Assembly (NCBI GenBank): GCA_965205855.1
Contig: OZ242184.1
Location: forward strand, 334,853 to 398,852
Direction of reading: 5' to 3'
Length of the DNA stretch: 64,000 nucleotides
Source: Thermodesulfobacteriota bacterium
GTDB taxonomy: Bacteria; Desulfobacterota_D; UBA1144; Nemesobacterales; Mycalebacteriaceae
Positions 1-64,000 of this stretch are shown piece after piece. Made by a program: the position numbers and the translations under genes. Below the pieces are notes generated by a model. It did not search any database, had not been told where the DNA came from, and saw only the letters and a list, made by a program, of their open reading frames with translations. The stretch's first letter is position 1. Every line of letters starts with the position of its first letter.

Positions 1-28
1 GCGCGGGCGTTTCAACAAGGTAATCACA

Positions 29-2140
29 ATGAGCGGTTCTTCTAAAAAACTCAGAAAAGAGCTTGGCGTAAAAGACATTTTCGCACTCGGAGTTGGCACC
101 TCCCTGAGCGCGGGGCTTTTTCTTCTTCCCGGTATTGCCGCGAAGGAATTCGGGCTTGGCTCATCGGTCGTCATAGCTTATATGGTGGCCGTTTTTGCCC
201 TTGTTCCAGTCATATTCAGTATAGCCGAGCTTTCAACCGCCATGCCCAGAGCGGGAGGCGTCTATTATTTCATAGACCGCTCTCTGGGGCCTCTTTTCGG
301 CACCGTGGGGGGAATTGGCAGCTGGCTGGCCCTTGTTCTCAAATCCGCTTTCGCGCTTATCGGTATGGGTTACTACCTGTTGCATTTTTTCCCGGATTAT
401 AGTAATTATGTTGTTCCGTTCTCAATCTTCTCCTGCTTTGTCATAGGAATGGTTAACGCCGTCGGGGCAAAGGGAAGCGGCGATTTCCAGAAGCTACTTG
501 TTACCATTCTCATTTTGACGCTCACGGTTTTCATTGCCGTGGGCATTCCGGAAATTGATTCGGCGAACCTGTCAACATTTTTTGAATTTTCGCCCGAAGC
601 GATGCTTGCCACTTCCGCGATGGTCTATATCAGTTACGCGGGGATAACAAAGGTTACTAGTCTCTCGGAGGAGGTTAAAGACCCCGAGCGCACCATTCCG
701 CTTGGGATGTTTTATGCGCTTGGCGTATCCGTTTTAATTTACGGGCTTGGCATTCTTGTAATGGTCGGTGTCATTCCCGGAAAGGAAGTGCTCGGGGACT
801 ATACCCTTGCTGCGGACGCCGCGGGAGCGGTTCTCGGCAAGACGGGACTTCACATCATATCCTTTGCGGCCATTGCCGCGTTTATCTCGGTCGCAAACGC
901 TGGAACGCTTACCGCATCGCGCTACCCTCTGGCAATGAGCCGGGACGATGTTATGCCACGCGTTTTTATGAAAATTTCACAAAACGGCACGCCCGTCTAT
1001 GCCCTTGCGCTGACGGTGCTTGCGGTCACGGTTGTGCTTGTTCTTCTTGACCCTATCAGGATTGTAAAACTTGCAAGTGCTTTTCAGCTTTTTGTGTTTG
1101 CGATTGTGTGTTTTTCCGTGATTGTGATGAGAGAAAGTAGAATTGAGTCATACGACCCGGGATACAAATCTCCTTTTTATCCCTGGATGCAGTTTGCCGG
1201 CATTCTTTTCTCTCTCTGGTTGTTTTTCAGTTTCGGTTTTATGGCAAAGTTTTTCACCGCAGTTGTCGTAGCCGTGTGCGTGATATGGTATCGGTTTTAT
1301 GTCCGAGGCGGTGCCGAGAGAGGCGGAGCGATATTTCATCTGTTTGAAAAACTCGGGCGTTCAAGATACGACGGTCTGGACACCGAACTAAGGGGAATAC
1401 TCAAAGAAAAGGGCTTGCGCAAAGAAGACCCGTTTGACCGCCTTATGGTGGGAAGCGGAGTGATTGATTTGAAAGACCGTGACGGGCTTGATTTTGAGAT
1501 GGTCGCCCATCTTGTGGCGGAGAAACTGTGTCAACGCATAAGGCATTTCTCTCCCGCGGAAATTGCGCGGCTTTTTATAGAAAACACCGGAGTTGGCATG
1601 ACACCTGTTACCGGAGACGGCGTAGCTCTTCCGCATTTGAGGCTTGCCGGGCTTGACAATATGGAGATTGTGATGGTTCGCTCGCGCCGCGGGGTCGGTA
1701 TCCGTGCAAGTGGCGAAGAACCCATGCAGTCCGCATCCTCGGCGAAAGCGCTGTTTTTTCTCGTAAGTCCCAAGGACGACCCCAACCTGCATCTCAGAAT
1801 ACTCGCCAGAATGGCAAGCATAGTTGAAGATGAAAGCTTTCACAGAGATTGGATGAGAGCTCCCGGAGAGGATGAACTCAGGGAAATATTCACGCGCAGT
1901 GAGCAGATAATCACTTTTGAAATCGGCCCCTGGGACAGTCCGTCCCATGCTCTTGTCGGCAAGCCGTTGAGGAATTCCAAATTGCCTCAGGGCTGTCTTG
2001 TGGCCCTTGTCAAGAAAGCCGGGCACGCTGTTGTTCCCGGTCCGATGACCGTTTTGGAGCAGGGGGATTCCGTAACTTTTGTCGGAGAGCCCGAAGCGAT
2101 TGAAGAGGTTAAAAGAAGATATCTGTGGACGGGGAACTGA
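29..2140 (+). CDS. APC-family amino acid permease fused to C-terminal PTS EIIA(Ntr)-type and TrkA-C regulatory domains
   Basis: The N-terminal 430 aa are multi-TM with APC permease-like motifs. The C-terminus has a GVALPHLRL motif typical of PTS_EIIA_2 (phosphorylatable His) and a VTFVGEPEAIEEV TrkA-C-like tail. Confidence 0.65.
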   Translation: MSGSSKKLRKELGVKDIFALGVGTSLSAGLFLLPGIAAKEFGLGSSVVIAYMVAVFALVPVIFSIAELSTAMPRAGGVYYFIDRSLGPLFGTVGGIGSWLALVLKSAFALIGMGYYLLHFFPDYSNYVVPFSIFSCFVIGMVNAVGAKGSGDFQKLLVTILILTLTVFIAVGIPEIDSANLSTFFEFSPEAMLATSAMVYISYAGITKVTSLSEEVKDPERTIPLGMFYALGVSVLIYGLGILVMVGVIPGKEVLGDYTLAADAAGAVLGKTGLHIISFAAIAAFISVANAGTLTASRYPLAMSRDDVMPRVFMKISQNGTPVYALALTVLAVTVVLVLLDPIRIVKLASAFQLFVFAIVCFSVIVMRESRIESYDPGYKSPFYPWMQFAGILFSLWLFFSFGFMAKFFTAVVVAVCVIWYRFYVRGGAERGGAIFHLFEKLGRSRYDGLDTELRGILKEKGLRKEDPFDRLMVGSGVIDLKDRDGLDFEMVAHLVAEKLCQRIRHFSPAEIARLFIENTGVGMTPVTGDGVALPHLRLAGLDNMEIVMVRSRRGVGIRASGEEPMQSASSAKALFFLVSPKDDPNLHLRILARMASIVEDESFHRDWMRAPGEDELREIFTRSEQIITFEIGPWDSPSHALVGKPLRNSKLPQGCLVALVKKAGHAVVPGPMTVLEQGDSVTFVGEPEAIEEVKRRYLWTGN

Positions 2141-2796
2141 GACAGTTGAAATACAAAGCCGTAATTTTTGACCTTGACGGGACGCTTGTTGACTCGGTTG
2201 CAGACATAGCCAATGCCGCCAATGCGTCTTTACAACGCAACGGGTTTCCCCACCGGGATGTTGACGAATACAGGCTTTTCATAGGCGAGGGCGCTGAGGG
2301 AATGATAAAAAAAGCTCTTCCCCAAAATGCCTCCAGGGCGGACATAGGCAGATGTCTTGAGGGTTTTATGCTGTCCTACAGAGAGGGTTTTGATGTTCTC
2401 ACAAAACCTTACGATGGCATAGAGAAGTTGCTTGGCGCTCTTTGCGGCGGCGGCGTAACGATTGCCGTGCTTTCCAACAAGCCGCAGGAGATGACTTCAA
2501 AGATTGTCCGCAGTCTTCTTTCGGACTGGCCGTTTGCCGAGATTGTCGGACACAGCGGTGAGACTCCGCGAAAGCCCGACCCCGCCGGAGCTCTGGGACT
2601 CTGTTCAAGGATTTCGATTGGCCCGGAGCAAACCGCGTTTGTGGGGGATTCTGCCATAGACATGAAAACTGCGGTTGCCGCCGGGATGCTTCCCGTTGGG
2701 GTACTTTGGGGATTTCGCAGCAGAGACGAGCTTGTCGGCGCCGGAGCGCGTTATGTTATGGAGCATCCAGCCGACCTTACGGATATTATAGGATAG
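2125..2796 (+). CDS. HAD-superfamily phosphatase (phosphoglycolate phosphatase-like)
   Basis: VIFDLDGTLVDS motif I, a SNKP motif and a GDS..D motif IV. Overlaps the upstream ORF by 16 nt. Confidence 0.7.
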   Translation: MDGELRQLKYKAVIFDLDGTLVDSVADIANAANASLQRNGFPHRDVDEYRLFIGEGAEGMIKKALPQNASRADIGRCLEGFMLSYREGFDVLTKPYDGIEKLLGALCGGGVTIAVLSNKPQEMTSKIVRSLLSDWPFAEIVGHSGETPRKPDPAGALGLCSRISIGPEQTAFVGDSAIDMKTAVAAGMLPVGVLWGFRSRDELVGAGARYVMEHPADLTDIIG

Positions 2797-2806
2797 GATT
2801 CAAACT

Positions 2807-3970
2807 GTGAGCGGATTTTGCGCAAAAGGCATAAAAACACGGCTTGGAATTCTCGGTGGCGGCCAGCTTGGCAAGATGCTGTGCCTTGCCGCAGCCGAAT
2901 GGAATTTGCCGACAATGATTCTTGACCCTTCGGGCGACTGTCCGGCGTCTTCGGTCTGCTCGGATTTTACAAAGGGGGATTTCAAAAATGCCTCCGATGT
3001 GATGAATTTCGGACACGGCGCGGACATGTTGACCATAGAGATAGAGCATGTGAACACGGACGCGCTCAAGACTCTTGAGCGCGATGGAACGATGACAAAT
3101 CCCTCGCCTGAAGTTATTTCGCTTATACAGGACAAGGGGCTTCAGAAACAGTTTTACTCGGAGCGGGGGATTCCCTCGCCGGATTTCTCCCTTTTTGACA
3201 CTCCGCGTGAGATTGCGGATGCGGTTGCGGGCGGCGCGCTCAAACTTCCTTTTGTGCAGAAACTTCGCACAAGCGGCTATGACGGGCGGGGTGTATCGGT
3301 TGTCCGTTCGGAGTCTGACCTCGGGCGGCTTCTTGACGGCCCTTCGGTTGTTGAAACCTTTGTTGACATAGAAAGAGAACTGTCGGTTATCGTGGCGCGC
3401 AACGGGAGCGGGCAGACCGCATGTTTTCCGCCTGTTGAGTTGATATTCAACAGCGAGGCAAACCTTGTGGAGTATCTTGTTTGTCCCGTGGAGAATGTTG
3501 ACCCCGTGGCACTTACGGAGGCGGAGAAAATTGCGCTTGAGATTGCGGATTCTCTGTCGCTGCGGGGAATAATAGCGGTTGAGATTTTTCTTTCCACAGA
3601 CGGGCGGGTTATGGTTAACGAGGCCGCTCCGCGTCCGCACAACAGCGGACATCACACAATAGAGGCGTGCGTGACATCGCAATACGAGCAGTGCCTTCGC
3701 GCCGTGCTGGATTTGCCGCTTGGCGGCACGGCTCTTAAAACTCCGTCTGTTATGGTTAACATTCTGGGCAAGCCGGGGTATGAGGGGGAAGCGATATACA
3801 GCGGATTGGATGAGTGCATGAGGGTGAGCGGGGCGAGCTTTCACATCTACGGAAAGACGCGCACAAAACCATTCAGAAAGATGGGGCATGTTACGGTTAC
3901 CGACAGGGATATAAAAAATGCTTTGACAAAGGCGCGGTTCATAAAACAAAATCTTAGGGTGGTGTCATGA
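2807..3970 (+). CDS. purK: N5-carboxyaminoimidazole ribonucleotide synthase (ATP-grasp)
   Basis: ILGGGQLGKM N-terminus, ATP-grasp motifs, followed by purE with a 4-nt overlap. Confidence 0.85.
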   Translation: MSGFCAKGIKTRLGILGGGQLGKMLCLAAAEWNLPTMILDPSGDCPASSVCSDFTKGDFKNASDVMNFGHGADMLTIEIEHVNTDALKTLERDGTMTNPSPEVISLIQDKGLQKQFYSERGIPSPDFSLFDTPREIADAVAGGALKLPFVQKLRTSGYDGRGVSVVRSESDLGRLLDGPSVVETFVDIERELSVIVARNGSGQTACFPPVELIFNSEANLVEYLVCPVENVDPVALTEAEKIALEIADSLSLRGIIAVEIFLSTDGRVMVNEAAPRPHNSGHHTIEACVTSQYEQCLRAVLDLPLGGTALKTPSVMVNILGKPGYEGEAIYSGLDECMRVSGASFHIYGKTRTKPFRKMGHVTVTDRDIKNALTKARFIKQNLRVVS

Positions 3971-4488
3971 GCAAACCGGTTGTAAGCGTTGTTATGGGTT
4001 CTGATTCGGACCTTGGGGTTATGAAAAAGGCGGCGGCCTTTCTTGAGGGTTTGGGAGTTCCCGTTGAGGTTACAATCGTGAGCGCTCACAGAACCCCGCA
4101 GCGGCTTTTTGATTTTGCGCAAAACGCGCACACGCGCGGGATAGATGTAATCATTGCCGGCGCGGGAGGCGCGGCGCATCTGCCCGGAATGATAGCGTCT
4201 ATTTCCCCGCTTCCGGTTATCGGCGTGCCGATTAACTCTTCAAACTCCATTGACGGTGTGGATTCGGTTCTTTCAATTCTCCAGATGCCCGCTGGTGTTC
4301 CGGTTGCGACTGTTGCCGTTGACGGCGGCGAGAATGCGGGAATTCTCGCGGCGGAGATTCTTGCGGTGAAAGCCCCCGCGCTTCGGGATAAAATTGTTGA
4401 GTTTAAAAAGGGACTTGCGGACGGCGTGAGGAAGAAGTTTGAACGGCTTGAGAAAGAGGGTTATGTGGAGTATTTGAAAGGGAAATGA
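3967..4488 (+). CDS. purE: N5-CAIR mutase
   Basis: VVMGSDSDLGVMKKAA and GAGGAAHLPGM motifs. Confidence 0.9.
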   Translation: MSKPVVSVVMGSDSDLGVMKKAAAFLEGLGVPVEVTIVSAHRTPQRLFDFAQNAHTRGIDVIIAGAGGAAHLPGMIASISPLPVIGVPINSSNSIDGVDSVLSILQMPAGVPVATVAVDGGENAGILAAEILAVKAPALRDKIVEFKKGLADGVRKKFERLEKEGYVEYLKGK

Positions 4489-5087
4489 CTTGGAAAGAGT
4501 TTGTTTATGATTTAGTAGTTCAACACTGCGAAAGGAGTGGTGAGAGAGCTTTTACCCTTCAAGAGCTTCAGAAGCAAAACAAAGACGAAATTTCCGGTTT
4601 CAGAGATAAGGCAAAAACTCCGAACGCGACAGTAAGAAGAGTCCTTCAAGAATTAAGGGACGTTGACCTTATAGCGTTTAAAAGCAAAGGGGAATATTGT
4701 TTACGAGGACAGGATTTGCCAATTCTGCAAGCCGGAGCGGAAGATGAGAGCCTTATTGAGATAATTAAAAAATCTCCCGTGGAAAAGAGAGAATATTTTT
4801 TTGAGGTATTTGTCAGAGACGCCTCTTGGAAAACAAAAGCCACAAAGGTTTTCGGTTTTGACTGTTTACTACCAAAATGCGTTAATTCATTCATCAAAGA
4901 GGACGGAACGCCTTATATTGAGGTTCATCACATTAAGTCTCTTTGCGAAGGCGGAGAGAATAATATTGGGAATTTATCTGTTGTGTGCGCGCACCATCAC
5001 AGGATGGCGCATTATGCGGATGTCCGCACACGGGAAGATATTCAAAACATATTGATTGAGAAAAACGGAAGTATCATTTCCGATTGA
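4485..5087 (+). CDS. HNH endonuclease with N-terminal winged-helix-like domain (McrA-like or restriction-associated)
   Basis: C-terminal HH..(N)..CxxHH motif (VHHIKSLCEGGENNIGNLSVVCAHHHRMAH). Low GC compared with its neighbours. The start ATG overlaps the purE stop (ATGA). Confidence 0.65.
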   Translation: MTWKEFVYDLVVQHCERSGERAFTLQELQKQNKDEISGFRDKAKTPNATVRRVLQELRDVDLIAFKSKGEYCLRGQDLPILQAGAEDESLIEIIKKSPVEKREYFFEVFVRDASWKTKATKVFGFDCLLPKCVNSFIKEDGTPYIEVHHIKSLCEGGENNIGNLSVVCAHHHRMAHYADVRTREDIQNILIEKNGSIISD

Positions 5088-5089
5088 AG

Positions 5090-5275
5090 TTACTGAAAAT
5101 TGTCAATAATTGTGGAAAGGTCTTTGATGCAATATCTTTCAATGACTTTTCCGTCCAGCCAAATCCATAGTTCCTCTCCGTCAAAATCCAGTTCGTCATA
5201 CGGTTCGTTGGTTGTTTTGAAATAGCGATAGATTGAATTCCATTGTTTTGAGATTGTGTCGTTAGTCTTGTGCAT
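5090..5275 (-). CDS. small hypothetical protein (61 aa) at the 3' end of the restriction-modification operon
   Basis: ORF only. Low-GC and same-strand, 1 nt downstream of the methyltransferase gene. Confidence 0.3.
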   Translation of the reverse strand: MHKTNDTISKQWNSIYRYFKTTNEPYDELDFDGEELWIWLDGKVIERYCIKDLSTIIDNFQ

Positions 5276-5276
5276 T

Positions 5277-6164
5277 TTAAGCCCGCCGTAAAGTTTTTCT
5301 TCTTTTTGCAGGGGTTTCTAAAAGTCTTGGCTGATTCTGCAAAGCCTCTTTTTCCATGTCGGGATATTTTTTGTCTCTGATAAATTTCTGTTTGTATTTT
5401 ATATCTATAAAGCCATTTTTCTCTATGCGTTCCAGTATCATTTTATGGTACTTCTTGTTTGTCTCACAGGACAGAAAGTTTCTCTTGAGGTTTTTTGTGA
5501 GGATTATTTCGGAACCGCTTCCGCCAAAAAGAATAAACACATTATCCTTTTCCACAGTGCAGGATTTGATAAGCATTTCAACAAGAGGCAGTGGAATCTG
5601 GCAGGAATGAAAGGTTTTGTCTTTTGAAACATTTTTTACTAAGTCAAAGTAAAACCATGAATAGGGCATTCTGCCTTTGTGTCCTTCTGCAATTCTTTGT
5701 TTTATCCTTCTGTCTTCGGGGTTTTGATATGGAACCGCCACTTGGTCTTTGTAGAAGTTATTGTCCTTCGTTTTTGTCGCGTGAAGTATTGAGCGGTGTG
5801 CTGTGGTAAAACGCTTTTTTGAATGCCCAACGTTTGTATTGTAAACCCAAGCGTAATCGTGAACTTCATAAGCTGCTTCATCAAGAAAATTAACCCGAAG
5901 ATATGAGTTTTGTTTTGGATAGTTAAGCAGAAAAAGATTTCCTTCTGGTTTTAAAACTCGCAAGCTTTCTTTTGCGAGCTCCGAATACCAGGCAATATAA
6001 GATTGCCAAGCCTTTCTGTGTTTTTCTCCTCCAGCGTAAACTATGCCGACATTGTAGTCAGGGTCTCCATAGACCATATCAAGACAGTTGTCTGGGAGTT
6101 TTTTTAAGACTTTTAGAACATCCTCATTGACAACGGAGTTTCTGTATTTGTTCGGCAATCTCAT
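5277..6164 (-). CDS. beta-class DNA methyltransferase (N6-adenine or N4-cytosine)
   Basis: Motif IV DPDY (DPPY-like) near the N-terminus, followed by motif I FGGSGS. This order is typical of beta-class amino-MTases. There is a HxxQxPxxL pre-motif. Confidence 0.8.
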   Translation of the reverse strand: MRLPNKYRNSVVNEDVLKVLKKLPDNCLDMVYGDPDYNVGIVYAGGEKHRKAWQSYIAWYSELAKESLRVLKPEGNLFLLNYPKQNSYLRVNFLDEAAYEVHDYAWVYNTNVGHSKKRFTTAHRSILHATKTKDNNFYKDQVAVPYQNPEDRRIKQRIAEGHKGRMPYSWFYFDLVKNVSKDKTFHSCQIPLPLVEMLIKSCTVEKDNVFILFGGSGSEIILTKNLKRNFLSCETNKKYHKMILERIEKNGFIDIKYKQKFIRDKKYPDMEKEALQNQPRLLETPAKRRKTLRRA

Positions 6165-6955
6165 TTATTTACCAATTTGTACTCTGCGGCTTTTAAAAGT
6201 TGTATTGAAGTCATGTCGCCTGGTTTTTTAAATGAGTAAAGATAAAGTCTCAAAACAGATTCGTTTTCAACATTGTCTCTTAACAGATAGCAACAGTTTA
6301 TTTGTTTCATCTCAAGACCTTCTTCTTTTTTTAGGTCTGAAAAATAAACAAAAGGAATATAGATTTGATAAACAGCAAAATCACCCAAAAAACCGTTTTT
6401 ACCTTCAACGACAGTTACTACTCCGTTGTGTTCAAAAGTCTGGTCTATTTCCATTTGTAAGTTTGTGGTCTTTATTTTTTGCTTGCCTACATTATAGGAG
6501 ATAGTTTTCTTGGTTCTTCTTGATTGATACACTTTCGCTTCTATATTCTCATTTCCGTAAAGGAAGTGATGAGTTATTCTCTGGTTGAATGCTACAGATA
6601 GAATGTTACTTTCGCTTGTATCATACTCATTGAGCAAACTTTTTCTGTATGTCCAGTTTTGGATATTCTTTTCGGGAATCGTTTCAAATTTGTGATAGCC
6701 ATTTTTGATGCCTTTCACAAATTGGTGCTTACCTTCGCCCAAATGTAAGATGAAGAAATCTTTTGCTTTCAGAAGTTCGGGAAGTTTTTCGGTTGAGTCA
6801 ATTTTTGTTACATCAAACGGGTTTCCAAACCCAACTTCTTTTGAAATTTCCTTTACGAGGTCATTGTGGAAAACAAAGTGTTTCTTCTGTAGACAATGTT
6901 GCAAAAGCTTCGTTTGCAACTGTTTTTTCTTACCTTCTATTTTTTCTTTAGTCAA
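6161..6955 (-). CDS. putative type II restriction endonuclease (PD-(D/E)xK candidate)
   Basis: Immediately upstream of the MTase on the same strand with a 4-nt overlap. Candidate catalytic motif EID...(15 aa)...VEGK. AT-rich codon usage. Confidence 0.45.
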   Translation of the reverse strand: MTKEKIEGKKKQLQTKLLQHCLQKKHFVFHNDLVKEISKEVGFGNPFDVTKIDSTEKLPELLKAKDFFILHLGEGKHQFVKGIKNGYHKFETIPEKNIQNWTYRKSLLNEYDTSESNILSVAFNQRITHHFLYGNENIEAKVYQSRRTKKTISYNVGKQKIKTTNLQMEIDQTFEHNGVVTVVEGKNGFLGDFAVYQIYIPFVYFSDLKKEEGLEMKQINCCYLLRDNVENESVLRLYLYSFKKPGDMTSIQLLKAAEYKLVNK

Positions 6956-7030
6956 AGATGTATCTCTCTGGCGTGTTCTTCAATATTAGAAGACCCGTTG
7001 ACTCAAATAATGTCTTATTCTACCTTACCC

Positions 7031-7495
7031 TCACAACCGTGCGTCAAACTCAAACGGCAGTTTTTTTACCTTCTTAACCACCTGTTCAAAACCCGTATGC
7101 TGCGGGTTCAGTATATAAATCCATTCTCCTGACACAACCGCGCTTGGCACGGCAAGGGCGAGGGTTTTCTTTTTCCAGAGCCAAAAGTCGCCGATTATTG
7201 CGGTTTCTTGCGGCGACGGGTTGGCTCGCCAGTTACTTGGCAGTTGTTTTTGTTTCAAATACAACACATCTTTTTCCGGTATTTGCAATTCAAACAAACA
7301 GTATCTGTCCATTTTGATATTCCTTCTCTGATGCACAAACACTTCAAGAATCGCCAGAGACTCCGAACCGGCTGTATAGACGCACGTTGTTCCTATGCTG
7401 CTCCACCTTCCGCCAAATTCTTCAGTTCCTTCACCGCTGAACGCAACGGTTGAATACTCGTCTTTGACAAGCCGGTAAATGTTGAAAACTTTCAA
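7031..7495 (-). CDS. RES-domain toxin (ParT/MbcT-like NAD-targeting toxin)
   Basis: GGRWSSIGTTCVYTAGSESLAILEVFVH matches the RES-domain signature (R...E...S). About 150 aa, 4-nt overlap with the upstream antitoxin. Confidence 0.8.
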   Translation of the reverse strand: MKVFNIYRLVKDEYSTVAFSGEGTEEFGGRWSSIGTTCVYTAGSESLAILEVFVHQRRNIKMDRYCLFELQIPEKDVLYLKQKQLPSNWRANPSPQETAIIGDFWLWKKKTLALAVPSAVVSGEWIYILNPQHTGFEQVVKKVKKLPFEFDARL

Positions 7496-7851
7496 ACAAA
7501 AATCCCGTGCTCAAGACACCCTATCAAATTCAGAATCTGGTCGCTCTCAACCGATGTTCCGAGCAAATCAACGGGCTTTTTGTATCCGAGACCGCGAACG
7601 GGATGAGTTAGCCAATCCATTGCCGCCTCTTTGTCGCCCGCGAAAAGCCCCGTTGCCGCTTCCAGAACTTTGACAAACCTGTATAGACGGTCGCTCTCGT
7701 TTTTGTTGAACCTTCCAGCCTTTGCCCGCCGCTGAAGTGTGGCGGGAGAAATTAACGTTATTCTCGCAAGCTCTTTTTTATCAAGCCCGGAAATGGCGGA
7801 GAGTTTGTTGTAAATCTGATAGGAAAACCCTTCATTCAACGCCTCATGCAA
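7492..7851 (-). CDS. Xre-like antitoxin with DUF2384 domain (ParS/MbcA-like)
   Basis: About 120 aa with HTH-like TLISPATLQRR and a C-terminal DUF2384-like region (DWLTHPVRGLGYKKPVDLL), the canonical partner of RES toxins. Confidence 0.75.
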   Translation of the reverse strand: MHEALNEGFSYQIYNKLSAISGLDKKELARITLISPATLQRRAKAGRFNKNESDRLYRFVKVLEAATGLFAGDKEAAMDWLTHPVRGLGYKKPVDLLGTSVESDQILNLIGCLEHGIFV

Positions 7852-7933
7852 CTTTGCCCCTTGCCGGGGAACTCCGGTTGCATACCATATATCTTTGTTT
7901 TTCTCTTCTGCCGCTATCTTGCGTATCCTTCAC

Positions 7934-7956
7934 TTGATATATTAGCATTATATCAA
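7934..7956 (-). promoter_or_regulatory. perfect 8-bp inverted repeat TTGATATA-N7-TATATCAA overlapping the -10 (TATAAT) of a minus-strand promoter (-35 TTGTCT at 7969-7974); likely autoregulatory operator of the RES-Xre operon
   Basis: Read directly from the sequence. Spacer 16 nt, extended -10 TGnTATAAT. Located about 90 nt upstream of the antitoxin start and overlapping the ctaB stop codon. Confidence 0.55.
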
Positions 7957-8892
7957 ATGATACAACGAAGACAAGCTCGCGACTTCAATCAATTCCATAA
8001 TTTTTTTGATTTCTCTGTCTCTTGTCGCTATATCCACAATCAGCGCGGTCATTATCATCAGCATATAGATGATTGACGCCCCAAACGCAGTTTCATATCC
8101 TCTGCCCCTGACCGCGCACCTTATAACCATGAAGTTGAAGTAGATGCCAAGGGCAAGCGCGGCGGCGGCAAAGTAGGCGGTCGCCATTCCGGTAAGAAAC
8201 ATTGTAAGGGTCAGTGGAATAAGTGAGATTGAATAGAGAACAATCAGAATGTTTGTGTATTTTTCACCGAACGCCACAGGAAGAACGTCAATTCCGGCTT
8301 TTTCATATTCATGGCTGTATTTCTGCGCAAGTGCCCAGAAGTGCGGCGGTTGCCACAACATCATAAAAATAAAAAGCAGAAGCGCGTCCGCGCCGATTTC
8401 GGGACTGATTGCCGTGTACCCGATAAGCACCGGAAGCGCGCCCGGGATTCCGCCGAGAATGGTTCCGAACGGGGAGTTTCTTTTGAGAAACATCGTGTAG
8501 AGAACCGTGTAACTCGCCGCGGCAAGGGTGATTAACAAAGCGTTGGGAAGATTTATCCAGATTGCGGAGACAACTGTCGCGCCTCCCATGAGAATGAATG
8601 ACAAAACAGCCGCGTTTTTCTCTCCAAGAAGCTCAAGCGCGTTCACTCTCGCGCAAAGTCTGTCCATAAGTTTGTCGGATTTTCTGTCCAGAAAGTTGTT
8701 GAAGATTGCCGAACCGGCCGCCGCAACCATAAGGGTAATGCAACCAAGCAAGGCGGTTTTTATTTCGGGGATACCACCGCCGGAAAGAACCATCCCGGCA
8801 AACCCGGTGAATACGACGCTGAGGATAATTCCCGGTTTTGAGAGGACAACCGCTGAAACCACAATTTCCCGAACGGGTTTTTTGCCGTCCAT
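7948..8892 (-). CDS. ctaB: protoheme IX farnesyltransferase (heme O synthase, UbiA family)
   Basis: UbiA-type multi-TM protein with NxxxDxxxD-like motifs. Start chosen at MDGKKP to abut the ctaA stop; the longer ORF would overlap ctaA by 95 nt. Confidence 0.8.
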   Translation of the reverse strand: MDGKKPVREIVVSAVVLSKPGIILSVVFTGFAGMVLSGGGIPEIKTALLGCITLMVAAAGSAIFNNFLDRKSDKLMDRLCARVNALELLGEKNAAVLSFILMGGATVVSAIWINLPNALLITLAAASYTVLYTMFLKRNSPFGTILGGIPGALPVLIGYTAISPEIGADALLLFIFMMLWQPPHFWALAQKYSHEYEKAGIDVLPVAFGEKYTNILIVLYSISLIPLTLTMFLTGMATAYFAAAALALGIYFNFMVIRCAVRGRGYETAFGASIIYMLMIMTALIVDIATRDREIKKIMELIEVASLSSLYHLI

Positions 8893-8893
8893 A

Positions 8894-9745
8894 CTAACCA
8901 ACCGGATTTTCGCCGCTTTCAAACCATTTGAAAAGACTGAACGAAAGAATATGCAGCGCAACAAGCAGATGGAGCGCGGTCGCGGCAAACTGAAGCCCCG
9001 AATGAATCATACCGACACCGATGACGACTTGAAGAAACACCGAGCCGAGAATCACATATGCGGCTTTTCGCATTTTGCTCCCGGCGTATGTGTGGGAGAA
9101 AACCGCCATACCGATTGCGAATAACGCTATGAGATATCCGAGGGCTCTGTGGAAGAAGTGATAAAGCACCACGCCGGAAAGGTCGGGCGGAATCCACACT
9201 CCGAGGCATTTGGGGAAGTCAGCTCCACAGGCAAGCCCCGCGTCCGAGTGGCGCACAAACGCGCCGGCAACCGCCTGAAAAAGAACAAGCGCGGCGAAGG
9301 CAAACCACATTCCGTAAATTCCCGATGTTGAAAGCCCGTTTCGGGGACTGGTCTCAAAACGGCTCATGTAAACCGTTATGCAGAAGATAAGAGCCGCGTT
9401 GGCGAAATGGACGGTTGTCAGGTCGGTCGGCAGTTTGAGCAAAACCACCGAGCCACCGAGCCCAATCTGGACAACAAGCAGAAAAATCGCGAGAGCCGGA
9501 AGCAGTTTCGCGGCTCCCGTGTATGACCTTATACGCCTTGCGGAAAGCCAGATTATAACAACCGCCGTGAATGCCCCGATAATGCGGTGGAGAAACTCGG
9601 CGTAGATATCCCAGCGCAAAGGCGGGAGAATCTTGCCGTGACAGAGAGGCCAGTCCGGACAGGCGAGACCCACCTTTAGCCCCGCGACGATGTTTCCCCA
9701 GACCAGAAGAATGACAAGGGATATTAAAGCCAGTCTGGAAAGCAT
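8894..9745 (-). CDS. ctaA: heme A synthase (COX15/CtaA family)
   Basis: Multi-TM protein with conserved His pairs, sitting between the cox operon and ctaB. Confidence 0.7.
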   Translation of the reverse strand: MLSRLALISLVILLVWGNIVAGLKVGLACPDWPLCHGKILPPLRWDIYAEFLHRIIGAFTAVVIIWLSARRIRSYTGAAKLLPALAIFLLVVQIGLGGSVVLLKLPTDLTTVHFANAALIFCITVYMSRFETSPRNGLSTSGIYGMWFAFAALVLFQAVAGAFVRHSDAGLACGADFPKCLGVWIPPDLSGVVLYHFFHRALGYLIALFAIGMAVFSHTYAGSKMRKAAYVILGSVFLQVVIGVGMIHSGLQFAATALHLLVALHILSFSLFKWFESGENPVG

Positions 9746-10062
9746 CAGTTCACCGCCGGAATACGACTGAAGTTTTCCATCAGAGTTGTTCCTATGAGCA
9801 ACAGAAGCAGGAAGATCGGATATATCGCGTATACCCAGGTGAGTTTGTCCTCAAATTTCAAATGCATAAAATAAAGCGCCACTATGCCTGCCTTTACCGA
9901 GGCAATCAACATGGCGATTATGATGTTTAGTTGACCGCCCAAATCAATGCTTGCGGTCCACAGGGTGAGTGCCGTAAGCGCCATTAGTGCGCCCCAGACA
10001 ACAAAATACTGCAATGTTCCGTGCGAGTGTTCTTCGGGGTTTGTATTGTTTTGCGACGACAT
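9745..10062 (-). CDS. cytochrome c oxidase subunit IV (prokaryotic caa3-type)
   Basis: A 105-aa two- to three-TM protein directly downstream of subunit III. Confidence 0.55.
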   Translation of the reverse strand: MSSQNNTNPEEHSHGTLQYFVVWGALMALTALTLWTASIDLGGQLNIIIAMLIASVKAGIVALYFMHLKFEDKLTWVYAIYPIFLLLLLIGTTLMENFSRIPAVN

Positions 10063-10074
10063 TTTTTCCTCCGT

Positions 10075-10680
10075 TCAACCTATTAAATACAGCAGTGGAA
10101 AAAGGTATATCCAGATCAGGTCCACAAGGTGCCAATAGAGCCCGCCAAGCTCAATTGGCGTGTTGTATTCGGCGCTAAAAACTCCCCTTCGGGTAAGGAC
10201 AAACAGTACGCCGAGAAGAATGATTCCGATAAATACATGGATCATATGTAACCCTGTCATGAGAAAATAGAGAGCAAAAAACACGCTTGTGCTCGGATAT
10301 ATGTGATGGCTGAACTTCGCTCCGTATTCAAAGTATTTATTCACTCCAAAGGCGAAAGCGCACAGGATTGTTATGCCGAGAAAAAGAAGAACTTTTCTCT
10401 GTTCGCCCTTTTTTGAAGCGGCAACCGCAAGTGCCATTGTCAGACTGCTGAAGATAAGAACAACCGTGTTTATCGCGCCGAGTTTTACATTCAACTCAAA
10501 GTGCTGTTCGTGGAAAAGTTCCGGGAATTTCGCGCGGAAAAGCGCGTAGGCGGCGAAAAGCCCGCCGAAAAGCAGAACCTCAGTTCCAAGAAACAACCAC
10601 ATTCCGAGCTTGGAAGATTGGTATTCCGTAACCGGGTCAAGTTCGTGGCTCTGGTGCGCGGTTTTATATTGTTCAGACAT
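10075..10680 (-). CDS. coxC: cytochrome c oxidase subunit III
   Basis: A 201-aa multi-TM protein with a subunit III-like HHxxxGxHxxH region, adjacent to subunit I. Confidence 0.8.
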   Translation of the reverse strand: MSEQYKTAHQSHELDPVTEYQSSKLGMWLFLGTEVLLFGGLFAAYALFRAKFPELFHEQHFELNVKLGAINTVVLIFSSLTMALAVAASKKGEQRKVLLFLGITILCAFAFGVNKYFEYGAKFSHHIYPSTSVFFALYFLMTGLHMIHVFIGIILLGVLFVLTRRGVFSAEYNTPIELGGLYWHLVDLIWIYLFPLLYLIG

Positions 10681-12294
10681 TTATTTTTTCTCTCCGTATC
10701 CGTAAGTCCAGTCCGTAAAGGTTGGCACTTCGTCAAAATTCTCATGCGGCGGCGGAGACTCCGTCTGCCACTCTGGAGACAGGGACTCATAGGGGTTTCT
10801 GCCCGCTTTTTCCCCTTTGGTAATTCCGTGCAAAAAGTTTGCGAACATAAGGATTATCCCGATTGCCAGAATCCATGAACCGTAGGTTGAAACCAGGTGT
10901 CCGTAAGTGAACTCGTCCGGATAACTTGCGTATCTGCGCGGCATTCCCTGAGTGCCCATTATGTGATGTATGAAGAAAGTTACATTGAATCCGATAAAGA
11001 TCAGAAACCACGCGATTTTTGCCACTGTCTCATTGAAGTTTCTGCCGAACATCTTTGGAAACCAGAAGTGAAGCGCACCGAAAAACGCCATAACTGTGCC
11101 GCCGAACATAACGTAGTGCATATGCCCCACGACAAAATATGTGTCATGCAGGTGAACATCCGCGGCGAGCGCTCCGAGAAACACTCCCGTGAGCCCTCCG
11201 ACAAGGAAGAGAAATATGAAGGAAAGCGCGTAAAGCATCGGTGACGCGAGCAGTATGGAACCCTTGTACAGAGTGGCCAGCCAGTTGAACACCTTTATCG
11301 CCGTGGGGATCGCGACAAGCATTGTTATGAATGAAAACACCTGAGCTGCGAGAACGGAAATTCCGCTTACAAACATATGGTGCATCCACACAAGGAAGCT
11401 GATTACCGCAATTCCGAAACTTGAAAACGCCATGGCTTTGTAGCCGAATATGGGTTTTTTTGAAAACACCGGAATAATTTCCGAGATGACTCCCATGCCC
11501 GGAATGATCATTATGTAGACCGCGGGATGGGAGTAAAACCAGAAGAAGTTTTGCAGAAGAATCGGGTCTCCCCCCTTGGCGGGGTCAAAAAACCCGATGT
11601 CCAGCGTTCTTTCCGCAATTAGAAGAAGCAGGGTGATTCCCACAACCGGAGTCGCCAGAAGCTGGAGTATGGACGTCGCGTAGGACGCCCATATGAAAAG
11701 AGGCAGTCTCCCCCATGTCATTCCGGGAGCCCTGAGTTTGTGGATTGTTACTATAAAATTCAACCCGGTCAAAATTGACGAAAATCCCAGAACAAAAATG
11801 CCGGCGGTGATAAGGATGACATTTGTTCCCGTTTTCACGCTGTAGGGAGCGTAGAAAGTCCAGCCCGTGTCAACCGTGTCGCCGAGAAGTGCGTAAAGTA
11901 GAACCGCTGTTCCCGCAAGGTATATCCAGTAACTTGCTATGTTCAGTTTCGGAAACGCGACATCTCTCGCTCCTATCATCAGGGGTATGAGAAAGTTTCC
12001 GAAAGACGCGGCAAGACCGGGAACAATAAAGAAAAACACCATTACCGAGCCGTGAAGAGTAAACAGAACGTTGTATGTATGGGGGCTGAAAATATCACTC
12101 TCAGGGGTGGCAAGCTCATACCGCATCAAAAGGGCGATAATTCCCGCGAAGGCGAAAAAGAAAAGCAGGCTCGCAAGATACATCACCCCGATGCGTTTAT
12201 GATCGGTTGATGTCAGCCACTGCCACAGTCCGCTTCCTCCGTGGGAGAAATAGGGCGTGTGCTGCGCCTTTTGAGAATAGTGATTGTCTGTCAT
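10681..12294 (-). CDS. ctaD: cytochrome c oxidase subunit I (heme-copper oxidase)
   Basis: WFFGHPEVY-like HPAVYIMIIPGMG motif and conserved His ligands (HHMF, HFHY-like). 537 aa. Confidence 0.9.
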   Translation of the reverse strand: MTDNHYSQKAQHTPYFSHGGSGLWQWLTSTDHKRIGVMYLASLLFFFAFAGIIALLMRYELATPESDIFSPHTYNVLFTLHGSVMVFFFIVPGLAASFGNFLIPLMIGARDVAFPKLNIASYWIYLAGTAVLLYALLGDTVDTGWTFYAPYSVKTGTNVILITAGIFVLGFSSILTGLNFIVTIHKLRAPGMTWGRLPLFIWASYATSILQLLATPVVGITLLLLIAERTLDIGFFDPAKGGDPILLQNFFWFYSHPAVYIMIIPGMGVISEIIPVFSKKPIFGYKAMAFSSFGIAVISFLVWMHHMFVSGISVLAAQVFSFITMLVAIPTAIKVFNWLATLYKGSILLASPMLYALSFIFLFLVGGLTGVFLGALAADVHLHDTYFVVGHMHYVMFGGTVMAFFGALHFWFPKMFGRNFNETVAKIAWFLIFIGFNVTFFIHHIMGTQGMPRRYASYPDEFTYGHLVSTYGSWILAIGIILMFANFLHGITKGEKAGRNPYESLSPEWQTESPPPHENFDEVPTFTDWTYGYGEKK

Positions 12295-12322
12295 TTTGTC
12301 CGTTTCTCCTTCTGTTACGTTT

Positions 12323-13267
12323 CTACTTGAGTGTTTTTAAATACTCTATGATATCCGAAACCTCGCTCTCGGAGAGTATTCCCTTGAAAGATGGCATAAC
12401 CGGCGCATAACCGGCGACTATTTTTGCCTGCGGCTCGTAAATTGACTCTATTATGTAATTCTCGTCTGCCGTAATACTGCCGTTTGCGAGTTCTCTTGTT
12501 TTGCCGAAAACCCCTTTGAAACCCGGCGCGATTCCGGGACTTTCGTCTATACTGTGACAGGCGTTGCAACCCCTGTTTGCATAGAGTTTTTGTCCCCGTT
12601 CATGTGCGGGAATTGAAGATGAAAAAGCGGCCGCGCTTTTGTTCCCGGCACCTTTGCCTTCCCATCTGGCGAACGCTTCAGGGCTCATAACATTGACGCG
12701 TCCGAGCATCTTGGAGTGTCCCGTGCCGCAGTATTCGGCGCAGAATATCACGAAGGTTCCGACTTTTGTCGGTTTGAACCACAGTTGGGTGAATCTTCCG
12801 GGCAGGATATCCTGTTTGACCCTGAAGGCCGGAATGAAAAGACTGTGAAGAACATCGTCGGACCTCATTATTATCCTGACCGGCAAATTGTGCTGAACGT
12901 TCAGCTCGTTGATGGTCTTTTTGCCGTTTCCATACTCAAACTGCCACAGCCACTGTTTGCTGATGGCTTTTACCTCAACCGCGGTTTGGGGCGGGACCCT
13001 CATTTCATTGAAGACTACGAGGCCGTAAATGAATATCAGTATCAGAATAACAGACGGGACCGCAGTCCAGAATATCTCAAGCGCCTCGTTTCCCGTGATG
13101 CTCGGGGTTTTGTCGTTTGCCGTTCTCCGTCTGTATTTTATGGCAAAGACGACCAATACTGCCGATATCAGTATGAAAAATATGAATGAAATAACTGTGA
13201 CCGCGACCAGCACATTGTCCACTTTAAGGGCAATTTCAGACGCGGCTTCCGGGAGCCAACTGTTCAT
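12323..13267 (-). CDS. ctaC: cytochrome c oxidase subunit II with fused C-terminal cytochrome c domain (caa3-type)
   Basis: CuA motif FCAEYCGTGHSKM and a C-terminal CNACH heme-binding motif. Confidence 0.85.
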   Translation of the reverse strand: MNSWLPEAASEIALKVDNVLVAVTVISFIFFILISAVLVVFAIKYRRRTANDKTPSITGNEALEIFWTAVPSVILILIFIYGLVVFNEMRVPPQTAVEVKAISKQWLWQFEYGNGKKTINELNVQHNLPVRIIMRSDDVLHSLFIPAFRVKQDILPGRFTQLWFKPTKVGTFVIFCAEYCGTGHSKMLGRVNVMSPEAFARWEGKGAGNKSAAAFSSSIPAHERGQKLYANRGCNACHSIDESPGIAPGFKGVFGKTRELANGSITADENYIIESIYEPQAKIVAGYAPVMPSFKGILSESEVSDIIEYLKTLK

Positions 13268-13273
13268 TTAAAA

Positions 13274-14089
13274 TTAATCAACCTCCGACTTTGATTTCCG
13301 TCTCCACATTCTGTAAAGGAAAGCCGCAAGAATCAGAAGTGTAACAACACCAGAGATTTTTACTATTGCAATTGCGCGCAGAGCGTATTTCCGGCCGACG
13401 GGGTCAAATTTATAACAGAAAAGAAGAACTTTGTTAATTATCTCACTGCCACCTATGCGGCCGTTTGACGCTTCAATGAGGGCGAGTTTCAGGTCCACTG
13501 GCTCGTGCTGTATCCCGTAAAGATAACGTGCAATCCTGCCTCGCGGGGTCAGCGCTATAAGCGCGGACTGATGGTCAAAGCCGTCTCCCTCTTTTCTGAA
13601 CCCGAAACCCGCCGCTTCGGTCAGTCTTTCAATTTCTTCCGGACTTGCGGTAAAAAACCTCAACTCCCCGGCTCCCTCTTTGTGCGTGAGCAGGGAGCGA
13701 CTTTCCCGCGTTTTTTCCAAAGCCGTCTCCGTGGTGTCGGACTCATCAAAACTTACCGTCAACACCCGGTAGTCACTACCGATTTTGAAAGATTCAAAAT
13801 TGTCCGACAGGGCGTTTACGGTTTCTGTGAGAAACTTCATCGCAAAACGGCAGTTGTGTGGGCATTTGTAAAAAACAAGTTGAAGAAGAACGGGCTTTTT
13901 GCCGTCAAAGTACCGCCCGATAAGTTCCTCCCGTCCCAGGTGATTTACAAGCGCAATGTTCGCAGGCACCTGTTCGCCAAGTTTTTCTTCTATGCCAATC
14001 CTCTCAAGCTGAGCCGTGTCGGTTATGGAATTTGCGGTCGTAGTCATCAACAAAACTGCGACAAACAGAAATATTTTTCCCATGTGCAT
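13274..14089 (-). CDS. SCO1/SenC-family copper chaperone (thioredoxin-like)
   Basis: CPHNC (CxxxC) motif, N-terminal signal peptide or TM and a C-terminal TM. Start moved to an internal Met. Confidence 0.55.
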   Translation of the reverse strand: MHMGKIFLFVAVLLMTTTANSITDTAQLERIGIEEKLGEQVPANIALVNHLGREELIGRYFDGKKPVLLQLVFYKCPHNCRFAMKFLTETVNALSDNFESFKIGSDYRVLTVSFDESDTTETALEKTRESRSLLTHKEGAGELRFFTASPEEIERLTEAAGFGFRKEGDGFDHQSALIALTPRGRIARYLYGIQHEPVDLKLALIEASNGRIGGSEIINKVLLFCYKFDPVGRKYALRAIAIVKISGVVTLLILAAFLYRMWRRKSKSEVD

Positions 14090-14217
14090 AGAAAATCCTT
14101 TACGGATACGCGGAAAACTTATACGCAGGGTTGAAACTGTCAAGAACCTCCGGAAAAGGAGCCTCAACGCGCCGCCGGATGCGTTTGAGAATCCCGCGTG
14201 CCTTTTCTCACCGTTTA

Positions 14218-15450
14218 CTAAATGTGAAGCTCCTCAAATACGGGACCTTCGGGTCTGTCTCTTGAGAGGTGCTTCGCACTTGCGAGTTCTTCGTCAAATT
14301 TTCCCTTTTCAATAAGACCCGAGAGTGCCTCCGCCGCGCCATGGGATATCATCAGCCCTCTGCCCGTATGGCCGAAACACTCATACACATTTTCCAGCCC
14401 GGGCGCTTTTCCCAGATAGCCTGACCTGTCCGCGGTTTCCGCATACATACCGGCCCAGCCCCTTACAAATTTCAGGTTTTCAAACGCCCTAATTCTTTTT
14501 GCGAGCGGTTTCCATATCCATTTCGCAAAAGGGCTTTCTTCGTCCAAACGGTAGAAATCATATTCGTAGTTCACTCCGAACGGTTCATCGGGGTTTGAGT
14601 ATCCGACAAGCGCTCCGTCTCCCTCGCCGTGAAAATATATGTCGCTTGTGTCAATAACCATACCGACCTTTGAGAGGTCGAGTCCGGGGCATTTCACAAT
14701 CTGAATCTGCCGCCTGCGGGGTTTTACCGCATTTTCCTTTATCCCGTACAGAGAGGCAATCCGCGAAGCCCACGCCCCGCCCGCGTTGACAAGCGTTTCG
14801 CACTCATACGCCACTCCTTCTCTGTCGTCCCGCGGCGTCAAACGCCCGGAAAGCAGGTCTTCGGGTTTTTCGGAGGTTTCCAGTTTTCGGGTAAAAACAG
14901 TTTTGGCTTTTCCCATTTCAACTTCAATCCGGCGGACAAAGGTTCTGTCAACAAATTCCGCTTTTCTTTTCCTCGCCTCTTTTCTGTAAAACTCTCTGAG
15001 CGAGTAATGGTCAACAAAACCCGCATCGCGCGACACCGAAAGACTTTCAATCCCGCTTGTGTCTGTTACAAATTCCAGATGCCTGCGCACCTCTTCCACT
15101 CCGTACATATCAACATTCAAGCCGTATTCGCGGTAAAGCGGAAGGTTTGTCCGCATTTCCAAATCGGTTTTTTCGTTGTGAAGCCAGTAGTACCCGGACT
15201 CTTTGAACGCCACGGCGTCCGCTATGGAGCGGTAGAACCGTATTGAGCGGGCGCAGAGTTCCACATTCGCCTTTCCTCGCCATGTTGCGCGAATCCCGCC
15301 CGCGTTTTTCAAAGACGAGGAAAACTCTCCCTCAAGGTCGGGGTCAACAACAACGATTTTCGCCTTGGGAAATCTCAGGGAAATTGAGTATGCGCAAGCG
15401 GAACCGATTACTCCCGCGCCGATGATGAGGAAATTGCAATGTTTTGCCAT
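14218..15450 (-). CDS. FAD-dependent oxidoreductase (DAO family, glycine/D-amino-acid oxidase-like)
   Basis: NFLIIGAGVIGSACAYSIS Rossmann GxGxxG at the N-terminus. Confidence 0.7.
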   Translation of the reverse strand: MAKHCNFLIIGAGVIGSACAYSISLRFPKAKIVVVDPDLEGEFSSSLKNAGGIRATWRGKANVELCARSIRFYRSIADAVAFKESGYYWLHNEKTDLEMRTNLPLYREYGLNVDMYGVEEVRRHLEFVTDTSGIESLSVSRDAGFVDHYSLREFYRKEARKRKAEFVDRTFVRRIEVEMGKAKTVFTRKLETSEKPEDLLSGRLTPRDDREGVAYECETLVNAGGAWASRIASLYGIKENAVKPRRRQIQIVKCPGLDLSKVGMVIDTSDIYFHGEGDGALVGYSNPDEPFGVNYEYDFYRLDEESPFAKWIWKPLAKRIRAFENLKFVRGWAGMYAETADRSGYLGKAPGLENVYECFGHTGRGLMISHGAAEALSGLIEKGKFDEELASAKHLSRDRPEGPVFEELHI

Positions 15451-15487
15451 TTGCTCTGAAAACTATATCAGAATTACAGGGGTGGTC

Positions 15488-15517
15488 TTGACAGCCCCGA
15501 AAGAATTGGTTTAGAAT
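15488..15517 (+). promoter_or_regulatory. sigma70-type promoter TTGACA-N18-TAGAAT
   Basis: Consensus -35 TTGACA (15488-15493) and -10 TAGAAT (15512-15517), about 150 nt upstream of the DUF2085 gene start. Confidence 0.5.
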
Positions 15518-15671
15518 GATTACGTTCAGCAATTTTATAGGGAACCCGCACTGTCGGGTCTCTGTGAATACAAGACCCTCGGGAAATAAACAGAACTTCT
15601 AAATTCTCTATTTAGTTGCTGAACAAGACCCGGCGCCTTGCGTTGGAAAGTCAGCAATTAAGGAGTGCAGA

Positions 15672-16175
15672 ATGAGAAAATCATTTCTGGTTGTGTTTTC
15701 ATTTTCAAGACAGTTCCAACTTATAAGAATACTGATCTTTCTCACTTCCTTTCTGCTGGTTGTTTCCTCATTTGTCGCACCCATACGTCAATCAATCGGC
15801 AGATTTCCCAGCGGTGAATCCATTTACCTGTGGCTGTCTTTCATATGTCATCAGTTGCCCTCCCGGTCATTTTGGGTTTCGGGGTTTCCCTGCGGGCTTT
15901 GCTCAAGGTGTCTTTTGGGATATACGGGCGTGGCTCTTGCCGCTTTGTTTGTTTGCCGTCCGCAAAGGTATTCAAGTCGTGTCCTGCTTGGCGTTTTTTT
16001 ATTGCTTCCGGCCATTCTGGATGTGTCCATTCAGAGTGTGACCGGTTACCAAGGCATGAACCTGACAAGAGCAGTTACGGGTTTTCTCGGCGGAATTGGC
16101 TTTTTCATACTCTGCTTTCCGTCAAGATTTGAAAAATCTTTAGTTCACAGGAGGACTACAAATGAAATTAATTAA
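15672..16175 (+). CDS. DUF2085-family integral membrane protein
   Basis: CHQLPSRSF...CSRCLLGY motif and 4-5 TM segments. Confidence 0.5.
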   Translation: MRKSFLVVFSFSRQFQLIRILIFLTSFLLVVSSFVAPIRQSIGRFPSGESIYLWLSFICHQLPSRSFWVSGFPCGLCSRCLLGYTGVALAALFVCRPQRYSSRVLLGVFLLLPAILDVSIQSVTGYQGMNLTRAVTGFLGGIGFFILCFPSRFEKSLVHRRTTNEIN

Positions 16176-16683
16176 ACGTTCAGGTTTTTGTATTGCAATA
16201 GCAGTATTGGTTTTTTCCGTTTCCGGCACAACAAATGCCTTTGCCCGTGAAGTTGTTTTGAGGGAATCTGTTCTTGTGCCCGTTCAAACAAAACAACGTA
16301 TTTCTTCACAACATATGCGAGTCGGCGAACAAGTTATTCTTTTCGTTGAACGGGACATCAAAGTTGACGGTATAACTGTCATTGAGAGTGGTACTGCCGT
16401 TTCTGCTACGGTGTCGGACAGAAAAAAGGCGAGCATGGCCGGAATTTCCGGACATCTCACAATTACCGTGGATCACACAACCGCTGTTGACGGAACTCTT
16501 ATTGTTCTGAAGGGCAGTTTTAATACGAAAGGAGATTCTGAAATAGGAGGGACTGTTGCTGCTGGCGTCATTTTATGTCCGTTGGCTTTCTTAAACAAGG
16601 GGAAAGAAGGGGTTATTCCCGCCGGAGCGGTAATCAGGACTTTAACCCTGTCCGACAGAAAGATTAAAGTCTCGGATAAATAA
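16162..16683 (+). CDS. secreted hypothetical protein with signal peptide
   Basis: N-terminal signal peptide ending NAFA, beta-rich and Gly/Thr/Val-rich. Overlaps the upstream gene by 14 nt. Confidence 0.4.
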   Translation: MKLIKRSGFCIAIAVLVFSVSGTTNAFAREVVLRESVLVPVQTKQRISSQHMRVGEQVILFVERDIKVDGITVIESGTAVSATVSDRKKASMAGISGHLTITVDHTTAVDGTLIVLKGSFNTKGDSEIGGTVAAGVILCPLAFLNKGKEGVIPAGAVIRTLTLSDRKIKVSDK

Positions 16684-16744
16684 TTAACATTGCGCAAAAT
16701 TGACTTAAGCCATTCCACGCCTGATACGGACCGGTATTTTCTTT

Positions 16745-17326
16745 TTAACCTGAATTGAATAACGGATTCCGGCTTTCACCGGAATGACGGGGCAAATTTC
16801 CCCTGTCGGAAAGACCTTCCCTTATCGCCTTTTTCCATAAAGCGGTTTTTCGCCCTTTCGCCATACCCGCGTTTGCGGGGCTGGTTGAGGGCAATGTTTC
16901 AATGTGAATGCGGTTTTTTATACATTTTTCCATAAGCGGTGTTATATGAAATTTGAAAACCTGTTCGGGCTTTTTCCCGTTGAAAAACACCGCGCGTATG
17001 GAAGGGTTTTGCGCAAGCAGTCCGCCGATGTCATTGGGTATTTCCGTGGCGGTTTTTATGTCCGAATCAAGACTTCCCCTCCGCTCGCAGAATTTCAGCG
17101 TATCCCAAAGCGCGACCCCTGTGTTTTCAAGGGCGCAAACTCTTTCGCGATAGGGAACGGACGGAGAAAAAGACAGGGCTTCACCCATTATTTTCCAGAA
17201 CAGGTTTTGCGGATGCGCGTAATACTCTCCCGCTTCAAGGGATTTTACTCCCGGCATTGAGCCCAGTATGAGAATTGTGGGGTTTTCCGGCAGAATCGGC
17301 GGGAAACTTTCCGCAACTTTTTTCAT
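16745..17326 (-). CDS. uracil-DNA glycosylase family 6 (hypoxanthine/deoxyinosine DNA glycosylase)
   Basis: ILILGSMPGVKSLEAGEYYAHPQNLFWKIMGE matches the HDG-family N-terminal motif. Start moved to the internal MKKV. Confidence 0.65.
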   Translation of the reverse strand: MKKVAESFPPILPENPTILILGSMPGVKSLEAGEYYAHPQNLFWKIMGEALSFSPSVPYRERVCALENTGVALWDTLKFCERRGSLDSDIKTATEIPNDIGGLLAQNPSIRAVFFNGKKPEQVFKFHITPLMEKCIKNRIHIETLPSTSPANAGMAKGRKTALWKKAIREGLSDRGNLPRHSGESRNPLFNSG

Positions 17327-17554
17327 CTTGTATTTGCCTTTGCCGCCGCTCCTTCCTTTGAGCCGGAGAGCGCTCCGGTATTGTAGCGTTTCGCTGAAAA
17401 GCCGCAAGGTCGGAAGTTTCAAAAGCATTTCACCCGCCTTGTATCAAATGGCGTATTAAAAAGGTATTTGAAATGAAGATAATGTATGATAAATGTATAA
17501 TTTAAACTAAGAGGAGAATATGGACGAAATTCCTATTCAGTTCTGTGTAAAAAG

Positions 17555-20017
17555 GTGTCCGATAAGAAAACATCACTGATGGCGGCTTTTGCGCTTTGCT
17601 TTGTCTTGCTATCTTGTAGCCAAGGTGGAAGTTCTCCCCAGCCTGTTTCTCCTCCTCCCGTTGTTTCTCCTCCTGTTTCTCCCCCTCCCGGTCAATCCAC
17701 CACCGTTGTTCCCCAGCCTCCTCCCACTGTTCCCGGTCCGACTAATCCGGACCCAGAACCTCAACTGCCTTCACTGGTGGAATCTCCGCCTCAAGGGTTA
17801 ACAGACGGGGAAATTGATGATTTTTATCACGACACATATCTGGGACTCTCCGGGTCGGCAGTAGAACTTCGTATTGTTAACCTGCCCGGAGCATATCGAA
17901 ACATTTACAAAGCGCGCGGCGAGAGTGAGGCGGCACGTCCGGGCAAAGGGGTTACAATAGGTTTTGTTGACAGCGGTCTTGATACGGAACATCCGTCGTT
18001 CAGGGAGGATGATGGCAAGGCTGTGGAAGTTGAGTATTTTGGCACATCGAAGGATGCGGATATAGGCAACCTAGTCTCCTCCCACGGAACGGCTGTCGCC
18101 AGTATTGCCGCCGGAGCGAGGAGTTGGTGTCTCAACGACGTGACTAACTGTACGCTAAACAATGAAGGAGGGCTTTCCCTCGAAGGTATTGCTCCGGGAG
18201 CCAATATCTTTATGTTTGCGTTTAATGTTGATAGTCCAAATTGGGTTCACAATGCCGGGCGTGCTATTGCGGCGGCTTTTGAAAGAAATGTTGATATATT
18301 GAATTTAAGTTTCAGCGAGGCGGAAGGCATTGTTACCGATGCACGCTTTACAGGGAATACGGATCAGTTTTTAGGGCTGGTGGGCCGGCAAACAGACAGA
18401 GAGGAAAAAACAATTTTTGTATGGTCCGCCGGAAATCTCAATGGAAGTGTATGCACTTCCCCTGCGATTTCGAGCAGTTGCGTAGACGGGCGTATTCGTG
18501 CAACGTCGCCTAATGTTCTAGCCGGGTTGCCTTATCACGTGCCCGAACTGAAACCTTTCTGGGTTGCCGTTGTTTCCACAGACCTGAATCCGGGAGAGAT
18601 TTCCAGTTTTTCCAACAGGTGTGGAGTTGCCAAAGAATGGTGCATAGCGGCTCCGGGAGAAAGGATAGGAGTTGCCGTCACTTCCATGGAAGGAGAGAGA
18701 AGGATCAGCTCAATCGGACTCAGGAACGGCACATCTTTCTCCGCCCCCATAGTCTCCGGCGGACTTGCCTTGATGAAACAGGTTTTCCGGGGTCAGATAA
18801 GCAATGTTGAATTGGTTCAAAGAATGTTTGCCACTGCCAACAAAGACGGAATATACTTTGACACAGAAATATACGGGCAGGGGCTTTTAGACCTCGAAAA
18901 AGCAACCAATCCAGTAGGGACGGCGGGTTTTGCGTCCGTCGGAACGCAGTTTCTGGACGCCGAGGGGACATTGTTTTCCCCTCTTTATGCCGCGCAAATG
19001 GAAACGTCACAAGCGTTTGGAGACGGGCTTGAAAAATTTCTTGCGCAACAGGAAGTCGCGGCTTTTGACAGTCTCGGAGCCCCGTTCTGGTATCCGCTTG
19101 AGAAGTTTTTCAGCAGAGAGGAAGTCCCGTTTCTTCAAAGGCAACTAAGCGATTTTATTGATTTTACGGCATCAGGTAAATCAAGAGCCGGCCCCCCACT
19201 CCCGCGGGGTTCAAGGGTGTCCGCGCCGCTTTTCCGGGGCAAAGTCGCAAAGGGTCTGGAAGAGGAGCAAATGCCTGAGATTTACATTTCAACGACGCGG
19301 AGCGGGATTGAAGACCCGAACCGTCTTGGTAAATCGGGACATCTGTCTTTTATTGACAACCCTCTGTTTGCAGGGGTGGATTCCGGCAACTTTGACGTTT
19401 TCGCTTTCACTTCCGGGGAAAGGGTGGAAAGGCACGGTCGCGGAGTGGTCGCTTCATTCCGTCTGCCAAACCTGCCTCTGGGTTTTCGCTCCGGCTACAT
19501 CTCGGAGTCAAGGTCTGCGCTTGGGGCAACTGCGGAAGGCTTGTTTGGCGGATTTTCTGCGCAAACCGTTTTCGCAAGCATCGGCTGGGAATACGGATTT
19601 GGCGGCTGGCGGCTTGTCGCTGAAGCGGAGGCGGGAGCCGTTTATCCCGAAGCGGAAACGGGATTTGTCGGTGGCTTGTCGCAGCTTTCGACAAGTTCAT
19701 TCTCCGCCGGGTTGATACGTGAATTTCCCGACGGCTTGACCATGAAGTTTTCAGTTTCTTCGCCGCTCAGGGTTGAAAGTGGACACATGGAGTTTGTAAT
19801 TCCCGTTGGAAGAACGCTGAAAGGGGAGATACTGAGAGACAAGGCAACCGCGAACCTTGAACCGTCCGGAAGGCAGGTGGACATCGGGGCGCAAGTGGTG
19901 GTGCAAACCTTGCTTGGAAGGGTGAGTTTGGGTGGAGTGGTAAGCCATGAACCCGGACACGATAAGGACGCGGAAGTTTCCCTATCTTTTCTGGCCGGTT
20001 ACAGCGCGAATTTTTAA
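17555..20017 (+). CDS. subtilisin-like (S8) serine protease autotransporter/lipoprotein with Pro-rich linker
   Basis: GTG start. Lipobox LLSC. PS-rich linker. Catalytic triad motifs GFVDSGLD, SHGTAVAS and GTSFSAPIVSG. C-terminal amphipathic beta-strands ending in ...YSANF (terminal Phe). Confidence 0.7.
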   Translation: MSDKKTSLMAAFALCFVLLSCSQGGSSPQPVSPPPVVSPPVSPPPGQSTTVVPQPPPTVPGPTNPDPEPQLPSLVESPPQGLTDGEIDDFYHDTYLGLSGSAVELRIVNLPGAYRNIYKARGESEAARPGKGVTIGFVDSGLDTEHPSFREDDGKAVEVEYFGTSKDADIGNLVSSHGTAVASIAAGARSWCLNDVTNCTLNNEGGLSLEGIAPGANIFMFAFNVDSPNWVHNAGRAIAAAFERNVDILNLSFSEAEGIVTDARFTGNTDQFLGLVGRQTDREEKTIFVWSAGNLNGSVCTSPAISSSCVDGRIRATSPNVLAGLPYHVPELKPFWVAVVSTDLNPGEISSFSNRCGVAKEWCIAAPGERIGVAVTSMEGERRISSIGLRNGTSFSAPIVSGGLALMKQVFRGQISNVELVQRMFATANKDGIYFDTEIYGQGLLDLEKATNPVGTAGFASVGTQFLDAEGTLFSPLYAAQMETSQAFGDGLEKFLAQQEVAAFDSLGAPFWYPLEKFFSREEVPFLQRQLSDFIDFTASGKSRAGPPLPRGSRVSAPLFRGKVAKGLEEEQMPEIYISTTRSGIEDPNRLGKSGHLSFIDNPLFAGVDSGNFDVFAFTSGERVERHGRGVVASFRLPNLPLGFRSGYISESRSALGATAEGLFGGFSAQTVFASIGWEYGFGGWRLVAEAEAGAVYPEAETGFVGGLSQLSTSSFSAGLIREFPDGLTMKFSVSSPLRVESGHMEFVIPVGRTLKGEILRDKATANLEPSGRQVDIGAQVVVQTLLGRVSLGGVVSHEPGHDKDAEVSLSFLAGYSANF

Positions 20018-20057
20018 GCCATCCGCACAACTCCGTGCAAAGCAGAGTGTGGAAACG

Positions 20058-21260
20058 CTACCGTCGTTGCGCTTTGAGCCGTAGCGCGTTGAGTTTAATA
20101 AACCCGCCAGCGTCCGCCTGATTGTAGAGGTCATCTTTCTCAAAAGTCGCAAGTGCGGGATTGTAAAGGGATTTTCCCGCTTTTCTTCCTACAACCGAAA
20201 CCACGCCTTTGTAAAGTTTCATCCGAGCCGTGCCGGTTACATTTTTCTGAGATTCTTCAACAGTTTTCATAAGCGTTTCCATCTCCGGCGAATACCAGAA
20301 ACCGTAGTAGATTATCTCGGAGATTTTGGTCATGAGGAAATCCTTGAGCCTCATGACCTCACGGTCAACCGTTATGGATTCCACCGCCCTGTGCGCCGGA
20401 TGAAGAACCGTTCCCGCGGGAGTCTCGTAAACGCCGCGCGATTTCATCCCGACAAAACGGTTTTCAACAATATCGGCGCGGCCGATTCCGTGCCCGCCCG
20501 CGATTTTGTTCAACCGGAGTATCAGATTCGCAGGCGACAGTTTTTTGCCGTTCACGCTCACGGGCGCGCCTTTTACGAAACCTATCTCAACGTATTCGGG
20601 TTTGTCCGGTGCCTTTTCGGGCGAAACCGTCATCTCAAACATCGCCTCGTCCGGTTCGTTCCACGGGTCTTCAAGAACGCCGCCTTCATAACTTGTGTGA
20701 AACAGATTTCTGTCGCAACTGTAAGGTTTTTTCGGTGTTACGGGGATTTTAATTCCGTGTTTGCGGGCAAAACCCAACAGGTCTGTGCGGGACTTCAAAT
20801 CCCATTCGCGCCACGGGGAAATGATTTGCAACTTCGGAGTGAATGCATGATAAACAAGTTCAAAGCGCACTTGATCGTTTCCCTTTCCGGTCGCCCCGTG
20901 CGAGAGGGCGAACGCTTTTTCTTTCAGGGCAACCTCCGCCTGAGCGCGGGCAATCAGCGGACGGGCGAGAGAAGTTCCGAGTAGATACGAGCCCTCGTAA
21001 ATCGCTCCCGCCTTTATTGCCGGAAAAACAAAGTCGCGCGCAAATTCCTCTTTGAGGTTTGCGACGCAGACCTTTTGAGCTCCCGTTTCGAGCGCTTTTT
21101 TGCGCGCCGCCGCTATGTCTTCATCCTGACCTACATCCGCGATAAACGCTATCACTTCGGCGTCGTATTCGGCCGTAAGCCATTTGAGTATGATGGAGGT
21201 ATCAAGCCCGCCGGAATAAGCAAGAACAATTTTTTTCCGTGATTTTTTCGATTTTTTCAT
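20058..21260 (-). CDS. argG: argininosuccinate synthase
   Basis: AYSGGLDTS PP-loop and overall ArgG architecture. Confidence 0.9.
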   Translation of the reverse strand: MKKSKKSRKKIVLAYSGGLDTSIILKWLTAEYDAEVIAFIADVGQDEDIAAARKKALETGAQKVCVANLKEEFARDFVFPAIKAGAIYEGSYLLGTSLARPLIARAQAEVALKEKAFALSHGATGKGNDQVRFELVYHAFTPKLQIISPWREWDLKSRTDLLGFARKHGIKIPVTPKKPYSCDRNLFHTSYEGGVLEDPWNEPDEAMFEMTVSPEKAPDKPEYVEIGFVKGAPVSVNGKKLSPANLILRLNKIAGGHGIGRADIVENRFVGMKSRGVYETPAGTVLHPAHRAVESITVDREVMRLKDFLMTKISEIIYYGFWYSPEMETLMKTVEESQKNVTGTARMKLYKGVVSVVGRKAGKSLYNPALATFEKDDLYNQADAGGFIKLNALRLKAQRR

Positions 21261-21266
21261 TGGCTC

Positions 21267-21683
21267 TCAGGAGGTTCCGGTTTGTCCCCGGAGGTCGAGA
21301 AGATAGAACTTTGCGCCGCTGTTTTCGTAGAATTTTTCAAGTGACATTCCCACATACTCTATCCTCTGCAACTCATTGCCTTCATAACGGGCTTTTTTAA
21401 CCTCATCCGATATTGTCGCTTTAACCTCAATCTGTTTGTCCGGAACCTGCTGGCAGATAAAGCCCAGTGTAAGCGCCGTTTCCTTGAAATCCGCGGACAC
21501 TATAAAACCGACCGAAAAAGTCGCGTTGGCAAGCTCAATGACGATAATGATAACGGGAGGGGTTGAGCCAGAAGGGTTTTCCGCCACGAACTTATAGCCG
21601 TAAACCTGAATATCGTTCACAGAACCCATTATTGAATTAAGGTTCCAATAGTCTTCGTTTTCAATCATACAAATTGTGAGCAT
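21267..21683 (-). CDS. hypothetical protein (138 aa)
   Basis: ORF with good coding appearance and tight spacing with argG; no recognisable motif. Confidence 0.35.
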   Translation of the reverse strand: MLTICMIENEDYWNLNSIMGSVNDIQVYGYKFVAENPSGSTPPVIIIVIELANATFSVGFIVSADFKETALTLGFICQQVPDKQIEVKATISDEVKKARYEGNELQRIEYVGMSLEKFYENSGAKFYLLDLRGQTGTS

Positions 21684-21762
21684 TATAATTTTCTCCCGCG
21701 GCTTTGCCGCCCCATCACAGGGTGTTTACACTACCAGAAAGCAGTCTCTTTTTGAAGCTGCA

Positions 21763-22707
21763 CTATTTCCGCAGGAAAGCGACCGCGGTTGCCATGTCTT
21801 CGGGAAGCGGAGCCGAAAAAACCGCATCTTCTCCCGAACCGGGGTGAATGAAAGTTATGCGCGCCGCGTGCAGCGCCTGCCTTTTCAGAATTTTTGCCAG
21901 TCCGCCGGAGGAGAGCGCGATTTTCGCGGTTTTTCCGGAGTAAATCGCGTCTGCGGCCACGGGATGACCGGCTTCGGAGAAATGCACCCTTATCTGATGT
22001 GTTCTGCCGGTTTTCGGAGTTATCTTCACAAAAGTCCAGTCTGGAAATTTCTCAACGGTTTCCCACTCCGTTACGGAGTCGCGCGTTTTTACCGCGTTTT
22101 TACCGGACATCTTTTTCCTGTTCGCGGGGCTTCTTCCTATTGCCGTGGAGAAAACGCCCGAGTTTTTCCTTGTCGCCCCGTGGACAAGTGCGAGATATTC
22201 CTTCCGCACCGAGCGCGCGGAGAATTGAGACGCGAGAGAAGCGTGGCAAATATCATTTTTTGCCGCGACTATAACGCCCGATGTGTCTTTGTCCAAACGG
22301 TGAACAATTCCCGGTCTGATGTCTCCCCCAATGGATGAGAGGCGGGCGCATCTGTGCGCGAGCGCATTTGCGAGAGTACCGTTTTTTCTCCCGGCTCCGG
22401 GATGAACCACCATACCCGCGGGTTTGTTCACAACTATCAGGTCTTCGTCCTCAAAGACAACCTCAAGCGGGATGTTTTCGGGCTCGGCGGAATGTTCCGA
22501 TTCAAAGAAACTGAACTCAATCTTTTCGCCTCCCTCCAGTATAGTAGACGGCTTGAACTGTTTTCCGTCCATAAGGATGTTGCCCGATTTGATAAGAGCG
22601 GCTATGCGTGAGCGGCTTTGCGGGGAGATGTCGGAAAGGACGGAGTCCGCTCTCCTTCCGGTGCATTCGCGCGGCACGGTCAGGGTTCTTGTTTCACTCT
22701 CCGGCAC
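21763..22707 (-). CDS. rluD: 23S rRNA pseudouridine synthase (RluA/RluD family)
   Basis: N-terminal S4-like domain and catalytic HRLDKDTSG motif. Confidence 0.85.
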   Translation of the reverse strand: MPESETRTLTVPRECTGRRADSVLSDISPQSRSRIAALIKSGNILMDGKQFKPSTILEGGEKIEFSFFESEHSAEPENIPLEVVFEDEDLIVVNKPAGMVVHPGAGRKNGTLANALAHRCARLSSIGGDIRPGIVHRLDKDTSGVIVAAKNDICHASLASQFSARSVRKEYLALVHGATRKNSGVFSTAIGRSPANRKKMSGKNAVKTRDSVTEWETVEKFPDWTFVKITPKTGRTHQIRVHFSEAGHPVAADAIYSGKTAKIALSSGGLAKILKRQALHAARITFIHPGSGEDAVFSAPLPEDMATAVAFLRK

Positions 22708-23512
22708 TTGGTTTTCCTTTTCTTACGGTGATCTTTGTTCCCTCGCCTCCGAAACGCTCAAACGCACTTCCCCGATTGACCGCTATTTCAATAAATCCCG
22801 AACTTCCCCTGACCGCGACCGCTTTTCCGGGTTTGTGTTCCGAATAACCGCCCGATATGCCGTCTATTGTGAAGCCGGAAATCTCGATTTGAGCCGGATT
22901 TTCCATCCCGTCCGATTCAATGTTTGAGATGAGGTTTCCAAATGAGTCCACATACGCGACAATTCCTTCCGCTGATTTTCCGCTTAAATACACGGGCTTT
23001 TGAATGTTAATTAAAAAGGGGTTCTCAAGAACCGGCCCCAGCATCCGGGGATTTAATCCGAGCGAAATATGAGCGGCCGCCGGAGCAAAGATGTCTCTTC
23101 CGTCAAAAGTGGAACCGACGGGTTTGAGCGTGTATTTGGGGTTTTTTATCTCATAAGCCACAAAACGCGGAAAATCCTTGAAAACATGAGTGAATATACC
23201 GTTGTCGGGACCCACAAAAAAACTTCCGCCCGCACTTACGGCAAGAGGTTTTCTGTCGGTTCCGACTCCGGGGTCAACAACGGCGAGATGGACAGAATGT
23301 TCCGGAAAAAACCCGTATGAGTTTTTTATCACAAACGCCGCGCGAGCAGTGTTGAAAGGTCTCAAATTGTGTGTCAGGTCAACCAGATTGATGTCGGGGT
23401 TAATTGAAAAAATCACGCCCTTCATTACTCCCGGAAAATGGTCGTTAAGGCCGAAATCGGAGCACATTGTTATTATTCCGGACATTGATTGAAAGGAGCG
23501 CGGATTTTGCAC
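22694..23512 (-). CDS. SAM hydroxide adenosyltransferase (DUF62, SAM hydrolase family)
   Basis: ITMCSDFGLNDHFPGVMKGVI N-terminal motif typical of the DUF62/SalL-like family. Confidence 0.7.
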   Translation of the reverse strand: MQNPRSFQSMSGIITMCSDFGLNDHFPGVMKGVIFSINPDINLVDLTHNLRPFNTARAAFVIKNSYGFFPEHSVHLAVVDPGVGTDRKPLAVSAGGSFFVGPDNGIFTHVFKDFPRFVAYEIKNPKYTLKPVGSTFDGRDIFAPAAAHISLGLNPRMLGPVLENPFLINIQKPVYLSGKSAEGIVAYVDSFGNLISNIESDGMENPAQIEISGFTIDGISGGYSEHKPGKAVAVRGSSGFIEIAVNRGSAFERFGGEGTKITVRKGKPSAGE

Positions 23513-23515
23513 CGT

Positions 23516-24136
23516 TTATGAACATGGGGGAGATTCTCTGCTTGCGGAAAAAGACCCTGCCGTTCCCCTGTTGGTTTCGTAGTCTATTGTCTCACACCTT
23601 ATCACTCCGTCTTCGTAAACGGCAAAGTCTTTTTTGCCTGAAACTCCAACACTTATGGGAGATGCCTGCCAGCCGAAACCCGTAACATACAGGCCGCCCG
23701 AGCTCTCGGAGCCGCCGCTGTCAAAATCCGCCCTGATACAGTATCCGGATTTGGGTTTTTCGCATTGTGCAAGGGTTGATGAGCCGGAATCCGCACCTTC
23801 AAACGATTCGTCCACAAGCGCATCAAAGGATTCGCAGGACTCTCCCGAACTTTTGGGACAACGTAGCGAGGGACCGGTTGAAAGGTTCCCTATTTTGTCA
23901 ACATAGTTCTGAATGCCGTCTCCGTTGGTGTCCTGAATTGCAAACTGCAATTCCGCGGAACCCAGTACCTGAAGCATTTTTTTCGCGCTAATCTCATTTG
24001 CCGAGCCTCTTGCGCTCAGAAAATTTGGAACCGCCAAACCAGCAAGAACGCCTATGATGATTAGAACAACAAGGAGCTCGACAAGGGTAAACCCCGAATG
24101 GAGGTTTGCTTTATTATTTTCAAATATCTTTTTCAC
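23516..24136 (-). CDS. type IV pilin-like / pseudopilin protein (prepilin N-methylation motif)
   Basis: G|FTLVELLVVLIIIGVLAGLAVPNF class III signal with Glu+5; C-terminal region Cys-containing. Confidence 0.65.
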   Translation of the reverse strand: MKKIFENNKANLHSGFTLVELLVVLIIIGVLAGLAVPNFLSARGSANEISAKKMLQVLGSAELQFAIQDTNGDGIQNYVDKIGNLSTGPSLRCPKSSGESCESFDALVDESFEGADSGSSTLAQCEKPKSGYCIRADFDSGGSESSGGLYVTGFGWQASPISVGVSGKKDFAVYEDGVIRCETIDYETNRGTAGSFSASRESPPCS

Positions 24137-24182
24137 TCCAGCTCACAGAGATACTACAACATAATAAAATGCGCGGCAATTT

Positions 24183-24971
24183 TCAGGACGCGTCTCCCGA
24201 AACAATTTTTACAAGAGAACCGTCGGCGGTTTCAATGTGAAGAAATCCGTTTTCGTCCACTTTTCTCGCTATTCCCTCAATTTCCGTTCCGTTGTTGTCT
24301 ATTTTCATGCTCCGGTTCAGGTTTCCCCACTCCACCGCCCACCGGGCAACCGTCCATTTCGGGCCCTTTGAGTTGAAATCGCCCTGCTGCCTGAAAAGAT
24401 TTGCGATAAGCACGGAGGAAATATCCGCCCTGTCAACTCTGTGTCCGAGGACATCGGACACGGAAGTTACGCTCCCGGAAAAATCTTCCATGAGTTTTTG
24501 AATTTCACTTCGGGATATGTTGATGTTAACCCCGATTCCTATAACCACGAAATCGCAGAATTCTCTGCCGGGCTCGGATTCGGAGAGAACACCTGCGATT
24601 TTTTTCCCGTCTACCAGTATGTCGTTTGGCCATTTGATTTCCGGTTTGACGCCAAAAGTTTTGAAAGTTTCGCAAAGCGCAAGCGATGCCATTAAAGTTG
24701 AAGCCGGGCAAAGGGAAACCGGCACCCGCGGACGGAAAAGAATTGACATAAAAAGATTACCGCCGCGCGGAGAGATCCAGCGCCTTCCCAGTCTTCCGCG
24801 TCCGTGGGTCTGGATGTCCGCCATGACGATTGTCCCGTCGCGTGCACCGTTTCGTCCCATATCGTACAAAGCCGTGTTTGTGGAAACCGTTTCATCAAAG
24901 AAATGAACGTCTCCCTTGTAGGACGACACAGCCGAATCGATTTTTAATTTTTCGCTTTTTGAAAATCCCAT
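24183..24971 (-). CDS. birA: biotin--protein ligase (BirA, catalytic domain plus C-terminal domain; no N-terminal HTH)
   Basis: GRGRLGRRWISPRGGNLFMS biotin-binding loop. Confidence 0.8.
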   Translation of the reverse strand: MGFSKSEKLKIDSAVSSYKGDVHFFDETVSTNTALYDMGRNGARDGTIVMADIQTHGRGRLGRRWISPRGGNLFMSILFRPRVPVSLCPASTLMASLALCETFKTFGVKPEIKWPNDILVDGKKIAGVLSESEPGREFCDFVVIGIGVNINISRSEIQKLMEDFSGSVTSVSDVLGHRVDRADISSVLIANLFRQQGDFNSKGPKWTVARWAVEWGNLNRSMKIDNNGTEIEGIARKVDENGFLHIETADGSLVKIVSGDAS

Positions 24972-25038
24972 TTCAAATTTCCGTTACGACGGGAAGTATG
25001 CTTTAAAAAGCGTGCCGAACGCAAGCGGATTAAGCAGA

Positions 25039-25066
25039 TTGACAAAGCACCGCTTTACTCTATAAT
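25039..25066 (+). promoter_or_regulatory. consensus sigma70 promoter TTGACA-N16-TATAAT driving the tRNA
   Basis: Perfect -35 (25039-25044) and -10 (25061-25066) hexamers about 30 nt upstream of the tRNA 5' end. Confidence 0.6.
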
Positions 25067-25094
25067 ACGGTGCTGACTACCGGAGGCTCGGCTC

Positions 25095-25168
25095 GGGCCC
25101 ATAGCTCAGTTGGTCAGAGCAGCGGACTCATAATCCGTTGGTCCCAGGTTCGAGTCCTGGTGGGCCCA
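25095..25168 (+). tRNA. tRNA with CAU anticodon (elongator Met, or Ile2/lysidine type)
   Basis: 74-nt cloverleaf: 7-bp acceptor GGGCCCA/TGGGCCC, D-arm GCTCAGTTGGTCAGAGC, anticodon loop CTCATAA, T-arm CCAGGTTCGAGTCCTGG, discriminator A. The 1:72 pair is G:C, so it is not an initiator. Close resemblance to E. coli ileX as well as metT. Confidence 0.85.
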
Positions 25169-25188
25169 AACTTGATGGAAATAACCTG

Positions 25189-25920
25189 ATGCAGGAAACT
25201 GAAAGCGTAGAAAACAGCGTCCAAAAGCAAATAGACACTCTCAAAGAACTTCAGTCGGTTGATATAGAACTTAGGGAAATAGAAAGGGGTTTACAGAAAT
25301 ATCCCGGAGAAGTTTCTGTTTTCAAAGATGAAATTCAGACCGTTAAGGAGTCTCTTACGGAAAGGAAACTCCGGATAGAGGAATCCGACAAGTCAAAATC
25401 TCTTCTGGAGAGAAAACTGTCCGAAAAGAAAGACTACGTTGAGAAAACCGAAGAGCGTCTTCTCAGGATAAAAACCCACAAAGAATACGAAGCTTTGCAA
25501 AAAGAACTGACCGATGCGAAAAGGGACTGCATTGAGATTGAAGACAACATTCTGAAAGTGATGGAAGGGTTTGAGAAATTGAATTCGGAGTCCGAGGAAC
25601 TGGCCAATTCTCTAAAGGAAAAAGAAGAAAAATACGGGCCAAAAATCAGCGAGTTTGAGAATATTATCAAAGAGCTTGAGATCAAACATGCCCCGCGCCG
25701 CAAGGAAAAAGACTCAATCGCCGGGCTACTCAACCCCGAAGTGCTCCCTCTCTACACGAAAATATCAGCAAGAACTCCTATTTTCCTTTCCCTAGCGCGC
25801 GCGGAGATGTGCACAAACTGCAATATGAATATCCCACCCCAGATGTTCAACGAAGTTCTGACCAAAACCAAGATAATCCAGTGTCCGAGTTGTAACAGAA
25901 TTCTGTATTGTGAAGACTGA
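25189..25920 (+). CDS. zinc-ribbon / coiled-coil protein (DUF164, COG1579 family)
   Basis: Long coiled coil followed by CTNCNMNIP...CPSCNRILY zinc ribbon. Start moved to MQETE to avoid overlap with the tRNA. Confidence 0.55.
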   Translation: MQETESVENSVQKQIDTLKELQSVDIELREIERGLQKYPGEVSVFKDEIQTVKESLTERKLRIEESDKSKSLLERKLSEKKDYVEKTEERLLRIKTHKEYEALQKELTDAKRDCIEIEDNILKVMEGFEKLNSESEELANSLKEKEEKYGPKISEFENIIKELEIKHAPRRKEKDSIAGLLNPEVLPLYTKISARTPIFLSLARAEMCTNCNMNIPPQMFNEVLTKTKIIQCPSCNRILYCED

Positions 25921-26329
25921 AAACGAGAGTTTTGCCGTTGCCCACATAGACGGAGCTTCGAAGGGCAATCCAGGAAAGTCCTCCATAGGTGTTGTAATCA
26001 CAAGCGCTGAGGGCAGGACAATTACAAGAATCAAGAAATTTATCGGAACTGCGACAAACAACCAGGCAGAATACAGAGCGTTCATAACCGCATTGCAAGC
26101 CGCAGCCAAATTTGGCTTGACCCGTCTGCATGTCAATACCGATTCGCTTCTGCTTGCGAATCAAATAAACGGCAAGTGGAAGGTCAGGCATCCCGAAATC
26201 CTCTCGCTTTTCAAAGAGGCGAAAGAAGCCAAGAAACTCCTTGAAGAGGTTTCTGTTTCCCATATTGGCAGAGAGCAAAACACCATCGCCGACGGTCTTG
26301 CAAACGAAGCCATAATGAACTACGCTTGA
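25910..26329 (+). CDS. rnhA: ribonuclease HI (archaeal-like type 1 RNase H)
   Basis: Catalytic DEDD context HIDGASKGNPG, NQAEYRAF, TDSLLLANQ, ADGLANEA. Confidence 0.75.
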   Translation: MKTENESFAVAHIDGASKGNPGKSSIGVVITSAEGRTITRIKKFIGTATNNQAEYRAFITALQAAAKFGLTRLHVNTDSLLLANQINGKWKVRHPEILSLFKEAKEAKKLLEEVSVSHIGREQNTIADGLANEAIMNYA

Positions 26330-26334
26330 ATTTT

Positions 26335-26698
26335 GCGAGTCGGTCGGGCAGTCGCCCGGGTTTTATAAACCCGGGAGGAAAGTCCGGGCTTCTCAGGACA
26401 AAGCGCCGGCTAACAGCCGGGTGCCGCGAGGCAACGGAAAGTGCCGCAGAAAACAGACCGCCGGTCCTTATTGGACGGGTAAGGGTGAAAAGGTGGTGTA
26501 AGAGACCACCGCGGAAAACGGTAACGATTTCCGGCATGGTAAACCCCGCTTGAAGCAAGACAAATATGGAAACACTGCGCGTTTTGCGCGGGAGGTTGTC
26601 CGTCTCCATGTTTCCGGGTTGTTGCTACAGGCGACCGGTAACGGGCGTCGCAGATGAATGGCTGCCCTTGACAGAACCCGGCTTACAGACCGACTCGC
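26335..26698 (+). ncRNA. rnpB: RNase P RNA, bacterial type A
   Basis: P4 hallmark AGGAAAGTCCGGGCT with its 3' partner ACAGAACCCGGCTTA, GGGTAAGGGTGAAAAGGTGGTGTAAGAGACCACC (P10-P12 region), and P1 pairing GCGAGTCGG/CCGACTCGC. About 364 nt. The ORF-track entries over this span are spurious. Confidence 0.85.
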
Positions 26699-27528
26699 TA
26701 TTTAAGAACATCAACAGTGATTTTTTTATCAATAAGCCCTTTTTTAAACGCTTTTTCGTAAAGCAATCCGATTGCCGCTTCGCCGTTCTTTCCAATATCG
26801 CGCGTGTATTCGTTTACATACATCAAAACAAAGCGCTCGGCTTTCTCGCGGCTTATACCCCGTGAAAAACTCATCGCGTATTCAAGCGCCTTGTCCTTGT
26901 TTGAAAGCGCGTATTCTATGCTTTCGCGGTGCAGCCTGAGCGCTTCCGAAGCGATTTCTGCGGGCGTGTTCCTTTTTATCACATTCAGTCCGAGCGGAAG
27001 CGGAAGGGATGTGTCTTTTTTCCACAAAACCCCGAGGTCAAAAACCAGATTCAAGCCTTCGTTTTCGTAGGTAACCTGTCCCTCATGTATGAGAAGTGCG
27101 CAGTCGGTTTTGCCGGATTTTACCGCGTCTGTTACCAGATCAAACGGCATTTCAACCGGCGTGAATCCTTCCGCGTAGAGGCGCAGGAGAAGATACGCGG
27201 TGGTCAGTTCTCCTGGTACCGCAACCGTTTTTCCCTCCACGGAATCAAAATTGGAGAGAGAAACCACCACCGGGCCGTAGCCAATTCCCATGCTTGCCCC
27301 GCATGACATCACGCGGTAACGGTCTTTGACGGTGGGATAGTTGCGTGCCGATATGGCGGTCATTTCAAGCTCGCCCCGAAGTGCTCTTTCGTTTAAAGAC
27401 TGTATATCTTCAACCACATGAACGATTTCCAGAAGCGGTGAGGAAACTGCCCCGCATGACATCGCGTAAAACATAAAAGCGTCATCGGCGTCCGGGCTGT
27501 GTCCGAGTTTCATGGAAATTTTTTTCAT
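26698..27528 (-). CDS. mqnD: 1,4-dihydroxy-6-naphthoate synthase (futalosine pathway; MqnA/MqnD superfamily)
   Basis: N-terminal LGHSPDADDAFMFYAM resembles the MqnD SPCPND motif. Periplasmic-binding-protein-like fold family, adjacent to mqnA. Confidence 0.5.
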   Translation of the reverse strand: MKKISMKLGHSPDADDAFMFYAMSCGAVSSPLLEIVHVVEDIQSLNERALRGELEMTAISARNYPTVKDRYRVMSCGASMGIGYGPVVVSLSNFDSVEGKTVAVPGELTTAYLLLRLYAEGFTPVEMPFDLVTDAVKSGKTDCALLIHEGQVTYENEGLNLVFDLGVLWKKDTSLPLPLGLNVIKRNTPAEIASEALRLHRESIEYALSNKDKALEYAMSFSRGISREKAERFVLMYVNEYTRDIGKNGEAAIGLLYEKAFKKGLIDKKITVDVLK

Positions 27529-27565
27529 AATTGTGTTTCCGTCTCCTCGCGGGTTTACCCTGTGA

Positions 27566-28399
27566 TTAGGGGTAGAAGTTAACCTTGATTTCGCCCGCGG
27601 TTTGTCGTTTCGGGTTTTGTTCGCGTTCTCCGAGTTTAGAGATGAGCAGTCCGAACTTCAACAGACCCTCAATTTCCTCCGGGCCCAGATTGTATCTTAT
27701 TTTGTTTTCAAGGTAGTCGCGGCAGATTTTTTCGCTGAGTTTCGGAGACGGGCGCTGTGTTTGTGCTATCTCCGGAAGCATTTTCATTCCTCTGTTTTTT
27801 GAAGAAATAAGCGCTTGCACGGCGCGGGCGGGGTTGAAGCCAGGGCGTGCCGCGAAGACTGCGTAAACAAAGGGCAGTCCTGTAATTTCAGTCCAAATCT
27901 CGCCTAGGTCAAAACATAAGGGAAACCCTTCGGGCGGAGACGTAGAAAGCTCAAGCCCGGCGTTCCCTATGACGAGACCCGCGTCAACTTCCGTAAAAAA
28001 CCGACCGCCGTATTCGCGTTTTTTATAAGCGGGCTTTACGCCGTTGAATAACTCAAGTATTACCCTGAGCATCATCGCCGAACTGCTGGAGCCGGAGTCC
28101 ACGGCGACAGTTTTGATTTCCTCAAGCGGTTTTGTGGAAAAAACGACCACACTGCTCACTTTTCCGAAAGACGATATGCAGACATCTCTAAAAACCCTGA
28201 AACCGGGGTGGCTGAAGATGTCTGCCGCAGGCAGAAGAGATATGTCAACTTCGCCGTTCAGCATGATTTCGCAAAGACCCGAAGGGGGATGCTCGGACAC
28301 CTCAAATCCTTGCGTTATGATTTCCGACCCAAGGTCGTGAACAAGCGGTTTTGTGTTCAGAAAAGGCGGAACACCAATTTTAATTTTATCTGCTGGCAA
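27566..28399 (-). CDS. mqnA: chorismate dehydratase (futalosine pathway)
   Basis: N-terminal IGVPPFLNTKPLVHDL resembles MqnA (IGxIxYLNxxPL). Same family as its neighbour. Confidence 0.5.
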   Translation of the reverse strand: MPADKIKIGVPPFLNTKPLVHDLGSEIITQGFEVSEHPPSGLCEIMLNGEVDISLLPAADIFSHPGFRVFRDVCISSFGKVSSVVVFSTKPLEEIKTVAVDSGSSSSAMMLRVILELFNGVKPAYKKREYGGRFFTEVDAGLVIGNAGLELSTSPPEGFPLCFDLGEIWTEITGLPFVYAVFAARPGFNPARAVQALISSKNRGMKMLPEIAQTQRPSPKLSEKICRDYLENKIRYNLGPEEIEGLLKFGLLISKLGEREQNPKRQTAGEIKVNFYP

Positions 28400-28416
28400 A
28401 TCCGGTCTCTCACTCG

Positions 28417-29496
28417 CTAAGCGCGCGCATCATGGCTGCCATCAGAGCTTCGCCATTCCGAAGGGATAAATATCTTTTTGAAAACCGAAACCGCATATGA
28501 ATCTGTCATTCCCGCAATAAAATCGCAAACCGCTCTCTCATGAGTGTCTTCGGGATGCAGGGGTTTGATTCCCCATTTCTCTTCAGCCTCGCGGGCGTTT
28601 TCACAGAAATGTATGTAAAGAGATTTGACAATCTGCCCGCCTTTTTCCGCTTCCGTTTTGACCTTTTCCATCAAATAAACCCTGTTGAACATATATTCCC
28701 TGATTCCAACCATGGCCTCTTCAAATTCGGGGCTGATTGATATTTTTTTGTATTTTTCAAGCATACTCTGTGAGACAATGTCTCTTACGGTTCTGTCCAG
28801 CCTTTTTGAACAGTCTTTGCCGAGAACCCTGACGCATTCCTTCGGTAGGTCATCTTCCGATATGATTCCCGACCTTACCGCATCGTCTATATCGTGATTC
28901 GCGTAGGCAAGCATGTCCGACACTCTTACCACTTGACCCTCAAGGGTTTCGGGCGCGTTTTTCCCGCCATCTATGGGACCGCGTCCCTTTGAGTGTTTCG
29001 CTATTCCATCCAGCACTTCATGGGTCAGATTCAACCCCTTTCCCCGGTTTTCAAGGGAAACTGCAACCCGCACACTGTGCTTCACGTGTGAAAAACCTTC
29101 TGGAAAAACATCGTTCAACGCTCTTTCCCCCGTGTGCCCGAAAGGCGTATGCCCTATGTCGTGTCCCATCGCTATGGCTTCGGTCAGGTCTTCATTCAGG
29201 GAAAGTGCCCTCGCTATCGTGCGCGCGATTTGGGAAACCTCAAGTACGTGAGTCAGGCGGGTTCTGTAATGGTCATTAGTTGGAGAGAGAAACACTTGCG
29301 TTTTATGCTTCATTCGCCGGAAGGTTTTGGAATGGATAATGCGGTCTCTGTCGCGCTGGAAGGGTGTTCTCATAAAGCACTCATCTTCGGGTCTGGCTCT
29401 TCCTTTTGATTCTGAACTCAGAGTCGCAAAAGGGGAGAGCAAGATGCTCTCTTTTTCCTGAAACTTTTCCCGGATGGATTTTCCTTTCTTATTCAT
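28417..29496 (-). CDS. dGTP triphosphohydrolase-like HD-domain phosphohydrolase
   Basis: HD motif [10 protein letters not shown]. About 360 aa short dGTPase family. Confidence 0.75.
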
Positions 29497-30254
29497 ATCC
29501 TTACGGAAACCCCCCTTGAGGCGAGATAATGCTTTGTTTCCATTATGCGGCAGTCTCCGTAGTGAAAAATTGAGGCGGCAAGCAGGGCGTCCGCTCCTCC
29601 GGCGGTGGCTCCCTCAAAGAAATGTTCCTGCAACCCAACCCCTCCGGATGCGATAACGGGGATTTTTACCCTTTCGCAAACCGCTTTTACAAGAGGTATG
29701 TCATAGCCCGCACGCGTACCGTCCCTATCCATACTTGTAAGCAAAATTTCCCCGCAGCCCGCCTTCTCCATCTTTTCCGCCCATTTTACTGCGTCAATAT
29801 CCGTGGGCTTTCTTCCGCCGTGCGTATGGACTTCCCATAAACCATCTTTGCCCGTGGAGCGTGCGTCAACTGCGACCACAATGCACTGACTTCCAAATTT
29901 CTTCGCGCCGTCGCGCACAATGGCCGGGTCCGCGACCGCAGCGGTGTTTATCACAACTTTGTCTGCTCCGGCGAGAAGTATGGCGCGGACATCCTCAAGC
30001 GTTGATATTCCCCCTCCTACCGAGAGTGGAACAAACACATTCTCGGCGGTTTTTTCAACCACATCGATGATTGTTTTTCTGCCCTCATGCGATGCGGTTA
30101 TGTCAAGAAAAGCTATCTCGTCCGCCCCTTCTTCCGAATAGCGCGCCGCACATTCAGCCGGGTCTCCGGCGTCTTTCAACTCCACAAATTTGACGCCCTT
30201 TACAACTCTGCCATCCTTGACATCAAGACACGGAATAATGCGCTTTGAGAGCAA
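29493..30254 (-). CDS. hisF: imidazole glycerol phosphate synthase cyclase subunit
   Basis: [21 protein letters not shown]-terminus and a (beta/alpha)8 phosphate-binding motif. Confidence 0.9.
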
Positions 30255-30256
30255 TG

Positions 30257-30979
30257 TCAGGAAAACCTCCGAATGGCGCGCTCAAGTTTGATTCCGCCCG
30301 AATAGATAGCTCTTCCCACTATCACGCCCCGAAGCCCGGCGCTCTCAAAAGGTAGGATTTTCTCTATGTCTTCCTCGCACGAAACTCCCCCGGAAGTTAA
30401 GACCGGAATCTTACATATGCCGAGAAAATCCTCCAGACGCGACAAATCAACCCCGCTCATTGTTCCGTCCCTATCAATATCGGTTCTGATTATGAGACTG
30501 ATTCCCGAGTCCTCAAGCATTGAGATTGCCTGTACCACAGAAACCCCTGAATTCTCCGTCCACCCTTTGACCGCAACCGAGTTTCCCCGAGTATCAAGCC
30601 CGACCGCTATTCTACCAGGAAAATCCTCGCACGCCCTTTTTAAAAAGCCGTTTTCTTCAAGCGCCGCGGTGCCGATTATCACCGTTCGCACTCCGCTCGA
30701 AAGGTATATCCTCACAGCTTCAATATCTCTGATTCCTCCCCCCACCTGCACCGGGCATGACACGGACTCCGCGATGGAAGTTATCAAATCGGTATTTTCT
30801 GGCTCTCCGTTAAACGCGCCGTCCAAATCAACAAGGTGTATGAGTTCCGCCCCGCATCTTTCCCATTCCCGCGCTACTGCGACCGGGTCGTCCGAGAAAA
30901 CGGTTTCGGTTCCTTTCTCTCCTCTTACAAGCCGGACGCATTTCCCTTCCCTGATATCTATGGCGGGTATTACTATCAT
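30257..30979 (-). CDS. hisA: ProFAR isomerase
   Basis: [18 protein letters not shown]-terminus. Overlaps or abuts hisF. Confidence 0.85.
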
Positions 30980-31063
30980 TGCAACCGTCTAATATACATA
31001 CAACCGCCTGCGCGCGATTTATGGGATTTTTAACCTCTCTCGACAGCGTATATAATCTAACCG

Positions 31064-31480
31064 ATGAATTACTGGCTCGTTAAGTCCGAACCGTTCAAAT
31101 ATTCATGGAAAGATTTTGTTCGCGACGGTCGCACATACTGGGACGGAGTCCGCAACTATCAGGCACGCAACAACCTTTCGGCGATGAAAAACGGCGATTT
31201 GGCTCTTTTCTACCACAGCAATGAGGGGCGTGAAGTTGTCGGAGTGGCAAAGGTGGTCAAGGAGAGCTACCGAGACCCCACAACCGATGATGAGCGATGG
31301 GTTGCCGTTGATTTTGAGCCAGACTCGGTTTTTGAGCACCCGGTCGGGCTTGGTGATATTAAAACCGACCCGGTTTTGAAAGAAATGAGCATTGTAAAAC
31401 AGAGTCGGCTTTCGGTGATGCCGGTTTCAAAAAAACATTTTCATGTTGTTCTTAGAAAAGGGAAAAACAGACCTCTGTGA
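31064..31480 (+). CDS. EVE (PUA-like) domain protein
   Basis: MNYWLVKSEP...YWDGVRNYQARNNL signature. Confidence 0.7.
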   Translation: MNYWLVKSEPFKYSWKDFVRDGRTYWDGVRNYQARNNLSAMKNGDLALFYHSNEGREVVGVAKVVKESYRDPTTDDERWVAVDFEPDSVFEHPVGLGDIKTDPVLKEMSIVKQSRLSVMPVSKKHFHVVLRKGKNRPL

Positions 31481-32457
31481 TGGCCCTTTCAACCAATCCC
31501 GAAGAGCTTGTAAGCGAGATGTTACGCGGCAACAGAGGAGCGCTTGCGCGTCTTATAAGTCTCGCCGAAGGGGGAAAGATAAACACGGTTGAGGTTCTCG
31601 CCCGCGCGGGAGCCGAAGAAGGAGTCCCCGCGGTTATCGGAATAACCGGGCCTCCCGGAGCCGGTAAAAGCACACTTATGGATAAACTTGTGGGGAATTT
31701 CCGCACTTCGGGGCGCAAAGTCGGAGTCATAGCCGTGGACCCCTCAAGCCCTTTCACGGGCGGGGCGTTGCTTGGAGACCGCGTGCGCATGGGGAACCAC
31801 TCCGGAGACGAGGGGGTTTTTATCAGAAGCCTCGGTTCGCGCGGTTCCCTCGGAGGGCTTTCCCGCGCGACTTCGGATATCATCAAACTTATGGGAGCTT
31901 TCGGGGCGGACTATATGCTGGTTGAAACGGTGGGCGTCGGTCAGAGCGAACTTGATATTGTGGGAGTGGCGGACACGGTGGTTGTCGTTCTGGTTCCCGA
32001 ATCCGGAGACTCAATACAGACCATGAAAGCGGGAATAATGGAAATCGGCGATGTGTTTGTTGTGAACAAATCGGACAGAAAAAACGCCGAAGCGCTGGCG
32101 GCGGAAATACGCGGCACGATTTCTATAAGAGCCGCGAGGGGAGCCGGTTGGCACGCACCGGTTCTTTTGACACAGGCCGTTGGGGGACAAGGTGTCGGCG
32201 AACTTGCCTTGGAGATTGAAAATCACGGGAAGTTTCTTGAGCAAAGCGGACTCCTGAGAGAAAAAAGGCGAAAAAGAATTAAAAAAGACCTTATGGAGGA
32301 AGTGAGCGGAATTCTCGCCTCCTTTGCGTTGGAGGTCGTGGCGGACGACAGAGACGGAGCGGAAATCGTGGTGGAGGTTCTCGACGGCAGTATTTCGGTG
32401 CATGACGGAGCGAAAAAGATAGCCGCGATTGTCGCAAACAGAGGCGCAAAGGCATGA
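31477..32457 (+). CDS. meaB: methylmalonyl-CoA mutase-associated GTPase (MeaB/ArgK family)
   Basis: P-loop GITGPPGAGKST, DxxG, and a NKSD-type NKxD motif (VVNKSD). Confidence 0.8.
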   Translation: MMALSTNPEELVSEMLRGNRGALARLISLAEGGKINTVEVLARAGAEEGVPAVIGITGPPGAGKSTLMDKLVGNFRTSGRKVGVIAVDPSSPFTGGALLGDRVRMGNHSGDEGVFIRSLGSRGSLGGLSRATSDIIKLMGAFGADYMLVETVGVGQSELDIVGVADTVVVVLVPESGDSIQTMKAGIMEIGDVFVVNKSDRKNAEALAAEIRGTISIRAARGAGWHAPVLLTQAVGGQGVGELALEIENHGKFLEQSGLLREKRRKRIKKDLMEEVSGILASFALEVVADDRDGAEIVVEVLDGSISVHDGAKKIAAIVANRGAKA

Positions 32458-33881
32458 AAAAGCAGATACTGATAAGCCGCACGCTCGGAGAGATACGCAT
32501 AGCGGTAATAGAAGACGGTGTTCTTGCCGAGTTTCAAGTGGGACGGGACACGAGTTCGCGCATATCGGGGAATATTTACAAGGCGAAGGTTCTGAATGTC
32601 ATTCACGGAATAAGGGCGGTTTTTGTTGACATAGGAATGGGAAAAGCGGGCATTGTCTCATGGAAGGACATAATACGCACCGAGAATACGGTCGCGTCCG
32701 CAAGTCCGGTTACCGAAGGCGAAGACATCATAGTGCAAGCAGTCAAGGAGCCGGTTGCCAACAAAGGGCCGAGAATGAAGGCGCGCGCTACGCTTGTCGG
32801 CAAGTATGTGATTCTTTCAACGGGCTCCGATAAAACCCGCATCTCAAGAAAAATCGGCAGCGGAGCTGGCAGACAACGGTTCGGCAAGGCGCTTGAGGAG
32901 TTGCGTCCACGCGACATGGGTCTGATAGCGCGCACCGCGGCGGTTGAAACGGATATTCATCTCATTGAAAAAGAGGTGAAAAAACTACAAGGACTCTGGG
33001 CAAACATAACGCAGCTTTCCCGCATAATGCCGTCTCCATCGCTTCTTTACGAGGAGCCGCCGACATACCTCGGCATGATACGGGACTTTGCCTCGCCGGA
33101 GGATGAGATAATCGTAGACGACTGGGATGTTCTGCTTGAGATAAACCGATATGTTGAAGAGAACTTTCCCGGCGAGTGCATATCCATCGGATATCACTAT
33201 CCGGATTCCCCGCTTTTCAAGGATTTTGGAGTGGAGGAAGAGACGGAAGGCATATACAGAAGAAACATCAACCTGAAATCTGGCGGCGACATGATTATAG
33301 AGGAGGCGGAAGGTCTTACGGTAATAGATGTGAACACGGGGTCTGCGACGGACGGAGGCGGAAAAACTTTGTTCAGAACAAACACCGAAGCCGCCGCGGA
33401 AGCTGCCCGTCAGATAAGGCTGAGAAATCTGGTCGGAATCATAGTCATAGACTTCATAGATATGCAACCAAATGATATGAAGAAAATTTGCAAAACCTTT
33501 GAGGACGAAATGAGAAAAGACAGGACAAGCCATACAATTTCCGAAATTTCGGAGTTCTGCGTTCTTCATCTCACGCGCAAGAGGTCAAGGGAAAGTGTTG
33601 CAAAAACCCTTTCCTCAGATTGCGAAACCTGCCGTGGAACGGGTCTTGTGAAGTCAAGGGAAACGATTAGTTACGAAGTCATAAGAGAAATAAAACAGCA
33701 CTGCGTTGTCGCACAGGGCGGCGGAATCAGGGTTCGTGCCCATAAGGACATATTTGACACCATTGAGAGTATTGAGCCGGGGTTGTTTCAGGAATTTGAG
33801 CAAAAAGGTGTTAAAATCCTACACGAGGAGACCGATGTCGCCTCGGACGAATTTACGGTAAAAGGAGAATGGAAAACTTGA
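32454..33881 (+). CDS. rng: ribonuclease G/E family endoribonuclease
   Basis: S1 domain GNIYKAKVLNVIHGIRAVFVDIG, catalytic DNase I-like region and Zn-link CxxC. Confidence 0.8.
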   Translation: MKKQILISRTLGEIRIAVIEDGVLAEFQVGRDTSSRISGNIYKAKVLNVIHGIRAVFVDIGMGKAGIVSWKDIIRTENTVASASPVTEGEDIIVQAVKEPVANKGPRMKARATLVGKYVILSTGSDKTRISRKIGSGAGRQRFGKALEELRPRDMGLIARTAAVETDIHLIEKEVKKLQGLWANITQLSRIMPSPSLLYEEPPTYLGMIRDFASPEDEIIVDDWDVLLEINRYVEENFPGECISIGYHYPDSPLFKDFGVEEETEGIYRRNINLKSGGDMIIEEAEGLTVIDVNTGSATDGGGKTLFRTNTEAAAEAARQIRLRNLVGIIVIDFIDMQPNDMKKICKTFEDEMRKDRTSHTISEISEFCVLHLTRKRSRESVAKTLSSDCETCRGTGLVKSRETISYEVIREIKQHCVVAQGGGIRVRAHKDIFDTIESIEPGLFQEFEQKGVKILHEETDVASDEFTVKGEWKT

Positions 33882-34294
33882 CTCAGAAAAGATTGGAAAA
33901 GGGAATGCTTCTTGAGAAGAATTTTGAAACTGATGTTTCAATGGCGGCGGATAGGTTTCATGAAAAATCTCCGAAAGTTTTGTCAACGGCGTCCCTCATA
34001 GGGATTATGCAAACTTCATGTGCGGAGATGATGGCTCCGTTTTTGAATGATGATGAGATGGTTGTCAGTATAAAAATTGAAATGAGCCATTTTGGAGCCG
34101 TTCCGGTCGGAACGACCGTGAAATTAAAAACCGGGATTGCTGAAATTGTCGAGCGTCAGGTGATTTTCAACATTGAAGTTTCGGATGGACGGCAGACAAT
34201 CGCGTCCGGAAAGAACAACATGTTTGTAATTGACAGAGCGAGATTTGAAAGCGGGATAGAAAGATACAAAGCCAAAATGGGAAAAGTTCAATGA
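33869..34294 (+). CDS. hotdog-fold thioesterase-like protein
   Basis: About 140 aa with a thioesterase-superfamily pattern. Overlaps rng by 13 nt. Confidence 0.45.
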   Translation: MENLTQKRLEKGMLLEKNFETDVSMAADRFHEKSPKVLSTASLIGIMQTSCAEMMAPFLNDDEMVVSIKIEMSHFGAVPVGTTVKLKTGIAEIVERQVIFNIEVSDGRQTIASGKNNMFVIDRARFESGIERYKAKMGKVQ

Positions 34295-34716
34295 AGGCGA
34301 ATGAAAACGGAAGTCTTTACCACATAGCAATCGCAGTAAAAGATCTTGCGCAATCTGAAAAACTTTATGAAACGGTTATGGGTCTGAAGGTAACTCATAG
34401 GGAAGAGGTTGCCTCGCAGGGAGTCAAGGCATCAATGCTTCAGCCTAGCAGCGGAGAGGGAACGGCGATTGAGCTGCTTGAGCCTACGGACAAGGATTCG
34501 CCGGTATGGAAGTTTCTTGAAAAGAGAGGAGAGGGGATACACCACATCTGTTTTTTTGTTGATGACATAGAGAAATCCCTCAAGGAATTAAAAGAGCGCG
34601 GAGTTCGGTTGATAGATGAGACGCCTAGAGAGGGCGCTTACAATTCAAAGGTGGCTTTTATTCATCCCAAAGCCGTAAACGGTGTTTTAATAGAACTCGC
34701 CGAAATGCCGGCGTAG
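34291..34716 (+). CDS. mce: methylmalonyl-CoA epimerase (VOC/glyoxalase family)
   Basis: LYHIAIAVKDL and GIHHICFFVDDIEKSLKELKERGVRLID VOC motifs. In the same operon as meaB. Confidence 0.7.
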   Translation: MKANENGSLYHIAIAVKDLAQSEKLYETVMGLKVTHREEVASQGVKASMLQPSSGEGTAIELLEPTDKDSPVWKFLEKRGEGIHHICFFVDDIEKSLKELKERGVRLIDETPREGAYNSKVAFIHPKAVNGVLIELAEMPA

Positions 34717-34721
34717 CGGGT

Positions 34722-34931
34722 TTAACCTTTCGGGGAGCGGAATTCGGAGTTGTCTGTTTTGTTACTTTCGTCTTCGCCGTTCGGGGGAGTTTCTTCCCCG
34801 TCAATCGACCTGCGAAAACTTCTTATTCCTTTTCCAAGCGAAGAGCCGATTGCTCCAAGCCTGCTCGGTCCGAAAACCAGCAGAACAATTACAAGAACAA
34901 TTATAAGTTCGGTTATTCCTACTGAACCCAT
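34722..34931 (-). CDS. tatA: twin-arginine translocase TatA/E
   Basis: MGSVGITELIIVLVIVLLVFGPSRL followed by an amphipathic helix. Confidence 0.8.
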   Translation of the reverse strand: MGSVGITELIIVLVIVLLVFGPSRLGAIGSSLGKGIRSFRRSIDGEETPPNGEDESNKTDNSEFRSPKG

Positions 34932-34998
34932 AGGCTTATGTTACTGAATGAAAACGGGGATTGCAATTGACGTATGTTTTCTCCGCACTGCGGAATTA

Positions 34999-35934
34999 TT
35001 AGGATTGCTCTTCAAGAAATTTTTCCGCGTCAATGGCGGCGGCGCAACCGCTTCCTGCGGCGGTGATTGCTTGTCTGTAACGTCTGTCTTGAACATCTCC
35101 CGCAGCAAAAACACCCGCAATGTTCATCTCGCTTGTGTCGGGTTTTGTGATGAGATAACCGTTCTCATCCATATCCAGCAGATCTTTGAAAATTGAAGTG
35201 TTAGGAATATGCCCTATCGCAAGAAACATTCCCTCGCACGGTTTTTCGGAGGTTTCTCCGGTTTTGAGGTTTTTCAGAATAACGCTTTCGACCCCTTTCT
35301 CTTCGGAGCCGCACACTTCTTCAATTCCGGAGTCCCAGATAAAATCTATCTTTGGATTCTCAAACGCGCGTTCCTGCATTATCTTTGACGCGCGCAGTGT
35401 GTCGCGTCTGTGAATGACGCTAACCTTTGACGCGAATCTTGTGAGGAAATGCGCTTCCTCAAGAGCGCTGTCTCCTCCACCGATAACGACTATCTCCTTG
35501 TCCTTGAAAAAGAACCCGTCGCAAGTCGCGCAGGTGGACACGCCTCTGCCGAGAAGTTTTTTCTCCGATTCAAGTCCGAGCGTTCTCGCGGACGCTCCGG
35601 AGCAGACTATGAGGGTTTCGGCGGTTATTTCTTCGCCGGATGTGGTTGTGATTTTGAAAGGGCGAGACGAAAGGTCAGCGGATGATATCTCGTCATTGAC
35701 GCACTGTGCGCCGAAACGCTGTGCCTGTTTTCTCATTGAGTCTATAAGTTCCGGGCCCTGGACTCCTTCGGGAAAACCGGGGAAGTTCTCAACCTCGGTT
35801 GTGAGCGTCAACTGCCCTCCGGCCTCAAAACCTTCAAAAACAAGCGGTTCAAGGTTTGCCCGTGCCGTGTAGAGTGCGGCGGTCAGCCCTGCAGGGCCCG
35901 AACCCATTATTACAACTTTGAGATGCTTGTCCAT
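34999..35934 (-). CDS. trxB: thioredoxin reductase
   Basis: GSGPAGLTAALYTARANL and the redox-active CATCDGFFF motif. Confidence 0.9.
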   Translation of the reverse strand: MDKHLKVVIMGSGPAGLTAALYTARANLEPLVFEGFEAGGQLTLTTEVENFPGFPEGVQGPELIDSMRKQAQRFGAQCVNDEISSADLSSRPFKITTTSGEEITAETLIVCSGASARTLGLESEKKLLGRGVSTCATCDGFFFKDKEIVVIGGGDSALEEAHFLTRFASKVSVIHRRDTLRASKIMQERAFENPKIDFIWDSGIEEVCGSEEKGVESVILKNLKTGETSEKPCEGMFLAIGHIPNTSIFKDLLDMDENGYLITKPDTSEMNIAGVFAAGDVQDRRYRQAITAAGSGCAAAIDAEKFLEEQS

Positions 35935-35972
35935 AAAACCGGGACTCTGAAAAACCCGTATATTATATTGCC

Positions 35973-36980
35973 ATGCATGAAAATAACAAAATGCGCCAAA
36001 ATAAAGCGGAAGATGAAACTGTTTCCGCTCAATACTCTCGCGCGGAAAAAGACTCCGCCGTTGTTGATATTTCCGGACGAGGCAAGCTTGTTCTCGGCGG
36101 AAAAGACCATTTGAAATTTCTTCAGGGTATGCTCACAAACGATGTTCTGAAACCGCGCGACGGAGAGGGTGCTTACTCCTTTATGCTCAACCAGAAAGGC
36201 AGGGTTCTCACAGACATGAGGCTGTTCAGAAAGGAGCGGGAGACGCTTGTTGACATTGAGGCGCAAGCTGCGGAAAAAACCGCACTGCGCCTGGAAACTT
36301 TTAAACTATCCTACAAGGTTGATATCGCAAGGGACGAAAACCGCGCGCTTTTTCATCTTTTCGGACAGCGCGCGGAAGAAGCCATTGTACGGTTTCTTGA
36401 TTGCGCCGTGAAGATAAAACAGTTTGACCATTTTGACTCCACAGTCGCGGGCGCGCGGGTATGGATGGCGCGGGTTGATAGAAGCGGCAAAACCGGATTT
36501 GACATTGAAGCCGAGCCCGGCAACTCCGGAAAAATACTTGAATTGTTAAAAGAAACCGGCGTTTTTCCGGCAAGCCCCGAAGTTCTTGAAATTATGAGAG
36601 TGGAAGCCGGAATCCCGCGATACGGAAAAGATATGGACGAATCCGTGATAGCGCCGGAAACTGGTCTTTTGCAGGCTGTGTCTTTTGAAAAGGGATGCTA
36701 TGTGGGTCAGGAAATTGTCGCCAGAGCCCACTGGCGGGGCAGGGTGAACAGGCAGCTTTCGGGGTTTTTATTCAGAGGGCAAACTGTGCCGCGCGAAGAA
36801 ACCGGAATTGTTTCTCTGGGTGGAGACGCCATTGGACGTATAACATCTTCGGTTTATTCGCCGCGTTTTGGCGTGGCCGCGATGGGATATATAAGGCGCG
36901 AATTCAAGAGCGTCGGAACGGAAATTAAAACCGAAACGGGACTCGAGGGGAAGGTCGCGGATTTTTCTCCGGACGGGTGA
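35973..36980 (+). CDS. GcvT-like folate-binding protein (YgfZ family)
   Basis: VDISGRGKLVLGGKDHLKFLQGMLTNDV aminomethyltransferase-fold N-terminal signature. The true start may be downstream. Confidence 0.55.
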   Translation: MHENNKMRQNKAEDETVSAQYSRAEKDSAVVDISGRGKLVLGGKDHLKFLQGMLTNDVLKPRDGEGAYSFMLNQKGRVLTDMRLFRKERETLVDIEAQAAEKTALRLETFKLSYKVDIARDENRALFHLFGQRAEEAIVRFLDCAVKIKQFDHFDSTVAGARVWMARVDRSGKTGFDIEAEPGNSGKILELLKETGVFPASPEVLEIMRVEAGIPRYGKDMDESVIAPETGLLQAVSFEKGCYVGQEIVARAHWRGRVNRQLSGFLFRGQTVPREETGIVSLGGDAIGRITSSVYSPRFGVAAMGYIRREFKSVGTEIKTETGLEGKVADFSPDG

Positions 36981-37026
36981 AGATTCCTGTGGAAAAAGAG
37001 CTGTCTGACCGCTCCACAATCTCTGA

Positions 37027-39612
<2,586 letters not shown>

Positions 39613-39615
39613 GTT

Positions 39616-42171
39616 ATGCAGGACTATTCGCGATTTCTCAGCCGTTGTTCAAGTTGGGAGCAGTTTTCGGATTACACAGGCTCCCTGAAAACCGCGAAAG
39701 AGAAGGGCGACCTTTTTGAAAAACTGGTTTGGACATATCTGACAGTCCATCCCGAATACAGGACAAAGCTTTCCAATGTTTGGTTGCTCCGCGATGTTCC
39801 GCAGGCGGTTACCCGCAAGCTCAATCTTCCGTCTGCCGACGAGGGTATAGACCTGATTGCGCAAGCTCGCGGCGGCGGGTTCTGGGCGATACAGGCAAAA
39901 TACAGGTCTGACAAAGACAAAGCGCTGAACACCCGCGACCTTGCGAAGTTTTTGCACCTTTCTTTTACCCATTGTAACGGCATAACCCACGGCGTTATTG
40001 CGCACACGACTTCAAAGCCCGTACGGAAAAAAAATTTGCTTGGTAATGTGGTTGAAATCGGTCTTTCGCGCTGGCAGGAACTCTCGCCCGAAGGGTGGGA
40101 CGCAATCCGCGCGAAGGTGGCGAACAAGGTTCACAATCTCGTGCCGCGCAAACCGAGGAGACATCAGAAGGCGGCAATCGCCAACATACGCAAGCATTAC
40201 GCGGAAGAAAAAAAGCCGAGGGGCAGGATGATTATGCCTTGCGCGTCCGGAAAAAGTCTCACGGCGTTCTGGGCAGCGCAAGCCCTTAAAGCGAAGACGG
40301 TTGTTCTTGCCGTGCCGAGTCTTTTGCTCGTAAAGCAAAGCGTCAAAGACTGGACTCGCGAGTATCTCGCCCATAATGAGACACCGGACTGGCTTTGTGT
40401 TTGCAGCGATGAGACTGTTGGCAAGATAGAGGACAGTTTTGTTTCAAACATATACGAAACGGGGCTTCCGACCACAACGGACGCAAAAGAGATAGCAGAC
40501 TTTCTGAGAAAACGCTCATCTGTGCCGAGGGTGATTTTTACAACCTACCAAAGCAGTCCCCGGCTTGCGGAGGCGGCGCGCAAGTCCGGGCGCGAGATAG
40601 ACCTCTGCATACTGGACGAAGCGCACAAGACAGTCGGGGAAAAAGATTCCGCTTTTGCGACCTTGCTTGACAACAGGAAACTGAAAATCAAAAGGCGGCT
40701 TTTTATGACTGCCACAGAAAGGGTTCTTCACGGAAAAAACGATGAAGTTCTGTCAATGGATGACGAGCGGACTTACGGCGGGTGTTTTTATCAACTCACA
40801 TTCAGGCAAGCGATTGAGGACGGCATTATATGCGATTATAAGATTCTGACTCTTACGATTTTGGACGCGCAGGTACGCGAGATTGTTGAGAGAAACAGAC
40901 TTGTGAAAGACAGATTGCTTGCTCAGCAGACCCGTGAGTCCGCGCCGCTTGCCGCGGGAATTGCGCTCGGCAAGGTGTTCAACGAACACTGCATTAAACA
41001 CGCGGTTTCATTTCACAAAAGCATAAAATCCGCTACCGATTTCAAATCCCAGCAGGAAGACCTTTCAAAGTCTCGCGTTATCAAAACAAAGATTGAGAAC
41101 TTTCATATTTCAAGCAATCTGTCCGCCGGAGAGCGAACGGTTGTGATGCGCGATTTTGAGCAATCCCAAAGGTCTCTTATAACAAACGCCAGATGTTTGA
41201 CCGAAGGGGTTGATGTTCCCGCGATTGATTGTGTTCTTTTTGCAGATCCCAAGCACAGCGTTATTGACATTGTTCAAGCGGCGGGAAGGGCGATGCGTCC
41301 GAAAGAGGGAAAAGAGAGGGGCTACATACTCCTGCCGATTGTTGTGCCGGACGGGATGAGTGTTGAGGAATTTGCGGAAACAACCCCGTTCAAAAAGGTT
41401 GCAAGTCAGATTACCGCGCTGTCCACTCAGGACGAGAGAGTCAAGGAAGAGTTCAGGGCGATTACCGAAGGGAAAAGGCCAAGCGCGCAAGGGCGGCTTT
41501 TTTCAATCAGCGGCGATGTTCCCGCCGGAATGAATATCAGTCTCAAACAGTTTTCCGATGCGATTGAAAGCAAAATTTGGGAAAAGGTTGCCAAAGTTAA
41601 TTGGAGGGTTTTTAAAGAAGCGCGGGATTATGCGCAGTCGTTGAGACTAAAAAGTGCAACGGAATGGCGCGAACACACAAAGTCATCCGATTTTCCGTCA
41701 GATATTCCTGTTGATCCCAACCGAACATACAAAGACAAAGGATGGGTTAATTGGGGAGATTGGCTTGGGACTGGAAATATAGCTAATTTTCTCAAAGAGT
41801 ACCGTTCTTTTAAAGAAGCGCGGGATTATGCGCAGTCGTTGCAACTAAGAAGTAGAACGGAATGGCGCGAACACACAAAGTCATCCGATTTTCCGTCAGG
41901 TATTCCTGTTGATCCCTACCGAACATACAAAGACAAAGGATGGGTTAATTGGGGAGATTGGCTTGGGACTGGAAATATAGCTAATTTTCTCAAAGAGTAC
42001 CGTTCTTTTAAAGAAGCGCGGGATTATGCGCAGTCGTTGAGACTAAAAAGTGCAACGGAATGGCGCGAACACACAAAGTCATCCGATTCTCCGTCAGATA
42101 TTCCTGTTGCTCCCGACCAAATATACAAAGACAAAGGATGGGTTAATTGGGGAGATTGGCTTGGAAAATAA
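39616..42171 (+). CDS. Mrr-like restriction-endonuclease-fold / SF2 DEAH helicase fusion protein with three C-terminal tandem repeats
   Basis: Mrr_cat-like N-terminus (FEKLVWTYL...DEGIDLIA...QAKY). Walker A CASGKS, DEAH (ILDEAH), motif III TAT and motif VI QAAGRAMR. Three 66-aa repeats FKEARDYAQSL...KDKGWVNWGDWLG at the C-terminus. The start is 4 nt after the gyrB stop. Confidence 0.7.
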   Translation: MQDYSRFLSRCSSWEQFSDYTGSLKTAKEKGDLFEKLVWTYLTVHPEYRTKLSNVWLLRDVPQAVTRKLNLPSADEGIDLIAQARGGGFWAIQAKYRSDKDKALNTRDLAKFLHLSFTHCNGITHGVIAHTTSKPVRKKNLLGNVVEIGLSRWQELSPEGWDAIRAKVANKVHNLVPRKPRRHQKAAIANIRKHYAEEKKPRGRMIMPCASGKSLTAFWAAQALKAKTVVLAVPSLLLVKQSVKDWTREYLAHNETPDWLCVCSDETVGKIEDSFVSNIYETGLPTTTDAKEIADFLRKRSSVPRVIFTTYQSSPRLAEAARKSGREIDLCILDEAHKTVGEKDSAFATLLDNRKLKIKRRLFMTATERVLHGKNDEVLSMDDERTYGGCFYQLTFRQAIEDGIICDYKILTLTILDAQVREIVERNRLVKDRLLAQQTRESAPLAAGIALGKVFNEHCIKHAVSFHKSIKSATDFKSQQEDLSKSRVIKTKIENFHISSNLSAGERTVVMRDFEQSQRSLITNARCLTEGVDVPAIDCVLFADPKHSVIDIVQAAGRAMRPKEGKERGYILLPIVVPDGMSVEEFAETTPFKKVASQITALSTQDERVKEEFRAITEGKRPSAQGRLFSISGDVPAGMNISLKQFSDAIESKIWEKVAKVNWRVFKEARDYAQSLRLKSATEWREHTKSSDFPSDIPVDPNRTYKDKGWVNWGDWLGTGNIANFLKEYRSFKEARDYAQSLQLRSRTEWREHTKSSDFPSGIPVDPYRTYKDKGWVNWGDWLGTGNIANFLKEYRSFKEARDYAQSLRLKSATEWREHTKSSDSPSDIPVAPDQIYKDKGWVNWGDWLGK
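41611..42171 (+). repeat. three tandem 198-bp direct repeats (last copy truncated) at about 96% nucleotide identity, inside the CDS
   Basis: Copies start at 41611, 41809 and 42007. Only about 7 mismatches between copies 1 and 2. Confidence 0.9.
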
Positions 42172-42199
42172 GCCGCTTTCAATTTCCGATTGGGGGCTA

Positions 42200-43975
42200 T
42201 CAGATTTTAAATTGGACGCTAATCAATAATCCCACAACCCTTTCCGCCGCTTTCTCAATCTCAACATTCTCCGTCTTATCCGTCAGGCGGTTCTTAACCT
42301 CAACCACTCCGTTTTTGAGTCCTCTCGGTCCCGCGATAATCTGAAACGGAATTCCAATCAGCTCGCAGTCTTTGAATTTTACGCCCGCGCTTTCGTCCCT
42401 GTCGTCAATCAGGGCGTCTATGCCCGCTTCAATGAGTTTTTTATAGATGCCTTCTGCGACCGAAACTGTTTGCTCATTGCCCATGCTTGTTGGAATAACG
42501 GCGACTTCAAAAGGCGCTATGGCGGGCGGAATAACCATTGATTTGCCGTCGTTGTTCTGCTCTATTGCGGCGGCGGCGGTTCTGCCTATTCCTATTCCGT
42601 AACATCCCATTACAAACGGCTTCTCGCTTCCGTCCGAATCGGTGAAAGCAGCCTCCATCGCCTCGCTGTATTTTGTTCCGAGCATAAAAACATGGCCAAC
42701 CTCTATGCCCCTTATTGAAGACAGTTTTCCGCCTTCGCACGACGGGCAGCCGTCCCCGTCCGCTGCGACACGGATGTCAAGAAATGCGTCCGGGGTGAAA
42801 TCCCTTCCTTCGCTCACATTTGTTATGTGCGCGTCTTTTCTGTTAGCGCCCGCAACGGCATTTGTCATTGCGCGAATTGAAATGTCCGCAACTATTTTGA
42901 CTTTCTCCTTCATTCCCACGGGCCCGCTGAAACCCACCGCGCCGCCGCAGACGCGCATAATCTCTTCCGCATTCGCAAGTTCGGCGGTTTCTGTGCCGAG
43001 CGCCTTTTTCAGTTTTGTCAGACTGAGTTCCCCGTCTCCGCGCACAAGAGCGGCAACCGTCCCGTCGTTTGTTGAAATAATCATCGTCTTTATCAAATCG
43101 GACGGACTTACTCCGAGAAATTTTGCGACATCCCCGACCGTTTTCATCCCCGGAGTTTCAACCTCACTGATTTCGCCGGGGTTTGCTCCAGTTTTTTCCG
43201 TCTCCGCTTCCGCTACCCCCGCAAGTTCGAGGTTTGCCGCATAGCCGCACTTTTTACATGTCATCACAACATCCTCGCCCGTGGGAGCGAGAACCATGAA
43301 CTCGTGCGACTCGCTTCCGCCGATGTTTCCCGTGTCCGCAAGCACGACACGAAACTCAAGGCCACAACGTTTGAAAATTCTGTTGTATGCGTCAAACATT
43401 TTTCCGTATGAGATTTTTGCGTTCTCAACAGAGGAGTCAAAGCTGTATGCGTCCTTCATTATAAATTCGCGCGCGCGCATTATGCCGAAACGGGGGCGGA
43501 TTTCATCCCTGAATTTTGTCTGTATCTGATAGAAATTCACGGGAAGGTCTTTGTAGGAACGTAAATCTCTCGCGGCTAGGTCGGTGATTATCTCCTCATG
43601 CGTGGGGCCTATGCAGAAATCCCTGTCCGCTCTGTCGTGCAAACGCAGGAGTTCCTTGCCGTAATGGTCCCACCTGCCGCTTTTTTTCCAGAGCTCGGCG
43701 GGAAGAACGGTCGGAAGAAGCGCCTCAATCGCGCCCGAAGTGTTCATCTCTTCACGGACTATTTTTTCTATTTTTCTCAAAAATCGCAGACCGAGCGGCA
43801 GATAGTCGTATATTCCCGCCGCGACTTTTCTTATCATCCCGGCGCGCGCCATAAGTTTGTGGCTTGCGACTTCAGCGTCCGCGGGGTCGTTCTTGAGAGT
43901 CGGTATGAAATATGAGGAAAATCTCAATTTGTTATGTCCCGCCGGAGAAGAGATGGCATTACAATGCGTATTCAC
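42200..43975 (-). CDS. proS: prolyl-tRNA synthetase (bacterial type with editing domain)
   Basis: Class II motifs, N-terminus LRFSSYFIPTLKNDPADAEVASHKLM. The start may be a non-ATG codon near 43927. Confidence 0.9.
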   Translation of the reverse strand: MNTHCNAISSPAGHNKLRFSSYFIPTLKNDPADAEVASHKLMARAGMIRKVAAGIYDYLPLGLRFLRKIEKIVREEMNTSGAIEALLPTVLPAELWKKSGRWDHYGKELLRLHDRADRDFCIGPTHEEIITDLAARDLRSYKDLPVNFYQIQTKFRDEIRPRFGIMRAREFIMKDAYSFDSSVENAKISYGKMFDAYNRIFKRCGLEFRVVLADTGNIGGSESHEFMVLAPTGEDVVMTCKKCGYAANLELAGVAEAETEKTGANPGEISEVETPGMKTVGDVAKFLGVSPSDLIKTMIISTNDGTVAALVRGDGELSLTKLKKALGTETAELANAEEIMRVCGGAVGFSGPVGMKEKVKIVADISIRAMTNAVAGANRKDAHITNVSEGRDFTPDAFLDIRVAADGDGCPSCEGGKLSSIRGIEVGHVFMLGTKYSEAMEAAFTDSDGSEKPFVMGCYGIGIGRTAAAAIEQNNDGKSMVIPPAIAPFEVAVIPTSMGNEQTVSVAEGIYKKLIEAGIDALIDDRDESAGVKFKDCELIGIPFQIIAGPRGLKNGVVEVKNRLTDKTENVEIEKAAERVVGLLISVQFKI

Positions 43976-45017
43976 GAATCTCTTTTATGAGTTCGTCAAC
44001 AATCCGGGATTCCTTGAAAGAGCGCACAAGTTTGCCGTTTTTGTAAAGTATTCCCTTGCCCCTTCCGCCAGCGATTCCGATGTCCGCATCGCTTGCCTCG
44101 CCGGGTCCGTTAACAGCACAACCGAGAATCGCCACTTTTACGGGTTTGGACAGGCGCATTGTCTTTGTGCGTTTTTCAACATCTTCCACAAGTTTTATCA
44201 AATCTATCTCAAGCCGTCCGCAACCCGGACACGAGATGATTTCAACGCCGCTTTTTCTCATTCCTATTGATTTCAGTATGTCTATGCCGACCGCCACTTC
44301 GCTTACCGGATCGCCCGTGAGAGAGACGCGGATTGTGTCACCGATTCCCTTTGACAGCAGAGCGCCAATTCCGACCGAGGATTTTATCGTTCCCATTGCC
44401 GGGGTTCCCGCTTCAGTAACGCCGAGATGGAGAGGGTATTCGGTCATTTCAGCGATAATTTCATACGCCTCTATCATCCTTAGCACATCGGTTGATTTCA
44501 CCGATATTTTAATGTCGTGAAAGTCAAGGTCTTCAAGGATTTCAACATGCCTCATCGCGCTTTCGGCAAGCGCGGTGCCTGTTGGCGAGCCGTGTTTGCG
44601 CAGGATGTCCTTTTCAAGAGAGCCGGAATTCACTCCTATTCTTATCGGGATTTTTCTCTCCTTGCACGCCGCTACAACTTTCATTATCTTAGTTGTTGAG
44701 CCAATGTTTCCGGGGTTTATTCTCATTGCGTCAACGCCTTGTCCGATGGCGGCAAGGGCGAGTTTGTGGTCAAAATGGATGTCCGAAACAAGCGGTATGT
44801 TTGTCTGGCGTTTTATTTCGCCGAGAGCGTTTGCAGCATCTATGTCCGGAACCGCAAGGCGGACAATGTCGCAACCGGCCTCTTCAAGCCGTTTGATTTC
44901 CTCAACGGTTGAGGAAACATCGCGCGTGTCGGTTTTTGTCATGGACTGAACCGAAACCGGCGAGCCGCCGCCGACCTCTACAGCGCCTATTTTGATTTTT
45001 CTGGAAACTCTCCGCAA
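43959..45017 (-). CDS. ispG: 4-hydroxy-3-methylbut-2-enyl diphosphate synthase
   Basis: IKIGAVEVGGGSPVSVQSMTKTDT N-terminus and a CPGCGR 4Fe-4S motif. Confidence 0.9.
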   Translation of the reverse strand: MRRVSRKIKIGAVEVGGGSPVSVQSMTKTDTRDVSSTVEEIKRLEEAGCDIVRLAVPDIDAANALGEIKRQTNIPLVSDIHFDHKLALAAIGQGVDAMRINPGNIGSTTKIMKVVAACKERKIPIRIGVNSGSLEKDILRKHGSPTGTALAESAMRHVEILEDLDFHDIKISVKSTDVLRMIEAYEIIAEMTEYPLHLGVTEAGTPAMGTIKSSVGIGALLSKGIGDTIRVSLTGDPVSEVAVGIDILKSIGMRKSGVEIISCPGCGRLEIDLIKLVEDVEKRTKTMRLSKPVKVAILGCAVNGPGEASDADIGIAGGRGKGILYKNGKLVRSFKESRIVDELIKEIREYAL

Positions 45018-45075
45018 ACTGCGGACAAAAATAGTTTATGGGGCATGGAGTGTCAAGCGGAAAACTCCCCGTCCG

Positions 45076-45735
45076 TCAGGCGTAGAGGTCATCTCTTGCG
45101 TATTGCGGCGCAAAGGAAAACGCGGTCTCGGTTTTCCCTTCCTTCATTAAACGCAACCCCAGTTTCGCGCATACAGACGCCTTTGAGGGCTGAACTTGGA
45201 ACTTCGGGCACGGAAGGGGGGTTATTGCGCCGGAAAAGAGAGCGCCTTCCTGCAAAACGGCGATGAGCGGGGTTTGCGTGATTTTATCCAGCCGTTTTTG
45301 CAACTCATGCGGTTTTGTAGTCATATCTTCGGACAGCCTTGTCGTTTCTCCTCTCTGTTTTTTAAAAAGAGCCCAGAAAAACATCCCGCTTCTTGCGTCT
45401 ATGGCGCAGCACACCACGCAGTCTGGCGGGCAGTCCGCGCTTGCGGCAAGGATTTCAAGGGACGGAACGGGAGCGATTGGAATGTTGAGCGCGAACGCGA
45501 ATGATTTTGCCACCGCCGCGCCCACCTTGAGAGGGGTGAAGAAACCCGGGCCGGACGAGACGGCTATCAGGCTTATTTCACTCTTTTCAGAGGCGGTTTC
45601 TTTTAGAAGCTTATCCACACAGAGGGGAAGCTCTTCGGCGTTTTTTGTTACGGAGCGTTCGGCGAGTGTTTTCTCTTCGTCCGCAATGGCGACGCTTCCC
45701 CGGTGGGTTGAAGACTCAATGGCAAGAACCTTCAT
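45076..45735 (-). CDS. tsaB: tRNA t6A biosynthesis protein TsaB (YeaZ)
   Basis: MKVLAIESSTHRGSVAIA N-terminus of the inactive Kae1/TsaD paralogue. Confidence 0.8.
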   Translation of the reverse strand: MKVLAIESSTHRGSVAIADEEKTLAERSVTKNAEELPLCVDKLLKETASEKSEISLIAVSSGPGFFTPLKVGAAVAKSFAFALNIPIAPVPSLEILAASADCPPDCVVCCAIDARSGMFFWALFKKQRGETTRLSEDMTTKPHELQKRLDKITQTPLIAVLQEGALFSGAITPLPCPKFQVQPSKASVCAKLGLRLMKEGKTETAFSFAPQYARDDLYA

Positions 45736-45737
45736 TA

Positions 45738-46763
45738 TCAGGAATCTTTGACTCCGGCCTGCGTGAGAATTGCCTTTCGTATCTCGCGCGCGAGCGGAAG
45801 GTTTTCGGCGAGAAACTCAACCGTTTTCTGCCTTCCCTGTCCGAGTTTCTTGTCTCCGTAGGAAAAATACGCGCCCTTTTGCTGGATTATTTTGTATTGT
45901 GTTCCGATGTCGATAATCTCGCCAAATTTGGAAATTCCTTTTCCGTAGACTATCTCCACCTCGGCAGCCCTGAACGGCGGTGCGACCTTGTTTTTCACCA
46001 CGCGCACCCTTGCCTTGATTCCGGTTATTTTGTCGTCCTTATCTTTCATTGAGGAGATTCTTCTCACATCCATTCTTACTGAGGAGTAAAAACGCAAAGC
46101 CGTTCCTCCGGTTGTCGTTTCGGGATTCATATAGGAGGGAACCCCGATTTTTTGCCTTGTCTGGTTTATAAATATGACCGTGGTTCCGGATTTGGAGACG
46201 CTTCCGGTAAGTTTTCTGAGAGCCTGAGACATCAGCCTTGCCTGAAGTCCGACATGAGAATCGCCCATTTCGCCGTCTATTTCCGCTTTCGGAACAAGTG
46301 CGGCGACCGAGTCAATAACCACAAGATCAACCGTGCCGCTTTTTACCAGAGTGTCCACTATTTCAAGCGCCTGTTCGCCGCTGTCGGGTTGCGAAACAAG
46401 CATCTCCCTGAGGTTCACTCCGAGAGCCCTTGTGTAACGCGGGTCAAGCGCATGCTCCGCATCCACAAACGCGGCGATGCCTCCCTTTTTCTGGCACTCG
46501 GCGATGGCGCTTATGGCAATGGTTGTTTTTCCCGAAGACTCCGCGCCGTAAATCTCAATAACCCTTCCTCTCGGCAAACCCCCGACTCCGAGAGCGATGT
46601 TTATCCCTATGGAGCCAGTGGATATAACCTGAATGTCGGACACTTTCCCGTCTGCGCCGAGGGTCATAATTGCTCCCTCTCCGAACTGTTTTTGTATGAG
46701 AGAGATAACCTTGTCCACTGAACTTTTTGTTTCACCGGGTTGGGCTTGTTCTTTTGTCGCCAT
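45738..46763 (-). CDS. recA: recombinase A
   Basis: [16 protein letters not shown] Walker A and a full RecA core. Confidence 0.95.
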
Positions 46764-46774
46764 TTTATTACTCC

Positions 46775-47302
46775 TTAAGGTTTCCGGGAAAGGACGCCGA
46801 GCGCCGATCTCCTTATCATATCAAGAGCCCTGGATACCGACTGATTTCTTATACCGGAACGTTTTCCTTTGAGCTCGCACTTGACACAAACCGCATTGTC
46901 CTCGGCTTTGCGGCTGCTCACGGCAATGTAAACAGTTCCGACCGGCTTTTCAAACGACCCTCCGCCGGGTCCCGCTATTCCCGTTATGCTGACCCCGATG
47001 TCTGCGTCGAAGCGCTTTTTTGCGGCGTTTGCCATTGCTATTGCGACCTCTTTGCTCACTGCGCCGTTTTTTTCAATCACCGACGCCGGCACGCCAAGGA
47101 TTGCGGTTTTTGATTCATTTGAGTAAGTAACCGCGCCGCCGTGGAAATAATCCGAACTTCCGGCAACCCCGGTAAGCGCAGAGGCGAGCATTCCTCCCGT
47201 GCAGGATTCCGCCGCCGCGACCGTGAGGTTTTTTTCTCGTAAAGCTGCGGCAACTGTTTCGGCAAGACACGCTCCTTCGCTACTTTTCAACTTATCAGCC
47301 AA
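46775..47302 (-). CDS. CinA C-terminal domain protein / NMN amidohydrolase PncC-like
   Basis: About 175 aa CinA_C domain ([11 protein letters not shown] motif). Confidence 0.75.
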
Positions 47303-47765
47303 ATCCCGCGATCTCCAAAGCCCTCACCGCGGCTATGCACAGCCCGGCAAGTAAACCAGCATATACATCGTCCAGCACGATGCCCCAGCCCCCGGAAAGA
47401 TTTTCAATCCGGCGGGAAGGGGGGATTTTCATTATGTCGAAAAGCCTGAAGAGAACAAATCCCGCAATAACTTCACGTGCCTGCCCCGAAGAAAAAAGCA
47501 TTGCGGTGAAAAACCCCGCCGCCTCGTCCATGACTATTTTTTGCGGGTCTTTTTCTCCGAAAGCCCGCGCCGCTCCGTTGCAGATAAAAACGGACGCGCC
47601 CGTGAAAATTACGCAGAAAAGCGCAAACTCGAAAGACCCGAAACTGGCGAGGAAAAAGACGTAAAACAGTGCCGCTCCCGCCGTGCCGAAGGTTCCCGGA
47701 GCAAAAGGGACATATCCAAGCCCGAAAAGCGAGGATAAGATTTTTTTCGCCCGTCCCCTGTTCAG
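47295..47765 (-). CDS. pgpA: phosphatidylglycerophosphatase A
   Basis: The conserved [18 protein letters not shown] motif is encoded in-frame upstream of the first ATG (47531). No ATG/GTG/TTG lies between it and the upstream TGA (47781-47783). The 5' boundary is approximate. Confidence 0.65.
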
Positions 47766-48289
47766 TTTGCGTCTCCCGACTCAATTTCCAGAAGTATCTT
47801 TTTCATCTCAACTCCGCCCCCTCCGCTGTATCCGCCCAGCCCTTTGTTTCCGACAACCCTGTGGCACGGAATAAGTATCGGAAAAACATTTGCCGCAAGC
47901 GCCTGAGCAACCGCTCTGCGGTGGTTTTTACCGCCGACTTTCGCGGCTACGGCGGAATAAGTCGCCGTCTTTCCGTAAGGGATTTTTGATATCTCCTTCC
48001 AGACATTCATGCGGAACTCGGACGCTTCCGGAAAGACAAGGGAGGTGCCCGCGTGTCTGCCGTTTCCCTCAACCGCGGACAAAACACTTGAAAGCCCGGA
48101 ATTAAGGTGTCCCAGAACTTCGGGCGGAATTTTCCGCGTGTTTGAGTCCGCGAGGGGTTTCTTTCCAAGCCCGACCGATATGTGGCATAATCCTTCTTTG
48201 CTCGCGTGCACGGTTATAAAAAACCCCTGTTTGACTTCAACTGTTTTGGAGAAAATCGACCGCCGTGTCATTTGAGAAAACCGCTCCAT
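47762..48289 (-). CDS. ogt: methylated-DNA--protein-cysteine methyltransferase
   Basis: Active-site PCHRVV motif and a C-terminal HTH. Confidence 0.8.
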   Translation of the reverse strand: MERFSQMTRRSIFSKTVEVKQGFFITVHASKEGLCHISVGLGKKPLADSNTRKIPPEVLGHLNSGLSSVLSAVEGNGRHAGTSLVFPEASEFRMNVWKEISKIPYGKTATYSAVAAKVGGKNHRRAVAQALAANVFPILIPCHRVVGNKGLGGYSGGGGVEMKKILLEIESGDAN

Positions 48290-48397
48290 AAGACTATAAT
48301 TGCATAATACTCATTGCAAGACTCGTCCCGATTTTTCTGAATTGAAAAGTTTTTGTTACATTCACAATCTACGCCGGAGCTCCGGGGAAAAAGACAA

Positions 48398-49186
48398 ATG
48401 GCAAAGATAGTAGCGGTTGTGAACCAAAAAGGCGGAGTGGGAAAAACAACAACCGCCGTGAACCTTTCCGCAAGCCTCGCATTGCTCGGAAAAAAAACCC
48501 TTCTTGTGGATTTTGACCCCCAGGGCAACTCTTCAAGCGGCGTGGGCGTTGATAAAAACGGCGAGGTGGCAACGGTTTACGATGTTCTTGTCGGCAGGAT
48601 GCCACTTGTCGGTTCGATTCTTGATGTCTATCCGGATTTTTTCGATGGCAGGTTTGACATTCTACCTTCGAATTCGAACCTGACCGGTGCGGAGGTTGAG
48701 TTTCTCGGCCTTGAGGAAAGGGAAACCATACTGAAAAAATCGCTCATGCGTATTGCGCACCGGTATGCGTATATCATCATAGACTGCCCTCCTTCCCTTA
48801 ACATTCTTTCGATAAACGCACTTGCCGCGGCGGACTCGGTGATAATTCCCATACAGTGCGAGTACTATGCACTTGAGGGGCTTGTAAACATAAAAAAAAC
48901 CGTGTCTTTGATACAAAAGCGCATTAACCCGTCTTTGTGTGTCGAGGGGTATCTTTTGACCATGTTTGACACAAGAAACAATATCTGCCACTCTGTCGTC
49001 CGTGAGACAAGAAACCATTTCGGGGATGACACTTTCAGCACTTTGATATCCAGAACAGTCCGTCTCGCGGAGTGCCCGAGCCATGGCAAACCGCTGGTGA
49101 TATATGACAAAAATTCTCAGGGAGCACGGGATTATATATCTCTTGCGGAGGAAATAATCAACAAAAACGGAGGTGTCAAAAAGTGA
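48398..49186 (+). CDS. parA: chromosome partitioning ATPase ParA/Soj
   Basis: Deviant Walker A KGGVGKTT. Start moved to MAKIVAV. Confidence 0.85.
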   Translation: MAKIVAVVNQKGGVGKTTTAVNLSASLALLGKKTLLVDFDPQGNSSSGVGVDKNGEVATVYDVLVGRMPLVGSILDVYPDFFDGRFDILPSNSNLTGAEVEFLGLEERETILKKSLMRIAHRYAYIIIDCPPSLNILSINALAAADSVIIPIQCEYYALEGLVNIKKTVSLIQKRINPSLCVEGYLLTMFDTRNNICHSVVRETRNHFGDDTFSTLISRTVRLAECPSHGKPLVIYDKNSQGARDYISLAEEIINKNGGVKK

Positions 49187-50064
49187 AAAAAAACGCTCTT
49201 GGTAAAGGGTTGGAATCCCTTATCGGGGATGAAATCGATGTTCCCCGCGGACATCTTTCCCTGCCGGTCGGCAGGCTGATTCCCGGCGCGGGGCAGCCGA
49301 GGAAAAACTTCAACGAAAAGTCGATAGAGGAACTTGCGGACTCAATCAGGGAGAAGGGGCTTATTCAGCCGCTGATTGTGAGAAAGCACGGGGAGAAATA
49401 CGAGATAATCGCCGGAGAGAGGAGATGGAGAGCGGCGCAGCGCGCCGGGCTTCGTGAGGTTCCCGTGATTGTCCGCGAAATGGCGGACGGCGACGCGTTT
49501 GAAATCGCCCTTATTGAGAACATACAGCGCAAGGATTTGAATCCCGTTGAGGAAGCGCTTGCTTATGAAAAACTTATATCCGAGTTTGATCTGACACACG
49601 AGGAGGTTTCCAAGCGTGTTGGTAAAAGCCGGGTGGCAATTACAAACCAGTTGCGTCTTTTGAGGCTTCCGGACGCCGCGCGCGTCGCATTGATAAACGG
49701 GGATCTGTCAACCGGGCACGCGAGAGCGATACTCGGTTTAAAACCCGGCGCGGATGGGGCGCGTGTTGCTCTGAAAGTGGTGCGCGGGGATATGTCCGTC
49801 AGGCAGACGGAAAGTCTTGTCAAAAGAATCAACTCTTCGCAATCTTCCGACCAAAAAGTTTCACAGACGGACGACATATCCATCAAACGCGCCGAGTGGA
49901 CAATGCGCGATAGGCTGGGGACAAAAGTCATGATAGAGGGGGGCTTGAAGAAAGGCAGGATAGTCATCAAGTATTCTTCGGCGGAGGAGCTTGAAAGGCT
50001 ATCTTTTGAGATAGGCAGCGGTTTGCACACGGCGGGTGGTTCCGCAAAGAAGGTTTTTGAATGA
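49183..50064 (+). CDS. parB: chromosome partitioning protein ParB/Spo0J
   Basis: ParB box GERRWRAA and an HTH. Overlaps parA by 4 nt. Confidence 0.85.
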   Translation: MKKNALGKGLESLIGDEIDVPRGHLSLPVGRLIPGAGQPRKNFNEKSIEELADSIREKGLIQPLIVRKHGEKYEIIAGERRWRAAQRAGLREVPVIVREMADGDAFEIALIENIQRKDLNPVEEALAYEKLISEFDLTHEEVSKRVGKSRVAITNQLRLLRLPDAARVALINGDLSTGHARAILGLKPGADGARVALKVVRGDMSVRQTESLVKRINSSQSSDQKVSQTDDISIKRAEWTMRDRLGTKVMIEGGLKKGRIVIKYSSAEELERLSFEIGSGLHTAGGSAKKVFE

Positions 50065-50336
50065 AAACCTTTGAAGTGAAAATTGAAATTCGTCCTGCAA
50101 AGGGCGTGCTTGATCCTCAGGGCAAGGCGATTCTTTCCGCACTTGGAAATTTGGGGTTCGGAGGGGTTTTGTCTGTCACATCGGGAAAACTCATAGAGTT
50201 GACGGTGGAGTCTCAGGACAAAAGCGCCGCGGAGAAAAATGTCCGCGCGATGTGCTCCGCAATTCTTGCAAATCCGGTCATAGAGGTTTTTTCAATAGAT
50301 GTGAAACCGGCGGAGGCGAAAACCGGCGGTGGTTGA
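50061..50336 (+). CDS. purS: FGAM synthase PurS subunit
   Basis: MKTFEVKIEIRPAKGVLDPQGKAI. Confidence 0.8.
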   Translation: MKTFEVKIEIRPAKGVLDPQGKAILSALGNLGFGGVLSVTSGKLIELTVESQDKSAAEKNVRAMCSAILANPVIEVFSIDVKPAEAKTGGG

Positions 50337-51024
50337 GTTCGGAGTGGTTGTTTTTCCGGGTTCAAACTGTGATGCGGACTGCGAAAAAGCCGTTAAAAGG
50401 CTTGGTTACGGTGGCGTCCGCATCTGGCATGAGGAAACCTCCCTTCGCGGAATTGACTGCATTATAATTCCGGGAGGTTTTTCATACGGCGATTACTTGA
50501 GAACCGGCGTTATGGCTTCCGTTTCACCCGTGATGGAAAGCGTAAAAAAATTCGCGCGCGAAGGAAAACCCGTAATCGGAATATGCAACGGGTTTCAAAT
50601 CCTTGTCGAAAGCGGACTTTTACCGGGAGCGTTTACAAGAAACGCGTCCCTGAAGTTCGTCTGCAAATGGACATACGTGCGCGTTGAAAATACCGACACG
50701 CCTTTTACGGCGGCTTTTAAGCTCGGTGATGTTCTGCAAACTCCCGTTGCGAACGGTGAGGGGGCTTTCTTCTGCTCCGAAGACGAACTCGGAGAGATTG
50801 AGCGTAAGAAACAAGTTGTTTTCAGGTATTGCTCGGAAAGCGGCGAAGCGGCTCCCGGAGCCAATCCCAACGGCTCGGTTTCGGACATTGCCGGAGTTTG
50901 CGGAGGCGGCGGAAATATAATCGGAATGATGCCCCATCCCGAAAGATGTTGCAATGAGATTTTAGGTGGAACAGACGGGGCCGGGATTTTTGAGTCGGTT
51001 GCGGAGTTTGTCTCACGCGGGTGA
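50329..51024 (+). CDS. purQ: FGAM synthase glutaminase subunit
   Basis: Class I GATase with Cys in GICNGFQ. GTG start overlapping the purS stop. Confidence 0.85.
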   Translation: MVEFGVVVFPGSNCDADCEKAVKRLGYGGVRIWHEETSLRGIDCIIIPGGFSYGDYLRTGVMASVSPVMESVKKFAREGKPVIGICNGFQILVESGLLPGAFTRNASLKFVCKWTYVRVENTDTPFTAAFKLGDVLQTPVANGEGAFFCSEDELGEIERKKQVVFRYCSESGEAAPGANPNGSVSDIAGVCGGGGNIIGMMPHPERCCNEILGGTDGAGIFESVAEFVSRG

Positions 51025-51394
51025 GGTGTTTTTGCAGAAGATTATTTTGTTCCGGGAATTTCTATTTTTAAGTATGCGTTCAATAATACTGGATTTTATA
51101 AGTGGCAGACCCTAGTACGCAAGAGCAAACTGTCTGTAGTTTCCTCTATCTTCTCCATGATTTTTTATGATAACTCTAGGTTGCGCTATGTAAGTAACTT
51201 ACTCCCTATGTGATATCTCCTTCTTTATATTGTTTTCCACAGTTTAGTTAGACAGTATAGAATGCTACTTGAGCCCTCACAATGGGTTCCCCGGTTTCTG
51301 AAAACTTGTACAAACTCTTATGAGTTGACACCGCCGAATAGCGAATCGTACCTTATCCCGTCCGCTCCGGCCGTCTTTTACGATTGCTTCTTTT

Positions 51395-51661
51395 GTGTTA
51401 TCTTCCAAAAAGCGGAGACTGTTTGAGATGCCTGAAAAAGCCGACCAGTTTATAGACATTACCGATGAGGTGTGTCCGATGACTTCAATAAAAACAAAAC
51501 TGAAATTGAAAAAGATGGAACCGGGCGGGGTGCTTGAGGTGCTTGTCAGAGAAGGGGAGCCGGTTGAAAACCTTCCCCGGACACTTGAGCGCGAGGGACA
51601 CAGAATTCTTGAGGTAAGGAAAGAAGACAATTTCTATACAGTCAGGATAAAGCGCGGCTGA
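51395..51661 (+). CDS. TusA-like sulfurtransferase
   Basis: CPMT (CPxP-type) motif at the N-terminus of a roughly 80-aa protein. Confidence 0.6.
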   Translation: MLSSKKRRLFEMPEKADQFIDITDEVCPMTSIKTKLKLKKMEPGGVLEVLVREGEPVENLPRTLEREGHRILEVRKEDNFYTVRIKRG

Positions 51662-52602
51662 TGCGTGAATCCGCGGGTATGGAGAGATCTCTCGACAAAT
51701 TTGTCCTGCGGTCAATAGTTGATTTTATTGGCAACACGCCGCTTATCAATCTCGGCAAAGTTGCGAAGGACATTCCGGACGGCGTTGAGATTTACGCAAA
51801 AGCCGAATGGTTCAATCCCGGAGGCTCGGTTAAAGACCGCGCCGCTTTCAAGATGGTTTCCCATGCCGTCAAGTCGGGCGATTTGAAGAAGGGGCGAACA
51901 ATAATGGATTCGTCATCTGGAAACACCGCCATAGCATACGCCATGATAGGCTCCACTCTGGAATTTCCGGTAACGATTGTCGCGCCGGAGAATATCAATC
52001 TGGAGCGGAAAAAAACCATTGAAGCATTCGGGGCGGAAATAGTTTATTCAGACCCTATAGAAGGCTCTGACGGGGCGATAATACTCGCGCAGAAAATCAA
52101 ACGAGAGTCTCCCGAAAAATATTTTATGCCCGACCAATACAACAACCCGCTCAATCCGCTTGCCCATTATGAGACCACCGCCCCGGAGATATGGGAGCAG
52201 ACAAACGGGCGTGTTACTCACTTTATAACCGGCGTGGGAACAAGCGGGACCATTATGGGGGTTTCGCGTAGACTCAGAGAACTCAATCCCGAAGTTAAGA
52301 CCTTTGCGGTAGAGCCGGTCGAGGTTCTTCACGGACTTGAGGGTCTCAAACATATGAAGACTTCAATAGTGCCGGGAATATATGACCCAACAGGATTTGA
52401 CGGCACTTTGTTTGTTTCCACTGAAGACGCTTATGGAATGATGGAATTGGTTATGCGAACCGAGGGGTTGTTCATAGGACACTCTGGCGGCGCGGCGATT
52501 TACGCGGCGGTGCAAACCGCGAGCTCTCTTGAAACGGGCGTTATCGTAACCGTGCTTCCAGACAGTGGATTCAGGTACTTAAGCGAGAGGCTGTGGTGGT
52601 AG
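51661..52602 (+). CDS. cysteine synthase (CysM/CysK family, PLP-dependent)
   Basis: PLP-binding Lys (SVKDR) and a GNTAIAYA-type motif, flanked by sulfur-carrier-system genes. Confidence 0.8.
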   Translation: MRESAGMERSLDKFVLRSIVDFIGNTPLINLGKVAKDIPDGVEIYAKAEWFNPGGSVKDRAAFKMVSHAVKSGDLKKGRTIMDSSSGNTAIAYAMIGSTLEFPVTIVAPENINLERKKTIEAFGAEIVYSDPIEGSDGAIILAQKIKRESPEKYFMPDQYNNPLNPLAHYETTAPEIWEQTNGRVTHFITGVGTSGTIMGVSRRLRELNPEVKTFAVEPVEVLHGLEGLKHMKTSIVPGIYDPTGFDGTLFVSTEDAYGMMELVMRTEGLFIGHSGGAAIYAAVQTASSLETGVIVTVLPDSGFRYLSERLWW

Positions 52603-53006
52603 AAATTTCAAAAGAGGCCTTTGAAAATATGAAGCTGTATGCCGAACGCGGCTATCCGGACGAAGTATGCGGCGTGATGACGGGCACGGACGGGATGATA
52701 AGAGAATCTGTGCCATGCCGTAATCTCAATACCGAACGGGCGTATGACAGATACGAGCTTGACCCGCTGTCTTTTAATGAAGCCGATACCGCCGCGCGGA
52801 AAAAAAACCTTGCCATAGTCGGCATATATCACTCCCATCCCGACCATCCGGCGCGTCCTTCGGAAACGGACAGAGTAAAAGCGTGGCCCGGCTGGGGATA
52901 TCTGATAATGTCAATTGAAAAAGGAGCGTTTAAGACCGCAACGCTCTGGTATTTGAATGAAAAAACCGGACAATTTAAAAAGAGCGATTTCTCGGTCGGC
53001 GATTAG
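52593..53006 (+). CDS. JAMM/MPN+ metalloprotease (Mec+-like)
   Basis: JAMM motif E...HSHPDHPARPSETD. Overlaps the cysteine synthase by 10 nt. Confidence 0.7.
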   Translation: MVVEISKEAFENMKLYAERGYPDEVCGVMTGTDGMIRESVPCRNLNTERAYDRYELDPLSFNEADTAARKKNLAIVGIYHSHPDHPARPSETDRVKAWPGWGYLIMSIEKGAFKTATLWYLNEKTGQFKKSDFSVGD

Positions 53007-53123
53007 GGAGATTTTGCCTGTCCGGCGGGATTTTCACCTTTCTTTCCGTTGTTGGCTTTTGTTAGAATAAGATGGGGTTTTTGCCCTTATTAATCAAAAA
53101 AACAGAGGTGAGGTAAAGTTACA

Positions 53124-54155
53124 GTGAGAAGGTTTTTTACATTTTTCGTGCTGATAATAGCCGCGGGGGCGGCTTGTTTTTTGTTTTTTCAACCCGTTTC
53201 AGTAACGGAAAAAACAGTCACGGCACCCGTGGCGAAGACCGAGCCGGAGACTTTTATTTTTACATACACAATCAACGGCGGGGATTCTTTGAGCCTGATA
53301 GCGCGGAGGTTTGGTATAAGCGCTGAAACAATCCTCAACGCCAACATCATAAAAGACAGTGTCATATACAAAGATGACACTCTGGGCATACCGCTTGAGC
53401 TTTCCAGGCTTGTATCTTTGCACACCGTTGCCAAAGGTGAAAACCTTTCGTCAATAGCGAGAGATTACGGAACAACCGTGAAAAACATAATGAAACTCAA
53501 CCGTATGAACAAAGACACGATTTTGGAGTCCGACAAAATTCTTGTTCATGCAAGCGCCGAGCCTAACTCAAGATTTGTTGTGTTCACGGTCGGACACGGC
53601 GACACTGTGGCGGAAATCCTGCGCGCTTTCGGTATCAGAAAGGAGGAGATTGAAAGACTCAACGCCTCCAATCCGGACTGGCATGAACCGGGTTCTTTTA
53701 TTGCCGTGGATACCTTTGACTATTCCTACGCGGAACAAACGCGCGAAAGAATCCTGCAAACCGCCGAAGCGTATCTGGGCTCTCCCTACAAATACGGCGG
53801 AAATTCAACGGAAACCGGAATAGACTGCTCTGCTTATGTCAAAAAGGTTTTTTCCTTTTTTGGTGTTAATCTTCCCAGAACGGTCAGGACGATGCACAAG
53901 TATGCCGAAGGACGGTGGGTGCGTAAAGACCGTCTTGAAAAAGGAGATTTGGTTTTCTTTGAGACCGACAGACCTTTTCCGTCTCACATAGGGATATACA
54001 TGGAGAAGGGCAATTTTATACACGCTTCATCCGTGCGCGGAAGGGTGGTTGTATCAAATCTTGGCGAGCCTTACTATACAAAAACCTATATCGGGGCAAA
54101 AAGAATCTATCTGCGAGACTCCTTCGCTTCGGCGGATACGCAAAAGGCTCAATAA
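53124..54155 (+). CDS. LysM-repeat NlpC/P60 peptidoglycan endopeptidase
   Basis: Three LysM repeats and a C-terminal NlpC/P60 domain (Cys in GIDCSAYV, His in SHIGIY). Confidence 0.8.
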   Translation: MRRFFTFFVLIIAAGAACFLFFQPVSVTEKTVTAPVAKTEPETFIFTYTINGGDSLSLIARRFGISAETILNANIIKDSVIYKDDTLGIPLELSRLVSLHTVAKGENLSSIARDYGTTVKNIMKLNRMNKDTILESDKILVHASAEPNSRFVVFTVGHGDTVAEILRAFGIRKEEIERLNASNPDWHEPGSFIAVDTFDYSYAEQTRERILQTAEAYLGSPYKYGGNSTETGIDCSAYVKKVFSFFGVNLPRTVRTMHKYAEGRWVRKDRLEKGDLVFFETDRPFPSHIGIYMEKGNFIHASSVRGRVVVSNLGEPYYTKTYIGAKRIYLRDSFASADTQKAQ

Positions 54156-54160
54156 AAAAA

Positions 54161-55072
54161 ATGGACAAAAAGGAAATAGAAAACGCGACGAGAAGTTTCC
54201 GCAGGCATCTGGAATACGAGAGGAACCTGTCTGCCAATACGGTGCGCGCCTATATGACCGACATCGGGCAGTTTTCGGATTTTCTCCTCAAAAACGGACT
54301 CAGCCTGAACACAACCGGCGTCAGGGACATAAACCGGTACATTGGAACCCGGTTTTCCGTCAATTCAAAAACTTCAACGGCAAGAAAGCTGGCGGCGTTG
54401 AGGACTTTTTTCAGATTCCTCAATGTTGAGAAGATAACGGCAAACAATCCGGCGAAAATTGCCTCTGTTCCGAGGATGTCGAAACACCTTCCCTCTTTTC
54501 TTTCCGTGGATGAGATTGACGCGCTTTTGAGAATCATAGGTTCAAAAGACAACCGGTTCTTTATCAGAGACAGCGCGATGTTTGAGCTTGCTTATTCTTG
54601 CGGATTAAGAGTCAGCGAGCTTGTCTCGGTAACTCTTGATGACATTGACTTTGAACAATCCGAAGTCAGGGTTTTCGGCAAAGGTGCCAAACAGAGAGTG
54701 ATTCCCCTCGGCTCAAAAGCCGCCGCCGCAATTATGGAATATATGTCGGTAAGGCTAGAGTTTAAGCCCAAAACCGACCGTGTGTTTATCGGTTCAAAAG
54801 GAACCGGCATAACTTCAAGGAGTGTTGCGAGAATCCTTAAACACCACGCCTTGAAAGCTGGAATAAACAAGAATGTCAGCCCTCATACTCTCAGACATAG
54901 TTTTGCGACTCACCTTCTCGCCTCCGGAAGCGTCAAGGAGGGTAAAAAAGACAGACTCAGGGCCATACAGTTGATGCTTGGACACTCAAGTCTCTCTTCC
55001 ACACAAAAATACACACATATATCTGTTGAACAGTTGATGAGCATATATGACACTACTCATCCGAGGGCTTAA
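54161..55072 (+). CDS. xerC: tyrosine site-specific recombinase XerC
   Basis: R..HxxR..Y catalytic residues (HTLRHSFATHLL ... Y). Classical xerC-hslVU synteny. Confidence 0.8.
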   Translation: MDKKEIENATRSFRRHLEYERNLSANTVRAYMTDIGQFSDFLLKNGLSLNTTGVRDINRYIGTRFSVNSKTSTARKLAALRTFFRFLNVEKITANNPAKIASVPRMSKHLPSFLSVDEIDALLRIIGSKDNRFFIRDSAMFELAYSCGLRVSELVSVTLDDIDFEQSEVRVFGKGAKQRVIPLGSKAAAAIMEYMSVRLEFKPKTDRVFIGSKGTGITSRSVARILKHHALKAGINKNVSPHTLRHSFATHLLASGSVKEGKKDRLRAIQLMLGHSSLSSTQKYTHISVEQLMSIYDTTHPRA

Positions 55073-55621
55073 ATGGCCGGACGTATGACAGAAACATTTC
55101 ACGGAACGACAATTCTCTGCGTTAGCAAAGACGGACTGACCGCCATGGGTGGCGATGGGCAGGTTACTCTGGGGGATGTGTCGGTAAAACATACCGCGAA
55201 AAAGATAAGGAAGATTCATTCTGGCAAGGTCTGCGTGGGGTTTGCCGGTTCAACCGCGGACGCGATAACGCTTTTTGACAGGTTTGAGACAAAACTTGAG
55301 GAATTCGGCGGCAATCTCAAGCGCGCCGCTGTGGAGATGGGCAAGGACTGGAGAACCGACAGAATTCTGCGCAGACTGGAGGCTCTTCTTGCCGTTGCCG
55401 ACAGGGAAAATATGTTTATAATATCGGGCGCCGGGGATATTCTTGAGCCCGATGACGCCATAATAGCCATAGGGTCGGGAGGCGCGTATGCTAAAGCCGC
55501 GGCCCGGGCTCTTGTGGATTTTTCGCAGTTGAAGGCTGATGAGGTTGTTCGTAGTTCACTTTTGATAACCGCGGGAATTTGCATATATACAAACGATCAA
55601 ATACGCATTGAGACTCTCTGA
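55073..55621 (+). CDS. hslV: ATP-dependent protease subunit HslV
   Basis: [10 protein letters not shown]...GGDGQVT. The active Thr is preceded by about 10 residues, implying a propeptide. Confidence 0.85.
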
Positions 55622-55623
55622 TA

Positions 55624-56991
55624 ATGACCGAGAAATCATTTTTTACCCCGCGCGAGATAGTTTCCGAACTTGACAAATACATAGTCGGGCAGGCAAAAGC
55701 CAAAAGGTCGGTTTCCATAGCCCTGAGAAACAGGTGGCGCCGCCAGATGGTGAGCCCGGAAATGAGGGACGAGATAGTTCCCAAAAATATCCTTATGATA
55801 GGGCCCACGGGCGTGGGTAAAACGGAGATAGCCCGCAGGCTTGCCAACCTTTCGCAGTCTCCCTTTATCAAGGTCGAGGCGTCAAAGTTCACCGAAGTCG
55901 GCTATATGGGAAGGGATGTTGAATCTATGGTGAGAGACCTTACGGAAATAGCGATAAACATGGTCTCCGCCGAGGAAACAAAAGCGGTTATGTCAAAAGC
56001 CGAGAATCTTGCCGAGGAGAGGATGCTTGACCTTCTTCTGCCCGCGCCTTCCGGAGATTCCGAAAATGGCGGTCAAACAGGCCCGGAAACGGACTCTGCC
56101 CTCAGAGAGTCTGAAAAAAAGACCAAAGAAAAACTGAGAATTCTTCTGCGCAAGGGAAAACTGGATGATAAGACGGTCGAGTTTGAAGTCTCCGCGCCGG
56201 CAATGCCGTTTCAGATTCTCGGAACCCAGGGTGTTGACGATACAGACATGAACATACCGGAAATGTTGAGCAGCCTTCTGCCCAAACAGACAAAAATGAG
56301 AAAGGTGGAAGTGCCAGCTGCAATGCAGATACTTATCAGGGAGGAATCCCAGAAACTTGTGGATATGGACAAGGTTGTCAAGCTTGCCATTGAGAGCGTT
56401 GAAAACACGGGAATTATATTTATTGACGAGATAGACAAAATCGCCGGCGGAAGATCAAATTCCGGCCCCGATGTTTCAAGAGAGGGCGTTCAGAGGGATT
56501 TACTGCCCATCATAGAGGGTTCAACTATTCATACCAAGCACGGAATGGTAAAGACCGACCATATTATGTTTATAGGGGCAGGGGCGTTTCATGTTTCCAA
56601 ACCGTCGGACCTTATACCGGAGATTCAGGGGCGTTTTCCCATACGCGTTGAGCTTGACGCGCTTGGAAAACAAGAGATGATTAAGATACTTACCGAGACG
56701 AAAAACGCCCTTACCAAACAGTATGTCGCGTTGCTCAAGACCGAGGATGTGACGCTTGTCTTCAAAAAAGACGCGATTGAGGAAATCGCCGCAACGGCAA
56801 TGGAAGTGAACGAATCAACGGAAAACATCGGGGCGAGGCGTCTGCACACCATACTTGAGACCATTTTGGATGACATATCCTTTGATGCTCCAGACATGTC
56901 CAAACGCAAAGTGGATATAGATTCGGAGTATGTCAGGGAGAAAATATCCTGCATTGTGGCAAACAAGGACTTGAGCAAGTACATACTTTAG
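55624..56991 (+). CDS. hslU: ATP-dependent protease ATPase subunit HslU
   Basis: Walker [10 protein letters not shown]-domain and sensor motifs. Confidence 0.9.
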
Positions 56992-57051
56992 GAAAGTCCG
57001 CGCGGGATCCGTGTTATATTTTACCCTTGTTACAACCCTGAGAAAATCCTT

Positions 57052-57921
57052 ATGAACAAAGCAAAAACCCTTGCCGAAGCGCTTCCTTATATAAAACAGT
57101 TTTACGGCAAAAACGTTATCGTCAAGTACGGCGGTAGCATTGTCGGCAAAGACCTCGCCGGTTTTGCAAGAGACATAGTGCTTATGAAGTTTGTCGGAAT
57201 CAAACCGATTGTGGTTCACGGCGGCGGAAGGCAGATACAGAAGGAGCTGGACACAAAAGGAATCGGGTCTGAATTTCTCTTCGGACTCAGGGTTACCGAC
57301 AAGCGGACGATGAAAGTAGTTGAGAGGGTTCTTGCCGGGAGAATTAACAGGCACATAGTTTCGGAGATAAACAAAAACGGAGCAAAGGCAGTTGGCATGA
57401 GCGGTGTTGACGGAAAAACAATAACCGTGAAAAAGGCCGATATTAAAAAGATAGCGAGGCAAAACGGCGCATCCGTTGACACCGATGCAGACCTCGGCAT
57501 GGTCGGAGATATAACAAGGATAAACACCGCGTTGATACGGCGTTGTGAAAAATCGGGATGTATACCCGTTATCGCTCCGATAGGAACGGACGGGAAGGGT
57601 AGTTCATATAATGTCAACGCCGACCACGCCGCCGGGAAAGTGGCTTCGGCTCTGAAAGCGGAAAAACTTATAATGCTCACCGATGTGACCGGAATCAAAG
57701 GCAAAAATGGCCGCCTTATTCATTCTCTCACTTTCAGGCAGGCGGCGAAACTTATAAAGGAAGGGGTGATTTCAAAAGGAATGCATCCGAAAACGACATG
57801 CTGCGTGGAAGCCATTTCCGAGGGCGTGCGCAAGGCGCACATAATAGACGGGCGCACCGACCACGCTCTTATACTTGAGATATTTACCAACGCCGGAATT
57901 GGAACCGAGATAAAAAAATGA
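57052..57921 (+). CDS. argB: acetylglutamate kinase
   Basis: VVKYGGS and VHGGG motifs of the amino acid kinase family. Confidence 0.85.
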   Translation: MNKAKTLAEALPYIKQFYGKNVIVKYGGSIVGKDLAGFARDIVLMKFVGIKPIVVHGGGRQIQKELDTKGIGSEFLFGLRVTDKRTMKVVERVLAGRINRHIVSEINKNGAKAVGMSGVDGKTITVKKADIKKIARQNGASVDTDADLGMVGDITRINTALIRRCEKSGCIPVIAPIGTDGKGSSYNVNADHAAGKVASALKAEKLIMLTDVTGIKGKNGRLIHSLTFRQAAKLIKEGVISKGMHPKTTCCVEAISEGVRKAHIIDGRTDHALILEIFTNAGIGTEIKK

Positions 57922-59117
57922 GCAATAAAGCAATATCGGCAACCGATACAAACTCAATGGACACATACAGGCGTTTTCAAATTGTCGTCCGTAAAGGCGA
58001 AGGAGCATGGCTGTGGGATACCGGCGGGAAAAAATATCTGGACTTCACTTCGGGAATAGCGGTAACAACTCTTGGGCATTCCCATCCAGCCGTTCTGAGT
58101 GCGGCAAAAAAACAGATGGACAATCTTGTCCATACTTCAAATCTTTTCTATACCGAGCCTCAGGCACGTCTTGTCTCGCTTCTTACCGGATGCTCCTTTG
58201 CGGACAAGGTGTTTTTGTGTAACAGTGGAACCGAGGCATCCGAGGGGGCGATAAAACTTTCAAGAAAATGGGCCACGGAAAACGGGCGTGAACCGGTGGT
58301 AATTTGCGCTTCGGGATCTTTTCACGGCAGGACTCTCGGGGCGCTCGGAGCGACAAGCGGGGAGACTTACCGCAAAGGTTTTGAGCCTCTTCCGCAAGGG
58401 TTTGTTTTTGTTCCCTACGGTGATGCTCAACAAATTGAGGAGGCGATGAAAAAACACCGTGCCTGCGCGTTTATGGTTGAACCCATACAGGGGGAAAACG
58501 GCGTGATTATTCCGCCGGACGGATATCTGTCGGACGTGCGCGGAATCTGCTCTGATGAGGGGGCTTTGCTTGTGCTTGACGAAATTCAGACGGCAATGGG
58601 CAGAACGGGGAAGATGTTCTGTTACGAGCATTACGGAGTCGAGCCGGATATTGCCGTAATCGCGAAAGGTCTCGGAGGGGGAATACCGTGCGGAGCCATT
58701 ATTGCCGCAAAAGAGGTCGCACGGCACTTTACGGCCGGCTCCCACGGAAGCACTTTTGGCGGCGGCCCTTTCGCGTCCGCCTGCGCGGCGGCGGTGATAG
58801 AGGAAGTTCTCCGTTCTTCCCTCGCGGAGAACGCGCGCAAACGTGGAGAACAGCTTTTAAGCGGCCTGCGCGGCGCGGATGTTGAGTCCGGCACGGTGAA
58901 AGAGGCTAGGGGCAAAGGGCTGATGGTCGGGCTTGAGTTCACATTGCCTGAGGTGGCAAAGAAGGTTGTCAATCTTTGTGCGGAAAAAGGTTTACTGACG
59001 ATTCTGACCGCGGGGAGCGTTATGAGAATGCTGCCGCCGCTGATTGTCAGCGAAGAACAGGTACAGTTTGCGCTTTTAACAATAGAGAAATCCGTAAGAG
59101 AGGTTTTAAGTCAATGA
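57918..59117 (+). CDS. argD: acetylornithine aminotransferase
   Basis: Class III aminotransferase with PLP Lys in the context of DEIQTAMGRTGKMF. Confidence 0.85.
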   Translation: MSNKAISATDTNSMDTYRRFQIVVRKGEGAWLWDTGGKKYLDFTSGIAVTTLGHSHPAVLSAAKKQMDNLVHTSNLFYTEPQARLVSLLTGCSFADKVFLCNSGTEASEGAIKLSRKWATENGREPVVICASGSFHGRTLGALGATSGETYRKGFEPLPQGFVFVPYGDAQQIEEAMKKHRACAFMVEPIQGENGVIIPPDGYLSDVRGICSDEGALLVLDEIQTAMGRTGKMFCYEHYGVEPDIAVIAKGLGGGIPCGAIIAAKEVARHFTAGSHGSTFGGGPFASACAAAVIEEVLRSSLAENARKRGEQLLSGLRGADVESGTVKEARGKGLMVGLEFTLPEVAKKVVNLCAEKGLLTILTAGSVMRMLPPLIVSEEQVQFALLTIEKSVREVLSQ

Positions 59118-60046
59118 GCAAAAATTTTCTGAGCGTTTTTGATCTTTCCGCGGGCGATATAACGAGTATAATCGCGCGCTCTTTTGAACACAGGGAAATG
59201 CGCGAGCTGAAAGCTGTGGGAAAATCTCTTGAAGGAAAAACGGTGGGGATTGTTTTTGAGAAGCCATCCACCCGAACAAGGGTTTCATTTGAAGCGGCGG
59301 CGTCTCTTCTCGGAGCGCATCCAGTCTTTATAGATTCCGGAAGCACTCAGATAAACCGTGGCGAAACCCTTGAAGACACAGCAAGGGTTCTTTCCTCCTA
59401 CCTTGATATTATCGTTATGAGAACTCATGAACATGAGAGGATAGAGAGGTTCGCGGCTAGTTCCTCGGTCCCCGTTATCAACGCGCTTACCGACCTTGAG
59501 CATCCCACTCAGGCGCTTGCGGATATCTTCACGATAGTGACTCACGACATTGATATGGAGAGTTTCAAACTCGCCTACATAGGAGATGGCAACAATGTGG
59601 CGAATTCCCTGATTGGAATTTCGTCCATACTCGGTTTTGACATAAGCATCGCGGCCCCGAAAGGGCACGAGCCAGACGAAGGAGTTCTCAAAAAAAGTGG
59701 AAAAAGCAACGGCAGGGCGGCTCATATAAACATTACCGACGATCCTCGCAAAGCAGTTGAAGACGCCGATGTTATCTACACCGATGTGTGGGTCAGCATG
59801 GGGCAGGAAGAAAACGGGGAGGATACCCGAAAGGGTTTTGAACCTTATCAGGTGAATTCGGAACTGTTGTCCCATGCTCCCGAAGATGCGGTTGTAATGC
59901 ACTGCCTTCCCGCCCACAGGGGGGAGGAGATTACGGCGGAAATTATGGACGACGGGAAAAGATTTATCGCTTTTGAACAGGCGGAGAACAAACTCCATAC
60001 GGCAAAAGCTGTGCTTGAGTTCTTTCTCGGATGGAAAGGGGATTAG
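59114..60046 (+). CDS. argF: ornithine carbamoyltransferase
   Basis: STRTRVSFE and HCLP motifs. Start set at MSKNF to overlap the argD stop by 4 nt. Confidence 0.85.
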   Translation: MSKNFLSVFDLSAGDITSIIARSFEHREMRELKAVGKSLEGKTVGIVFEKPSTRTRVSFEAAASLLGAHPVFIDSGSTQINRGETLEDTARVLSSYLDIIVMRTHEHERIERFAASSSVPVINALTDLEHPTQALADIFTIVTHDIDMESFKLAYIGDGNNVANSLIGISSILGFDISIAAPKGHEPDEGVLKKSGKSNGRAAHINITDDPRKAVEDADVIYTDVWVSMGQEENGEDTRKGFEPYQVNSELLSHAPEDAVVMHCLPAHRGEEITAEIMDDGKRFIAFEQAENKLHTAKAVLEFFLGWKGD

Positions 60047-60103
60047 GGGCTAATCTGTCAGGATCCTTATCGGGATTGAAACATTTCGGAATAGGAAAAG
60101 TCC

Positions 60104-60664
60104 CTAAACTTTTGAAATCTTCGGTGGTGTAATACCTTTCTGTTTCTGATACTTCCCTTTTTTGTCCGCGTAGGATTTTTCGCAAACCTCATCGCCGTCA
60201 AAAAAAAGAACCTGCGCTATTCCCTCTCCTGCGTATATCTTTGCGGGAAGAGGCGTGGTGTTTGAGATTTCAAGAGTTACAAAACCCTCCCACTCCGGCT
60301 CAAACGGGGTTACATTGACTATTATTCCGCATCTTGCGTATGTTGATTTGCCCACGCAGACGGTCAGCACACTGCGCGGGATTCTGAAATACTCAACGGT
60401 TCTTGCCAAAGCAAAGGAGTTAGGAGGAATTACACAATCGCCTTTGATTGAAACAAACGATTTTTTATCAAACTTTTTAGGGTCAACAAGGGTGCTGTGA
60501 ATATTTGTGAACACCTGAAACTCATCGCTTACCCTTATGTCGTAGCCGTAAGATGAAAGCCCGTATGATATTTTGCCCTTGCTTACCTGTGACTGCACAA
60601 ACGGCTCTATCATTTTTTCCTTGCGAGCCATCTTTTTTATCCATCTGTCGGATTTTATTCCCAA
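60104..60664 (-). CDS. dcd: dCTP deaminase
   Basis: [10 protein letters not shown]-terminus and a trimeric dUTPase-like fold. Confidence 0.8.
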
Positions 60665-60690
60665 TTTTGCCTCCTTAAATCGGTCTGTTT

Positions 60691-61740
60691 TTATGAAAAC
60701 TGACGGAGAAACCTTATGTCATTTTCAAAGAAAAGCCGTATGTCGTCAATTCCGAACTTCAACATTGCCATTCTTTCAATTCCCATGCCGAAAGCAAATC
60801 CCGAGTATTCATCGGGGTCATATCCGACATTGTTGAACACCGCCGGGTCAACCATCCCGCAACCCAACACCTCAACCCAGCCGCTCTGTTTACAAACCCT
60901 GCATCCCTTTCCAGCGCATATAGCACACTCTATATCCACCTCCGCGCTCGGTTCGGTGAAAGGGAAAAAACTCGGCCTGAACCTGATGTTGGTCTCGGCT
61001 TCAAAATACATATTGATAAAGTGAATTATAACGGATTTGAGATTCGCAAAACTTATGTCTCTGTCAACCATCAGACCTTCAACTTGATGAAACATCGGGG
61101 AATGGGAAACATCACTGTCGCATCTGTAAACTTTGCCGGGGACAATTACCCTAAGCGGCGGCCTCTGTTTTTCCATCGTGCGAATCTGAACCGGAGAAGT
61201 GTGTGTGCGCAAAACCATCTTGTCGGATATGTAGAAAGTGTCCTGCATATCTCGCGCGGGATGGTTTTCGGGGATGTTGAGTGCCTCAAAATTGTAGTAG
61301 TCAAGCTCCACTTCGGGCCCGTCCATAACTGAAAAACCCATCCTTTCAAATATCCGTGAAATTGACTTCATAACCAGAGTAACGGGATGAAGCGAACCCG
61401 CTGTATTTCTTCGCCCCGGAAGCGTAATGTCTATCTTGTCCCCTGAAAGTGATTTTTCTGCGCTGGCGCTTTTCAGCTCCAGAGTTTTATCGCGGACAAA
61501 ATCCTCAATATCTTTTTTTGATTTGTTTAGAACCGCTCCCGCGCCGCGCTTCCGTTCGGGAGAAAGGTCTTTGAGTGACTTCAGCATTGATGTCAGCGAG
61601 CCTTTCTTACCGATGTAGCGCGATTTTATTTTGTGTACTGAAGCCTCGTCCTCCGCGGCGGCTATTTCTGTCCGCGCGTTTTCTGTTTCGCGTTTTACGC
61701 GAGCTTCCGTCTCATCGGTTGTTTCGTCTGTTCCGCTCAT
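60691..61740 (-). CDS. pheS: phenylalanyl-tRNA synthetase alpha subunit
   Basis: Class II motifs 2 and 3 ([25 protein letters not shown]). Confidence 0.9.
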
Positions 61741-62645
61741 TTCACCGCGCCTTCTTTTCTCATTTTGACCACAAAATAAGTTGCGACAAAGATTGACGAA
61801 TAAGTTCCCGCTATTACTCCGACCATCAGGGTGAACGCGAAACCATGTATGACCGAGCCGCCGAGAAAGAAGAGAGGAACAAGAACACTAAATACTGTGA
61901 CGGTTGTAAGAATCGTCCGCGAGAGTGTACGGGTGATTCCAAGGTCAATGGCGCGGGTGAAATCACCGGCGGTTTCTTCGTCCTCGAGGGTTTCCCTTAT
62001 CCGGTCGAATATGACTATGGTGTCGTTCACCGAGTAGCCGACCACCATAAGTAGCGCGGCGACTATGGAGAGGGTAATTTCTTTGTCGGCAAAAGCTAGA
62101 AAACCCATTGTTACAAGAAAATCGTGAAGAAGCGCCACTACCGCTCCTGTCGCGTATCCGATTTCAAACCTGAATAACAGATACAGAAGAACGACCGCGC
62201 AGCCTAGCAAAAGGGCTATTATCGCCTTTTGCACAAACTCCCGTCCGACATTGGGACCCACATAGTCAATCCGCAATATCTGAATTTTTTGAAAACGCCG
62301 GGTTTTTTCGCCGGCGGAAATCAAACCGTTTTTAAAAACGTTGACTTCCTCCGATGAGATTTTGCCCGCGGGAAATTTGACAAGAAACTCGCTGTCCGCC
62401 TTTATTCCAAACCTCTGAACGGATGCCGGTTTGTAGTCGTAGGAAAGAAAAAGGTCTCTCACTTCCTCTTCGGTTATAACGGAACCGGAAATAGGAGCTT
62501 TGATGTGAACTTCCGTTCCGCCCGTGAATTCAACTCCGGGTTTCGGGCCGCCGTCAATAACGATTGCCGAAAGACACGCGGTGAGCAAAACCGCAGAAAA
62601 AACCGACGCCTTGCCGAAAAGTGATGTGAAATTGAAAACTTTCAT
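61737..62645 (-). CDS. secF: protein translocase subunit SecF
   Basis: Six-TM SecD/F family protein, 4-nt overlap with pheS, adjacent to secD. Confidence 0.85.
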   Translation of the reverse strand: MKVFNFTSLFGKASVFSAVLLTACLSAIVIDGGPKPGVEFTGGTEVHIKAPISGSVITEEEVRDLFLSYDYKPASVQRFGIKADSEFLVKFPAGKISSEEVNVFKNGLISAGEKTRRFQKIQILRIDYVGPNVGREFVQKAIIALLLGCAVVLLYLLFRFEIGYATGAVVALLHDFLVTMGFLAFADKEITLSIVAALLMVVGYSVNDTIVIFDRIRETLEDEETAGDFTRAIDLGITRTLSRTILTTVTVFSVLVPLFFLGGSVIHGFAFTLMVGVIAGTYSSIFVATYFVVKMRKEGAVK

Positions 62646-62668
62646 TGATTAAAAAGCCCTTCTTGCGC

Positions 62669-64000
62669 TCAAACTTCCGCCTTTTTCCCGCTCCTCCATA
62701 TTGCCACCGAAATGAGCCGTGCCACTATCAGATTGCTAAATACGGTGCAGACTATTCCCGCGCACAAGGTGGCGGCAAAACCTTTTATCTGACCGTCCCC
62801 GAACCAGAACAGCACAATCCCCGCAAGCAGGGTTGTAACATTGGCGTCCAGAATTGTCCTGACCGATCTTTTGTATCCTGTTTCAATGGCGTGGAAATGA
62901 GATTTTCCCGCTCGCATCTCTTCCCTGATTCTCTCAAAAATTATTATGTTTCCGTCAACGGCGATGCCGAGAGTAAGAATCATTCCCGCGATTCCCGGAA
63001 GCGTAAGCGTTACTCCGAGGGAAGCGAGAAGCCCCATTATCAGAAGCATATTCAGCCCGAGCGCGGCGTTGGCAACCATTCCTTGGGCACCGTAGTAGAG
63101 CGCCATAAACAAAATTACCAGCGCGCCGCCCACAAGCATTGAAAGTTTCCCTTTCTGTATGGAATCTCTGCCGAGCGAGGGTCCTATGAGTCTTTCCTGT
63201 TCCACCACGACCGGAACCGGCAGGGAACCGGAACGCAAAACAAGAGCGAGATCCTGCGCTTCTGCTTGAGTGAATGAACCGGTTATTTGTCCCTCAAAAC
63301 TGATGCGGCTTTGAACTACCGGCGCCGATTTTACAACACCGTCAAGAACTATCGCAAGCCGGTTGCCTATGTTGGCGGCGGTAAGTTTCCCGAACTTTCC
63401 CGCTCCCTTGCTGGAAAAACTGAACGAGACCGAGGGGTCGCCGTAATTGTCAAACGCAAGACGCGCGTCTGATATGTGTTCGCCCGTAACTGCGGCTTTT
63501 GATTCCGTTATAAAGAAATTTTCATTTTCGTCCCCGTGCGCATGGTGAACGGAAAGACCTTTTTCTGCAAGATCCTCTCCGGGCTCAATCCCCGCGTTCA
63601 CAATCGCCTGCTCGCGTGAAAATCCCTGCCCGTGAACTATTTTGAACTCCAGCACGGCGGTTTTCTTTATTATGTCAACAATTCTGTCCCTGTCTTTGTC
63701 CGATGCACCGGGAACCTGTATCACAATTCTGTTGTCGCCCAGTTTTGTTATTGACGGTTCCACAAGACCGAAATCAAGAACGCGGTTTTCTATTACCTGT
63801 CTTACTTGCTCAATGGAGTTGTTTCTTATTCGGGACAAATGGTAGGAGTCGGGGAAAACCCTGAGAAGAAGTTTTTTTTCGTCCGGTTCCAGGGTGAAAT
63901 CTCCAAATTTTTTCTCAATCGTTCTCTGCGCTTTTTCAAAAGACGGAGCGTCGGCAAACTCCATTGTGAGAACAAAGTTCTCAACTTTCGCTTTTCGGAT
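62669..64000 (-). CDS. secD: protein translocase subunit SecD (5' end probably beyond the window)
   Basis: SecD/F family with periplasmic domain plus C-terminal TMs. The longest ATG ORF starts at 63964, but the full gene is expected to be longer. Confidence 0.75.
   Translation of the reverse strand: MRKAKVENFVLTMEFADAPSFEKAQRTIEKKFGDFTLEPDEKKLLLRVFPDSYHLSRIRNNSIEQVRQVIENRVLDFGLVEPSITKLGDNRIVIQVPGASDKDRDRIVDIIKKTAVLEFKIVHGQGFSREQAIVNAGIEPGEDLAEKGLSVHHAHGDENENFFITESKAAVTGEHISDARLAFDNYGDPSVSFSFSSKGAGKFGKLTAANIGNRLAIVLDGVVKSAPVVQSRISFEGQITGSFTQAEAQDLALVLRSGSLPVPVVVEQERLIGPSLGRDSIQKGKLSMLVGGALVILFMALYYGAQGMVANAALGLNMLLIMGLLASLGVTLTLPGIAGMILTLGIAVDGNIIIFERIREEMRAGKSHFHAIETGYKRSVRTILDANVTTLLAGIVLFWFGDGQIKGFAATLCAGIVCTVFSNLIVARLISVAIWRSGKKAEV

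Follow-up and report, generated by a model that had tools for sequence, protein, structure and literature searches.

Organisation of the tusA-cysM-JAMM locus

The window analysed here is a stretch of DNA of 64 kb from a Dadabacteria-like genome, and it carries three co-directional open reading frames on the forward strand between positions 51428 and 53006. The first, tusA (51428..51661, +), encodes a 77-aa protein of the TusA/SirA family. An alternative GTG start is located at 51395; the ATG at 51428 is the start in the source annotation as well as in all ten close homologues, and the resulting 77-aa form is identical to protein P0001 of the source contig. It is followed by a gene for a CysM-like, PLP-dependent sulfhydrylase of a JAMM-linked clade (51661..52602, +; 313 aa) and by a gene for a Mec+-like zinc metalloprotease of the JAMM/MPN+ type (52593..53006, +; 137 aa). 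The stop codon of tusA overlaps with the ATG of cysM (TGATG). A 10-nt overlap between cysM and the JAMM gene had been noted in a preliminary description of this DNA; we found it with the GTG at 52593, and it amounts to 7 nt with the next GTG. In the source annotation the JAMM protein starts at the ATG at 52629 (125 aa), and the extra N-terminal residues encoded upstream of this position are conserved in homologues. With PF01206, PALP and Prok-JAB matches for the three products, the gene cluster reported in that description is real.

The unit appears to be delimited on both sides. Upstream, a terminator-like hairpin with a T-run follows purQ (51009..51028, +), a weak candidate from a consensus scan. 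A weak sigma-70-like promoter candidate (51234..51263, +) with 9/12 hexamer matches lies in the intergenic region of 400 nt that precedes tusA, and no credible Rfam match to a riboswitch or leader RNA was obtained in the region 50800-53300. Downstream, the scan placed a second terminator-like hairpin (53007..53035, +) directly 3' of the JAMM gene. The triad of tusA, cysM and JAMM recurred in more than 25 loci, including at least one with unrelated flanking genes and loci of anammox Planctomycetota. Therefore, it represents more than a chance adjacency.

Sequence features of the three proteins

The tusA product matched PF01206 over profile positions 2-70 of 70 (E=5.9e-21; 74.5 bits versus a Pfam gathering cut-off of 28.6), and its nearest solved structure is TM0983 (PDB 1JDQ). 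It had been described as a TusA-like CPxP protein that is not a GG-terminal carrier. While the family assignment was upheld, the motif around the candidate persulfide-carrying residue Cys16 reads C-P-M-T and not CPxP. Cys16 and Pro17 were invariant in 19 members of the subfamily, in which the second proline of CPxP is replaced by threonine or asparagine, and the residues invariant across the subfamily comprise C16, P17, G57 and H58. Judged by these motifs, the protein belongs to a distinct TusA subfamily with CP[MIT][TN] in place of CPxP, for which CP[MIT][TN][FSY][VI]K[TA]K can serve as an annotation signature. E. coli TusA, which acts in the IscS-TusA relay to tRNA thiolation, is likewise a small member of PF01206 whose persulfide site is an N-terminal Cys-Pro. 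However, the subfamily described here has CP[MIT][TN]FVKTKLKLE, GEP and EGH motifs instead of CPxP, and it is genomically tied to JAMM/E1 modules and not to TusBCDE/MnmA. The C-terminus varies among the homologues (RG, CG, RR, CR or RV), which rules out TusA as a carrier with a C-terminal thiocarboxylate.

The synthase matched the PALP family (E=2.2e-66), and its Schiff-base lysine in GGSVKDR aligns with K51 of Mycobacterium tuberculosis (Mtb) CysM and K41 of E. coli CysM. It shares 51-53% identity with CysO-linked CysM proteins versus 37-40% with those of Mtb and E. coli, and it contains HGLEGLKH, a clade signature loop common to CysO-linked CysMs. In a neighbour-joining tree, calculated without support values, it was nested among CysMs linked to JAMM, CysO and E1, inside a superclade of TusA/short-E1 loci that is sister to the clades with CysO and an E1-rhodanese fusion. 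Both the tree and the loop thus place the enzyme with CysO-linked synthases and not with ordinary O-acetylserine sulfhydrylases. Compared to the Mtb enzyme (37% identity), it belongs to another clade, lacks the long C-terminal tail and has a lysine for Arg220.

The JAMM protein matched Prok-JAB (PF14464, E=1.1e-21). Its E..HxH..S..D site, comprising E24, H80, H82, S90 and D93, was invariant across 29 homologues. Among solved structures, 2KCQ (E=7e-24), which we take to be a Salinibacter ruber protein, is the nearest; PfJAMM1 (5LDA) was matched with 2e-8. The CysM-JAMM pairing had been proposed as the signature of a protein-thiocarboxylate route to cysteine, and our analysis agrees with this.

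Alternatively, the synthase might be an ordinary sulfide or thiosulfate sulfhydrylase, in which case TusA would handle thiosulfate or sulfane sulfur like YeeD/TsuB or DsrE3-TusA, and the JAMM protein would be unrelated or regulatory. YeeD and DsrE3/TusA proteins handle thiosulfate, and DsrE-like genes flank the anammox version of the triad, with the order DsrE-CysM-JAMM-TusA, as well as many TusA loci. Moreover, the best solved-structure match of the synthase is E. coli CysM (1.7e-64 versus 1.7e-51 for Mtb CysM), and the residue aligned with E. coli R210 and Mtb R220 is likewise basic (lysine). Nevertheless, the best NCBIfam match, cysM TIGR01138, reached 339.8 bits and stayed under its cut-off of 394.2, as did the matches to NF008735 (279.6 bits, cut-off 413) and TIGR01136 under theirs. 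The R210-R211-W212 loop of E. coli is replaced by L-K-H-M, the clade-specific loop of the CysO-linked enzymes, and 64 of the 79 genomic loci in our JAMM-anchored survey have a CysM-like gene no more than 6 kb from JAMM. Similarly, TusA scored 38.1 bits against YedF (NF008242; NCBIfam equivalog cut-off 79) and matched the YeeE-YeeD fusion in the PDB with an E-value of only 0.004. Thioredoxin reductase was the only sulfur-assimilation gene recognised among the open reading frames of the window, and an ordinary sulfhydrylase would leave unexplained why the overlap is conserved and the JAMM gene intact. Hence, we consider this explanation rather unlikely.

TusA and E1-fused rhodanese domains are complementary

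The TusA-anchored survey covered 33 metagenomic loci flanked by 4 kb or more on either side. Within 5 kb of TusA, these contained JAMM (31/33), a ThiF-type E1 (28/33) and a GG carrier of the CysO-like or HcyS-like type (25/33), and none contained a rhodanese domain (0/33). The E1 in these loci is rhodanese-less. Based on this gene neighbourhood, the TusA subfamily is apparently dedicated to modules of E1, JAMM and carrier. The JAMM-anchored survey gave the same picture from the other side, as TusA accompanied 10 of 14 rhodanese-less E1s versus 0 of 31 E1-rhodanese fusions (Fisher p=3e-7, uncorrected for phylogeny). TusA and the E1-fused rhodanese domain are therefore complementary. Three more distant operons have the order TusA-CysO(..AIAGG)-NIL-CysM-JAMM-E1, with an E1 of 273-287 aa that consists of the ThiF domain only, which demonstrates that TusA and CysO coexist. 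The TusA-anchored survey also recovered loci of the type ThiS-like(..FMGGG plus extension)-E1(short)-JAMM-small sulfite reductase-TusA-MetY.

A comparable rule was described for sulfur-assimilation operons with JAB, E1 and ThiS/MoaD genes, in which the E1 always lacks the rhodanese domain and SirA (TusA) is always present, and SirA was predicted to play the rhodanese role in them (Iyer, Burroughs, Aravind 2006, PMC1779556). The type 4e SirA operons of that study, including the HcyS/HcyD/HcyF/MetY methionine system of Wolinella succinogenes, contain the same TusA (SirA) subfamily as the window, and their rule also applies to the relatives surveyed here. In contrast to type 4e, the window encodes a CysM-type sulfhydrylase (fold type II PALP) and not an O-acetylhomoserine sulfhydrylase, it has no sulfite reductase or sulfate-assimilation genes, and its locus contains neither carrier nor E1. 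The type 4c operons of the same study (ThiS/MoaD, E1-rhodanese, JAB and cysteine synthase, for example in Salinibacter, Chloroflexus and Solibacter) share the CysM-JAMM core; however, they obtain sulfur via the E1-fused rhodanese domain, the type of E1 that TusA did not accompany in our survey. Our literature search retrieved no description of a TusA-CysM-JAMM system; the only related result was the broad prediction for SirA made by Iyer et al. 2006.

Carrier and E1 are not linked to the triad of the window

According to the preliminary description, neither an E1 nor a GG carrier is encoded nearby, and this holds for the whole 64 kb window. GG-tail scans and CysO-like and HcyS-like HMMs detected no ThiS/MoaD-like carrier, and HMM and motif searches yielded neither a ThiF-type E1 nor a rhodanese domain. 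The only small open reading frame of the window ending in GG is PurS. We considered it as a cryptic GG carrier and rejected it: the protein is an ordinary member of PF02700 whose 10-residue tail ends in GGG, and PurS lacks such a tail in five loci that are also without a linked E1 (L085, L094, L096, L011 and L013). Likewise, no carrier or E1 was present in the flanks of ±8-10 kb of any window-type locus.

Related loci indicate where an E1 might have been. In a sister lineage (L165-L167) the gene order is parAB-purSQ-tusA-cysM-JAMM-ThiF, with the ThiF gene starting 15-25 nt 3' of JAMM and an upstream synteny otherwise identical to the window. An E1 directly after JAMM was also found in L005-L009 and L012. 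By this comparison, the operon of the window is most likely a reduced form of the TusA-type operon from which the E1 has been removed at the position after JAMM. The window clade groups with L010-L013 in the neighbour-joining tree, and the loss of the E1 may accordingly have been a single event within Dadabacteria.

If the triad were a decaying, non-functional remnant left after the loss of E1 and carrier, the missing E1 at its ancestral position would be readily understood. However, within the E1-less clade dN/dS was 0.07-0.20 for all three genes at a dS of about 1-2.3, so that tusA, cysM and JAMM are under purifying selection. All catalytic residues are intact, and several species-level lineages have retained the arrangement, which also persists in a different genomic context. 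A remnant is hence very improbable.

Even in loci which retain the E1, no carrier gene lies within 8-10 kb. This indicates that carriers are unlinked in this group and that missing linkage is not evidence of absence. The carrier gene was unlinked in all Dadabacteria-type loci examined, and in Chloroflexi, Dormiibacterota and Planctomycetota, too, there are CysM-JAMM pairs to which no carrier, E1 or TusA is linked. A profile search with the operon-type E1 gave no hit on window-clade contigs among the best 120 matches listed, all with at least 62% identity; this negative result is uninformative because even the E1s of the sister clade share no more than 60-63% identity with the query. An absent linked carrier does not imply a new pathway. 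Carrier and activating E1 are probably encoded elsewhere in the genome rather than replaced, and of the two options offered in the preliminary description, an alternative donor route through TusA or a carrier encoded elsewhere, the evidence favours the latter.

The former option would make the TusA persulfide itself the sulfur donor to CysM in place of the CysO thiocarboxylate, and GG carrier and E1 would not be needed in this lineage. It is in line with the translational coupling of tusA and cysM, with the deletion of the dedicated E1 from its ancestral position and with the retention of the triad alone under purifying selection in the window-type and anammox groups, neither of which has a linked E1 or carrier. 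Retention of the triad in two such groups also fits an E1-independent role. However, attack of a persulfide on the aminoacrylate would yield a TusA-S-S-Cys mixed disulfide that a zinc metalloprotease could not resolve, which is at odds with the invariant JAMM motif and the overlap of this gene with cysM. The variable C-terminus of TusA provides no thiocarboxylate site, the same subfamily stands alongside CysO and E1 in related operons and was never found with E1-rhodanese fusions, and E1-keeping loci likewise have no linked carrier, so that carriers are simply unlinked. TusA as a substitute carrier or donor, as suggested earlier, is therefore not supported and improbable in our view. A broader variant, for which we see only a slim chance, is that genomes of the triad-only lineages (the window-type Dadabacteria group and anammox Planctomycetota) have no ThiS/MoaD carrier or E1 at all and that CysM and JAMM operate on a sulfur donor without a beta-grasp fold. 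If so, this donor would be TusA or another protein with a flexible glycine tail, which would represent a new kind of JAMM substrate.

Proposed pathway and implications

We regard it as reasonably probable that the triad forms the conserved core of a pathway of the CysO/CysM/Mec+ type, in which cysteine is made via a protein thiocarboxylate, and that this version uses a rhodanese-less E1 with TusA as persulfide donor replacing the E1 rhodanese domain and relies on an unlinked carrier. TusA most likely stands in for the rhodanese domain since it co-occurs with rhodanese-less E1s and GG carriers, in CysO operons and with the ThiF gene of the sister lineage. In such a pathway, TusA would carry a persulfide on Cys16, and the sulfur would be transferred to a ThiS/MoaD-like GG carrier that a ThiF-type E1 holds as acyl-adenylate; in other systems, the fused rhodanese domain of MoeZ-type E1s performs this role. 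The carrier thiocarboxylate would then attack the PLP-aminoacrylate in CysM. An S-to-N acyl shift would follow, and hydrolysis of the carrier-cysteine adduct by the JAMM protease would release free cysteine. Besides, JAMM would probably trim residues that follow the GG of the carrier. The pathway would be circular if a desulfurase supplied TusA with sulfur from cysteine; therefore, an inorganic sulfur source must be assumed. TusA of E. coli reportedly (work of Dahl and colleagues from 2013) influences molybdopterin synthesis by MoaD/MoeB, and E. coli MoeB is said to lack a rhodanese domain.

The main organism in which cysteine synthesis via a protein thiocarboxylate has been characterised is M. 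tuberculosis, and the pathway is a drug target there. The O-phosphoserine-dependent CysO/CysM/Mec+/MoeZ system of this organism resembles the window locus in that a CysM-family PLP sulfhydrylase adjoins a JAMM/MPN+ protein with an intact metal site. In addition, at least part of the machinery would be encoded away from the operon, as MoeZ is in Mtb, and the chemistry proposed here is identical. In contrast to the Mtb pathway, the window has no adjacent cysO, and in place of the MoeZ rhodanese domain, which is missing from the related E1s, there is a tusA gene. The locus is thus a modest variation on a known pathway.

We know of no biochemical test of the 2006 SirA prediction, although a Wolinella paper might contain one. 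That prediction was made for methionine-type operons and is extended here to cysteine synthases. For annotation, the label of an ordinary O-acetylserine sulfhydrylase is inappropriate for a CysM adjoining a JAMM gene. A large set of CysM-JAMM operons from a broad phylogenetic range employs a dedicated TusA subfamily in place of a rhodanese domain fused to the E1. The TusA-type operons span Dadabacteria, Thermodesulfobacteriota and anammox bacteria, and the gut and rumen metagenome loci in the set represent a related methionine-type operon.

Results

Three open reading frames of one direction occupy positions 51395-53006 (+) of the window. The first, open from 51395, encodes a TusA/SirA-family protein (PF01206, E=5.9e-21); translation almost certainly begins at the ATG of 51428, since the resulting 77-aa form is identical to P0001, the TusA annotated on the 1,401,274-bp source contig, and ten of ten close homologues are 77 aa long or alignable from this position. 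Its motif reads C-P-M-T and not CPxP as in the preliminary description. It is followed by a cysM-like PLP enzyme of the CysK/CysM family (313 aa, +; PALP, E=2.2e-66), whose best NCBIfam match, cysM TIGR01138, scored 339.8 bits (cut-off, 394.2), and by a JAMM/MPN+ protease (137 aa, +; PF14464, E=1.1e-21) whose metal-site residues E24, H80, H82, S90 and D93 do not vary across 29 homologues. The tusA stop and the cysM start overlap as TGATG, and the 3' end of cysM overlaps the JAMM gene by 10 nt (7 nt if the next GTG is used). The three-gene cluster first proposed is confirmed. The source annotation starts the JAMM 36 nt downstream; the additional N-terminal residues are nonetheless conserved in homologues. 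Terminator-like hairpins were found 3' of purQ and 3' of the JAMM gene, a weak promoter-like site 5' of tusA, and no Rfam element at the locus. The purQ-tusA intergenic region (51025-51427) measures 400 nt here versus about 60 nt in the related loci L001-L003 and L165-L167; it gave only weak promoter-like matches and none in the Rfam scan.

The triad is a unit. It recurs in identical order in L001-L003 and L168, within a parAB-purSQ ... LysM/NlpC-xerC-hslVU context, and in L004, where a pentapeptide-repeat protein and an S8 peptidase flank it. For each of the three genes, dN/dS within the window clade was 0.07-0.20 (dS about 1-2.3). The nearest relatives are MAGs annotated as Candidatus Dadabacteria or Thermodesulfobacteriota.

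The lack of a GG-ending carrier and an E1 activating enzyme, described before for the neighbourhood, holds for the whole 64 kb. HMMs built from CysO-like and HcyS-like carriers, ThiF-type E1s and E1-fused rhodanese domains of related loci had no match in the window, a Pfam scan of its otherwise unidentified ORFs returned nothing sulfur-related except a thioredoxin reductase, and the sole real gene with a GG ending is PurS. This flexible, Gly-tailed small protein (50061-50336, +), encoded two genes 5' of tusA and adjoining a JAMM operon without a carrier, has a 10-residue tail past PF02700 ending in ...KPAEAKTGGG. Tails of like kind occur in L001-L003 (..EKGGG, ..ENGGG) and are missing in L085, L094, L096, L011 and L013; this is probably a coincidence.

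Elsewhere in the window, a low-GC island (0.41-0.43; 4485-7851) between purE and a UbiA-family gene carries an HNH/DpnI-like protein, an N6/N4 DNA methylase, a DUF6996/DUF6997 protein and a RES-Xre toxin-antitoxin pair, and is probably a mobile restriction-modification/toxin-antitoxin insertion. Directly 3' of gyrB, an 851-aa protein (39616-42171, +) with an Mrr-type restriction endonuclease domain and a ResIII/DEAD helicase looks like a defence gene. Four putative ORFs of 137-296 aa (13274-14167, -; 16162-16683, +; 21267-21683, -; 59285-59998, -) had no Pfam match at E<=0.001.

To place the synthase, we computed a neighbour-joining tree without support values from 71 CysM-like sequences of the surveyed loci and the CysMs of E. 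coli and M. tuberculosis, which were checked against PDB 2BHS and 3DWG. In this tree the window CysM is nested in a TusA/short-E1 superclade that is sister to the CysO+E1-rhodanese clades, with both reference CysMs outside. It is 51-53% identical to CysO-adjoining CysMs versus 37-40% to the two references, and shares the loop HGLEGLKHM.TSIVPGIYD with CysO-linked enzymes. Therefore, it does not group with ordinary O-acetylserine sulfhydrylases, the placement that would have spoken against the preliminary description. Unlike the M. tuberculosis enzyme, it lacks the C-terminal tail, and it carries Lys where Mtb CysM has R220 and E. coli CysM has R210.

Of 80 JAMM-anchored loci from species-representative genomes, 79 were used for neighbour counts, with neighbours classed by local HMMs and samples checked with Pfam. 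A CysM-like gene lay within 6 kb of the JAMM in 64 of the 79. Two kinds of E1 were present. In 31 loci the E1 includes a rhodanese domain and has an annotated length of 388-415 aa, or more if fused to an N-terminal ThiS domain; a CysO-like carrier is adjacent or fused in 30 of these loci and TusA occurs in none. The E1s without detectable rhodanese (14 loci) are ThiF-only proteins of 265-287 aa in 13 cases, and ten have this TusA subfamily within 6 kb (10/14 versus 0/31; Fisher p=3e-7 without phylogenetic correction). In two of the remaining four, DsrE/F/H-like relay genes are present instead. TusA and CysO can coexist in one operon, as seen from the order TusA-CysO(..AIAGG, with or without two extra residues)-NIL-CysM-JAMM-E1 in L020, L023 and L054. 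The order TusA-CysM-JAMM-E1 was found in L005-L009 and L012, with no carrier within 8 kb, and CysM-JAMM alone in several Chloroflexi, Dormiibacterota and Planctomycetota loci.

Fusions of ThiS, rhodanese and ThiF into one polypeptide of about 480-520 aa adjoin JAMM and CysM in L014 (8405-9856; domains in the order given), L016, L021, L022, L035, L044 and L048. The NIL domain (PF09383), otherwise known from MetN transporters and NIL-ferredoxin homocysteine-synthesis proteins, is fused to, or directly 3' of, the CysO-like ThiS domain in CysM-JAMM-E1 operons (L017:3326-3856, L047:3020-3535, L055:5477-5992, L061:3622-4152, L020:4415-4651, L023:3423-3659, L054:1920-2156); a ThiS-NIL fusion would require a JAMM cut after GG. 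CysO-like carriers of Acidobacteriota/Terriglobia MAGs (L040:8497-8856, L053:8567-8866, L057:3014-3313, L060:8494-8853) have a Cys-rich extension past GG, for example ..IAGGSVTCCICS and ..IAGGCARRCICR, whose removal would be needed before activation.

A second set of 80 metagenomic loci was anchored on the TusA motif CP[MIT][TN][FSY][VI]K[TA]K. Among the 33 with at least 4 kb on each side, a JAMM lay within 5 kb of TusA in 31, a ThiF-type E1 in 28, a GG carrier in 25 and a rhodanese domain in none. Most carriers were ThiS-like, ending in ..FMGGG plus 1-4 residues, and the typical order was ThiS-like-E1-JAMM-small sulfite reductase-TusA, at times followed by a MetY-type enzyme. E1 and carrier were both missing from the window-type loci L085, L094 and L096 and from one anammox-type locus, L133. 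The anammox type, from Planctomycetota, is a second occurrence, outside Dadabacteria, of the arrangement without a carrier: a conserved DsrE-CysM-JAMM-TusA cluster with a DsrE-like protein of 139 aa (L027, L028, L031, L033, L034, L059, L067, L133, L158). The labels of its genomic loci are Brocadia, Jettenia or Scalindua, and no E1 or carrier was found within 8 kb.

Discussion

In L165-L167, whose JAMM is 58-63% identical to that of the window and whose upstream synteny is the same (recA-cinA-pgpA / parAB-purSQ-tusA-cysM-JAMM), a ThiF gene of 266-269 aa follows 15-25 nt past the JAMM. The window clade has LysM/NlpC-P60 there, which indicates that the E1 left this position in the window lineage. 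Within 8-10 kb of the Dadabacteria-type loci, including those that keep the E1, no carrier was found. As an E1 needs a carrier, this group evidently encodes its carrier away from the operon, and not finding one in the window is hardly informative.

In the simplest reading, this TusA subfamily would supply the persulfide with which the carrier is thiocarboxylated on E1s that lack rhodanese, and the window operon would be a CysM-type member of this class that has lost its linkage to E1 and carrier. The preliminary description, sound in its observation and partly supported in its interpretation, also proposed, as one of two options, that TusA persulfide feeds CysM directly. We consider this improbable: the product would be a mixed disulfide, uncleavable by a Zn protease, and the intact JAMM, translationally coupled to cysM, would be left unexplained. 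Contained in that small likelihood is the stronger form, a genome that encodes neither carrier nor E1, which we hold to be slightly less probable again. The variable C-terminus of TusA is ruled out as a thiocarboxylate site.

Our literature search found no description of a TusA-CysM-JAMM arrangement. On present evidence the locus does not represent a system of a new kind; it is a reduced, TusA-type variant of the known protein-thiocarboxylate cysteine pathway, useful for annotation and a clean target for biochemistry.
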